Source of the DNA: an uncultured Eubacteriales bacterium
GTDB lineage: Bacteria > Acidobacteriota > Aminicenantia > Aminicenantales > Aminicenantaceae
Assembly: GCA_964448655.1 (NCBI GenBank)
Contig: CAYUXD010000002.1
Coordinates: forward strand, 1 to 38,095
DNA length: 38,095 nucleotides
Reading direction: 5' to 3'
The translations under genes were made by a program, and so were the position numbers. The notes under the pieces were generated by a model, which saw only the letters and a program-made list of their open reading frames with translations, was not told the DNA's origin and did no database searches. Shown here in pieces: positions 1 to 38,095 of the stretch (positions are counted from its first letter, which is position 1; every line of letters begins with the position of its first letter).

Positions 1-37
1 TTTATTAACATACTTCCTCTAAAGTCAAAGAGAAGAC

Positions 38-172
38 ATGAAAAGAACTTTCCAACCTAATAAAAGAAAGAGAAAAAAAAATCACGGCTTTTTAGTCCGG
101 ATGAGAACTAAAGGTGGCCAGCATGTCATCAAGAACAGAAGACAAAAAGGAAGAAAAAGACTTGCTGGCTAA
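38..172 (+). CDS. rpmH: 50S ribosomal protein L34
   Basis: 44-codon ORF below the ORF-track cutoff, read by hand: [44 protein letters not shown]. This is the classic L34 sequence. Its stop overlaps the rnpA start (TAATG at 170-174). Confidence 0.9.
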
Positions 173-519
173 TGAACGAAACCCTTAGCCCTCAGGAGAG
201 GATAAGAAATAAAAAAGAATTTTCGCAGCTTTACAAAAAGGGCAACCGTTACAGAGGAAAATATTTTAATCTTATCTATATCTCCAACGACTTGAGTTTC
301 TCCAGAATGGCTGTTGTCATCAGCAAAAAAGTAGGTAATGCCGTTAAAAGAAATAAAATCAAAAGACAGATGAGATCTCTCTTCCGAAGGAATAAAAACC
401 TGTTCGAAAGCCCCTTTGACATCTTAATCATTGCTAAAAAAGAAATCCTCGAAGCCTCCTGGCTCATGCTTCAGGAAGACTACTTTGCTGCCCTAAGATC
501 CATCGGTCAAAATAGATAA
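172..519 (+). CDS. rnpA: RNase P protein component
   Basis: 115 aa and basic, with the [17 protein letters not shown] motif typical of RnpA. Conserved rpmH-rnpA-yidD-yidC synteny. Confidence 0.9.
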
Positions 520-524
520 TCTCT

Positions 525-734
525 ATGAAAAACATTGTTTTGTTTTTGATAAGATGTTACCAAGTGCTCATCTCACCGCTGCTTGGCCGTCACTGCCGTT
601 TCTATCCTACATGCTCGAGCTATACCTACGAAGCCATAAAAAAGCATGGTTTGCTTAAAGGAATATTTTTGGGAGGGAAAAGGCTTCTCAAGTGTCACCC
701 ATTTCACCCAGGAGGAGTCGATCTCGTTCCTTAA
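525..734 (+). CDS. yidD: membrane protein insertion efficiency factor YidD
   Basis: 69 aa with the YQ..ISP..G..CRF.PTCS.Y..EAI..HG signature. Sits between rnpA and yidC. Confidence 0.85.
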
Positions 735-745
735 GAGGTCCATAG

Positions 746-2443
746 ATGGAAAAAAGAGTACTAATAGCTATTGTCCTTTCTTTCCTGATTTTGATTCTCT
801 ATCAGGCATTTTTCATTAAAAAACAGCCACAGCCAGAAGTTCCACCAGAAAGTCTCACAGAGATAGAGAAAAAGCCTGAGCAAAAGCCTGCAGAAAGAGA
901 ACTCCTTTCTCCTCCAGCGATAACAGAGGAAAGAGAGCCTGCAGAAGAAGAGAGAGACCTTCAGCCGATCTCAGCCCAGGCTAAAAAAGAAATCCTGATC
1001 GATACTTCTTTGTATCAAGCTGTATGGAGTAATAGGGGAGCGGTGTTAGAGAGTTGGAAGCTTAAAAAACATACGGATGAGAATAGAGAAGACTTGGAGC
1101 TTGTTTCTCTACGAGCGGCAGAGCTTGATATATATCCTTTTTCCCTGAGAACAGATGATTCATCCTTCGATAGCACTATCAACACTGCCCTCTTCGAATT
1201 CTCAAATCTCAAGCTAGAACTGGAAGGCGGCCGGACAGGTGAACTCCGCTTTCAGTATGCAGATGATAAAGGGACCCGCGTGGAGAAAATCCTTACTTTC
1301 CAGGATGGAAAATATGATTTTGATGTGACAATCAATGTTTGGAAATACGGACAAAAAATCGAGTTCCATGCTCTTTGGGGTCCAGGCATTGGTAATCCCA
1401 CTGCAACCGAGCTAAAGAGCCGGTTCGGAGGAGCAAGAGGCATGGCTGTTTTTCCACCGCCAGCTCGCCCTAAAAAAGACCGTTTGGAAGAAAGAAAATT
1501 TGCGCAAATAAAGCAATGGGAAGATTTGACCGCGAAGAAACATAATGATTTTTATTTCGTCCAATGGGCCGCCTATGAAGATAATTACTACGCAGCACTT
1601 TTCCTCACTTCTCCTGAAAAAGCAACCGCGTCTTTCCTGCGAGAAGGGCCAGAAGAAAACCCTTACTTTTTTCTCTCCGCGAGCTCTCCCCAAAAGGTTT
1701 ATATAGGACCTAAAGATTTCGATATTTTAAGTAAGTTCGGCTACGAAGCAAAAAGACTGATAAAGTTCGGATTTTTTGGGGTTATTTCTGAAATCCTCCT
1801 CAGAGCCAGCAAATCTATCCATAAACGTATCCCTAACTGGGGAATCTCTATCATCATCCTCACTTTTATTATCAAAATTCTCTTTTTTCCCTTAACCTAC
1901 AGCAGCATGCGCTCCATGTCCAAGATGCAGGAACTCCAGCCCAAGATTAAAGCTCTGAAAGCCAAATACAAAAAGGCCAAACAGGATATCGCCCAGCGCC
2001 GCAAAATGAACGAAGAAATCATGAAACTCTACAAACAACACGGTGTCAATCCGGCTGGAGGCTGCTTACCCCTGCTCATCCAAATCCCCGTCTTCTGGGG
2101 ATTTTTCCGGCTTCTGGTCGTAGCCATTGAATTCAGGCACAGTCCCTTCATTTTTTGGATAAAAGACCTTTCCGTAAAGGATCCATTCTATGTTACTCCA
2201 ATCCTGATGGGCATCACTCAATTCATAAGCCAGAAAATGACCCCCACATCTGCTGACCCCACTCAGGCAAGGATGATGCTCTTCATGCCTGTTATAATGA
2301 CTATCTTTTTTGCACAATTTCAAAGCGGCCTTGTCCTTTACTGGCTGACCAACAATGTCCTCCAAATCGGCCAGCAGTACATCATGAATCGCTTGAGGCA
2401 AAAGAAAAAGAGAGAATCTCATGGCAAAAGAAGAAAAAAATAA
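746..2443 (+). CDS. yidC: membrane protein insertase YidC (long, diderm type)
   Basis: 565 aa. N-terminal TM helix, a large periplasmic domain, and the C-terminal 60-kDa insertase core (GGCLPLLIQIPVFWGFF, LYWLTNNVLQIGQQ) with a basic tail. GAGG Shine-Dalgarno upstream. Confidence 0.9.
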   Translation: MEKRVLIAIVLSFLILILYQAFFIKKQPQPEVPPESLTEIEKKPEQKPAERELLSPPAITEEREPAEEERDLQPISAQAKKEILIDTSLYQAVWSNRGAVLESWKLKKHTDENREDLELVSLRAAELDIYPFSLRTDDSSFDSTINTALFEFSNLKLELEGGRTGELRFQYADDKGTRVEKILTFQDGKYDFDVTINVWKYGQKIEFHALWGPGIGNPTATELKSRFGGARGMAVFPPPARPKKDRLEERKFAQIKQWEDLTAKKHNDFYFVQWAAYEDNYYAALFLTSPEKATASFLREGPEENPYFFLSASSPQKVYIGPKDFDILSKFGYEAKRLIKFGFFGVISEILLRASKSIHKRIPNWGISIIILTFIIKILFFPLTYSSMRSMSKMQELQPKIKALKAKYKKAKQDIAQRRKMNEEIMKLYKQHGVNPAGGCLPLLIQIPVFWGFFRLLVVAIEFRHSPFIFWIKDLSVKDPFYVTPILMGITQFISQKMTPTSADPTQARMMLFMPVIMTIFFAQFQSGLVLYWLTNNVLQIGQQYIMNRLRQKKKRESHGKRRKK

Positions 2444-3053
2444 TCAAGAAAAAGAATTCAAAGGAAAAAATTTAGACGAAGTCATTGGCCACGCCGAGCA
2501 TGTTCTCAAGCTCCCCCGGAGCAAAATAAACTATGAAATTGTCACAGAAAAAACAAAGCTCTTTGGAATCAAGACTAAAGAGATTGTAATCCGCGCCTGG
2601 CCGCGGGAAGAACCAGAAGAAAATCCTGTGGCTAAATTTCTCGATCAGATCCTGTCTCTTCTGCCCCTTGAAATAAACTACCAGATAAAAAGAAAAAACG
2701 ACATGATCTATCTCATTTTTGAAGGAGAGGACAAACACTTTCTCCTGCACAAAGATGGATCACTGCTCCATGCCTTTCAACACATCCTCAATAAAATCTC
2801 TCCCCAAAAAGTTCAAGCCGACTGCGAATTTTATAGAAAAAAGCAAGAAACGCAGTTAAGGGAGTATGCCCAGCATATTGCTCATCATGTCCACGAAACG
2901 GGCAAGGATGAAATCCTGGATATGATGAATCCTTATGAAAGAAGAATCGTCCATATAGCTGTGAATCAAGTTTCAGGAACTTCGACTGAAAGTATCGGCG
3001 ATGGATTTCTGAAACGAATCAAAATTTTCCCCGTAAAGAGCGAAACCAAATAA
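2421..3053 (+). CDS. jag: Jag/KhpB-type RNA-binding protein (KH + R3H domains)
   Basis: 210 aa. C-terminal R3H-like block ERRIVHIAVNQVSGTSTESIGDG. Conserved position after yidC, overlapping the yidC 3' end by 23 nt. Confidence 0.8.
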   Translation: MAKEEKNNQEKEFKGKNLDEVIGHAEHVLKLPRSKINYEIVTEKTKLFGIKTKEIVIRAWPREEPEENPVAKFLDQILSLLPLEINYQIKRKNDMIYLIFEGEDKHFLLHKDGSLLHAFQHILNKISPQKVQADCEFYRKKQETQLREYAQHIAHHVHETGKDEILDMMNPYERRIVHIAVNQVSGTSTESIGDGFLKRIKIFPVKSETK

Positions 3054-3289
3054 AGGGGACAGGCTACTTTTTCAATAAGAACGAGAATAATCTCTACTCG
3101 TGGACAGTACACCAGAAAGAGTAGCCTATCTCCTCTTAGCTCTTAAGAAATATTTCTATTATGTGGGATAAGGTCTTGCCATCGGGGAACGATATTTTCC
3201 CGCACTCTCGTCCTTATAGCATTCCATTGGATAAGGCTTGATCCCAACACTAGAAAAAGCAGCCTGTCCCCTTTTTTTCCCTTTTTTCC
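3052..3289. repeat. palindromic MITE/REP-like element, copy 1 (also a likely intrinsic terminator after jag)
   Basis: Left arm AAAGGGGACAGGCTACTTTTTC (3052-3073) pairs with GAAAAAGCAGCCTGTCCCCTTT (3253-3274), 21/22. An 81-bp centre (3165-3245) lies between them. A degenerate extra arm sits at 3114-3134. The tail is CCCCTTTTTTTCCCTTTTTTCC. No ORF. A second copy lies at 25509-25676. Confidence 0.6.
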
Positions 3290-3293
3290 GCAC

Positions 3294-3322
3294 TTTACGT
3301 TTTACCCTTCACGTTTTATTAT
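3294..3322 (+). promoter_or_regulatory. candidate sigma70-type promoter for mnmE (near-leaderless)
   Basis: TTTACG (3294-3299), 17-nt spacer, TATTAT (3317-3322). The mnmE ATG follows only 9 nt later with no Shine-Dalgarno. Pattern match only. Confidence 0.3.
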
Positions 3323-3331
3323 ATATGAGTC

Positions 3332-4699
3332 ATGCTTGAAGATACGATCATTGCCATCTCCACCCCTCTGGGCTACGGTGGTCTGGGCATCGTCCGTCTC
3401 AGCGGAAAAAAATCACTGCCGATAGCCAAAAAAATGTTCAAGCCGAAGAAAAACAAGGCCCAAATCCCTCCTCGTCACCCCATTTTGGGAAACCTGTATC
3501 ATTTTGAACAAAAGGAATTCTTCGAAGAAGCCTATCTGACTTATCTCCCTTCACCCCATACTTACACCAAGGAAGATGTGGTGGAAATAAGCTGTCATGG
3601 AAGTCCTGTAATCCTCGAGGAGGTTGTCCGCCTCGGCATAAAAGCCGGAGCAAGACACGCCAGACCCGGAGAGTTCACTCTTCGGGCTTTTCTTAGCGGA
3701 AGAATCGACATTCTCCAGGCTGAACCAAAAAACCAAAACAACCAACCCCCCACATAAAAACACCCAAAAATAACCAATACCCAGCTCGAACCAAACCATT
3801 CCCAAAAAATAGCCACTCTCCCCAACAAGATTATCCACCTCCTCTCTCAAATCGAAGCCAGCATTGAATTCCCGGAGGAGGGACTGCGAATCTCTCCAAA
3901 GCAGATATCGAAAACAATGGAAAAGGCCATTCATTCCTTAAGAAATCTTGTAGAAAGCTATGATCTGGGAAAAACGCTTTCCGCAGGCCTGACATTAGCC
4001 ATCACAGGAAGAAAAAACGTGGGCAAATCTACTCTATTTAACTCACTTCTCCAAAAAGAAAGGGCCATTGTCACCCCTTATCCTGGAACGACAAGAGATT
4101 ATTTATGCGATAAATTAAATATAAATAGCTCCATTTTCACCCTGATCGACATGGCTGGTTTGGGCAGCCCCGTTCATATGGCAGAAAAAGAAGGGATAAA
4201 AAGAGCAAAAATACTGGCATCTCAGGCTGATGGAGTGCTCCTTCTCCTTGATTCTTCTCAAGGCAAAAGCTCTGAAGATGTTAAGCTTATCAAAAAATTT
4301 AAAAACAAAAAGACCATTCTCCTTTTTAATAAAATTGATCTCCCTCAAAAAATGAGCAAAAAAAATGTTAAAAGCCGGGCAGAATCCCTGCCTGCGCTTG
4401 AAATTTCAGCTTTAAAAGGAACAAACCTAGGGAAGCTTAAAGAGATGATCTATGAGTTTTTTGTCCCCAATCAGAAACAGGGAGAAGAGGTTATTCTTCA
4501 TTTGCGGCAAAAACTCCTGCTTGAAAATATACTTGACCACTTGATTGACGGCCTCCGCCTCCTTAAAGAAGGCCATCCCGAAGAAATTTATGCTGAAGAA
4601 ATCCGAAAGACAATCCCTTTAATCGGCCAGCTTACTGGAGAAATTCATACGGATGATATCATTGAAGACATGTTCAGCAGATTCTGTGTAGGAAAATAG
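3332..4699 (+). pseudogene. mnmE: tRNA modification GTPase MnmE, interrupted by one in-frame TAA (3755-3757) inside an A/C-only tract
   Basis: ORF fragments 3332-3757 (N-terminal domain, DTIIAISTP.G.GGLGIVRLSG) and 3917-4699 (G domain GRKNVGKSTLFN, C-terminal FCVGK) share one frame. Hand translation of 3758-3916 continues as MnmE (LLSQIEASIEFPEEGL). Total length is 455 codons, the normal MnmE size. Confidence 0.85.
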
Positions 4700-4707
4700 G
4701 AAAAAAG

Positions 4708-6570
4708 ATGAATTTTGTGGATGAATATGACGTTATTGTAGTCGGCGCCGGTCACGCAGGATGTGAAGCCGCTTACGCAGCCTCTACCATGGGTCTTGAA
4801 ACATGCCTCATCACCATCAATCTCGAAACAATCGCTCAGATGTCCTGCAATCCTGCTATAGGAGGACTGGCCAAAGGACATCTGGTCCGAGAAATAGACG
4901 CCCTGGGCGGTATCATGGGTCTCCTGGCTGACGAGACAGGAATACAATTCAGACTCCTGAATCGAAGTCGGGGTGGAGCGGTTCAAGCACCAAGGGCACA
5001 ATCTGATAAAGCCCTCTACAGGCTGACCATGAAAAACTGGTTGGAAAAAGTCCCGAATTTAACGCTCTTCCAGGGAATTGTCACAGAAATTCTTATAAAG
5101 GATAAAAGAGTGCAAGGAGTTATGACTTTGGAAGGAAATCGGCTGTTAGCAAAAGCTCTTATCTTGACTCCGGGAACATTCTTGAACGGCCTCATCCACA
5201 TCGGCCTTCATAGTTATTCCGCAGGAAGAGCTAACGAGCCAACTTCACACGAGCTCAGCGAAAATTTGAAAAAATTAGGACTGAAAACATTTCGTTTGAA
5301 AACGGGCACACCGATGAGACTTCATGAACAAACCATAGACTGGAGCCAGTTTACCCCTCAACCCGGAGATAAAAAGCCAATTCCTTTTTCTTTTCGTACT
5401 AAAAAAGAGCTAAAAAACCAAATCCTCTGCCATATTGGATATACGAATCAAAAAACCCATGAAGTTATCAGAAAGAATCTGGATAAATCCCCTCTGTACA
5501 GCGGAAAAATAATTGGTATAGGGATTCGTTACTGTCCTTCTATAGAGGATAAAGTCGTCAAATTTCCCCATCATCAAAGACATCAATTTTTTCTTGAGCC
5601 TGAAGGCTTAGAGACAGCCGAAATATACGTTAACGGCATCTCCTCCAGTCTGCCTCTTGAAACCCAGAAGGAAATCCTGAAAAGTATCCCTGGCCTGGAT
5701 ACGGCGAAAATATTGAGGCCAGCTTACGGCATTGAATACGATGCAGTTATTCCTACCCAACTTAACCCCTCTCTCGAAACAAAAAATATTAAAAATTTGT
5801 TCTTGGCCGGCCAGATCAACGGAACCTCTGGGTACGAAGAAGCAGCTGCCCAAGGCTTGATGGCCGGCATAAATGCTTCTTTAAAAATAAAAAAGGAGAA
5901 ATATTTCGTTCTTGGGAGGGATGAGGCGTATATAGGGGTGCTCATCGATGATCTCGTCACTAAAGGAGTTGATGAGCCTTATCGTCTCTTCACATCGCGC
6001 GCTGAATACAGGCTCCTCCTTCGGATTGACAATGCGGATAAAAGGTTGACTCAGTATGGATACAATTATGGGCTCATTAAAGAACAAGACTATGAAGCTT
6101 ACCAAAAAAAACAGGAGAGGATAGAAAAAGCTATGCATTTTCTCCAGAAAGAAAGAATAATAACAGAAAATAAAGAAAAACTGAGGCTGAAGGACCTGCT
6201 AAAAAAACCTGAAGTGAAATTCAAAAATGTGGTAGAATATAAAAAATTCAGTGGGCTGTTAACTGATGAAGAAATACGACATGTCGAGTCAGAGGTAAAA
6301 TACGAGGGCTATTTAAAAAAACAAGAGAAAGAAATTGCCAGAATTAAAAAAATTGAGGGAGAGAAAATCCCAGAAAATACAAATTTCAGGAAAATACCTG
6401 GGCTGACTGGGGAAGTGATGGAAAAATTGGAAGAAATTCGGCCTCAAACGATAGGGGAGGCAAAAAAGATCCCTGGAATAACTCCCGCAGCCACACTGAA
6501 CCTGCATATCTATTTAAGCATTCAAAAGAGGAAATCAGAAAAAGGGGAAATGTTCCACGTGAAACATTAG
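4708..6570 (+). CDS. mnmG: tRNA uridine 5-carboxymethylaminomethyl modification enzyme MnmG (GidA)
   Basis: 620 aa. N-terminal FAD fold YDVIVVGAGHAGCEAA, then NPAIGG.AKGHLVREIDALGG. Conserved mnmE-mnmG-parAB synteny. Confidence 0.95.
   Translation: MNFVDEYDVIVVGAGHAGCEAAYAASTMGLETCLITINLETIAQMSCNPAIGGLAKGHLVREIDALGGIMGLLADETGIQFRLLNRSRGGAVQAPRAQSDKALYRLTMKNWLEKVPNLTLFQGIVTEILIKDKRVQGVMTLEGNRLLAKALILTPGTFLNGLIHIGLHSYSAGRANEPTSHELSENLKKLGLKTFRLKTGTPMRLHEQTIDWSQFTPQPGDKKPIPFSFRTKKELKNQILCHIGYTNQKTHEVIRKNLDKSPLYSGKIIGIGIRYCPSIEDKVVKFPHHQRHQFFLEPEGLETAEIYVNGISSSLPLETQKEILKSIPGLDTAKILRPAYGIEYDAVIPTQLNPSLETKNIKNLFLAGQINGTSGYEEAAAQGLMAGINASLKIKKEKYFVLGRDEAYIGVLIDDLVTKGVDEPYRLFTSRAEYRLLLRIDNADKRLTQYGYNYGLIKEQDYEAYQKKQERIEKAMHFLQKERIITENKEKLRLKDLLKKPEVKFKNVVEYKKFSGLLTDEEIRHVESEVKYEGYLKKQEKEIARIKKIEGEKIPENTNFRKIPGLTGEVMEKLEEIRPQTIGEAKKIPGITPAATLNLHIYLSIQKRKSEKGEMFHVKH
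6551..6566. promoter_or_regulatory. parS centromere-like site
   Basis: TGTTCCACGTGAAACA matches the canonical parS palindrome TGTTTCACGTGAAACA at 15/16 positions. It lies in the last codons of mnmG, 10 nt upstream of the parA start. Confidence 0.7.
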
Positions 6571-6576
6571 ATAGCG

Positions 6577-7332
6577 ATGAGCAAGATTATAGCCATAGCC
6601 AACCAAAAGGGCGGAGTTGGGAAAACAACGACCGCGATTAACCTTGCCGCTTCTTTGGCTTTAAAGAAGAGGAAAGTTCTGGTTGTGGACTTGGACCCTC
6701 AAGGAATGGCTACCTCTGGCCTCGGGAAGAAAAAAGAGGACAAAAAGGGGATCTACCAGGCTCTGATGAACGGACAGGACATGACGGATTATATCCAGTC
6801 CACCGAGCTCGATAACCTCTATATCTGTCCTTCCTCCCCTGAACTGCTAGGAGTAGAGGCAGAACTTTTTTCCGAAGAAGCAAAAGAAAGGAGGCTGCAG
6901 GTTGCCCTAAGTAGAATAAAAAATTTCTTTAACTTTATTCTAATCGATTGCCCTCCTTCGCTGAGCTTTTTGACTATTAACGCTTTAACTGCTGCTGACT
7001 CAGTTCTTATTCCCGTACAATGCGAATTTTTCTGTATGCAAGGCATCCCAGAACTCCTTCACATCTATGATGAGGTTCGCACTCATTTGAACCCGTCTCT
7101 TTCCATCGAAGGTATTCTCTTGACTATGTTCGACGAACGAACAAACCTTTCCAAACAGGTTGCAGCAGAGGTTAAACGTTCTTTAAAGGGCATCATATTC
7201 GAGGTCATTATTCCTCGAACAGTAAGACTTGCCGAAGCTCCCAGTTTTGGCAAACCGATTCAGCTCCATGACAGAAAATCAAAAGGAGCCGAGGCCTATC
7301 TCAATTTAGCGCGGGAGATGCTACAGATATGA
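6577..7332 (+). CDS. parA: chromosome partitioning ATPase ParA/Soj
   Basis: 251 aa. Deviant Walker [12 protein letters not shown], then DLDPQG and IDCPPSL motifs. Confidence 0.9.
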
Positions 7333-8168
7333 AAAGGAAAGCTTTAGGAAAAGGATTAAAGGCGTTCATCCCTGAAGAGTATGGAATACTAAAAGAAGAA
7401 AGATACGCTGATTTAGAAATTGAACAGCTCAAGCCGAATCCTCTTCAACCGAGGCTGAAATTCGACAAGGAATCTATTGATGAGCTAGCTCGCTCAATAA
7501 AAGAATCCGGAGTTCTCCAGCCTATTATCGTTGTTTCTGAAGGAAATCATTACCGAATTGTTGTTGGGGAAAGGAGGTGGCGTGCAGCTCAAAAAGTCGG
7601 CCTGCGAAAAATTCCATCTCTCATCCGCTCCATGCCCAAGGTGCAGCAGCTCGAGATATCCCTCGTGGAAAACCTTCAAAGGGAAGATCTCAATCCTTTA
7701 GAAATAGCCTTGGCCTATCAGAAATTAGTTCAAGAGCTGGACTATACTCAACAGGAAATCGCTGAAAAAGTTGGAAAAGACAGGACCTCTGTGGCCAATT
7801 ACCTGCGTCTTCTCAACCTTCCCAAAGAAATCCAGGATGATCTGGCAGAGCGTAAGATTTCTATGGGGCACGCCAGAGCTTTGATTGCTATTGAAGACCC
7901 CAAGCTCCAAATTTCTGTTTCACGCCAAATCATTCAAAAACATCTTTCTGTCCGGGATGTCGAAAAAATGGCTTACAAACTCAAACAGGCTGTACCCAGC
8001 CAAAAAAGACACATGCCTGATCCTGACCTTAAGGCTCTTCAAGAACAATTGGTCAAGCTGTTGGCAACGAAAGTTTCAATCTCGGGAAGCCAGAAAAAAG
8101 GGCATATCAAAATTTATTATTTCTCGACTGACGATTTAAACAGGATTTATGAAAAAATCAAGGAGTGA
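7329..8168 (+). CDS. parB: chromosome partitioning protein ParB/Spo0J
   Basis: 279 aa. ParB box [14 protein letters not shown] region [26 protein letters not shown] overlap with parA. Confidence 0.9.
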
Positions 8169-8172
8169 ACCC

Positions 8173-8601
8173 ATGGAAGAAAAGACAGTAGATGAAAATA
8201 AGCTCACTGGTTTCTTCGATAAAGACACTGAAATTAGAGGTGATTTAATTTTTAAGGGTTCTTTCCGGATTGACGGACGTTTCATAGGAAAAATAGACTC
8301 TGAATCGGTACTTATTGTCGGGGATAATGGAAAAGTCGAAGCAGACATTAAAATTGGCAATATTATCATAAACGGCGAGGTCAAGGGCACCATCCAAGCT
8401 AAGGAAAAAGTCGAAATAAACGCCAGCGGAAGAGTAATCGGTACAGTCATAACGCCCAAATTAGCGGTGGAAGAAGGGGCTTATCTTGAGGCAAACTGCC
8501 AGATAACAAATCAAGTTTCTCCGGCGGAGAAAGAAGAAAAAGCCGAAGAGGTTCTCCAATCATTACCTGAGAAAAAACCTGATTCGGGATATCAAAGTTG
8601 A
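8173..8601 (+). CDS. bactofilin-family cytoskeletal protein
   Basis: Beta-helical repeat pattern typical of bactofilin/DUF583 (G.F.G....VLIVG..G.V.A.I....III.GEV.G.I.A...V.I...G.V.G), with an acidic, proline-rich tail. I prefer the ATG at 8173 (AGGAG at 8161-8165, 7-nt spacing) over the track start at 8149. Confidence 0.75.
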   Translation: MEEKTVDENKLTGFFDKDTEIRGDLIFKGSFRIDGRFIGKIDSESVLIVGDNGKVEADIKIGNIIINGEVKGTIQAKEKVEINASGRVIGTVITPKLAVEEGAYLEANCQITNQVSPAEKEEKAEEVLQSLPEKKPDSGYQS

Positions 8602-9323
8602 AACTGGCTACAGGCGTCATCCCCGCTCGTTATCAATCTCAGCGATTCCCTGGAAAACCCTTGGCTCTTATCCAGGGAAAGCCGATGATCCAAAGAGTTT
8701 ACGAGCGAGCACAAGAAGCAAAGTTTCTCGATCGTCTCATCATAGCCACTGATGACGAGAAAATTTTAGAGGCTGCTGAAGATTTTGGAGCAGAAGTCCA
8801 GATGACTTCTCGTTTGCATAATTCCGGAACTGAGCGAGTTGCTGAAGTAGCCAAGAATATAAAAACTTCAATTGTCATCAATATTCAGGGAGATGAACCT
8901 CTCCTCAGAGGGGAGATGATAGACGACGTGGTGGAAGCTTTGCAGGATAAGGCCATCCCCATGGCTACTCTTGCGGCCAAACAGAAAGATATGGACCTCC
9001 TTTATGATAAAAACGTTATCAAGGTAGCCGTGGACAGGGAAGGCTTTGCCCTTAACTTCTCTCGTTCTCCTCTTCCTCTCGAAGCCCGAGACTACTTCCT
9101 ACAGCACATAGGAATCTATGGCTACCAGAAAGAGTTCCTTCTTGCTTTTTCCGAGATGCCGCCATCTAAGTCAGAAAAAACAGAAAATCTGGAGCAACTT
9201 AGAGCTGTGGAGAACGGCTACAAAATAAAAATAATCGAAACCCAATTTTCTACCTTGAGTGTTGACTCTCCTCAGGATATAATCAAGGTTGAAAATTTTT
9301 TGAACAAAGGAGCAAATGACTAA
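8598..9323 (+). CDS. kdsB: 3-deoxy-manno-octulosonate cytidylyltransferase (CMP-Kdo synthetase)
   Basis: 241 aa. N-terminal VIPARY.S.RFPGKPL..I.GKPMI..V and INIQGDEP motifs. TTG start overlaps the bactofilin stop. Confidence 0.85.
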   Translation: MKLATGVIPARYQSQRFPGKPLALIQGKPMIQRVYERAQEAKFLDRLIIATDDEKILEAAEDFGAEVQMTSRLHNSGTERVAEVAKNIKTSIVINIQGDEPLLRGEMIDDVVEALQDKAIPMATLAAKQKDMDLLYDKNVIKVAVDREGFALNFSRSPLPLEARDYFLQHIGIYGYQKEFLLAFSEMPPSKSEKTENLEQLRAVENGYKIKIIETQFSTLSVDSPQDIIKVENFLNKGAND

Positions 9324-10938
9324 GTTTATCTTCATCACAGGAGGAGTCCTATCCACCCTGGGCAAGGGAATTGCCGCAGCTTCTATCGGAAGATTACTGG
9401 AAAGTCACGGCTACAAAATAACTATCCAAAAATTCGATCCTTATCTTAACGTGGATCCAGGCACGATGAATCCCTTCCAGCATGGAGAAGTGTATGTCAC
9501 AGATGACGGAGCTGAAACAGACCTTGATCTGGGGCATTACGAACGGTTCACCTCTACAAAAACGACCAAAGCTCATAACTGGACAGCTGGAAAGATTTAC
9601 GAGTCTATCATAAGAAAAGAACGCAAGGGAGAATACCTCGGCAAAACGGTCCAGGTGATCCCTCATGTCACTGACGCGATAAAAGACGCTTTTTACGCTG
9701 TAGCTGACAAAAACGATATAGTTATCGTTGAAATAGGCGGCACTGTGGGAGACATTGAAAGCCAGCCTTTCCTTGAAGCGATAAGACAGATGAGGCTTTC
9801 TCTGGGGGCTGACAATACCCTTTTTATTCATCTGACATTGGTCCCTTTTATCAAGACATCTGGAGAACTGAAAACAAAGCCAACTCAGCACAGTGTGCGC
9901 GAGCTACAAGCCGTAGGAATTCAGCCTGACATTATTCTCTGCCGAACGGACAGGTCTCTTAATAAAGATATAAAGGCTAAAATTTCTCTGTTTACTAACG
10001 TGCCCTTAGAAGCTGTTATCACTGCCAAAGATGTGGATAATATTTATGAAGTGCCCCTTGTTTTTGCCCAAGAAGCACTGGATAGCATTATCCTGAAACA
10101 GTTTAACCTTGACCAGAAGAAAAGGCGTCTGGGGAGCTGGAAAGCCCTGGTGGAAAGCATGAAAAACCCCAGGGATGAAGTCGATATTGCCCTTGCCGGC
10201 AAGTATGCTGAGCTTCATGATTCTTATTTTAGCCTGAAGCAGGCTTTAGATCATGGAGGTATTGCTCACCAGCTTAAGGTCAACATATCCTGGATAGAGG
10301 CCGAGGATTTAGAAAAGGGAAAAACCGAGAAAATCTTGGCAGGTGCAGATGGGATTCTGGTTCCAGGTGGTTTCGGCGTAAGAGGAATCGAAGGTAAGAT
10401 CAAGGCTGTTAAATATGCTCGTGAGAATAAGGTTCCATTTTTCGGCATTTGCTTAGGCATGCAGGCCGCAACCATCGAGTTTGCCCGAAATATCGCCTCG
10501 CTCAACAACGCTAACAGCACAGAATTTAATCCCAAAACTCCTCATAAAATTTTCTTTATGTTGCGGGAATTGAAAGGAATAAAAGACCTGGGAGGCACTA
10601 TGAGGTTAGGCAAGTTTCTCTGTCGCCTCGAAAAAGGCTCGTTCGCTGAGAAGGCATATGGTAAATTGAACATTTATGACCGCCACCGTCATCGGTATGA
10701 GTTCAATCCTGAATACGAGGAAATCTTAGCCAGGGCGGGTCTTTTCATCTCAGGAAAAAACCCGGATCATAATTTGGTCGAAATTATCGAGATCAAGAAG
10801 CATCCTTGGTTTCTTGGGTGCCAGTTTCATCCTGAGTTTAAATCTAAACCCTTAAAGCCTCATCCTCTTTTCAAGGCTTTTATTGGAGCAAGTTATGCCT
10901 ATCGTTCCCAAAGAAATACTCATAAACGAAAAAGTTAA
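9316..10938 (+). CDS. pyrG: CTP synthase
   Basis: 540 aa. KFIFITGGV.S.LGKG N-terminus. Glutamine amidotransferase domain with GICLGMQ and the FHPEF block. Confidence 0.95.
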   Translation: MTKFIFITGGVLSTLGKGIAAASIGRLLESHGYKITIQKFDPYLNVDPGTMNPFQHGEVYVTDDGAETDLDLGHYERFTSTKTTKAHNWTAGKIYESIIRKERKGEYLGKTVQVIPHVTDAIKDAFYAVADKNDIVIVEIGGTVGDIESQPFLEAIRQMRLSLGADNTLFIHLTLVPFIKTSGELKTKPTQHSVRELQAVGIQPDIILCRTDRSLNKDIKAKISLFTNVPLEAVITAKDVDNIYEVPLVFAQEALDSIILKQFNLDQKKRRLGSWKALVESMKNPRDEVDIALAGKYAELHDSYFSLKQALDHGGIAHQLKVNISWIEAEDLEKGKTEKILAGADGILVPGGFGVRGIEGKIKAVKYARENKVPFFGICLGMQAATIEFARNIASLNNANSTEFNPKTPHKIFFMLRELKGIKDLGGTMRLGKFLCRLEKGSFAEKAYGKLNIYDRHRHRYEFNPEYEEILARAGLFISGKNPDHNLVEIIEIKKHPWFLGCQFHPEFKSKPLKPHPLFKAFIGASYAYRSQRNTHKRKS

Positions 10939-11743
10939 AATAGGCGGAACCAATCCCTTTTTCCTGATTGGAGGTCCCTGTGTGATCGAAAATCAAGACC
11001 ATGCTTTTTTCATGGCAAAAGAAATAAAAAAAATATGCGAAAATCTCAAAATTTCATTTATTTTTAAAGCCTCATACGACAAGGCAAACCGCTCTTCAAT
11101 ATCTTCCTACAGAGGACCTGGTGCGGAACGAGGATTGGAAATCCTGCGCACTATAAAAGATGAGCTTCACGTTCCTGTCCTCTCCGATGTTCACGAAACA
11201 AACCAGATCGAGAAGGCTGCCCAGGTGCTGGATGTTATCCAAATTCCGGCTTTGCTCTCCCGGCAGACAGATTTAATCGTCGAAGCTTCTAAAACTCAAA
11301 AAACCCTTAACCTTAAGAAAGGACAGTTTTTATCTCCTCAAGAAATGAAAAATGCAGTGGAAAAAGCCCTCAGCCAGGGAAATGAAAAATTAATCATCAC
11401 TGAACGAGGAACCTTTTTCGGTTATAATAACTTAGTTTTCGACATCCGTTCCATTCCAGTCATGAAGAAATGGGGATTTCCCGTTGTCATAGATGCTTCC
11501 CATAGCGTTCAAAAGCCTGGCGGCGAGGGAAGTTCCTCAGGAGGAGAGGCTGAATTTATCCCCTACAAAGCAAAGGCAGGCGTGAGCGTTGGTGCGGATG
11601 GAGTTTTTCTTGAAGTCCACGATAATCCTTCCCAAGCTCTCTCAGACAAATATAATTCATTGATATTAAAAGACTTACGTAATCTTCTGGCTTCGCTGCT
11701 TCGACTAAAGCAAGCAATAGATATGAATAATAATCACTCATAA
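10895..11743 (+). CDS. kdsA: 3-deoxy-8-phosphooctulonate synthase (Kdo8P synthase)
   Basis: Motifs LIGGPCVIE, FKASYDKANRSS and PVLSDVHE. I prefer the ATG at 10895 (GGAG 6 nt upstream) over the TTG at 10883. Confidence 0.9.
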   Translation: MPIVPKEILINEKVKIGGTNPFFLIGGPCVIENQDHAFFMAKEIKKICENLKISFIFKASYDKANRSSISSYRGPGAERGLEILRTIKDELHVPVLSDVHETNQIEKAAQVLDVIQIPALLSRQTDLIVEASKTQKTLNLKKGQFLSPQEMKNAVEKALSQGNEKLIITERGTFFGYNNLVFDIRSIPVMKKWGFPVVIDASHSVQKPGGEGSSSGGEAEFIPYKAKAGVSVGADGVFLEVHDNPSQALSDKYNSLILKDLRNLLASLLRLKQAIDMNNNHS

Positions 11744-11758
11744 GGAATAATAAAAACC

Positions 11759-12730
11759 ATGACAAAAAATGATATCATTCGAACCGGTAAATATGTGCTG
11801 GAAACAGAGGCAAAAGCAGTTAAAACCTTGGCTTCCGGACTGGATGAAAGTTTTGCAAAGGCAATTGAGCTTCTTTTCCAGACAAAATCCCGAGTTATAG
11901 TTACTGGCATGGGAAAATCAGGTCATGTAGGCCGGAAAATCGCCGCCACTTTGTCCAGCTGCGGTACTCCTGCCATTTTTATCCACCCGGCTGAAGCTGG
12001 ACACGGAGACCTCGGTATGATCATCAAAGAGGATCTTCTCATAGCGATCTCTTACAGCGGAGAAACCAGAGAGCTTGTTGATCTCCTGGATTTCGTGAAA
12101 AGGACTGGGATAAAACTCATCAGCATCACAGGCGATAAAAATTCAAAATTGGCCAAGTACAGCGATATCGTCTTGGAGGCGAAGGTCGAAAGGGAAGCGG
12201 AACCTAACGGCATGATCCCCACAGCAAGCTCTACCGCCGCCTTGGCGATGGGAGATGCTGTCGCTATCGCCTTGATGAAGAAGAAAGGATTCGGAGAAAA
12301 AGATTTCGTTTTTGTTCACCCCAGAGGTGAAGCCAGAAAAAAGCTTCTCAAAATTAAAAATTTAATGCACAAAGGAAGAGAGATCGCCCGCGTGTCTCAA
12401 AAGACTCCGATGAATGCTGTCCTTGAGGAAATGACAAAGAAAAAATTAGGAATGACGTGTGTGATAGACAAACAGGAAAAGCTTTTGGGGATTATAACAG
12501 ACGGCGATCTAAGACGGCTGATCCAAAAATTCGGAAAAAATTTACTGCAAAAAACCGCTCAAGATTGTATGACTCCAAACCCAATCACGATCGATAAAGA
12601 GGATTTAGCCACCAAGGGCTTAAACCTCATGGAAGAGAACAAAATCACTTCCTTAATAATTAAGAATAAAAAAGGGGAAATTGAGGGAATCATCCATCTC
12701 CATGATTTATGGCGGACAGAGATGCTCTGA
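11759..12730 (+). CDS. kdsD: arabinose-5-phosphate isomerase (SIS domain + CBS pair), KdsD/KpsF type
   Basis: 323 aa. SIS motif VTGMGKSGHVGRKIAATL..CGTPA.F.HPAEA.HGDLG, followed by two CBS-like repeats. Confidence 0.85.
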   Translation: MTKNDIIRTGKYVLETEAKAVKTLASGLDESFAKAIELLFQTKSRVIVTGMGKSGHVGRKIAATLSSCGTPAIFIHPAEAGHGDLGMIIKEDLLIAISYSGETRELVDLLDFVKRTGIKLISITGDKNSKLAKYSDIVLEAKVEREAEPNGMIPTASSTAALAMGDAVAIALMKKKGFGEKDFVFVHPRGEARKKLLKIKNLMHKGREIARVSQKTPMNAVLEEMTKKKLGMTCVIDKQEKLLGIITDGDLRRLIQKFGKNLLQKTAQDCMTPNPITIDKEDLATKGLNLMEENKITSLIIKNKKGEIEGIIHLHDLWRTEML

Positions 12731-13275
12731 TGAAAGAAAAAGAGCGAGCCCGTAAAATCAAAATGATCATTATGGATGTCGACGGCACGCTTACTGACGG
12801 AAGCCTCCTTCTCCTTCCTGACGGCGAAGAACTCAAATCATACAATGTCAAGGACGGGACAGGAGTTTTACTCGCCCGCATGGCGGGCCTAAAGACAGGT
12901 ATCATAACCGGAAAAATATCAAGTTCCCTGAAAAAAAGGGCTGAAAAGTTGAAGATCATGGAGGTTTATGAGGGAATTCTTGATAAAAAAAAGGTTCTAC
13001 TGGAAATCCTCGAAAAAAACAAACTGCATGCGGAGCAAATTGCCTACATAGGCGATGACGTAGGAGACCTTGAGGTTATAAAATCTGTAGGGCTGGCTGG
13101 TGCCGTGGCAGATGCGCACCCAGAGATAAAGAAGCACAGTCATTTTATCTGCGGCAATCCTGGGGGGAAAGGAGCGGTACGGGAATTTATAGAATTCATT
13201 CTTGAAGCCCAGAATAAATGGCCAACCGTTGAAGCCAGCCTTAAAGATTTTGTTAAGCTGAAGGAAAAAATCTAA
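12709..13275 (+). CDS. kdsC: Kdo-8-phosphate phosphatase (HAD superfamily)
   Basis: HAD motifs DVDGTLTDG and YIGDDVGDL. Sits in a kds cluster. An alternative start at 12730 (TGATG overlap with the kdsD stop) is equally plausible. Confidence 0.8.
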   Translation: MADRDALMKEKERARKIKMIIMDVDGTLTDGSLLLLPDGEELKSYNVKDGTGVLLARMAGLKTGIITGKISSSLKKRAEKLKIMEVYEGILDKKKVLLEILEKNKLHAEQIAYIGDDVGDLEVIKSVGLAGAVADAHPEIKKHSHFICGNPGGKGAVREFIEFILEAQNKWPTVEASLKDFVKLKEKI

Positions 13276-13338
13276 AACTAAAAATATAATCAGCTACACG
13301 AGAGCCGGTTACTTTTTCCTGGTCAGCTGGAGGATAAG

Positions 13339-14709
13339 GTGAAAATAAAACCAGAAATTTTCAGAGAGTACGATATAAGAGGAGTTGTCGATAAGGACCT
13401 GACTCAAGATACTGTTGAATTACTGGGAAAAGGAATAGGGACCTATTTTCGCCGGCATGAGAGAAAAGAGGTAGCCCTGGGAAGAGACTGCCGACTCAGC
13501 TCTCCGTTCTTTTCTGAAGCTCTATCCAGGGGCCTTCTCTCAACAGGGTGTAAGATCGTAGAGCTCGGCGTCATCCCGACTCCCCTCCTTTATTTCGCCA
13601 TTTATCACAAAAAAATGGAGGCCGGAGTGATGATCACCGGCTCCCACAACCCCCCTGAATATAACGGCTTCAAAATAATGCTTGGAGAGGAAACACTCTA
13701 CGGAGAAGCCATCCAAAGCATATTCGCCATCATTCAAGACAATGATTTCATAAAAGAGGAAAGCACTTCCAGGAGAACTTACGATATTGTTCCTGAATAC
13801 AAAGATTATGTTGAGAAAAATATCAGACTCGAAAAAAAACTGAAGGTGGTCGTGGATGCTGGAAACGGAACTGCAGGGGTTATAGCTTGCCCTCTTCTCA
13901 AAAAGTTGGGATGTGATGTTATTGAACTCTACTGTGAGATGGACGGCAACTTTCCCAACCACCATCCTGACCCAACTCTTCCTGAAGCCCTCGAAGACCT
14001 CATCAAACAAGTCATCAAGTCAAAAGCACATTTGGGCGTAGCTTACGATGGAGACGGAGACAGGATTGGAGTCATTGATGATGAGGGGCACATCATCTGG
14101 GGCGACCTCCTCATGGTCCTCTTCTCGCAGGATATACTTTCGCGGAATCCAGGAGCTTCTATCATCTCCGAAGTGAAAGCCTCTAAAGTTTTTTACGAAG
14201 AAATTAAAAAATTGGGCGGCCGGCCGATCATGTGGAAAACCGGTCATTCCTTGATCAAGAAAAAAATCAAGGAAGAAAAAGCTCTTCTGGCCGGGGAGAT
14301 GAGCGGCCACATCTTCTTCGCCGACAGATACTTCGGTTTTGATGACGCCATTTATTCCTCGGCGCGCCTGCTGGAACTCCTCTCCAGGTCAGAAAAAAGG
14401 CTCTCCCAGATGCTCTCTGAACTGCCCAAAACCTACTATACTCCGGAAATCAGGATTTACGCCTCAGATGAGGTGAAATTCAAAATAGTCGAGGAAGTAA
14501 AAAAAGAGCTTTCTCAAAAATACCCCATCATCGATATAGACGGTGTCAGGGCAATTTTTCCTGAGGGGTGGGGCCTGGTTCGGGCCTCAAACACTCAAGA
14601 AGTCCTAGTTCTTCGTTTTGAAGGCGATACAGAAGAAGCCCTCAAGGCCATAGAAAAAGAGGTTAAAGGTGCTGTTGAGAATGCCATAAAAAGGTTAGAG
14701 CGTTCTTGA
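13339..14709 (+). CDS. manB: phosphomannomutase/phosphoglucomutase
   Basis: 456 aa. Active-site loop TGSHNPPEYNGFK, metal loop DGDGDR, and GEMSGH. GTG start with GGAGGA upstream. Substrate specificity cannot be read from the sequence. Confidence 0.8.
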   Translation: MKIKPEIFREYDIRGVVDKDLTQDTVELLGKGIGTYFRRHERKEVALGRDCRLSSPFFSEALSRGLLSTGCKIVELGVIPTPLLYFAIYHKKMEAGVMITGSHNPPEYNGFKIMLGEETLYGEAIQSIFAIIQDNDFIKEESTSRRTYDIVPEYKDYVEKNIRLEKKLKVVVDAGNGTAGVIACPLLKKLGCDVIELYCEMDGNFPNHHPDPTLPEALEDLIKQVIKSKAHLGVAYDGDGDRIGVIDDEGHIIWGDLLMVLFSQDILSRNPGASIISEVKASKVFYEEIKKLGGRPIMWKTGHSLIKKKIKEEKALLAGEMSGHIFFADRYFGFDDAIYSSARLLELLSRSEKRLSQMLSELPKTYYTPEIRIYASDEVKFKIVEEVKKELSQKYPIIDIDGVRAIFPEGWGLVRASNTQEVLVLRFEGDTEEALKAIEKEVKGAVENAIKRLERS

Positions 14710-14849
14710 GCTTATTCGAGAGTCCCTTCTCAGGAATCCTTCAGGGCTTAATAAATTTCACCCATTCTTATTGCGGGCGCTGCAGCTCTTGTTTTATCCT
14801 TTATCACATAGAATGAATAACTTAACTGCTTTTATTAAAGGAGATTAAA

Positions 14850-15926
14850 ATGGATATTCGAGCAGTTATAATGGCCGGGGGTGCCGGCACTCGATTCTGG
14901 CCGTTGAGCCGAAAGAAAAAGCCGAAGCAGTTTCTTCCGATTGTCAGCGAAAAAACAATGATCGAAGAAACGGTCCATCGTCTTTTGGCAAAGGTCCCCT
15001 CGAACAATATCTACACTATTGCTAACTTTGCCCAAACCCAAGTTATAAGAAGTCTCCTTCCAGATCTTCCTGAAGAGAATCTTCTTGTAGAACCTCAGGG
15101 AAGAAACACAGCTCCTTCTTTGATGCTGGCCACAGCCTGGATTTATCTCCAGGATCCCAAGGCGGTCCTGGCTGCCTTGCCCGCTGACCATCTCATAAAG
15201 GACGCTCCTTTTTTCCTGAAAAAGCTCGATGCTGGGGCCACAGCAGCCGCTAAAGGAGAAAACCTCATCACTTTTGGAATTCCTCCCGCATATCCGGAGA
15301 CTGGATACGGCTATATCCGATTTTCCCCTGAAAAGCCTCTCCAATTCCTGGATGAGCCCTTTTTTCACGTCCAGGAATTCAAGGAAAAACCTGAATATGA
15401 GCAAGCCAAGAATTTTTTAGAAGAGGAAAACTATTTCTGGAACTCAGGAATGTTTCTCTGGCAGGCAGATATTTTCGTCCAAAAGCTTGAAAAGCACGCG
15501 CCTTCCATGTTTATTTATTGGCAAAAGATTCTTGATGCTCTAAAAAACAAAGACGAAACCCGGATCGCCTCTATCTTTGAGGAGATTCCTTCAATATCCA
15601 TAGACTATGCTCTGATGGAGAAAGCAGAGGGAGTGTTGATGGGCAAAGGAAATTTTGGCTGGTCTGATGTGGGAGCTTGGTCCTCGTTAGCGGACATATG
15701 GCCTCGGGACAAGGAGGGAAATGCTCTGAGAGGAGAAAGCATTATGCTGGATTCACAAAACTGCCTCCTGTATAATCCCCACAAATTAACAGCCCTTATA
15801 GGAGTTAAGGATATCATTGTGGTGGATACGGAAGATGCCCTTCTCATCACTCAAAAGAATATGGATCAGAAAGTGAAAGACATTGTGGAGAAAATAAAAC
15901 AAAAAGGCAAAATTGAATATTTATAA
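14850..15926 (+). CDS. manC: mannose-1-phosphate guanylyltransferase (no isomerase domain)
   Basis: 358 aa. Nucleotidyltransferase N-terminus AVIMAGGAGTRFWPLSR...PKQF. AAAGGAG Shine-Dalgarno. Confidence 0.85.
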   Translation: MDIRAVIMAGGAGTRFWPLSRKKKPKQFLPIVSEKTMIEETVHRLLAKVPSNNIYTIANFAQTQVIRSLLPDLPEENLLVEPQGRNTAPSLMLATAWIYLQDPKAVLAALPADHLIKDAPFFLKKLDAGATAAAKGENLITFGIPPAYPETGYGYIRFSPEKPLQFLDEPFFHVQEFKEKPEYEQAKNFLEEENYFWNSGMFLWQADIFVQKLEKHAPSMFIYWQKILDALKNKDETRIASIFEEIPSISIDYALMEKAEGVLMGKGNFGWSDVGAWSSLADIWPRDKEGNALRGESIMLDSQNCLLYNPHKLTALIGVKDIIVVDTEDALLITQKNMDQKVKDIVEKIKQKGKIEYL

Positions 15927-15937
15927 AGGCGCCATGA

Positions 15938-18466
15938 ATGGGAGTTGAATATTCGATCAAAGCCTGCCGGATGTTAGGGCAGCTCTTCCGAAGTCAAAAG
16001 ATCTTTCGCCCCCAGCGCATCAAGCGCTACGACCCTGGCGCTGAGCTTTCCTATGAGATCAAAGGCGTGGCTCCGGCACGAACAGGCCGGCTAAAGTTAG
16101 AAGTGGAAAAGTTTGTGGGCGGCGGATATGCTGGTCAGGTTTACAAGGTAAAGGCTTTAGCCGTTGAAGCTCCTGAGGGGCCGCTTGAAGGTCTGGATGT
16201 GGGTCATTCCTATGCCATGAAAATTTTCATCCCTCCCACAGGCTTGGCAAAATTGTTCCGCAACATCGTCTATGCTATTGCCTTTCAAGGACCATTTTCA
16301 CTCCAGGTCAATTCAGCTGCGGTCAGGGCAGGCGCATTATGGCAGAAGTTTATCCGGCGTGGGGCAAAGATCAGAATCGGCTCTGAAGAGGCGGTCGTGG
16401 ACATATTGGCCACCTTCGTTGATTCGGCACTCGGGAGCTGTGGAGAAATCAGTGAGTGGATAGAAGGACGAATGTGGAGGTTCGAAGCTGATGACAATCT
16501 GGATGCCAGGCTGAAATGGAAAGTCGGAGATCCAGGTGACGAGCTGGCTTCTCCTGAGTATCGCGCTAAACGAACCTTCTTAAAACGCCTTGTGCAACTT
16601 ATGCATGAAATGGGAGCTTTTGAGCTCGCCCGTCAGTACGAATGGTGGACCTGCAAAAGCCAACCCAATGCCCTCAAGCGGATCGCAAGTGATCCTGATC
16701 CTGCTGAAGGGTATGTAGCTGTTGATTTCCGGGCAGGCTTAGCTCTTCTTCCTTTTATTCCGATGAGTCCAGCCGATTTCAAGCTTATTTTCCGAGGGAT
16801 TGCCCGGGCCAGCTTTGTCCAGTTCGACCGGGGAAACGTAAACAAGCTCCTGAGTTTTGTGAAGGCCAACTCTGAGACTTTCGCCGATATGCACGAAGCT
16901 ATGGAGGAACTCAAGGAAACGGAAGAGCTTTACCGCGATTCCTTACCTGATATAACCCATCATCACTTTAAATTGATTTACAGCTTTAAACTGTGGTCAT
17001 CAATCTTGAAGAGCAGCATAAAAGGTTGGAAAATTCGCAACATCATCGATAAGAAAACCTCGAATCAGCTGCATAAGAAAAGATTCGCAACCTTAATTTT
17101 TTACTTCTTGGGACTAATCCCCTTATTGGGGAATTTCTGGCGAAAGCTATGGGGACGAGAGGATTACCGTAAACATTATGGGCGCCTGCTGACAAGTTTA
17201 GATTATTTCCGCCGTGGGGTGCGAGCCCGCGTTGCTGAAATCCTTATCCACTGGCACAGGAGGGGGCGTGTCGATGAGAAACGAGCACAGAAGTTGAGTG
17301 AGCATCCCGGGAGATTTTTCGGGCACTTGCCGCTTTCTGTCTTTCCGGCAAGGGTGCACCGCTTTTTCTCTGACCGACGTTTCTTTTTGAAATCATTGGA
17401 TCATATTTTTATCAGGCCCTTCCGTCTTTACTTTAAGGCCGAGGCCCGAGAGCGATGGCTGCGCGAAATAGTCTCCCGCGGGCAGAAAAGCGGCATGCTG
17501 AACAAACAAGAAGCAGAACACATCGGATCGCAAATAAAAGAACCCTTCATCCAGAAGTATCTAAAAAGCCTTGCTGTTCATGTTTGTACAGTTCCGGTGA
17601 CCCAGATTGTTTCAGTAACTGTGGCCTTTATATACATCAAGTTACATCCAGAGCTTTCATGGCAACTGGCGACATTACACGCAGGTATAATTCTAGGGCT
17701 TTTCCAGGTAACGCCTGTCTCTCCTGGCTCACTTGTTAGAGGACTGTATGTATCCTTTCTTATTTTGCGCGAGCGAAACTTCAAGGACTATAACATTGCT
17801 TTCTCCCTGAGTTTCCTCAAATATATCGGTTACCTTGCTTTTCCGATCCAGATGGCTTACCGCTACCCGGAACTTGCCCGCTTCATGGCCGCCCACTGGG
17901 CGACAGGAGCTGTGCATATTGTGCCTGTTTTCGGAGAGAGAGGAGCGCTCCTGGAACATGCAGTTTTTGATCTTTTTTACAACTATCCCCTTAATATCCG
18001 CCGACGAATTCGCCAACGTAGGGAACTCCGCGCTGCCTTAAAGCCAAGATCCTGGCATGTCCCCTTATGCATGCTTGCAGGTGCTCTTGTGCTGGCGCTT
18101 TCCGATGTCGTTTATTTCAATTTGACCGGGCGCATACCCACATTAGGAGATATTTGGTGGCTGGCTATCTGGGTACCTGTTTTTGCAGCTGGAGCGGTGG
18201 CTGCTTTCGCAGGCGGAGCATCTCTTTCGAAGCGAATGAAAATGGGTGCAGCATGCGGAGTCCTGATCGGTCTTCTTTATGCAGCTTCTAACATGCTCCT
18301 GGACAGTTTCTTGGCCCGAGAGGGAAGAGAGTTGCTTGCATCTCAACATCTCCTGGGCCAGATTGGACTGACAGCGCTCTGGAGAATTTTTTTATTCACG
18401 ATTTTGGCCATAATAGGAGTATTTATAGCCGAGACAAGACCATTAAAAACAACATCATCAATTTAA
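15938..18466 (+). CDS. hypothetical protein: degenerate ABC1/UbiB-like kinase fold fused to about 8 TM helices
   Basis: An 842-codon uninterrupted ORF. Gly-loop-like FVGGGYAGQVYKV, then YAMKIF, ISEWIEGR and VAVDFRAG. The C-terminal half carries about 8 hydrophobic helices. Visibly GC-richer than its neighbours. Confidence 0.7.
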   Translation: MGVEYSIKACRMLGQLFRSQKIFRPQRIKRYDPGAELSYEIKGVAPARTGRLKLEVEKFVGGGYAGQVYKVKALAVEAPEGPLEGLDVGHSYAMKIFIPPTGLAKLFRNIVYAIAFQGPFSLQVNSAAVRAGALWQKFIRRGAKIRIGSEEAVVDILATFVDSALGSCGEISEWIEGRMWRFEADDNLDARLKWKVGDPGDELASPEYRAKRTFLKRLVQLMHEMGAFELARQYEWWTCKSQPNALKRIASDPDPAEGYVAVDFRAGLALLPFIPMSPADFKLIFRGIARASFVQFDRGNVNKLLSFVKANSETFADMHEAMEELKETEELYRDSLPDITHHHFKLIYSFKLWSSILKSSIKGWKIRNIIDKKTSNQLHKKRFATLIFYFLGLIPLLGNFWRKLWGREDYRKHYGRLLTSLDYFRRGVRARVAEILIHWHRRGRVDEKRAQKLSEHPGRFFGHLPLSVFPARVHRFFSDRRFFLKSLDHIFIRPFRLYFKAEARERWLREIVSRGQKSGMLNKQEAEHIGSQIKEPFIQKYLKSLAVHVCTVPVTQIVSVTVAFIYIKLHPELSWQLATLHAGIILGLFQVTPVSPGSLVRGLYVSFLILRERNFKDYNIAFSLSFLKYIGYLAFPIQMAYRYPELARFMAAHWATGAVHIVPVFGERGALLEHAVFDLFYNYPLNIRRRIRQRRELRAALKPRSWHVPLCMLAGALVLALSDVVYFNLTGRIPTLGDIWWLAIWVPVFAAGAVAAFAGGASLSKRMKMGAACGVLIGLLYAASNMLLDSFLAREGRELLASQHLLGQIGLTALWRIFLFTILAIIGVFIAETRPLKTTSSI

Positions 18467-18556
18467 GTAATTAATAGAGAAAATAAAAATAATTAAGCGC
18501 CTTCTGCGGCCTCCACGTGTTTATTTACTGACTCAAATCCTTTAGCACCATGCCTT

Positions 18557-20014
18557 CTAGTTGCCTGTTTTCTTATTGGGCTCAAGGGCAGGAATTGTGA
18601 TATCAATAACGTTAACTTCTCCTAGAGTAGAGAGAGGCTTGTCAAAGTCTTCCTTTTTCCCCACTACTAAAATTTGAACTTTATCTGGACGGAGGTATTT
18701 CTTTGCCACTCGCAGGACATCTTCTTTTGTGACTTTCTCCACCCCTTTCTTAACCCTGTCCATAAAATCCAGGGGATAACCGAAGAAGGCATAGGTCATC
18801 AAACGATTTACTATTTTTGCGCGGCTGTCAAAATTAAAGACAAAAGAATTCAGGTATTCATCCTTGGCTCTGGCCAACTCTTCGCTACCTACTTCCTCCT
18901 CTCTAATTCTTTTTAGCTCTTTGAGCATTAATTCTATGGCATAAACGGTCGATTCTGATTTGGTTTGAGCTCCGCACCTAAAAACTCCGGGAACCTGATA
19001 GTTTGCTCCATAATATCCCCAAACATCATAAGCAAGTCCTTCATCCGTTCTTATTTTCTTGAACATTCGGTCCCAGGAAAGAATGCTGTTCATCACACTC
19101 AAGGCTGGGTAATCAGGGTTGTCCATCAGGCCGCCGATGTGGCCGAGCATGATGTTAGACTGGCTGACATCTGGCTTATTAATATAATTTATTGTGTATT
19201 TATACTCATAACTGACCTGAGGCAGAGCAGGGACTTCAGCTTCTGTATCTTTCCATTCTCCCAGAGCTTTTTTTATCTTAGCCACCATATCCTTTGGGCT
19301 GAAATCTCCCCATACTGCCATAATGGTGTTATTCGGAAAGAAATATTTCCTGTAAAAATCAACAATGTCCTGCCTTGTTATAGCTTCAATAGTGGCGTAT
19401 TCTGGATGCCGGGCATAGGGACTGTCTTTGCCATAGATTAATTTTTGAAACTCCCGGTATGCTATCTGCTCTACTTCGTCATTCCGCCGAGAGATAGCCG
19501 TCTTTTCCCGGATCTTTGCCAAGTTGATTTTGTCCTCTTGAAAAGCAGGATTCATCAAGATATCCGCCAGGATTTCTAGAGCCCTGTCAATATCTTCTTT
19601 AAGAACAGAAACCGTTATGTATCCTGAAGTCAACCCGATGCCTGTTGAAACATAGGCTGCCATGGTTTCCAGTTCCTTATCGATTTCATCCCCTGTCATT
19701 GACGTAGTCCCTCCAGTGCGGAGAACTCGCCCTGTAATAGACCCGAGTCCGATTTTAGAGGCCGATTCAAAAACAGAGCCCAGGCGCACCATGGCCCGCA
19801 TGTCTATGGTCGGATACTCATGATCCTCGACCAAAAATAGTTCTAGTCCGTTTCCGAGTTCAACTCTTTCCACTTTCGGCATTTTGATAGGATTCAGCGG
19901 GGGAAATATAAACTTTTCCTTGGGGCTCATCTGAGCATAAACAGAAGTCCCACAAAAAAGAATCGAAAGAAATAAAGCAAGAAAAAGTGCAGTTAATTTT
20001 CTCTGTTGTTTCAT
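18557..20014 (-). CDS. M16-family peptidase, non-catalytic-type subunit (no HxxEH)
   Basis: M16 fold pattern without a zinc motif. Signal peptide MKQQRKLTALFLALFLSILFCGTSVYA. I prefer the start at 20014 (GGAAAGGA Shine-Dalgarno) over the track start at 20053. Confidence 0.8.
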   Translation of the reverse strand: MKQQRKLTALFLALFLSILFCGTSVYAQMSPKEKFIFPPLNPIKMPKVERVELGNGLELFLVEDHEYPTIDMRAMVRLGSVFESASKIGLGSITGRVLRTGGTTSMTGDEIDKELETMAAYVSTGIGLTSGYITVSVLKEDIDRALEILADILMNPAFQEDKINLAKIREKTAISRRNDEVEQIAYREFQKLIYGKDSPYARHPEYATIEAITRQDIVDFYRKYFFPNNTIMAVWGDFSPKDMVAKIKKALGEWKDTEAEVPALPQVSYEYKYTINYINKPDVSQSNIMLGHIGGLMDNPDYPALSVMNSILSWDRMFKKIRTDEGLAYDVWGYYGANYQVPGVFRCGAQTKSESTVYAIELMLKELKRIREEEVGSEELARAKDEYLNSFVFNFDSRAKIVNRLMTYAFFGYPLDFMDRVKKGVEKVTKEDVLRVAKKYLRPDKVQILVVGKKEDFDKPLSTLGEVNVIDITIPALEPNKKTGN

Positions 20015-20070
20015 TGTCCTTTCCTTCCTATGAAAAAAATTTATAACGCTCATGTCCTCTTCCCTGAGGT

Positions 20071-21576
20071 TTATTTTTCAGGAACGATCTCACCGATTGT
20101 CCTGTGTTTCTTGATCAGGTATTTGTTGGCAACATGCTTGACATCCTCTGCCGTAACAGCTCTGATTTGTTGTATCTGATCAAAGGCTGCGTCCAAACTT
20201 CCTAGGACGACCTCAGCATAAGTCAGCAACTCAGCCATGCTAGAATTCGACTCCATTTCATTCAGTAAGCTTTTAACAGTGCCTCTTTTAAATTTAGTCA
20301 ATTCCTCTGGAGTTACCAATTCCTTTTTCACTTTTTCAATCTCTTCATCGATCAGTTCCAAACACTCAGCAGAGGTATGATCCCTGGAAGGGATAGCATA
20401 GAAGGCTATGAGATTTGAATATTTCTCACCTGGAAATCCATTAAAGCTCATCACATTAACAGCTACCTTTTTATCTTTCACAAGAACCTCATAAAGCCTT
20501 GAAGAGCGTCCCTGACCCAAAATATTGGCCAAAGCCTCCAAGGGAATATTGTCCTCATGGCGATAGTCCGGACGGTGATAGCCAATAAGAATCATTGGCT
20601 GGGATTTTGCCTCGACGATGACCCGCCTCTCTCCCCACTGTTCAGGCTCTTTTGTCCTGATAGGCTCTGGCTTGGGGCCGCTGGGAATACGGCCAAAATA
20701 GACTTCGGCCATTTTGAAGACCTCCTCTGCCTTAACATCTCCAACAATCCCCACTGTCAGATTACTCGGGCCATAGAACTTCTTGAAGTATTGCTCTACA
20801 TCTAATCGTGTGATATTTTCCAGATCAGACATGTGGCCGACAACTGAATGTCCGTAGGGATGAGCTTTAAAAGCGGTAGCAAAAAAGTCTTCAAACATTC
20901 TCCCTGTTGGCCGAGTCTCTACACCAAGTCTTCTCTCCTCCATAACAACATCCCTTTCTTTGAAAAACTCACGAAAAACAGGATTGAAAAAACGATCTGA
21001 CATCATGGCCATCCAGAATTCCACCTTGTTTGAAGGCAGGCTGTCAATGTATTGCGTGGCATCATTGCTGGTGTAGGCATTGATTATGCGATCCCCTTCT
21101 TTCATTAACATATTGTCGGCTTCACTAGTGACAACATATTCCTTGGCTTTCATACGCAGAGCCTCGAACTTCTTTTCCATTTCTTCAAGTTTCTTGGCGT
21201 CCGGCTTGGCCTTGGCCTTCTCTCCTTTTATCTGGTCAAAAATGGCATCCAGTTCTACGAGTATCTTTTTTTCTGCCTCGTAGTCTTTTGTTCCCACAAT
21301 CCTTGTGCCTTTGAAAGCCATGTGTTCCAAAAGGTGAGAAATGCCTGTTATCCCGTAGGACTCATTGGCACTTCCCACATCCGCATAAACATGAAATGAT
21401 ACAACAGGAGCTTCGTGACGTTCGAGAACTATGAATTTCATGCCGCTTTTCAAGGTATGGACCTTGACTTTGTTTTTAATGGCTTCGAAAGTTTGAGCAT
21501 CAACGAAGATTTTGATGGTTGTAATTATGACAAAAAATAAAACCAGCTTTAAAAAAAACTCTTTCCTCGGACGCAT
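20071..21576 (-). CDS. M16-family zinc peptidase (pitrilysin-like), catalytic subunit
   Basis: Inverted zinc motif HLLEHMAFKGT (HxxEH). Signal or anchor sequence. I prefer the start at 21576 (AAGGAGG, 8-nt spacing) over 21621. Confidence 0.85.
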   Translation of the reverse strand: MRPRKEFFLKLVLFFVIITTIKIFVDAQTFEAIKNKVKVHTLKSGMKFIVLERHEAPVVSFHVYADVGSANESYGITGISHLLEHMAFKGTRIVGTKDYEAEKKILVELDAIFDQIKGEKAKAKPDAKKLEEMEKKFEALRMKAKEYVVTSEADNMLMKEGDRIINAYTSNDATQYIDSLPSNKVEFWMAMMSDRFFNPVFREFFKERDVVMEERRLGVETRPTGRMFEDFFATAFKAHPYGHSVVGHMSDLENITRLDVEQYFKKFYGPSNLTVGIVGDVKAEEVFKMAEVYFGRIPSGPKPEPIRTKEPEQWGERRVIVEAKSQPMILIGYHRPDYRHEDNIPLEALANILGQGRSSRLYEVLVKDKKVAVNVMSFNGFPGEKYSNLIAFYAIPSRDHTSAECLELIDEEIEKVKKELVTPEELTKFKRGTVKSLLNEMESNSSMAELLTYAEVVLGSLDAAFDQIQQIRAVTAEDVKHVANKYLIKKHRTIGEIVPEK

Positions 21577-21652
21577 GCTTTTAGCCTCCTTAAGTTGTAT
21601 TTTAGACGAGACTGTCTTCACTCTCTTATTAAAACTATTACTTGTGTTAAAT

Positions 21653-21720
21653 GGACATTCCCAAAGGGAGCAGTCCTCCTAATACTAAAGACTAAAGAGA
21701 CGTTCCTAAAGGGGACAGTC
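21653..21720. repeat. two short hairpin-forming direct repeats sharing the AAAGGG(G/A)(A/G)CAG core
   Basis: GGACATTCCCAAAGGGAGCAGTCC (21653-21676) and GACGTTCCTAAAGGGGACAGTC (21699-21720). They lie in the aspS / M16 intergenic region, and the core resembles the terminus of the 3052/25521 element. Confidence 0.3.
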
Positions 21721-21793
21721 TTATTATGACAAATACATATAAAGGCGTCTCTTTTGGGTACGTTCCCATAATTACATAATTATAGCTATATAC

Positions 21794-23200
21794 TTATCCT
21801 TTGCTCTTTTTCAGTCCCAGATCTTCAAGCTGGTTTGGATCTGCTTCTGCTGGTGAACCTGTGAGCAAACACAAGGCACTCGTTGTTTTGGGGAAGGGAA
21901 TCACATCTCGGATAGATTCTTCACCAGCCAGAATCATCACAATCCTATCAAATCCCAGCGCAATACCACCATGGGGAGGAGTTCCGTAAAGAAGGGCCTC
22001 CAAAAAAAAGCCGAACTTTTCCTTGACTTCTTCTTGACTCAAGCCGAGAAGCTTGAAAATCCTCTTTTGAAGCTCAGGGTCATGTATTCGGATAGAACCT
22101 CCTCCAATCTCAACACCATTAAGAACCAGGTCATAAGCCTTGGCTCTTACCTTAGACGGATCTTTCTCAAGGAAACCTAGATCATCCTCATGAGGCGAAG
22201 TGAAAGGGTGATGCATGGAGAGAAGCCGTTTTTCCTCCTCGCGCCACTCAAAGAGAGGAAAATCTGTGACCCAGGCGAATTTGAAAGTTTTTTTGTCCTT
22301 TTCTTGGCGCAAGTCTGGCTTATCCGTACCGAATTTTTCCATGCTCTCTTCGTAGGTTAATCGGGGAAATGGAATATCTATCTTTGCCCCTATAAGTTTA
22401 AAAACAGAGGCCATCATTGCTTCAACCAAACCGAATATATCCTCCGGCTCTGCAAAACTCATTTCTATATCGATCTGGGTAAATTCAGGTTGGCGGTCAG
22501 CTCTTAAATCTTCATCGCGAAAACAGCGAACGATCTGAAAATAGCGGTCAAACCCAGAAATCATCAGAATCTGCTTGAAAAGCTGAGGGGATTGAGGTAG
22601 AGCATAAAACCTTCCCTTGTACATTCGGCTGGGCACCAGGTAGTCTCTAGCTCCTTCAGGAGTAGATTTGGTCAAGAACGGCGTTTCAATCTCTAAAAAG
22701 CCATTTTCGCTCATAAAATTGCGGATGCAGAGTGCTGCCTGATGCCTGAGCTTAATGTTACGCTGCATCGAGGGCCTTCTCATATCCAGATACCTGTATT
22801 TAAAGCGGAGTTCTTCTGACGCCTGAGGAGGATCGGCAATAACAAAGGGTGGAATCTTAGATGTGCCGATAATTTTCAGTTTTTTGGCCTCGACCTCTAT
22901 ATCTCCGGTAGGAAGCTGGGGATTTCGGGATCTTTCTGCCCTCTTCTTAACCACCCCTTTTATGCCCACCACATTTTCCATCTTAACCTTCTTGGCCTCA
23001 TCCAAGAGTGCTCCCTCAGAAGAAGGAACAACGACCTGAACCACCCCCTCTCTATCTCTAAGGTCAATAAAGACCAGGTTTCCTATGTCTCTTTGCCTGT
23101 GAACCCATCCCAGAAGAGTCACTTCCTTTCCCGCATGCTCTGAGCGGAGTTCTCCACAGTAGACTGTTCGTCGCCACTTTGATGATTTGTTAGTCCCCAT
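21794..23200 (-). CDS. aspS: aspartate--tRNA ligase, bacterial-type sequence but lacking the GAD insertion domain
   Basis: 468 aa. Motifs QSPQLFKQ and RCFRDEDLRADRQPEFTQ, with C-terminal GG.A.G.DR. The sequence runs directly from DKPDLR to FKFAWVTDFP. Confidence 0.9.
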   Translation of the reverse strand: MGTNKSSKWRRTVYCGELRSEHAGKEVTLLGWVHRQRDIGNLVFIDLRDREGVVQVVVPSSEGALLDEAKKVKMENVVGIKGVVKKRAERSRNPQLPTGDIEVEAKKLKIIGTSKIPPFVIADPPQASEELRFKYRYLDMRRPSMQRNIKLRHQAALCIRNFMSENGFLEIETPFLTKSTPEGARDYLVPSRMYKGRFYALPQSPQLFKQILMISGFDRYFQIVRCFRDEDLRADRQPEFTQIDIEMSFAEPEDIFGLVEAMMASVFKLIGAKIDIPFPRLTYEESMEKFGTDKPDLRQEKDKKTFKFAWVTDFPLFEWREEEKRLLSMHHPFTSPHEDDLGFLEKDPSKVRAKAYDLVLNGVEIGGGSIRIHDPELQKRIFKLLGLSQEEVKEKFGFFLEALLYGTPPHGGIALGFDRIVMILAGEESIRDVIPFPKTTSALCLLTGSPAEADPNQLEDLGLKKSKG

Positions 23201-23233
23201 TTGTTCTATCCTTGTCAGGTAGTAGTAAATCCT

Positions 23234-24484
23234 CTAAGAAGACTCTCGGATGATTTTGAGGATTTCATCTTGAGTTCCCTCCACCTGCAAACCGGAAGCC
23301 ATGTTCTTCAGTTTATACTTCTTTTCCTTAACCTCTTCTTCGCCAATAATCAAAACCCAGGCTGCTCCCAATTTATTGGCTCGACTCATCTGGCTTTTTA
23401 TGCTTCGTTCTTTGTATTCAATGAGGCACTCCACACTCTCTCTCCTCAAAAACTGGACTGCTTTCATCCCTACTCTCTTAGATTCATCTCCTAAGTAGGC
23501 TAAATAAAGGAATTCCCCCTTCTCCTCTTTAAAGGGAACAACTGAGATCAGCCTTTCTAAACCCATGGCAAAACCGATTGCACAAATGTCGGGGCCTCCA
23601 AAATCCTTCATCATATCATCGTATCTTCCCCCGCCAATGAGCGCATTCTGGGCCCCCAGCTTGGAGGAGGCAATCTCAAAAGTCGTTTTCGTGTAATAAT
23701 CTATGCCTCGAACCAGGCGTGGTTCGACTTTATATTTTATCCCGTAGAAAGCCAGGTAATCGCAAAATCTACTGAAATGCTCCTTACACTCCTGGCAGAG
23801 ATAATCTGTAATCTTAGGAAATGTTTTAGCCGCTTCACGGCAGGTCTCTATTTTGCAGTCAAAAATCCTCAAAGGATTTAACTCAACCTTTCTCTGACAG
23901 TCTTCACACAGGTCGTGTCTTGCCTTCTCTGCACGACTTCTCAAATCTTTTATATAGGAAGGTCGGCATTTCTTACAGCCGACGGAATTTACAAGGTTTT
24001 CTGTAGCGGAAACCTTTAGTTCTCTGAGTAGATAATTCGCCATCTCCACGATCTCAGCATCAAGGGCCGGATCCTCTTCACCAAACACTTCGATATCCAC
24101 CTGATGAAACTGGCGATAACGTCCTTTCTGCGGCTTGTCGTAGCGAAACATCGGGCCAACATAGTAAAATCTCAAGGGCTCAGGCTGAAGATACAGGCGA
24201 TTTTCGATGATGGAACGGACCACAGAAGGAGTGTATTCTGGCCGCAGGGTTAAAGACCGCCCCGCCTTATCTTTAAAAGTGTACATTTCTTTGATAACGA
24301 TATCAGTAGTCTGTCCTGTCCCTTTTTCAAACAGTTCTGTGGCTTCAAAGACGGGAGTCCTGATTTCTTTGTAGGCATAGAGTTCGAGGACTCTCTTGGT
24401 CACCGACTCAACTCTCTGCCACTTCTTTGCTTCTCGAGGAAGGATATCTTTTGTTCCCTTTATGGCAGAGATCTGTTTTTTCAT
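23234..24484 (-). CDS. hisS: histidine--tRNA ligase
   Basis: 416 aa. N-terminal KGT.D.LP, motif 2 FRYDKPQKGRYRQFHQ, and the GGGRYD block. Confidence 0.9.
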   Translation of the reverse strand: MKKQISAIKGTKDILPREAKKWQRVESVTKRVLELYAYKEIRTPVFEATELFEKGTGQTTDIVIKEMYTFKDKAGRSLTLRPEYTPSVVRSIIENRLYLQPEPLRFYYVGPMFRYDKPQKGRYRQFHQVDIEVFGEEDPALDAEIVEMANYLLRELKVSATENLVNSVGCKKCRPSYIKDLRSRAEKARHDLCEDCQRKVELNPLRIFDCKIETCREAAKTFPKITDYLCQECKEHFSRFCDYLAFYGIKYKVEPRLVRGIDYYTKTTFEIASSKLGAQNALIGGGRYDDMMKDFGGPDICAIGFAMGLERLISVVPFKEEKGEFLYLAYLGDESKRVGMKAVQFLRRESVECLIEYKERSIKSQMSRANKLGAAWVLIIGEEEVKEKKYKLKNMASGLQVEGTQDEILKIIRESS

Positions 24485-25437
24485 TTCTCCGTAAACACTC
24501 CTATCTCCCTGAATTTTTTATATCTCATTTTTATTCTCTCTTCAGGGGATATCTGTTGCAGCTTTTTTAGAGTCAGATTAAGGTCTTTGTCTACATTCTT
24601 GAATGCTTGTTCAGGATCTATGTGCGCGCCACCAGGTGGTTCGGCGATAATTTTATCAATTATTCCCATATCCAATAGATCCTTGGCCTCAATCTTCAAA
24701 TTCTCTGCGGCTTTGGTAACAGCTTCCTGATCTTTCCAGAGGATCGCCGCACAACCTTCAGGGGAAATAACGGAGTAGAAGGAATGCTCGAGCATCAAAA
24801 TAGCATCCCCCACACCTATGGCCAGCGCTCCTCCACTCCCGCCTTCTCCGATAACCACGTTTACAACAGGAATTTTTAGCTTTGAGATTTCCCTTAAATT
24901 ATAGGCAATCGCTTCTGCTTGACCTCGCTCTTCAGCTTTAATCCCTGGGTAAGCTCCGGGAGTATCGATAAGGGTTACTACTGGAAAGCCAAATTTTTCT
25001 GCCAATTTCATGACTCTGAGGGCTTTGCGATAGCCCTCTGGATTAGGTTGGCCAAAATTGCGATCTATTCTCTCCTTTGTTGTCCGTCCCTTTTGATGTC
25101 CGATGAGTCCAACAGTGCTCCCTCTATAGAAACCAAGACCAGTCACGATAGCAGGATCATCTCCTGCCCGCCGATCTCCGTGAATTTCCATAAAATCCTC
25201 AATCATATAATCTATGTAATCCAGAGTATAAGGCCTCTTGGGGTGGCGGGCTATTTGAACGATGTGCAGAGGAGTAAGATGCGGCCTGATCTTGGCCCAT
25301 TCTTTCTCTATTTGCTTTCTTAGCTCGACGACTTTCTCTTCTTTGTCCGCCTTCTCACTCGATTGGAGCTCCTCTATTTTCTCATTGAGAGCAACAATGT
25401 TTTTTTCTAACTGGTAGAAATCTCTTTCGTCTTTCAT
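24481..25437 (-). CDS. accA: acetyl-CoA carboxylase carboxyltransferase alpha subunit
   Basis: 318 aa. Motifs RP...DYI...F.E.HGDR and TPGAYPG..AEERGQ.EAIA. ATGA overlap with hisS. Confidence 0.9.
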   Translation of the reverse strand: MKDERDFYQLEKNIVALNEKIEELQSSEKADKEEKVVELRKQIEKEWAKIRPHLTPLHIVQIARHPKRPYTLDYIDYMIEDFMEIHGDRRAGDDPAIVTGLGFYRGSTVGLIGHQKGRTTKERIDRNFGQPNPEGYRKALRVMKLAEKFGFPVVTLIDTPGAYPGIKAEERGQAEAIAYNLREISKLKIPVVNVVIGEGGSGGALAIGVGDAILMLEHSFYSVISPEGCAAILWKDQEAVTKAAENLKIEAKDLLDMGIIDKIIAEPPGGAHIDPEQAFKNVDKDLNLTLKKLQQISPEERIKMRYKKFREIGVFTEK

Positions 25438-25476
25438 CTCTCTGATGATAAAAAAGTGTCTTTTTTACCCGTCTAT

Positions 25477-25504
25477 TCTATAGAGTTGCTTGAATTAATG
25501 TCAA
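25477..25504 (-). promoter_or_regulatory. candidate sigma70-type promoter for accA-hisS-aspS
   Basis: On the - strand: TTGACA (25504-25499), 16-nt spacer, TATAGA (25482-25477), about 40 nt upstream of the accA ATG. Pattern match only. Confidence 0.35.
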
Positions 25505-25508
25505 GATG

Positions 25509-25676
25509 AGAAAAAGGGGCAAAAAGGGGACAGGCTACTTTTTTGCAAGTAAGGGGACATTTCTATGGGTTCAGGCCTTATCTCAGGGAATGCTATGAGG
25601 GCAAGTGGTAAGAATCTATCGTTTTCCGGTGGCAAGGCCTGACCCCAACAACAGAAAAAGTAGCCTGTCCCCTTTT
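25509..25676. repeat. palindromic MITE/REP-like element, copy 2 (inverted relative to copy 1; likely terminator after ORF221)
   Basis: AAAAAGGGGACAGGCTACTTTTTT (25521-25544) pairs with AAAAAGTAGCCTGTCCCCTTTT (25655-25676). The 80-bp centre (25567-25646) matches the reverse complement of 3165-3245. The - strand tail is CCCCTTTTTGCCCCTTTTTCTC. Confidence 0.6.
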
Positions 25677-25690
25677 ATATGGATGCAGAT

Positions 25691-26356
25691 TCAGGGATTC
25701 TGCTTATAGACTTTTAGCTTTTGGGCGGGAATGTGGAGGAATTTCAGGCTTCCTTCATCATCTGTTTCCATTTCCATGGTTATCCCGCTAATCTCCAGAA
25801 TCATCGAGCACGGGGATTCTTCATCAAATTTAAGGGAAAAGGGAACTTCGAACAGAGGGATGATATATGCAGAAAGCTCAACAGGTTCTTGGAGGTGGCA
25901 TCGAAATTTCTTGGCTACGACCATATAACAGGAGAAAACAGGATTCGGCAAAAGAAAAGCATCCCTCTTTATTTTAACTATGCTCTTCTGCTCCTGTCCT
26001 GAGACATGGATTGTGTTCTCAACTTGACCATCCACAATTTGACTTGAAATCTCCTGGGCTATCCCACCAACAGAAAATTTAAAATTGAATTGACGGGGAA
26101 TGAAACTTTTATCCAGGCGAAGGATCAGGCTATGGATTTCCATGTCAACCGGTTTTGTCATCCGGCCTTTTACCGAAAGGAGATAGCTCACCTCATCGGA
26201 CTGCCAAGTGTATTCCTCGTAGCCCACCTTTTCATCTTGAAAATATATAGAAAGAACTCCACTTTCAATTTCCTCTTCATACTGCCCCGCAAAGACAAAG
26301 AAAAAAAGCAACGATAAAAATATAAAGATGAATATAACCAATATTTTCTTAAACAT
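25691..26356 (-). CDS. hypothetical secreted or membrane-anchored protein
   Basis: 221-aa ORF with an N-terminal hydrophobic signal or anchor (MFKKILVIFIFIFLSLLFFFVFA). Co-directional with, and 52 nt downstream of, the anti-sigma gene. I recognise no motifs. Confidence 0.6.
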   Translation of the reverse strand: MFKKILVIFIFIFLSLLFFFVFAGQYEEEIESGVLSIYFQDEKVGYEEYTWQSDEVSYLLSVKGRMTKPVDMEIHSLILRLDKSFIPRQFNFKFSVGGIAQEISSQIVDGQVENTIHVSGQEQKSIVKIKRDAFLLPNPVFSCYMVVAKKFRCHLQEPVELSAYIIPLFEVPFSLKFDEESPCSMILEISGITMEMETDDEGSLKFLHIPAQKLKVYKQNP

Positions 26357-26408
26357 TCTATATCCCTATTCTATGCCGCTTATTCAACGCTAACGGCAGT
26401 GCCGTAAG

Positions 26409-26753
26409 CTAAGATTTCAGAGGCCATCTGGTAGAGGGGTCTTGAATGATACCCTCTACCATTTTATAGCCTCCAAAAAAAAGAATAATCATAGCACCAA
26501 TGGAGAGTATAATCCAGCCGATTCTCCTCTCCAGGCGATTATACACTGAAGCCCAATAGAGCTTCCATACATCCTTTGGGGGGTTTTTTAGCTCCATTTT
26601 GCTCATCACCTCCTCAAATTTTCCCATTTCCTCAAATTCTTGGCTGCATTCCGGACACTCCTCTAAATGCTTTTCTACTGTCTTCCTCTGCTCTTCATCC
26701 AGCTCCTTATCGTAATAGGAAGAAATGAGTTCTTTTATTTTTTTATGGTCCAT
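26409..26753 (-). CDS. zf-HC2 anti-sigma factor (single-pass membrane)
   Basis: HLEECPEC matches the H-x3-C-x2-C zinc motif. One TM helix (WIILSIGAMIILFFGGY). I prefer the start at 26753 (MDHKKIKEL, GAGGGAG Shine-Dalgarno) over the track start at 26843. Confidence 0.7.
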   Translation of the reverse strand: MDHKKIKELISSYYDKELDEEQRKTVEKHLEECPECSQEFEEMGKFEEVMSKMELKNPPKDVWKLYWASVYNRLERRIGWIILSIGAMIILFFGGYKMVEGIIQDPSTRWPLKS

Positions 26754-26982
26754 AAAAATCTCCCTCTCACACTTCCAGGCAAAGCCCAGATATTTCCCGA
26801 TAGTCTTTTTTAGCCTTTTTTTGGCATAGTACAGGGAAGACATAACAGTGCCTACGGGCTTCTCTGCTTCCTTTTTTGACTAATTCAATCAGCTCTCTTT
26901 CAGATAGGTCTCTATCTTTCCTCATCAAAAGCCCAACCTTACAGATAACGAGTTTCCTGCGGAGCGCTCTCTCCTCTGGCAT
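26754..26982 (-). pseudogene. remnant of an ECF-type sigma-70 family factor (internal deletion plus frameshift)
   Basis: Frame A reads ...DLSERELIELVKKGSREA, like the N-terminal lead-in of ECF sigmas. Frame B reads KPVGTVMSSLYYAKKRLKKTIG, like the region 4.2 HTH. Only 271 nt separate the anti-sigma start from the rlmB stop, too little for a full sigma factor. Confidence 0.45.
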
Positions 26983-27024
26983 CTTGTTTTCTCTCTTTTT
27001 ATAACTACTCTTTTTGTTTTGAAT

Positions 27025-27753
27025 TTATTCATTCTCTCGGTTCTTCCTCTGTCTGACAACTTCATAAAGAAAAATCGAGGCAGCGGCTGAAACGTTAAGA
27101 GAAGTTATACTACCCCAGAGAGGAATAGAAAGAATTTTATCACATTTCTTCCTGATGAGAGGGCGTAATCCCTTCCCTTCAGAGCCCAAGACAAGGCCCA
27201 CAGGCAATTTATAATCAAACTCATACCAATATTCTTTGCCGGCGGCTTCTGCTCCCACAAGCCAAACTCCCCGGTTTTTCAAATCATCCATTGTTCTGGC
27301 CAAGTTTTTTACTCTGGCCACCTTCAGGTATTCCAGGGCTCCCGCCGATACCAAGGAAACCGCCTCTGATAAGCCAACAGATCTCCTTTCAGGCAGAATA
27401 ATTCCATCCGCGCCAGCTCCTTCAGCCGTGCGGATAATAGCTCCTAAGTTCTGGGGGTCTTCTATCCCATCCAGTAAAACAAGAAAGAGAACCTTTGCTG
27501 AAGACAATATAGCATCAAGAGAAGAAAATTCTTTCGGAGTCAGTAAAGCCACAACACCTTGATGGCTCCGGTCCAGCCTGTCAAGTTTTTGTTTGGGGAC
27601 GAAAAGAAGGGGAATATGATTGGCTTTAGCCAGTTGGATGATTTCGCTTATTTTCCTCTGTCTTTTTTCCCTCTGGATCAATATTTTGTTTACTCGATTG
27701 GGGCAAGATTTAACGATTTCTAAGAGAGGATTAAGGCGGCTTATTTTTTCCAT
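27025..27753 (-). CDS. rlmB: SpoU/TrmH-family RNA 2'-O-methyltransferase (RlmB-like)
   Basis: 242 aa. N-terminal substrate-binding domain, then DGIEDPQNLGAIIRTAEGAGADGIIL and LGSEGKGLR, and a C-terminal knot region with SLNVS.A..I.LYE. Confidence 0.8.
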   Translation of the reverse strand: MEKISRLNPLLEIVKSCPNRVNKILIQREKRQRKISEIIQLAKANHIPLLFVPKQKLDRLDRSHQGVVALLTPKEFSSLDAILSSAKVLFLVLLDGIEDPQNLGAIIRTAEGAGADGIILPERRSVGLSEAVSLVSAGALEYLKVARVKNLARTMDDLKNRGVWLVGAEAAGKEYWYEFDYKLPVGLVLGSEGKGLRPLIRKKCDKILSIPLWGSITSLNVSAAASIFLYEVVRQRKNRENE

Positions 27754-27908
27754 CGAAAATCATATTAATATCCATGATGATGCGAGTCAAGGAGACTCCA
27801 TCTTTTAGAAAAAAAGGCGTCAAAGAATATCCAAAGACGATGCAACTTTTCTTTCTCGTTTGACGTATATATAAGTGAGATTGAAAACAAATGATAAAGG
27901 AGATATAG

Positions 27909-28094
27909 ATGAGATTCAGAACAAAATTTGCGATTTTTTTAATGGCTGTTTTACTCACTTTTGTCGGATTTAACCTCATTGCTTTTTCACCAGCATTGGA
28001 TTTATTAAAACTCAGAAAAGAAGCTGGCAATGAAATCATAGCTAATTTTCTGGTTAAGGAAGAACCAATCACTAAACATTCCGGTAGTTCATAA
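27909..28094 (+). CDS. hypothetical small membrane protein (61 aa)
   Basis: Strong Shine-Dalgarno AAGGAG (27897-27902) 6 nt before the ATG. N-terminal TM helix FAIFLMAVLLTFVGFNLIAF. The only + strand coding candidate in the 19.5-kb - strand block. Confidence 0.4.
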   Translation: MRFRTKFAIFLMAVLLTFVGFNLIAFSPALDLLKLRKEAGNEIIANFLVKEEPITKHSGSS

Positions 28095-28233
28095 GGACGA
28101 GGCTCTTATGATAAAAATAATGAGAAGCGAAATCATCAAAATCTGGAATTGGTTGGTAATTGACTTTGAGAAGCTGATGCTCTCCACTTCCAAAGGTAGA
28201 TTAAGCCTTCAGACTCAACCGATTCCCATCCTT

Positions 28234-28282
28234 TAAGAGGCTGCGGTTTCTCCCAGGCGAGTAAATTGCAGCCTCTTTTTTT
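28234..28282 (+). terminator. candidate intrinsic terminator of the small + strand cassette
   Basis: Stem AAGAGGCTGC (28234-28243) pairs with GCAGCCTCTT (28268-28277) and is followed by a T-run to 28282. The loop is rather large at 24 nt. Confidence 0.45.
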
Positions 28283-28364
28283 ATCCTCTTCCCGCATTTT
28301 TCACCATTTATACTTAATTCTTAATTTCTAATTGAGGGGAATATAACAGAAGAGTGTGCTATTT

Positions 28365-28748
28365 AGGAAGCATCTCCATATCTGTTATAACTCGTTGCTA
28401 AGGCATAGGTTTTGGGAAATAGCCGCAGCGACCATTGAAGAAAGGCTCAGGCTATATGGCTCTAAAACACGTTGCTTTTGCCCCAGCGAGTCAAAAGCAA
28501 CTCGGATCAAGGCTTCGCTCTCCTCTCCTTCGGAGAGCAACCTTGCCCGCTCAGCCTCTCTCACGGTTTTTTCACCATACAGCCTTCGCCAGGCACGGGG
28601 ATCCGACGTAGTCGGGCGGCGAGTATGTCTGAGCAGGGCGAGTTACGCAGCCGCCGAGAAGAGCGAATGGAGAATGGCGTTAAAAATCTGAAGGGAGCTA
28701 GGCTATTTCCCAAAACCTTTCCTAATAACGGAAATGGAGATGCTTACT
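28365..28748. repeat. non-coding GC-rich element bounded by inverted repeats (candidate structured RNA or MITE)
   Basis: AAGCATCTCCAT (28368-28379) pairs with ATGGAGATGCTT (28734-28745). GGTTTTGGGAAATAGCC (28408-28424) pairs with GGCTATTTCCCAAAACC (28701-28717). The core holds local hairpins, for example GTTGCTTTTG/CAAAAGCAAC at 28471-28501. Hand count gives 109/180 G+C over 28501-28680. Confidence 0.45.
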
Positions 28749-28749
28749 G

Positions 28750-29229
28750 TTATTTCTTCTTGACAAGAACTTGAGCCCAGGAAGCAATAGCTACTCCCTG
28801 GCCTTCTGCACCCAGCCCTTCATTCGTCTTAGCTTTTATTCCCAAATCATCCTTTCCAACCCCAAGGATTGGGCACAAAACTTCTTTCATCTGAGGGATA
28901 TAAGGGGCTAATTTAGGCTTCTCAGCAATGATAATAGAATCGATACTTAGAATGTCCATATCCTTCTCGTTAATCATGCCGACAACCTTTATCAGTAACG
29001 CAGTACTTTGAATATCTTTATATCTTGGATCTGTGTCTGGGAAGATCTGTCCGATATCTTTCTCTCCTGCAGCCCCCAAGAGCGCATCTATAAGGGCATG
29101 AATCAAACAATCTCCATCAGAATGACCCTTCAGTCCCATTGGGAAATCAATCTCCACTCCCCCTAAAAAGAGTTTCCTCCCTTCCTCTAACCTGTGGATA
29201 TCATAACCAAGACCTGCTTTAATCCTCAA
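28750..29229 (-). CDS. ispF: 2-C-methyl-D-erythritol 2,4-cyclodiphosphate synthase
   Basis: 159 aa. Motifs GYD.H.L, GHSDGD...HA..DALLGA and IG..FPDTDP. Confidence 0.9.
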   Translation of the reverse strand: MRIKAGLGYDIHRLEEGRKLFLGGVEIDFPMGLKGHSDGDCLIHALIDALLGAAGEKDIGQIFPDTDPRYKDIQSTALLIKVVGMINEKDMDILSIDSIIIAEKPKLAPYIPQMKEVLCPILGVGKDDLGIKAKTNEGLGAEGQGVAIASWAQVLVKKK

Positions 29230-29884
29230 GGAAGGCCTCCGCTATTTTCAGATCTTCAGGAGTAGTAATCTTAATGTTCTTGGGATCTCCCTGAACGACG
29301 ACCACCTTCTTCCCTATTCTTTCCGCCAGGGATGCCTCATCCGTAGCATAAAAATTCTCTTCCTTTGCCTTATCCAGTGCCGCTTTAAGTATGGAGTAGG
29401 AAAATCCTTGAGGAGTTTGAACTCTGAAAAGCTGCTTTCTATCCAACGTTAGCCTCACTTCATCTCCCTCGACAATCTTAATCGTGTCCTCCACAGGAAT
29501 GGCGGGAACTGCAGCCCCAGCTTTCCGAGCTGCCTCGATGACCCGATCAATCAAGTCTTCACTGACTAACGATCTAACTCCATCATGAACAAGTACAATT
29601 TCCGCCTTCTCCGGGTCAATCTGGCGAAATCCCGAAAGAACAGAATCCTGTCTCCTTTTTCCTCCCTTGGCAACGGCAACAATTTTTCTGTAGCGTTTAA
29701 GATACTCTTTTTTGAGACCTGCGTCCTTTAGGACCAACACGATTGCTGTAACCTTCTTATGGGCTTCAAATATTTCCAAGCCCCGGTCTAAGACAGGCTT
29801 CCCTCCTAAAAGAGCAAATTGTTTGGAAAAACCAAAGCGCCTTCCTTCTCCAGCAGCAACGATGATAACCGTAACTTCGCTCAT
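29219..29884 (-). CDS. ispD: 2-C-methyl-D-erythritol 4-phosphate cytidylyltransferase
   Basis: 221 aa. N-terminal IIVAAGEGRRFG..KQF, with VLVHDGVR and QTPQGF motifs. Overlaps ispF by 11 nt. Confidence 0.9.
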   Translation of the reverse strand: MSEVTVIIVAAGEGRRFGFSKQFALLGGKPVLDRGLEIFEAHKKVTAIVLVLKDAGLKKEYLKRYRKIVAVAKGGKRRQDSVLSGFRQIDPEKAEIVLVHDGVRSLVSEDLIDRVIEAARKAGAAVPAIPVEDTIKIVEGDEVRLTLDRKQLFRVQTPQGFSYSILKAALDKAKEENFYATDEASLAERIGKKVVVVQGDPKNIKITTPEDLKIAEAFLED

Positions 29885-30870
29885 CGAGAGACGTCGTTAT
29901 AGCGTCCGAATATCATCTTACCGACTGTTGTCTGAAGAACAGATGTAACGGTTACGTCAATGTTCTGCCCGATCATCTTGCGTGAGTTATCGACCACAAC
30001 CATAGTTCCATCATCCAGGTAAGCCACTCCCTGGCCTTTTTCCTTTCCCTCCTTAAGAATAAAAACTTTTATTGTCTCTCCTGGTAAAACCACTGGTTTT
30101 AAAGCATTTGCGAGTTCATTGATGTTGAGAACATGGAGCCCCTGGAGTTGGGCTACTTTATTGAGGTTAAAATCGTTGGTGATGATTTTAGCATCCAGCT
30201 GCTTGGCTAATTCAATGAGCTTGGAATCCACATCTTTGACCTCAGGAAAATCCATCTCAGAAATTATGGTTGATACTTGAGATGATTTTTGGATATGATC
30301 CAGAACTTCCAGCCCTCTCCTCCCTCTCTGCCTTTTTATTCCATCAGGAGAATCAGCCACAAGTTGAAGCTCCTTGAGGATAAACTGGGGGATGACAAGA
30401 GTCCCACCGATAAATGCGGTGTCACAAATGTCTGCAATCCGTCCGTCAATAATAACGCTTGTATCGAGAATCTTATAACCGTGCCCTACATTCTTTTCTT
30501 TGAAAAAGCGGAAAAGATTCGGGGGATCAAGCCATTCCAACTTTCGAGTGCCGACTAAGAAACCAATGTAGGGCATGATGAGGAGAAAAAATATCCTGAT
30601 AAAAGTTGTTGTGGAATTATCGCTTGCAATCGTCTGATAAATAGAGCCTAAAGCCCAGCCTAAGAGAACGCCGGCAAAAGTTCCTATTGTCAAACTCCAG
30701 ATAATCTTAAACTGGCTTTTTCGAATCCTAGTCTCCAGGTAGACAATAACAATACTCAATATAAAACCAACAATCGCCCCATATTGAGGAGCTAAATTAA
30801 AAGGAGGGAAAAAATACCCTGCCAGGGTTATGAAAGCAATAATGAGAAAACTAAAAATAAAAATGCCCAT
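29881..30870 (-). CDS. yacL: membrane-anchored PIN + TRAM domain protein (YacL-like)
   Basis: 329 aa. About 4 N-terminal TM helices, a PIN domain (ILDTSVIIDGRI), and a C-terminal TRAM-like beta domain. radA-yacL-ispD-ispF synteny as in Firmicutes. Confidence 0.75.
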   Translation of the reverse strand: MGIFIFSFLIIAFITLAGYFFPPFNLAPQYGAIVGFILSIVIVYLETRIRKSQFKIIWSLTIGTFAGVLLGWALGSIYQTIASDNSTTTFIRIFFLLIMPYIGFLVGTRKLEWLDPPNLFRFFKEKNVGHGYKILDTSVIIDGRIADICDTAFIGGTLVIPQFILKELQLVADSPDGIKRQRGRRGLEVLDHIQKSSQVSTIISEMDFPEVKDVDSKLIELAKQLDAKIITNDFNLNKVAQLQGLHVLNINELANALKPVVLPGETIKVFILKEGKEKGQGVAYLDDGTMVVVDNSRKMIGQNIDVTVTSVLQTTVGKMIFGRYNDVSR

Positions 30871-30881
30871 TTTATTATTCC

Positions 30882-32246
30882 TTAAAATATAATGCTTAAT
30901 GCCTGTTTGACATTTTGGACGCCCCTAAGGTTCATATCCGGTATATCTTTTTTATTTATGCGAGAAAGGTTGCCCTGGGGCATAATGACAGTTTGAAAAC
31001 CAAGGGAGTGAGCTTCTTTCAGCCTGGCCAGAGGTTGACCTACAGAGCGAATTTCTCCGCTCAGGCCAGCTTCTCCAAAAACAATGACATCTGCAGGAAT
31101 TGCTCTGTTCTTCAGGCAGGAGACAACCGCCATTATCACTCCTAAATCTGTAGCAGGTTCGTCGATGGCAAGGCCGCCAGCAACGTTGACATAAATATCT
31201 TCTCCGGCAAAGCTAAAGCCAAGCTTTCTTTCGACGATAGCCAAAAGCATGGCGACTCGAAAATGATCGAGACCGATTGTCATCCTTCTCGGATTCCCAG
31301 TGAACAAGGTCGAAGAAACCAGAGCCTGGATCTCCGCCAATAAAGGACGGGAACCTTTGATAGTACAGATAACCACACTGCCTGCTTCTTTTGTTGGTCT
31401 CTCCTTTAAGAAAAAAGCAGAAGGATTTGAAATAGCCTGAAGCCCTCTCGCTCCCATCTCAAATATGGCAAGCTCGGAGACAGGCCCAAACCTATTTTTC
31501 AGAGCGCGAAGGACCCGATGACTGTGATCCCTTTCTCCCTCAAAATAGAGGACCACATCCACCATGTGCTCCAGAGCCTTAGGCCCAGCTAAGGAGCCTT
31601 CTTTGGTGATATGGCCAATAAGAAACGAGGAAACCTGGTTTTTCTTAGCATGCCGAAAAACCTGATTTGCTACCTCTCGAACTTGACTGATCGTACCCGG
31701 GCCAGAGGATAACTTCGAGGAAAAAATAGTCTGGACAGAATCCAAAACAAAAATTTGAGGATTCAGCTTTTCAGCATGGGCTATGATTCGTTCGAGGTTG
31801 GTTTCTGCCAATAAATACAGCTTTCCCAATTTTCCGTTTTGAAGGCCAAGCCTTTCGCCTCGAATCTTGATCTGCTCCAATGATTCTTCCCCCGATACAT
31901 ACAACACGCATTCGCCCTGGGCGGCAAAATCACGGCTCACTTGAAGAATAAGAGTTGACTTTCCCACACCCGGCTCACCCCCGATCAATACCAGAGATCC
32001 TGGGACAACTCCACCTCCAAGAACGGGATTTAACTCTTCAATTCCCGTCTTTATTCTGTCTCTTTTTGCCTCTTTTATTTTTTCGTAGAGGATAGGTTCT
32101 GAGGGCAGAAAAGAATATTCAGCAGTAACTTCCTCTTCCACTTCTTCAATCAGGGTATTCCACTCTCCACAACTGGGGCATCTGCCCAACCATTTAGGAG
32201 AATTGAAGCCACAATTCTGACATACAAAAGCTGTTTTTTGCTTCAT
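30882..32246 (-). CDS. radA: DNA repair protein RadA/Sms
   Basis: 454 aa. N-terminal zinc finger C.NCG....W.G.CP.C..W, Walker A GGEPGVGKSTL, a KNRFG motif and a Lon-like C-terminal domain. Confidence 0.9.
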   Translation of the reverse strand: MKQKTAFVCQNCGFNSPKWLGRCPSCGEWNTLIEEVEEEVTAEYSFLPSEPILYEKIKEAKRDRIKTGIEELNPVLGGGVVPGSLVLIGGEPGVGKSTLILQVSRDFAAQGECVLYVSGEESLEQIKIRGERLGLQNGKLGKLYLLAETNLERIIAHAEKLNPQIFVLDSVQTIFSSKLSSGPGTISQVREVANQVFRHAKKNQVSSFLIGHITKEGSLAGPKALEHMVDVVLYFEGERDHSHRVLRALKNRFGPVSELAIFEMGARGLQAISNPSAFFLKERPTKEAGSVVICTIKGSRPLLAEIQALVSSTLFTGNPRRMTIGLDHFRVAMLLAIVERKLGFSFAGEDIYVNVAGGLAIDEPATDLGVIMAVVSCLKNRAIPADVIVFGEAGLSGEIRSVGQPLARLKEAHSLGFQTVIMPQGNLSRINKKDIPDMNLRGVQNVKQALSIIF

Positions 32247-33556
32247 TAAAAGCCTAACTCCAGACCAAAGTACACTTCTCTCCTGGGAGTTAAAGTAAAA
32301 TTATCTACTCCAACAATAAAATCAAAAAACTCAGAGACTTCAAACCGAGCCCAAAACATGAAATGAGGACGTGGACGGCGGTTAAAATCAAAAATGTAAA
32401 AAATGAACCTTACCCGATCTCCAAACGCGTGGTAATCAACTCCCGCCCCAACTTTGGATTCCATAATAACAATTCTGGGGGCTATACCTCCCCACCTTAG
32501 CCCGAATTGGGAAGAGTAAACGAACTTATCCAGCCAGGGATCATGAATAACCTGAGCCAATATATACTTTTTTTCCGCTAACCACATATCAAGGGTAAAA
32601 TAATTCTTCAACAAACTGCTCTCTCCATAATACTCTGCTCTTAAGCCTCCGGAAAAGCGCAGATTGGAAACAGGATAAATCAATTTCTCTAGCTTCCCCA
32701 CTGCACCCTCTGCTCGCGCGTATAGCTCCGGCTGAGAAATAAGCTTCCCCAAAGTCCCTTCACCCTTGTTGATTTTCTCCAAAGATTCATTCAAAAGCTT
32801 CAAGGACTGTTCTATTTCTTTTATTAATTCTTGGATGTTATTCAGGTTTATTTTGACATTCTCCCTGTTCTCCTCAACCACATCTTTCAACATGAATATC
32901 AATTCGTCTATGTTCCGGGAGATCTCGTCAACTCTTTGGTCAAATTTCTGGACAGCTTGAGAAGAACTCTGGAGACCTTGGTGGAGCTCCTCTTTGTTTA
33001 CTCCGAAAAACTCCTTTAAATCCGCTGAAAAAGAAGAAAGGTTAGAGAGGGTATTCCTGAAATCGTCCCTCGATTCTTCTCCCCCGATGAGGTCACTTAT
33101 GGTCCTTCCCATCTCTTTAAACTCATTGCCTATCGAGAGTAACATTGTTCCCATCTGGTCAAAACTTACAGGGGGAACTCCTTCAAGGATATCTCCTGGC
33201 CCACAGATACCAGGGTCTGCTCCAGGCAAAATTTCAATATGTTTTTCCCCTAGAAGGCCTAAAGAAGCCAGCGTAGCTTTAGAACCTTGCGGCACTTCAA
33301 TCCCAGAGTTAATGTTCAATAAAACATTCGCCCGACTTCCCTTTAGTGTTATATCCTTGACATAACCAATCTTTACTCCCGCCATCCTGACTACGGCCCT
33401 TTCTTCCAAGCCAGCAGCAGTATCAAAAAAAACATTAAGGGAGTAACCCGGCTTTCTGAAAAGAACACTGAGGTCTCCTACGACGAACACGGCAACAGCA
33501 ACTATAAACAGTGCAATTGAAATAAATATTCCGATTTTTAGCTCCCTCTTCATCAT
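32246..33556 (-). CDS. MCE/MlaD-family protein with long coiled-coil and aromatic-rich C-terminal extension
   Basis: 436 aa. N-terminal TM helix, MCE domain (V.GL...A.V...GV.IG.V), a helical region, and a C-terminus ending VYFGLELGF. Adjacent to mlaF and mlaE. Confidence 0.8.
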   Translation of the reverse strand: MMKRELKIGIFISIALFIVAVAVFVVGDLSVLFRKPGYSLNVFFDTAAGLEERAVVRMAGVKIGYVKDITLKGSRANVLLNINSGIEVPQGSKATLASLGLLGEKHIEILPGADPGICGPGDILEGVPPVSFDQMGTMLLSIGNEFKEMGRTISDLIGGEESRDDFRNTLSNLSSFSADLKEFFGVNKEELHQGLQSSSQAVQKFDQRVDEISRNIDELIFMLKDVVEENRENVKINLNNIQELIKEIEQSLKLLNESLEKINKGEGTLGKLISQPELYARAEGAVGKLEKLIYPVSNLRFSGGLRAEYYGESSLLKNYFTLDMWLAEKKYILAQVIHDPWLDKFVYSSQFGLRWGGIAPRIVIMESKVGAGVDYHAFGDRVRFIFYIFDFNRRPRPHFMFWARFEVSEFFDFIVGVDNFTLTPRREVYFGLELGF

Positions 33557-33608
33557 CTTCTCCTTATTGCCTTTAAAGAAGAATCAGTCTTAATTTTAAC
33601 ATCATTTA

Positions 33609-34355
33609 TTACCAATTTTTAATAGGTCCCTCCGCTTGACCATGGATAAACTGCTGAACCACTTGATTGTCTGAGTTCTTAATTTCTTCAGGACTCCCTA
33701 TCTCAATAATCTGTCCCTCATAAAGCATCCCAATCCTGTCGGCAACTTTATAAGCACTGACCATATCGTGAGTTATGATAAGAGTAGCCACCTTCAATTC
33801 TTCCTTCATCCTGATCACTAAATCATTTATGGCATCTGCTCTGATCGGGTCGATACCTGTGGACGGCTCGTCATAGAGAATTATATCAGGTCGATAAGCA
33901 ATGGCCCGAGCCAGCCCCACTCTCTTTTTCATCCCTCCGCTTAACTCGTAAGGCATTAAGTCTTCAATTCCTATTAACCCGACTTTGGCCAGGCTGTCCT
34001 TAACCAATCCTTGGATTTCTTCTTGTGAAAAATCAGTGTATCTTTCCAGACCAAAGCTAACATTCTGACCAACTGTCATCGAGTCAAAAAGTGCTGATCC
34101 TTGAAAAAGCATCCCAAACCTTCTGGTAATTTTATGGAGCTCGTCATCTTTGAGGCTGGTGATATCCACTCCATCCACAAGAACCTTGCCCCTATCAGGC
34201 TTAAGAAGCCCGATTATGTGTTTAAGAAGAACGCTTTTTCCGCACCCGCTCTGGCCAATGATGACCAGAGTTTCTCCATGTTTAAGTCTAAGGTTTACTC
34301 CTTGAAGAACCTTGTTTTGACCAAAAGATTTATGAAGATCGACTACTCGAATCAT
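33609..34355 (-). CDS. mlaF: ABC transporter ATP-binding protein (MlaF-like)
   Basis: Walker A GQSGCGKS, signature LSGGMKKRVGLARA, Walker B ILYDEP. I prefer the start at 34355 (MIRVVDLHKSFG), 2 nt after the mlaE stop; the track start at 34556 overlaps mlaE by about 200 nt. Confidence 0.85.
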   Translation of the reverse strand: MIRVVDLHKSFGQNKVLQGVNLRLKHGETLVIIGQSGCGKSVLLKHIIGLLKPDRGKVLVDGVDITSLKDDELHKITRRFGMLFQGSALFDSMTVGQNVSFGLERYTDFSQEEIQGLVKDSLAKVGLIGIEDLMPYELSGGMKKRVGLARAIAYRPDIILYDEPSTGIDPIRADAINDLVIRMKEELKVATLIITHDMVSAYKVADRIGMLYEGQIIEIGSPEEIKNSDNQVVQQFIHGQAEGPIKNW

Positions 34356-34357
34356 AT

Positions 34358-35146
34358 TCAAAGATCCGCAGGGAGGGCCATGCTGAGAAAAAAGTTTACG
34401 ATTAAAATAAGGATGCTCGCTATGACAACTGTCCGCGTCGTAGCTCTTCCAACTCCTTCTGCTCCCCCTTCTGTTCTTAATCCCTGCCAGCAGCCTATTA
34501 AGGCAATAATAACTCCAAAAACTGCTGCTTTTATAAGCCCGCTCATGATATCCCATAATTCCATATAAAGCAACGTATTCTGGATGTAAAGAACCCTGTT
34601 TACTCCCATAAGGTAAGTATTATAGAAAAAGCCAGCAGCCATGCCGATTATATCCCCGTAGATTGTCAAACAAGGAAGCATGATCAAGGAAGCCAGGGTT
34701 CGGGGAACAACGAGGTAGCGCGTCGGATCAGCTCCCAAACTGAAGAGGGCATCGATCTGTTCTGTTATCTTCATCGTCCCAATCTCTGCAGCTATAGCTG
34801 AGCCCACTCGTCCCGAAACCATTAAACCTACCAGAATAGGGATCAACTCTTTGCTAAGACCTAGAGAAATGATCGGTCCTCCGTAAGTCTCTGACCCAGG
34901 ACCTATGTACCTGTGGAACCCTACGTATGTTTGGAGCCCAAAAACAAGACCGCCAAAGGCTGCGGTGAGAGAGACAACCGGGAGAGACCTGACGCCTATT
35001 TCCTCAAGCTGCTGAATGAATATTTTTTTCTCCCATGGTTTTTTAAAAAGATTCTTGAACGTTTGGAAAAACAGCAGCCCTACTTCTCCGACTTGTTGGA
35101 GGAAAGAATTAAAATAAAAAAGCGGAGATTTTGCTATTGGGAACAT
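34358..35146 (-). CDS. mlaE: ABC transporter permease (MlaE-like)
   Basis: Multi-pass membrane protein of the MlaE/Ttg2B pattern. I prefer the start at 35146 (MFPIAK...), 1 nt after the dnaB stop, over 35209. Confidence 0.8.
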   Translation of the reverse strand: MFPIAKSPLFYFNSFLQQVGEVGLLFFQTFKNLFKKPWEKKIFIQQLEEIGVRSLPVVSLTAAFGGLVFGLQTYVGFHRYIGPGSETYGGPIISLGLSKELIPILVGLMVSGRVGSAIAAEIGTMKITEQIDALFSLGADPTRYLVVPRTLASLIMLPCLTIYGDIIGMAAGFFYNTYLMGVNRVLYIQNTLLYMELWDIMSGLIKAAVFGVIIALIGCWQGLRTEGGAEGVGRATTRTVVIASILILIVNFFLSMALPADL

Positions 35147-35147
35147 T

Positions 35148-36503
35148 TTAGGATTTAAAAGATTGAAACTCCATATCAGCAAACCGAGCATATTCTCTAA
35201 TAAAGGCAAGGCTTATTCTTCCTATGGGGCCATTCCTTTGCTTGGCGACATTGACATCAGCTATCCCTCGGATACTCTCATCATTAGGATGATATAATTC
35301 GGGGCGGTAAATGAAGATAACAACATCAGCATCCTGCTCGATGGCGCCCGACTCCCGCAAGTCGGAGAGTTGAGGAATTGGCTCGCGCCGCCCTCTCTCA
35401 GGAGCACGGCTTAGCTGGGAAATCCCTACTACGGGAATTTTAATCTCCTTGGCCAGTTCTTTTAAAGAGCGCGAGATGTAAGACATCTCCTGAGTCCTAT
35501 TTTCAAACCTCCCCCCAGCCCGCATAAGCTGGATATAATCGATAAACAGCAAATCAAGATTCTGCTCCATCTTGAGCCTTCGTGCCTTGGCCTTCATTTC
35601 CATGACTGTCAAAGCAGCGGTCTCATCCACAAATATTTTAGCTTGAGAAAGAACTTCGCCACTCAGTTTGAGTTTCTCGAATTCTCTTTCTCCTATAAAA
35701 CCGGTCCTGACCTTCTTTAGATCTAACTGCGCCTCAGCACTGAGCAGCCTAATCATTACCTGTTCCTTGGCCATTTCGAGAGAAAAAAAGCCCACAGAAT
35801 AGTCTGTTTTTAGGCCTGCATATTGAGAGATATTCAAGCAAAGAGATGTTTTACCCATTGAAGGACGGCCGGCAATGACAATAAACTCAGAGTTGTGAAA
35901 ACCTGAAGTCAATCCATCTAAATCCCTGAATCCTGATGGTACTCCCGTTACCGTTTCTTTCCTATCATGGAGGGCTTTAATCATATCTAGCGCGGGCGGG
36001 GCTAGCATACTCACAGGGATAAAGCCCGGCTTTATCCTCTGCTCAGCCACTTCTATAATTGCAGTCTGGGCTTCATCCAAAAGCTGATCAGCATCATCTT
36101 TTTGTTCAAAACTTGAGGAAATGATCTTGGCAGAGGAGATGATTAGTTGTCTAAAAAGAGATTTTTCTTTGATTATTCGAGCATAAAATTCAATATTCAA
36201 ACTCTTAGGAACTCCATCCATCAAGGACGAAAGATAAGAAGCCCCACCAATCTCTTCCAGTGAACCTGCTCTTTGAAGCTCTTCACTCAATGTAACCACA
36301 TCAACTGGAAGGCCTTTATCCACCAAGAATATAACCTTGTCAATAATCTTCCGATTAGCTTCTTTATAAAAATCTTCTGGAGAGATAATGGAAAGCACTG
36401 GATTTAAATTTTCATTATTCAAAAGGATCCCTCCCAAAACAGTCTTCTCGGCTTCAATGCTGTGAGGGGGGGTCTTTTTCAAAAACATTAAGTCAAGTTC
36501 CAT
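35148..36503 (-). CDS. dnaB: replicative DNA helicase DnaB
   Basis: 451 aa. N-terminal PPHSIEAE..VLG, Walker A AGRPSMGKTS, and motifs IDYIQLM and SQLSR..E.R. Confidence 0.95.
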   Translation of the reverse strand: MELDLMFLKKTPPHSIEAEKTVLGGILLNNENLNPVLSIISPEDFYKEANRKIIDKVIFLVDKGLPVDVVTLSEELQRAGSLEEIGGASYLSSLMDGVPKSLNIEFYARIIKEKSLFRQLIISSAKIISSSFEQKDDADQLLDEAQTAIIEVAEQRIKPGFIPVSMLAPPALDMIKALHDRKETVTGVPSGFRDLDGLTSGFHNSEFIVIAGRPSMGKTSLCLNISQYAGLKTDYSVGFFSLEMAKEQVMIRLLSAEAQLDLKKVRTGFIGEREFEKLKLSGEVLSQAKIFVDETAALTVMEMKAKARRLKMEQNLDLLFIDYIQLMRAGGRFENRTQEMSYISRSLKELAKEIKIPVVGISQLSRAPERGRREPIPQLSDLRESGAIEQDADVVIFIYRPELYHPNDESIRGIADVNVAKQRNGPIGRISLAFIREYARFADMEFQSFKS

Positions 36504-36521
36504 TTTACTCTCCGTAAAAAT

Positions 36522-37295
36522 TTATTTTTTGGACTTCTTCCTTTCTCCTTCTTCCTCCTTCTTATCTTTCTGTCCTTCCTTTTCTTTCTTTTCTACTTCG
36601 GCCCCGGCTTTCTCCTCCTCCTCCGAAGGCATCCCCCCTCCTTCTTTTTCCTCCTCCAGCACCTCTTTTTCCTCTTTCTCTAGCATTTCAATCTCTGGCT
36701 TTATACTTTCTTCCTCAATCTCTTCCTTCTTCTCTTCTGGTACTTCTTCTTCCTTCTTCTGTTCTTCTTCTGGCTCCTCTCTCTCTTCCGCCGCTTCTTC
36801 CATCTTTTCTTCCGCAACCTCCTCTTCCTTCTTCTCTTCTCCTATCTCCCCTTCTGGCTTTATAACCTCTACTTTTATCTCTACCTTGTCCTCTTGGAAG
36901 ATTTTAATCGGCACGCTGTAGTTGCCCAATCTTTTTATAGGCTCCTCCAACAAGATCTTTTTTTTATCGATTTCAAATCCCAATTCATGAAGGGCATCCT
37001 TAATATCTGAAGAACTCACTGAACCAAAAATTATATCTTTTTCCCCTGCCTTTCTCTTAAAAGAAAGGGCAACTTGGTTGAGATTCTGGATAAGCCCTTC
37101 GAAAGACTGTCTTTCCTTCTCGAGCTTCTTTTTCAAAGCTTTCCTTTCTATCTCGATCATCTTCATGTTAGACGAAGTAACCTCTAGTGCTAATTGTTTG
37201 GGAATCAGATAATTTCTCCCAAATCCTGGAGCCACATCAACAATATTTCCTTTGCTCCCCAGGTTTTCTACATCTTTTTTCAGGATAACTCTCAT
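36522..37295 (-). CDS. rplI: 50S ribosomal protein L9 with ~105-aa Glu/Lys-rich C-terminal extension
   Basis: N-terminal MRVILKKDVENLGSKGNIVDVAPGFGRNYLIPK is classic L9. The canonical L9 ends near aa 150, and the remainder is an acidic low-complexity tail. Confidence 0.9.
   Translation of the reverse strand: MRVILKKDVENLGSKGNIVDVAPGFGRNYLIPKQLALEVTSSNMKMIEIERKALKKKLEKERQSFEGLIQNLNQVALSFKRKAGEKDIIFGSVSSSDIKDALHELGFEIDKKKILLEEPIKRLGNYSVPIKIFQEDKVEIKVEVIKPEGEIGEEKKEEEVAEEKMEEAAEEREEPEEEQKKEEEVPEEKKEEIEEESIKPEIEMLEKEEKEVLEEEKEGGGMPSEEEEKAGAEVEKKEKEGQKDKKEEEGERKKSKK
36727..36838. repeat. acidic-tail DNA module shared with rpsF (copy in rplI)
   Basis: By hand alignment, 36753-36817 against 37674-37738 gives 61/65 identical nt, with similarity flanking on both sides. 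Confidence 0.7.
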
Positions 37296-37322
37296 TTTTC
37301 CTCCAATTGCCTAGCTCCTATC

Positions 37323-37589
37323 TTATTCTTCTATGTAGGGAAGCAGAGCCAGCAAACGTGCTCTCTTTATTGCAGTGGATACCCTCCGCTGATGAAAAGC
37401 ACACGTGCCGGTCATTCGTCTGGGAGAAATCTTTCCTCTCTCAAGAATATACCTCTTCAAAATATCAACGTTTTTGTAATCAATGTCTCTCAGATTCCTC
37501 TGACAAAAACGACAGACCTTTCTTTTTGGGGGAAAATACCTCCGGAAAGTACCTCTATCGCCTCTATTACCTCTTTGTTCTCTGGCCAT
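37323..37589 (-). CDS. rpsR: 30S ribosomal protein S18
   Basis: 88 aa. Motifs CRFC.....IDYKNVD.L.RYI.ERGKI.PRR.TG.CA.HQR....AIKRAR..ALLPY. Confidence 0.9.
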
Positions 37590-37591
37590 TT

Positions 37592-38095
37592 TTATTTATC
37601 CTCCTTGCTCGTTTCCACGGAGTCTAAATCTTCCTGATCTTCCTCTTTCTTCTCTTCTGGCTCTTCTCCTCCTTTCTTCTGTTCTTCTTCTGGCTCCTCT
37701 TTCTCTTCTGTCGCTTCTTCCATCTTTTCTTCCGGAACTACTTCTTCTTCCTTCTTCTCTTCTTCTATGTCCTCTTCCTTTGCAAGAGCTGCGATTTCCT
37801 TTTCCTCTTTCTTTTCAGATTCTTCTTTTTGAGGGACTACAATCTCTTCTTCCGTTGCAGGCGCTGCAGCTTCTTCTTCCGCTGGAATGCCTTTTCTTTT
37901 TTTGCGCACATTTTCTCTAGTCTCTTTTTTCACAGTCAGAAAACGCAAGATTGCCTCTGTTTGTTTGAAGCGCTTTTCAAGCTCAAAGGGAATATTCGAA
38001 TCCCCTTCATAATGAAAAAAAACATAGAATGCTTCTTCGAATTTTTTGATTGGATAAGCTAACTTACGCAATCCCCAACTGTCTGTATAAATAAT
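37592..38095 (-). CDS. rpsF: 30S ribosomal protein S6 (5' end beyond window) with long acidic C-terminal extension
   Basis: The frame stays open to the window edge: ...[18 protein letters not shown] matches the S6 core (W G .R.LAYPI.K). The track Met at 38071 is not the true start. The C-terminal ~110 aa are E/K-rich. Confidence 0.85.
37647..37762. repeat. acidic-tail DNA module shared with rplI (copy in rpsF)
   Basis: Same alignment as above. Protein level: [31 protein letters not shown] in S6 versus [31 protein letters not shown] in L9. Confidence 0.7.

Follow-up and report, generated by a model that had tools for sequence, protein, structure and literature searches.

An A/C-only tract with an in-frame stop in mnmE of a metagenome-assembled Aminicenantes contig: a probable sequencing artefact

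In Illumina two-colour sequencing of the NovaSeq 6000 generation, T is seen in the green channel, C in the red channel, A in both, and G is dark (PMC13218037). The artefacts described for such instruments, poly-G overcalling and the T>G errors of the NovaSeq 6000 (PMC13218037), follow this colour code, extend over runs of cycles within a read, are specific to strand or read orientation, and contaminate calls with low support. In these respects they are the closest described counterpart of the tract considered here, a stretch of mnmE in a public metagenome-assembled genome (MAG) from Aminicenantes. The known two-colour artefacts, however, are losses of signal (any base to G, T to G) and stay at the level of reads, whereas the changes in the mnmE tract are gains, mostly in the red channel (G>C and T>A), and the resulting stretch of A and C only has survived into an assembly consensus.

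Other described phenomena share some features with this tract. Like the MnmE/TrmE pseudogenes of reduced genomes, mnmE as written has an internal stop and has lost conserved residues of the helical domain; unlike in those pseudogenes, there are no indels and no decay elsewhere in the gene, the neighbouring mnmG is intact, and an intact allele is present in the same population, which argues that this is not a real pseudogene. Targeted hypermutation, either by diversity-generating retroelements (A-to-N) or by the AID/APOBEC deaminases (C>T), also creates dense, local, strand-asymmetric clusters of substitutions. A retroelement target is excluded here, as the substitutions are not confined to adenines and 28 of the 28 native adenines are unchanged, and a deaminase is excluded by the complete absence of transitions in the tract. 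Low-coverage or chimeric joins in MAGs, formed at k-mers conserved between strains, are similar in that the tract directly follows a block common to several Aminicenantes lineages, at which one other assembly ends and another one switches lineage. In contrast to such joins, the mnmE tract is the organism's own sequence with systematic miscalls, and not the sequence of another organism.

The mnmE gene and its restored product

All coordinates refer to the window, that is, the whole 38,095-nt stretch of DNA analysed here. The 141-aa fragment of MnmE (ending with ...PKNQNNQPPT), the 260-aa fragment, MnmG, ParB, and YidC are all present in the public protein collection and originate from a single 38,095-nt NCBI contig; hence, the window is the complete deposited contig, and the broken mnmE is a property of the record. 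The features of the window are listed in Table 1.

Table 1. Features of the window and conversion of G/T sites in and around the mnmE tract.
Feature	Position, nt	Strand	Description
mnmE	3332–4699	+	tRNA U34 carboxymethylaminomethyl-synthesis GTPase; 455 codons; as written, split into ORFs of 141 aa and 260 aa
Stop codon TAA, probably artefactual	3755–3757	+	native TAT (Tyr142), T>A at 3757; TAT in L016
mnmG	4708–6570	+	intact partner directly downstream of mnmE; TIGR00136, 837 bits (cut-off 525)
Conserved block left of the tract	3690–3726	+	identical in most relatives (12-relative alignment); probable branching node in metagenome assembly graphs
Altered tract, probably corrupted	3725–3823	+	24 substitutions: 12 G>C, 10 T>A, 2 C>A; dense core at 3725–3783, fading out by 3823
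rplI (L9)	36522–37295	-	Glu/Lys-rich C-terminal tail
rpsF (S6)	37592–38071	-	Glu/Lys-rich C-terminal tail
G/T sites converted	3700–3724		0/10
G/T sites converted	3725–3754		9/9
G/T sites converted	3755–3783		7/10
G/T sites converted	3784–3812		3/10
G/T sites converted	3813–3829		3/6
G/T sites converted	3830–3859		0/11

The two mnmE ORFs (3332–3757 and 3917–4699) lie in the same frame, 585 nt apart, and the read-through translation of 3332–4699 yields 455 codons with one internal stop, the TAA at 3755–3757, by which the frame of the deposited gene is interrupted. The first fragment contains the TrmE_N domain, and the second one, MnmE_helical and MMR_HSR1. When the substitutions of the tract are reverted, an uninterrupted MnmE of 455 aa is obtained, with PF10396 at residues 5–124, PF12631 at residues 128–452, and PF01926 at residues 222–334; the domain set is that of an MnmE/TrmE GTPase, with TrmE_N, a helical domain split by the G domain, and a G domain of the MMR_HSR1 type. 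The repaired protein passes TIGR00450, the NCBIfam MnmE equivalog (349.4 bits, cut-off 252.6); with NF003661 it scores 349 bits, which is under the cut-off of that model (380). The C-terminus (...FCVGK) retains the CxGK motif, and mnmE is adjacent to mnmG, the latter being intact, as the preliminary description of the locus had stated. Outside the tract, mnmE shows no sign of decay. The organism almost certainly has a normal mnmE–mnmG pair.

The best 120 listed MnmE relatives are all intact, and nearly all of them are 455 aa long. The best orthologues, from Ca. Aminicenantes (455 aa), have 85–88% identity, tract included; all close orthologues have 455 aa and no indel, and 12 related DNA loci with about 89–93% identity are aligned across mnmE without gaps. 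Thus, both the 455-codon read-through and the gap-free orthologues of the same length bear out the earlier statement that the fragments are in frame, that the TAA is the sole interruption, and that no indel is involved. It had also been noted that the protein encoded by the tract is unlike the conserved start of the MnmE helical domain, and the orthologues indeed read differently: AE-AINDIIQAPSYKQAKISFSQLEGSLSQKIASLRNQ-IIHLL in relatives vs. AE-PKNQNNQPPT*KHPKITNTQLEPNHSQKIATLPNK-IIHLL in the window (the asterisk marks the stop), several positions being invariant or nearly so. Tyr142, at the position of the stop, is nearly invariant among MnmE orthologues. A natural linker rich in P, N, Q, and K, which would speak against substitutions in a native gene, was sought in the relatives, and none of them has one; the substitution reading stands.

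Relation of the tract to the native sequence

On the + strand, the 59 nt of 3725–3783 comprise 33 A, 23 C, and 3 T, G being absent, and for 3725–3829 the counts are 51 A, 41 C, 9 T, and 4 G. This recount agrees with the preliminary description, which had reported 59 nt without G and with three T, followed by sparse G and T up to about 3829; its coordinates were essentially right, as the altered stretch is 3725–3823. The longest pure A/C run is 32 nt (3723–3754), the runner-up, of 15 nt, is located within the same tract, and outside it such runs reach 13 nt at most in the 38 kb. When the whole 38 kb is scanned, the level of at least 50 A/C per 60 nt is reached only at the mnmE tract. With the background A+C fraction of 0.523, the chance of 56 A/C out of 59 is, by our own arithmetic, about 1e-12 per position, so the composition of the tract is not a matter of chance. 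A second patch of this kind is found neither by composition (in the whole window) nor by the density of private differences (at 1–9.9 kb), the latter being 21 per 100 nt in the tract vs. about 2 per 100 nt elsewhere in that region. The private differences of the window from its relatives outside the tract are ordinary, mostly transitions. The C/T-rich tracts at 36517–36895 and 37620–37785 were considered as sister artefacts and rejected, as they are the antisense of the natural Glu/Lys-rich C-terminal tails of ribosomal proteins L9 and S6. The exact tract sequence has no match in JGI metagenome contigs or viral contigs, and a search of GTDB species representatives with the 21-mer from the left flank matches relatives, the window itself being absent there.

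The same population has been sampled independently, as follows from two short contigs, L014 (Logan SRR9706179) and L015 (JGI 3300031624), that are 100% identical to the window at 6200–7398. One more contig, L016 (Ga0315545_1038663, from the same JGI metagenome sample 3300031624), was retrieved with a strain-specific 29-mer located to the left of the tract. It coincides with the window at 1107–3724 (0 mismatches in 2618 nt), while past 3724 it continues as intact mnmE, GCCATAAACGACATGATCCAAGCCCCGTCATATAAACAGGCAAAAATATCCTTTAGCCAGCTCGAAGGAAA, until the contig end at window position 3795. The native sequence reads GCCATAAACGACATGATCC..., and the 71 nt of 3725–3795 hold 20 mismatches between the window and L016, a clustering with Fisher p = 1.5e-33. 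The tract, therefore, is absent from independent data on the same organism within the reach of L016 (to 3795), with the intact allele shown for the population and not for every cell; L016 possibly comes from another sample than the MAG.

The 20 differences comprise ten G>C, eight T>A, and two C>A. In terms of native bases, 28 of 28 A and 17 of 19 C are kept, whereas 10 of 12 G become C and 8 of 12 T become A. The mapping of G to C and T to A, by which the preliminary description had explained the tract as a native mnmE with G read as C and T read as A, accounts for 18 of the 20 differences. Each of the eight other two-base mappings accounts for at most 10 of them, and the mapping of G to A and T to C, expected for a transition-type collapse or for the loss of the high bit in a 2-bit code (A0 C1 G2 T3), has been rejected on these grounds. 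The proposed decoding of individual codons holds overall, with one exception: AAC at 3794–3796 does not originate from AAG, as A at 3795 is native and is also present in L016. The absence of transitions among the tract changes agrees with the earlier remark that they are not of the deaminase type.

Codon 3737–3739 is ATG (Met) in L016, compared to ATC (Ile136, nearly invariant) in all relatives; the Met could be due either to true variation of the strain or to a mistake close to the contig end. AAC found in the window at this position fits both, as it can be obtained from ATG by T>A and G>C, and from ATC by T>A only.

For 3796–3829, past the end of L016, the native state was taken from relatives with 89–93% identity, and in this region four changes of the window are shared with none of the ten relatives: T>A at 3798, T/G>A at 3815, G>C at 3822, and G/A>C at 3823. 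The conversion of G/T sites along the tract (Table 1) starts suddenly and then decays monotonically over approximately 100 nt, that is, roughly one read length. Both C>A changes fall within the first 12 positions of the tract. T recovers earlier than G. Of the 12 native T and the 12 native G at 3725–3795, four and two, respectively, are retained.

At 3895–3896, the window has TCT CCA (Ser-Pro) vs. TCA GCA or TCA ACA (Ser-Ala or Ser-Thr) in relatives. The second of these changes resembles G>C, but it is located 70 nt past the tract, beside an A>T change in the opposite direction. Probably, this difference is natural variation at a variable residue.

Two-colour reading of the tract and its alternatives

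When the two-colour code is applied to the + strand, all 24 changes turn out to be gains of signal in a single channel, 22 in the red and two in the green one, with no losses and no changes of any other kind. The span of the tract is 99 nt, with the intensity changing monotonically along it, as expected for an error confined to the extent of a read. Taken together, the intact independent assembly from the same population, the gradient over about one read length, and the match to a single colour channel strongly favour an artefact. This had been one of the two possibilities offered in the preliminary description; the other one, a strand-specific substitution patch inactivating mnmE, finds no support. 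We consider the tract to be a technical artefact fixed in a metagenome-assembled contig, most likely derived from a two-colour read with a gain of red signal, while the real mnmE is intact, and assign to this reading a probability of about 0.85. The tract is almost certainly not a real biological feature, but a sequencing or assembly error in a public MAG.

The spectrum of substitutions, the gradient, the intact sequence from the same population, and the occurrence of the tract in the public record are observations; what we infer is the type of instrument, the orientation of the read, the bridging by a single read, and the physical origin of the added red signal. The source would be one read in the + orientation, or very few such reads, from a two-colour instrument of the NextSeq 500 or NovaSeq 6000 type. 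Starting from the cycle at 3725, a spurious additive signal would have appeared, almost wholly in the red channel; with red added, dark G would be called C, and green T would be called A, while A and C would be unaffected. The signal would have been strongest at the onset, where all G and T are converted and where the two C>A calls imply some green spill-over, and would have decayed over about 100 cycles. The recovery of T before G could be explained by a weak red background that suffices to change the call of dark G, whereas bright green T would stay as it is. The 99-nt span with its flanks would fit one 150-nt read, and debris, a bubble, or a neighbouring signal may be candidate causes of the extra red. 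An A/C-only "red-gain" artefact of this exact kind has not been found in the literature searched, where the colour code and artefacts of the loss type are documented.

A different optical failure or platform seems unlikely, be it a four-colour Illumina instrument on which the green-laser (G/T) images were lost or a read of the - strand losing red (C>G, A>T) towards its 3' end. Indeed, the loss of G/T images also yields calls of A and C only, and in the - direction the errors rise to an abrupt end in the manner of a decaying read tail. Still, the four-colour loss provides no reason for the near-deterministic pairing of G>C with T>A (18 of 20). Read in the - orientation, both C>A changes correspond to G>T, that is, to green gains, so that losses and gains are mixed; C>G is more complete than A>T, on the contrary to what a partial loss of red predicts; and a read ending at 3725 gives no k-mers joining it to 3724. 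One could also think of software. In k-mer tools, the common 2-bit code (ASCII>>1)&3 represents A as 00, C as 01, T as 10, and G as 11, and clearing of the high bit turns T to A and G to C, reproducing both the observed mapping and the abrupt start. Such a loss of a bit, however, should convert every G and T in a block, and the surviving bases (four of 12 T and two of 12 G in 3725–3795) together with the gradual fade are not expected from it, the graded change pointing to an analogue signal; moreover, C>A at two sites would involve another bit, and we regard this explanation as very unlikely.

That the tract is real DNA seems highly improbable. According to this possibility, strand-asymmetric G>C/T>A hypermutation in vivo has recently pseudogenised mnmE, some unknown strand-specific process, e.g., patch resynthesis by a polymerase mispairing at template C and A, having rewritten about 100 nt of the gene in one Aminicenantes lineage. 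The tract is present in the deposited contig, and its sequence is compatible with a real minor allele. But we know of no mutational process by which about 100% of the G and T of one strand are replaced with C and A, respectively, within 30 nt, the effect then fading over 100 nt. Besides, the same population has the intact allele and is otherwise identical to the window over 2.6 kb, no decay is seen in the remainder of mnmE, mnmG is intact, and the spectrum coincides with a colour channel of an instrument. A low-complexity P/N/Q/K linker of natural origin, or an insert of foreign low-complexity DNA due to misassembly, would resemble the tract in composition, whereas every relative has the conserved helical-domain start at this place and none a linker, and the length is conserved to the base. 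Moreover, the identity of 28 of 28 A and 17 of 19 C to the native bases means that each position of the tract goes back to the corresponding native one, by which the linker or insert is refuted and left with next to no probability.

Persistence of the tract in the assembly and other features of the window

The conserved block immediately to the left of the tract (Table 1) is, from 3704 on, also identical in the much more divergent locus L011, and the 21-mer 3704–3724 is common to several Aminicenantes species. Other assemblies fail here as well. L016 ends at 3795, inside the tract. In L017 (JGI 3300010995, Ga0139323_101732; positions 544–1398 vs. window 3279–3727), mnmE shows 99% identity to the window as far as 3724, with a switch at 3724–3727 to a far more divergent gene of the L011 type (protein P0145). 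Either the assembly of L017 is chimeric, or a true recombination has occurred at the conserved block 3690–3726. An ENA fragment (P0143) diverges at codon 148.

The erroneous path may have been retained at a weak point of the assembly, just past the block common to co-occurring Aminicenantes lineages, where the true coverage would be thin. The corrupted read would then be the only continuous bridge, and the true path, being a dead end, may be clipped at the branch point of the graph. Many assemblers drop k-mers seen once, and hence the survival of such a path would require at least duplicate reads or some dedicated rescue, which counts against a bridge formed by a single read.

The two-colour reading would mean that a read-level failure of a colour channel can persist into the consensus of a deposited MAG, the consequence being a spurious pseudogene and, in public protein collections, two spurious fragments of 141 aa and 260 aa. 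A signature that is easily screened for is a stretch of at least 40 nt lacking G and T (on the other strand, A and C) inside an otherwise conserved gene whose length is kept. Such a screen would help to avoid false claims of gene loss or exotic hypermutation. The value of the finding is that of a quality-control flag, and it has no biological significance.

In a related MAG (L005, GCA_012974965.1), the yidC region lacks about 137 nt that are found in the window (2110–2245) and in another relative, L004. At yidC, this MAG has a called product of 458 aa without Pfam hits, and a call for yidD is missing, which possibly reflects one more local problem of assembly.

Scanning of the whole window with Rfam at gathering thresholds yields zero hits, including no hit to a MITE-like element of about 385 nt (28365–28748) that we observe inside the ORF-poor stretch 28073–28750. 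It has imperfect terminal inverted repeats (28365–28424 vs. 28701–28748) with an 18-nt perfect pair. Its copies with 91–97% identity are located just upstream of mnmE, i.e., at a different site, in three relatives (L008, L013, and L017), so the element appears to be mobile within Aminicenantes.

The C-terminal tails of L9 and S6 have a common 135-nt repeat with 83% identity (36709–36843 vs. 37629–37763), and a third, weaker copy of this repeat is found at 36634–36768. Such a repeat hints at a duplication or conversion that involved the acidic tails of rplI and rpsF, two ribosomal protein genes lying next to each other.

Follow-up and report, generated by a model that had tools for sequence, protein, structure and literature searches.

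Non-autonomous DNA transposons of the MITE type normally carry the decaying remains of a parent insertion sequence (IS). The Correia/NEMIS and ERIC/IRU elements are short intergenic repeats that are bounded by terminal inverted repeats (TIRs) and amount, when transcribed, to essentially one long hairpin; to our knowledge, neither has an active partner transposase in its host. REPINs, which are mobilised by RAYT (Y1) enzymes, lack the combined signature of TIRs and target-site duplications (TSDs) and cluster around the RAYT gene.

Correia/NEMIS of Neisseria and ERIC/IRU of enterobacteria are presented as hairpin MITEs in PMC3184786. According to the summary given there, the Chunjie MITE of Geobacter uraniireducens Rf4 (Chen et al. 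2008) is 178-235 bp long, has ~21-bp TIRs and is flanked by 9-bp direct repeats; it is described as A+T-rich, present in one species, predicted to form very stable hairpins, and inserted next to or into genes. For the Bacillus cereus group, the same source describes bcr1 and further group A bcr repeats (Okstad 2004; Klevan 2007; Kristoffersen 2011) as ~155-nt mobile repeats; bcr1 is transcribed, forms a two-stem cruciform and has 5-bp direct repeats of the TTTAT type, and its description includes no separate TIR shell.

Here we analysed a locus in a 38,095-nt stretch of DNA from an uncultured bacterium, referred to as the window. We conclude, with a probability of roughly 0.85, that the segment at 28366-28747 is a MITE, a non-autonomous DNA transposon whose family has abundant copies in Candidatus Aminicenantes, and that a shell, probably moved in trans, carries a structured cargo. 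The element is ordinary in kind, as a MITE; its family is undescribed, unusually structured and modular, and our literature search found no paper on MITEs of Aminicenantes.

Architecture of the element downstream of ispF

The element proper spans 28366-28747 (382 bp), is non-coding and lies directly downstream of ispF. Both of the long imperfect inverted repeats by which the first-pass annotation had described the segment as closed were found: an outer repeat, in which 28365-28388 pairs with 28725-28748 (24 nt, 88% complementary), and an inner repeat, in which 28407-28424 pairs with 28701-28718 (18 nt, 100% complementary). The bounds of the element were corrected to 28366-28747 because the TSDs fix its ends, and the TIRs of the window element are ~23 nt long. 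The left TIR, GGAAGCATCTCCATATCTGTTAT, whose terminus AAGCATYTCCAWWTCCGT is repeated dozens of times across the own genome, occupies 28366-28388 on the + strand; the right TIR, ...ATAACGGAAATGGAGATGCTTAC, occupies 28725-28747 on the - strand. The bulge reported earlier for the left arm takes the form of an asymmetry between the spacers that separate the outer from the inner repeat: the left spacer (28389-28406) has 18 nt, and the right one (28719-28724) only 6 nt.

The interior is GC-rich, as had been claimed, with a G+C content of 0.535-0.58 over 28400-28699 (200-nt windows) as compared to 0.32-0.45 in the flanks. The two hairpins proposed in the first pass are also present, one with a 10-bp stem (28471-28480 with 28492-28501) and one formed by GCTCTC/GAGAGC (28517-28522 with 28533-28538). 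The predicted fold is very stable on either strand, at -160 kcal/mol for the + strand (z = -5.5 relative to shuffles) and -165 kcal/mol for the - strand (z = -6.6). Rfam searches of the window gave no match at the gathering score and chance-level matches only at E up to 10, and those of the compact copies described below gave nothing at E up to 0.1, in agreement with the earlier view that no known RNA family is present.

Two mutually overlapping + strand ORFs (111 and 100 aa) are present in the element, and these open frames are what would favor the reading that the region encodes small proteins. No match in Pfam was found for these two ORFs, in a search that covered four internal ORFs of the element. 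Furthermore, related copies are set apart by indels of 1 nt and 8 nt and by compensatory changes at paired positions, and the same DNA is found in both orientations relative to genes. The indels indicate that the + strand ORFs are not coding, consistent with their earlier designation as spurious, and a protein-coding role has practically no chance of being correct.

The window copy sits in a convergent gap, after ispF and after a terminator-like hairpin of a small + strand cassette. This hairpin, AAGAGGCTGCGGTTT...AAATTGCAGCCTCTT followed by TTTTTTTAT, is located at 28235-28277 and is likely the intrinsic terminator of the + strand ORF cassette at 27909-28236. A scan for promoter and terminator consensus sequences identified none inside or beside the window copy; the terminator at 28235-28277 was probably missed by the scan because its loop is 13 nt long.

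Dispersed copies, target-site duplications and empty sites

The copy-number check by BLASTN that the first-pass annotation had proposed yielded 85 matches (HSPs) on 61 contigs of the own MAG (2.75 Mb, 470 contigs), with a median identity of 90.8%, and 32 of 41 related genomes also gave matches, each of them in many copies. Copy numbers in the dozens, in the own genome and in its relatives, point to a mobile element. The 20-nt core motif identified 114 genome loci, almost all of them in MAGs of Candidatus Aminicenantes or Acidobacteriota, and the TIR terminus gave 29 and 13 matches in two congeners, as compared to 0-1 for a reversed control. In viral contigs, the core motif was absent and the TIR 18-mer was present as single matches only, at approximately the number expected by chance from a rough estimate. 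The elements are of consequence for annotation, since they break Aminicenantes MAG assemblies, as seen in the 29 of the 85 own-MAG matches that are located at contig ends, and since they yield spurious 60-120-aa ORFs and mimic RNA genes; their recognition removes these false leads.

The copies are modular. A short form of ~250 bp has a compact core between the left and right arms, and the long form, to which the window copy belongs, has the short-form parts plus a module of ~150 nt, module B. The junction between the left arm and module B is spanned by ten other copies in the own genome, full-length long-form copies with 84-91% identity are present in the genomes G003, G004 and G006, and a 388-bp copy in G005 is flanked by a perfect duplication, CTATTTTAT. 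The long composite has multiplied in its own right.

Shell-only mini copies of 44-98 bp were also observed, and some of them have duplications, as seen for the copy at C37:486-529 with an 8/9 match. The finding that shell-only mini-elements also duplicate their target indicates that the termini suffice for movement; the TIR shell alone would be able to transpose, and the interior would be its cargo.

Mini-elements of 44-70 bp, which amount to scarcely more than a pair of TIRs, were located in the genome G000 at C37:486-529, C5:8387-8430, C8:14764-14830 and C12:3548-3616. In the window element, the inner arm (GGCTATTTCCCAAAACC) is similar to the TIR (AAGCAWCTCCAAAWCC), and by this likeness either arm of the full element has the appearance of a mini-MITE; the full element may have begun as a composite of two mini-MITEs. 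In addition, some copies of module B and of the core contain further small palindromic insertions, of the GGGGTCAGAC...GTCTGACCCC and GGGGCCTGTCCCC types (G000 C22:12600-13000, C75:8915-9214, C295:3055-3388 and C181:330-800), and G000 therefore has several layers of nested repeats.

Flanking TSDs, which the first-pass annotation had named as a sign of a mobile element, were found with a length of 9 bp. Perfect 9/9 flanks were observed for 9 of 92 candidate TIR pairs, all located exactly 2 nt outside AAGCA, and further pairs had 8/9 (5 pairs) or 7/9 (11 pairs) matches. Altogether, 25 of the 92 pairs had flanks matching at 7/9 or better, as compared to 2 of 92 for control flanks taken 15 nt further out, which never exceeded 7/9. 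For the window copy, the left duplication TGCTATTTA (28357-28365) and the right duplication TGTTATTTC (28748-28756) match at 7/9 only; the right copy holds the ispF stop codon (28750-28752, - strand).

The empty site was observed in G003, where the sequence reads GAGTG-TGTTATTTA-CTTCTTC with a single, uninterrupted 9-mer, and the corresponding arrangement in the window is TGCTATTTA[element]TGTTATTTC. The target 9-mer TGTTATTTA included the ispF stop codon, and its duplication preserved ispF. At the same site after ispF, G006 has the element, with the contig broken inside it, and G001 and G005 have only a remnant of the right TIR, with ispF intact. A reciprocal case was observed at window positions 27837-27845, where the window has a single ACGATGCAA and G003 has a copy.

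The G003 copy at this second site (L029 1439-1893) is ~455 bp long and is flanked by ACGATTCAA and ACGATGCAA. In roughly this position, a metagenome contig that is syntenic with rlmB (L236 597-1333) has a 737-bp copy, probably a nested one, and G001 has a ~250-bp copy a few bases from the site. For G004, the gap between the terminator hairpin and ispF (L027 1141-2542, G004:C33) is occupied by an unrelated 1.4-kb segment, with a - strand frame fragmented into 59, 79 and 83 aa, and has neither a MITE nor an empty site.

These observations also bear on a reading that links the segment to ispF or the ispDF operon, either as a single-copy gene for a structured RNA or as a cis-regulatory element, and that fits the position directly after ispF and the very stable predicted fold. 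However, the element is present in multiple copies at unrelated loci, is absent at the G003 site, is deleted in G001 and G005 without damage to ispF, and matches no Rfam family. Relative to neighbouring genes, the copies numbered 17 versus 19 for co-directional placement, and 27 were in divergent and 17 in convergent regions; this lack of an orientation preference speaks against cis-regulation. A single-copy RNA linked to ispF is refuted by the empty site and the copy number, and we assign it a vanishingly small likelihood.

The copy number, the 9-bp duplications and the G003 empty site indicate that the segment is a mobile element, a MITE: it is short and has no transposase gene, it shares TIRs with the other copies, the duplication has a fixed length of 9 bp, and the copies are dispersed and polymorphic. 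The first-pass annotation had left a structured RNA gene and a mobile element side by side; the mobile element is borne out by the copies, the 9-bp duplications and the empty site, and the single syntenic RNA gene is refuted.

The folded core, module B and a second shell

In other Aminicenantes lineages, a compact core form of ~195 nt was observed, whose closing arms are wholly different between lineages and still complementary, and whose interior is an asymmetric conserved core. RNAalifold analysis of 34 distinct compact copies gave 42 pairs, 18 of which exhibited compensatory double changes. The cells forming a standard pair amounted to 95.0%, as compared to 86.1% in shuffles and 30-53% with the partners slid, and the cells changed on both sides numbered 150, as compared to 51 ± 8 in shuffles, with none of 500 shuffles as high. 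The ~150-nt core is predicted to fold into a multi-helix junction, and the nested helices that the first-pass annotation had pointed out are real in the sense that compensatory changes keep them across the order.

The core folds better on the + strand than on the - strand, in its consensus energy (-30.2 versus -22.8) and in its mean single-sequence energy (-73.7 versus -61.5 kcal/mol), and its internal helices contain 40 G-T versus 19 A-C pairs. This + strand preference was graded moderate because the structure had been predicted on the + strand. In addition, two helical blocks, GAUUUAGCCUUC and GAAUGGCGUUAAAAAUC, pair with each other and never vary, and invariant blocks such as GAATGGCGTTAAAAATCTGA, both unpaired and helical, are retained throughout the order although the arms are entirely replaced. 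The invariance of GAUUUAGCCUUC/GAAUGGCGUUAAAAAUC suggests that these blocks may be recognized in a sequence-specific manner.

A covariance model of the core, R1 (153 positions, 37 pairs), identified 22 copies in the own genome. R1 matched 26 of 40 genomes of the order (17 of 23 genera), with up to 34 copies per genome, and none of 150 genomes sampled from the remainder of the phylum, 11 of which represent other orders of the same class. The core was missing from 14 of the 40 genomes of the order, indicating that it is dispensable.

For the window copy, R1 matched 28561-28700 on the + strand with 82.9 bits (E = 1e-18), as compared to ~155 bits for the compact copies. The inner inverted repeat serves as the closing helix P1 of the core, with its 5' arm at 28407-28424 and its 3' arm at 28701-28718 (both + strand); the sequence of the P1 arms is lineage-specific, and their pairing is nonetheless kept. 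The 5' conserved segment of the core, GCAGCGACCATTGAAGA, was identified at 28425-28441 (+ strand) by alignment to short-form copies in the own genome and to compact cores of other lineages, and is split from the remainder of the core by module B (28442-28590). The junction of the window copy comprises the hairpin CCGAC-GUA-GUCGG, the helix GGCGGC/GCCGCC and the invariant GAATGGCGTTAAAAATCTGA at 28672-28691, whereas the helix gcucuuc/gaagagc is without its 5' strand at the canonical place. The lower R1 score of the window copy is explained by module B, which separates the 5' segment at 28425-28441 and displaces one helix strand; the R1 match begins within the 3' end of module B, with 28561-28590 common to both.

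Module B, the second structured repeat, is ~150 nt long, lies within the 5' half of the core and contains the hairpins at 28471-28501 and 28517-28538. It is also present elsewhere in the own genome, both alone and inside another shell, which at C13:19295-19522 has a perfect CAAAAAAGA duplication. For 22 distinct copies, 12 of 41 predicted pairs in module B exhibited double changes, and the hairpin at 28471-28501 covaries, as seen in GUUGCUUUUG/CAAAAGCAAC, GCCGCUUUUG/CAAAAGCGGC and GCGAGAUUU/AAAUCCCGC. The consensus energy of module B is lower on the - strand (-43.0 kcal/mol) than on the + strand (-26.3 kcal/mol). The core and module B are thus predicted to prefer opposite strands, which suggests that each may be 'read' from a different strand in the window composite.

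The CUGAUGAG motif, which is seen in some copies, had raised the idea of a hammerhead; this idea was rejected, since the motif is absent in the window lineage and lies within a covarying helix. A search for an ORF-bearing version of the core found no case of the 5' and 3' conserved blocks lying 0.5-5 kb apart.

In other lineages, the core is located inside elements with CCTGGAYTATTCA ends. Exact 4-bp duplications (TTAA, CTAG, CTAT, ATAA and ATAG) were observed for 6 of 33 pairs of these ends, as compared to 0-1 in controls, with none of 9 bp, and the core was enclosed in 13 of the 33 pairs. The shell with 9-bp duplications and the shell with 4-bp duplications therefore carry the same structured cargo with two insertion chemistries. 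The CCTGGAYTATTCA shell, found at loci that include L047, L062, L079, L087, L091, L093, L099, L132 and L144, has two differing subterminal regions, CACGAGTCGAG and CATAAAAAATG.

The conservation of the core across the order in two shells exceeds that of an ordinary MITE, and 'plain selfish DNA' may be an incomplete description. We tentatively consider that the core could be a functional single-stranded module, RNA or ssDNA, whose invariant blocks GAUUUAGCCUUC/GAAUGGCGUUAAAAAUC would be bound by an order-specific protein, and which would have been caught at least twice by unrelated MITE shells (9-bp and 4-bp) and kept by selection; this proposal is possible, and the odds are against it. A related reading, which we regard as somewhat less probable still, is that the core, or the core with module B, is a functional structured RNA family transcribed from each copy, with the MITE shells as mere vehicles. 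Such an RNA could serve either the host or the element, by binding a protein, as a guide or in regulation, for example. The strong covariation of the core helices, the better folding of the + strand, the persistence of invariant blocks such as GAATGGCGTTAAAAATCTGA while the arms change, the presence of the same core in two shells, and the R1 matches within a single order would all speak for an RNA family. However, promoter and terminator consensus sequences are lacking in or beside the window copy, the copies have no orientation bias relative to host genes, and the core is dispensable within the order. Furthermore, the window core is split by module B with one helix displaced, at the cost in R1 score given above, and yet this form has multiplied.

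The structured modules could also have spread as folded ssDNA by means of a tyrosine HUH enzyme, of the IS200/IS605 or RAYT-like type, with the TIR shell being incidental. Y1_Tnp (PF01797) genes are present in 7 of 7 genomes of the genus, the fold is strand-specific with its excess of G-T over A-C pairs, and both module B and the core have copies that lack the GKAAGCATC shell, all of which would fit such spreading. However, none of eight fetched Y1 loci has a copy of the element within ~1.5 kb, and G007, G014 and G015 have many copies and no Y1 gene. The 'naked' cores of other lineages proved to be enclosed by a different TIR shell, one with 4-bp duplications, and the window element has TIRs and a 9-bp duplication, a signature that HUH transposition does not make. 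Spreading by an HUH enzyme is accordingly improbable, clearly more so than the RNA family. The Y1_Tnp genes number one to four per genome of the genus (in G000, C57:5077-5337, C63:13-312 and C192:4511-4777; L158-L165), with stop-to-stop frames of up to 358 aa, and one G000 frame has an internal TAA.

Partner transposase and relation to known systems

For the MITE at 28366-28747, a transposase, probably of the DDE type, would be supplied in trans and would recognize the ~20-nt TIRs GKAAGCATCTCCAWWTCCGT; the ends of the family shell are also given as GKAAGCATCTCC. Insertion would proceed into AT-rich intergenic DNA by a 9-bp staggered cut, and at the present locus the target TGTTATTTA would have held the ispF stop codon, such that the duplication left ispF intact. 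The cargo would be the order-wide ~150-nt core, with its fold predicted best on the window + strand and with module B in its 5' half. The fold would be kept for the persistence of the element lineage, acting in cis as RNA or ssDNA, and not for the regulation of ispF.

Candidate partners were sought by transposase family. IS66 elements have ends of the GTAAGC... type and make 8-9-bp duplications. An IS66-derived MITE would call for an IS66 transposase (PF03050) in genomes with recently moved copies; this transposase was found in 0 of 10 genomes, by a search that matched 4 control genomes, and an IS66-derived MITE was rejected on this result. The IS1 transposase (PF03400) was found in 0 of 12 genomes, and the search for IS256/Mutator (PF00872) yielded one 53-aa fragment only, in G002, which does not adjoin a TIR. 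A PF01609 IS of G004 and G006 was rejected as the partner, because its ends, ATATTCCCCATAT, are unrelated to the MITE termini; this IS is 1.63 kb long, encodes a 447/448-aa transposase (L151 and L152, 1084-2713) and is 83% identical between the two genomes.

No pair of TIRs 0.6-6 kb apart that brackets a transposase was found in the own genome, in G003, in G004, or among the 114 genome loci and 119 metagenome loci; the widely spaced pairs in this range enclosed only ordinary host genes between two MITEs, or nested MITEs. All-versus-all clustering of the ORFs of the own MAG yielded no multi-copy protein. Since the binning of MAGs tends to lose IS contigs, and short contigs likewise contain too few IS elements, the failure to find the transposase is weak evidence.

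The element is both a MITE and the carrier of a conserved structure. In contrast to usual MITEs, it has a folded core that covaries across an order, occurs in two shells and accommodates a second module nested within it. Should the fold have a role in transposition or as RNA, this would be a rare bacterial case of a structured nucleic acid as transposon cargo, and would offer a handle on the dynamics of mobile DNA in an uncultured, environmentally abundant lineage. If the core is a selected module, it would represent a mobile, self-spreading family of structured nucleic-acid genes and not passive filler.

As far as the available description goes, the Aminicenantes element resembles Chunjie in being non-coding and size-variable, with a similar TIR length, 9-bp repeats, stable hairpins and a gene-proximal location; it differs from Chunjie, as described, in that its interior is GC-rich, modular and covarying across an order. 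The likeness to bcr1 is one of kind and is likewise drawn from the published description: both are mobile repeats with a ~155-nt scale and a non-conserved genomic distribution, in which compensatory changes maintain the fold. Unlike bcr1 as described, the Aminicenantes element has 9-bp duplications, a separable shell and a junction fold with invariant blocks, and belongs to an unrelated phylum.

The element shares with REPIN and REP-BIME repeats a high copy number of palindromic intergenic sequences, a structure-dependent conservation and the presence of Y1_Tnp genes in the genus, whereas it has clear TSDs, unlike REPINs, and the Y1 genes are not flanked by it. With Correia/NEMIS and ERIC/IRU it has in common that it is short, TIR-bounded and intergenic, with long hairpins and with no partner transposase found in the host by the searches described above. 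Unlike these elements, the Aminicenantes element has an asymmetric, covarying core that is common to different shells.
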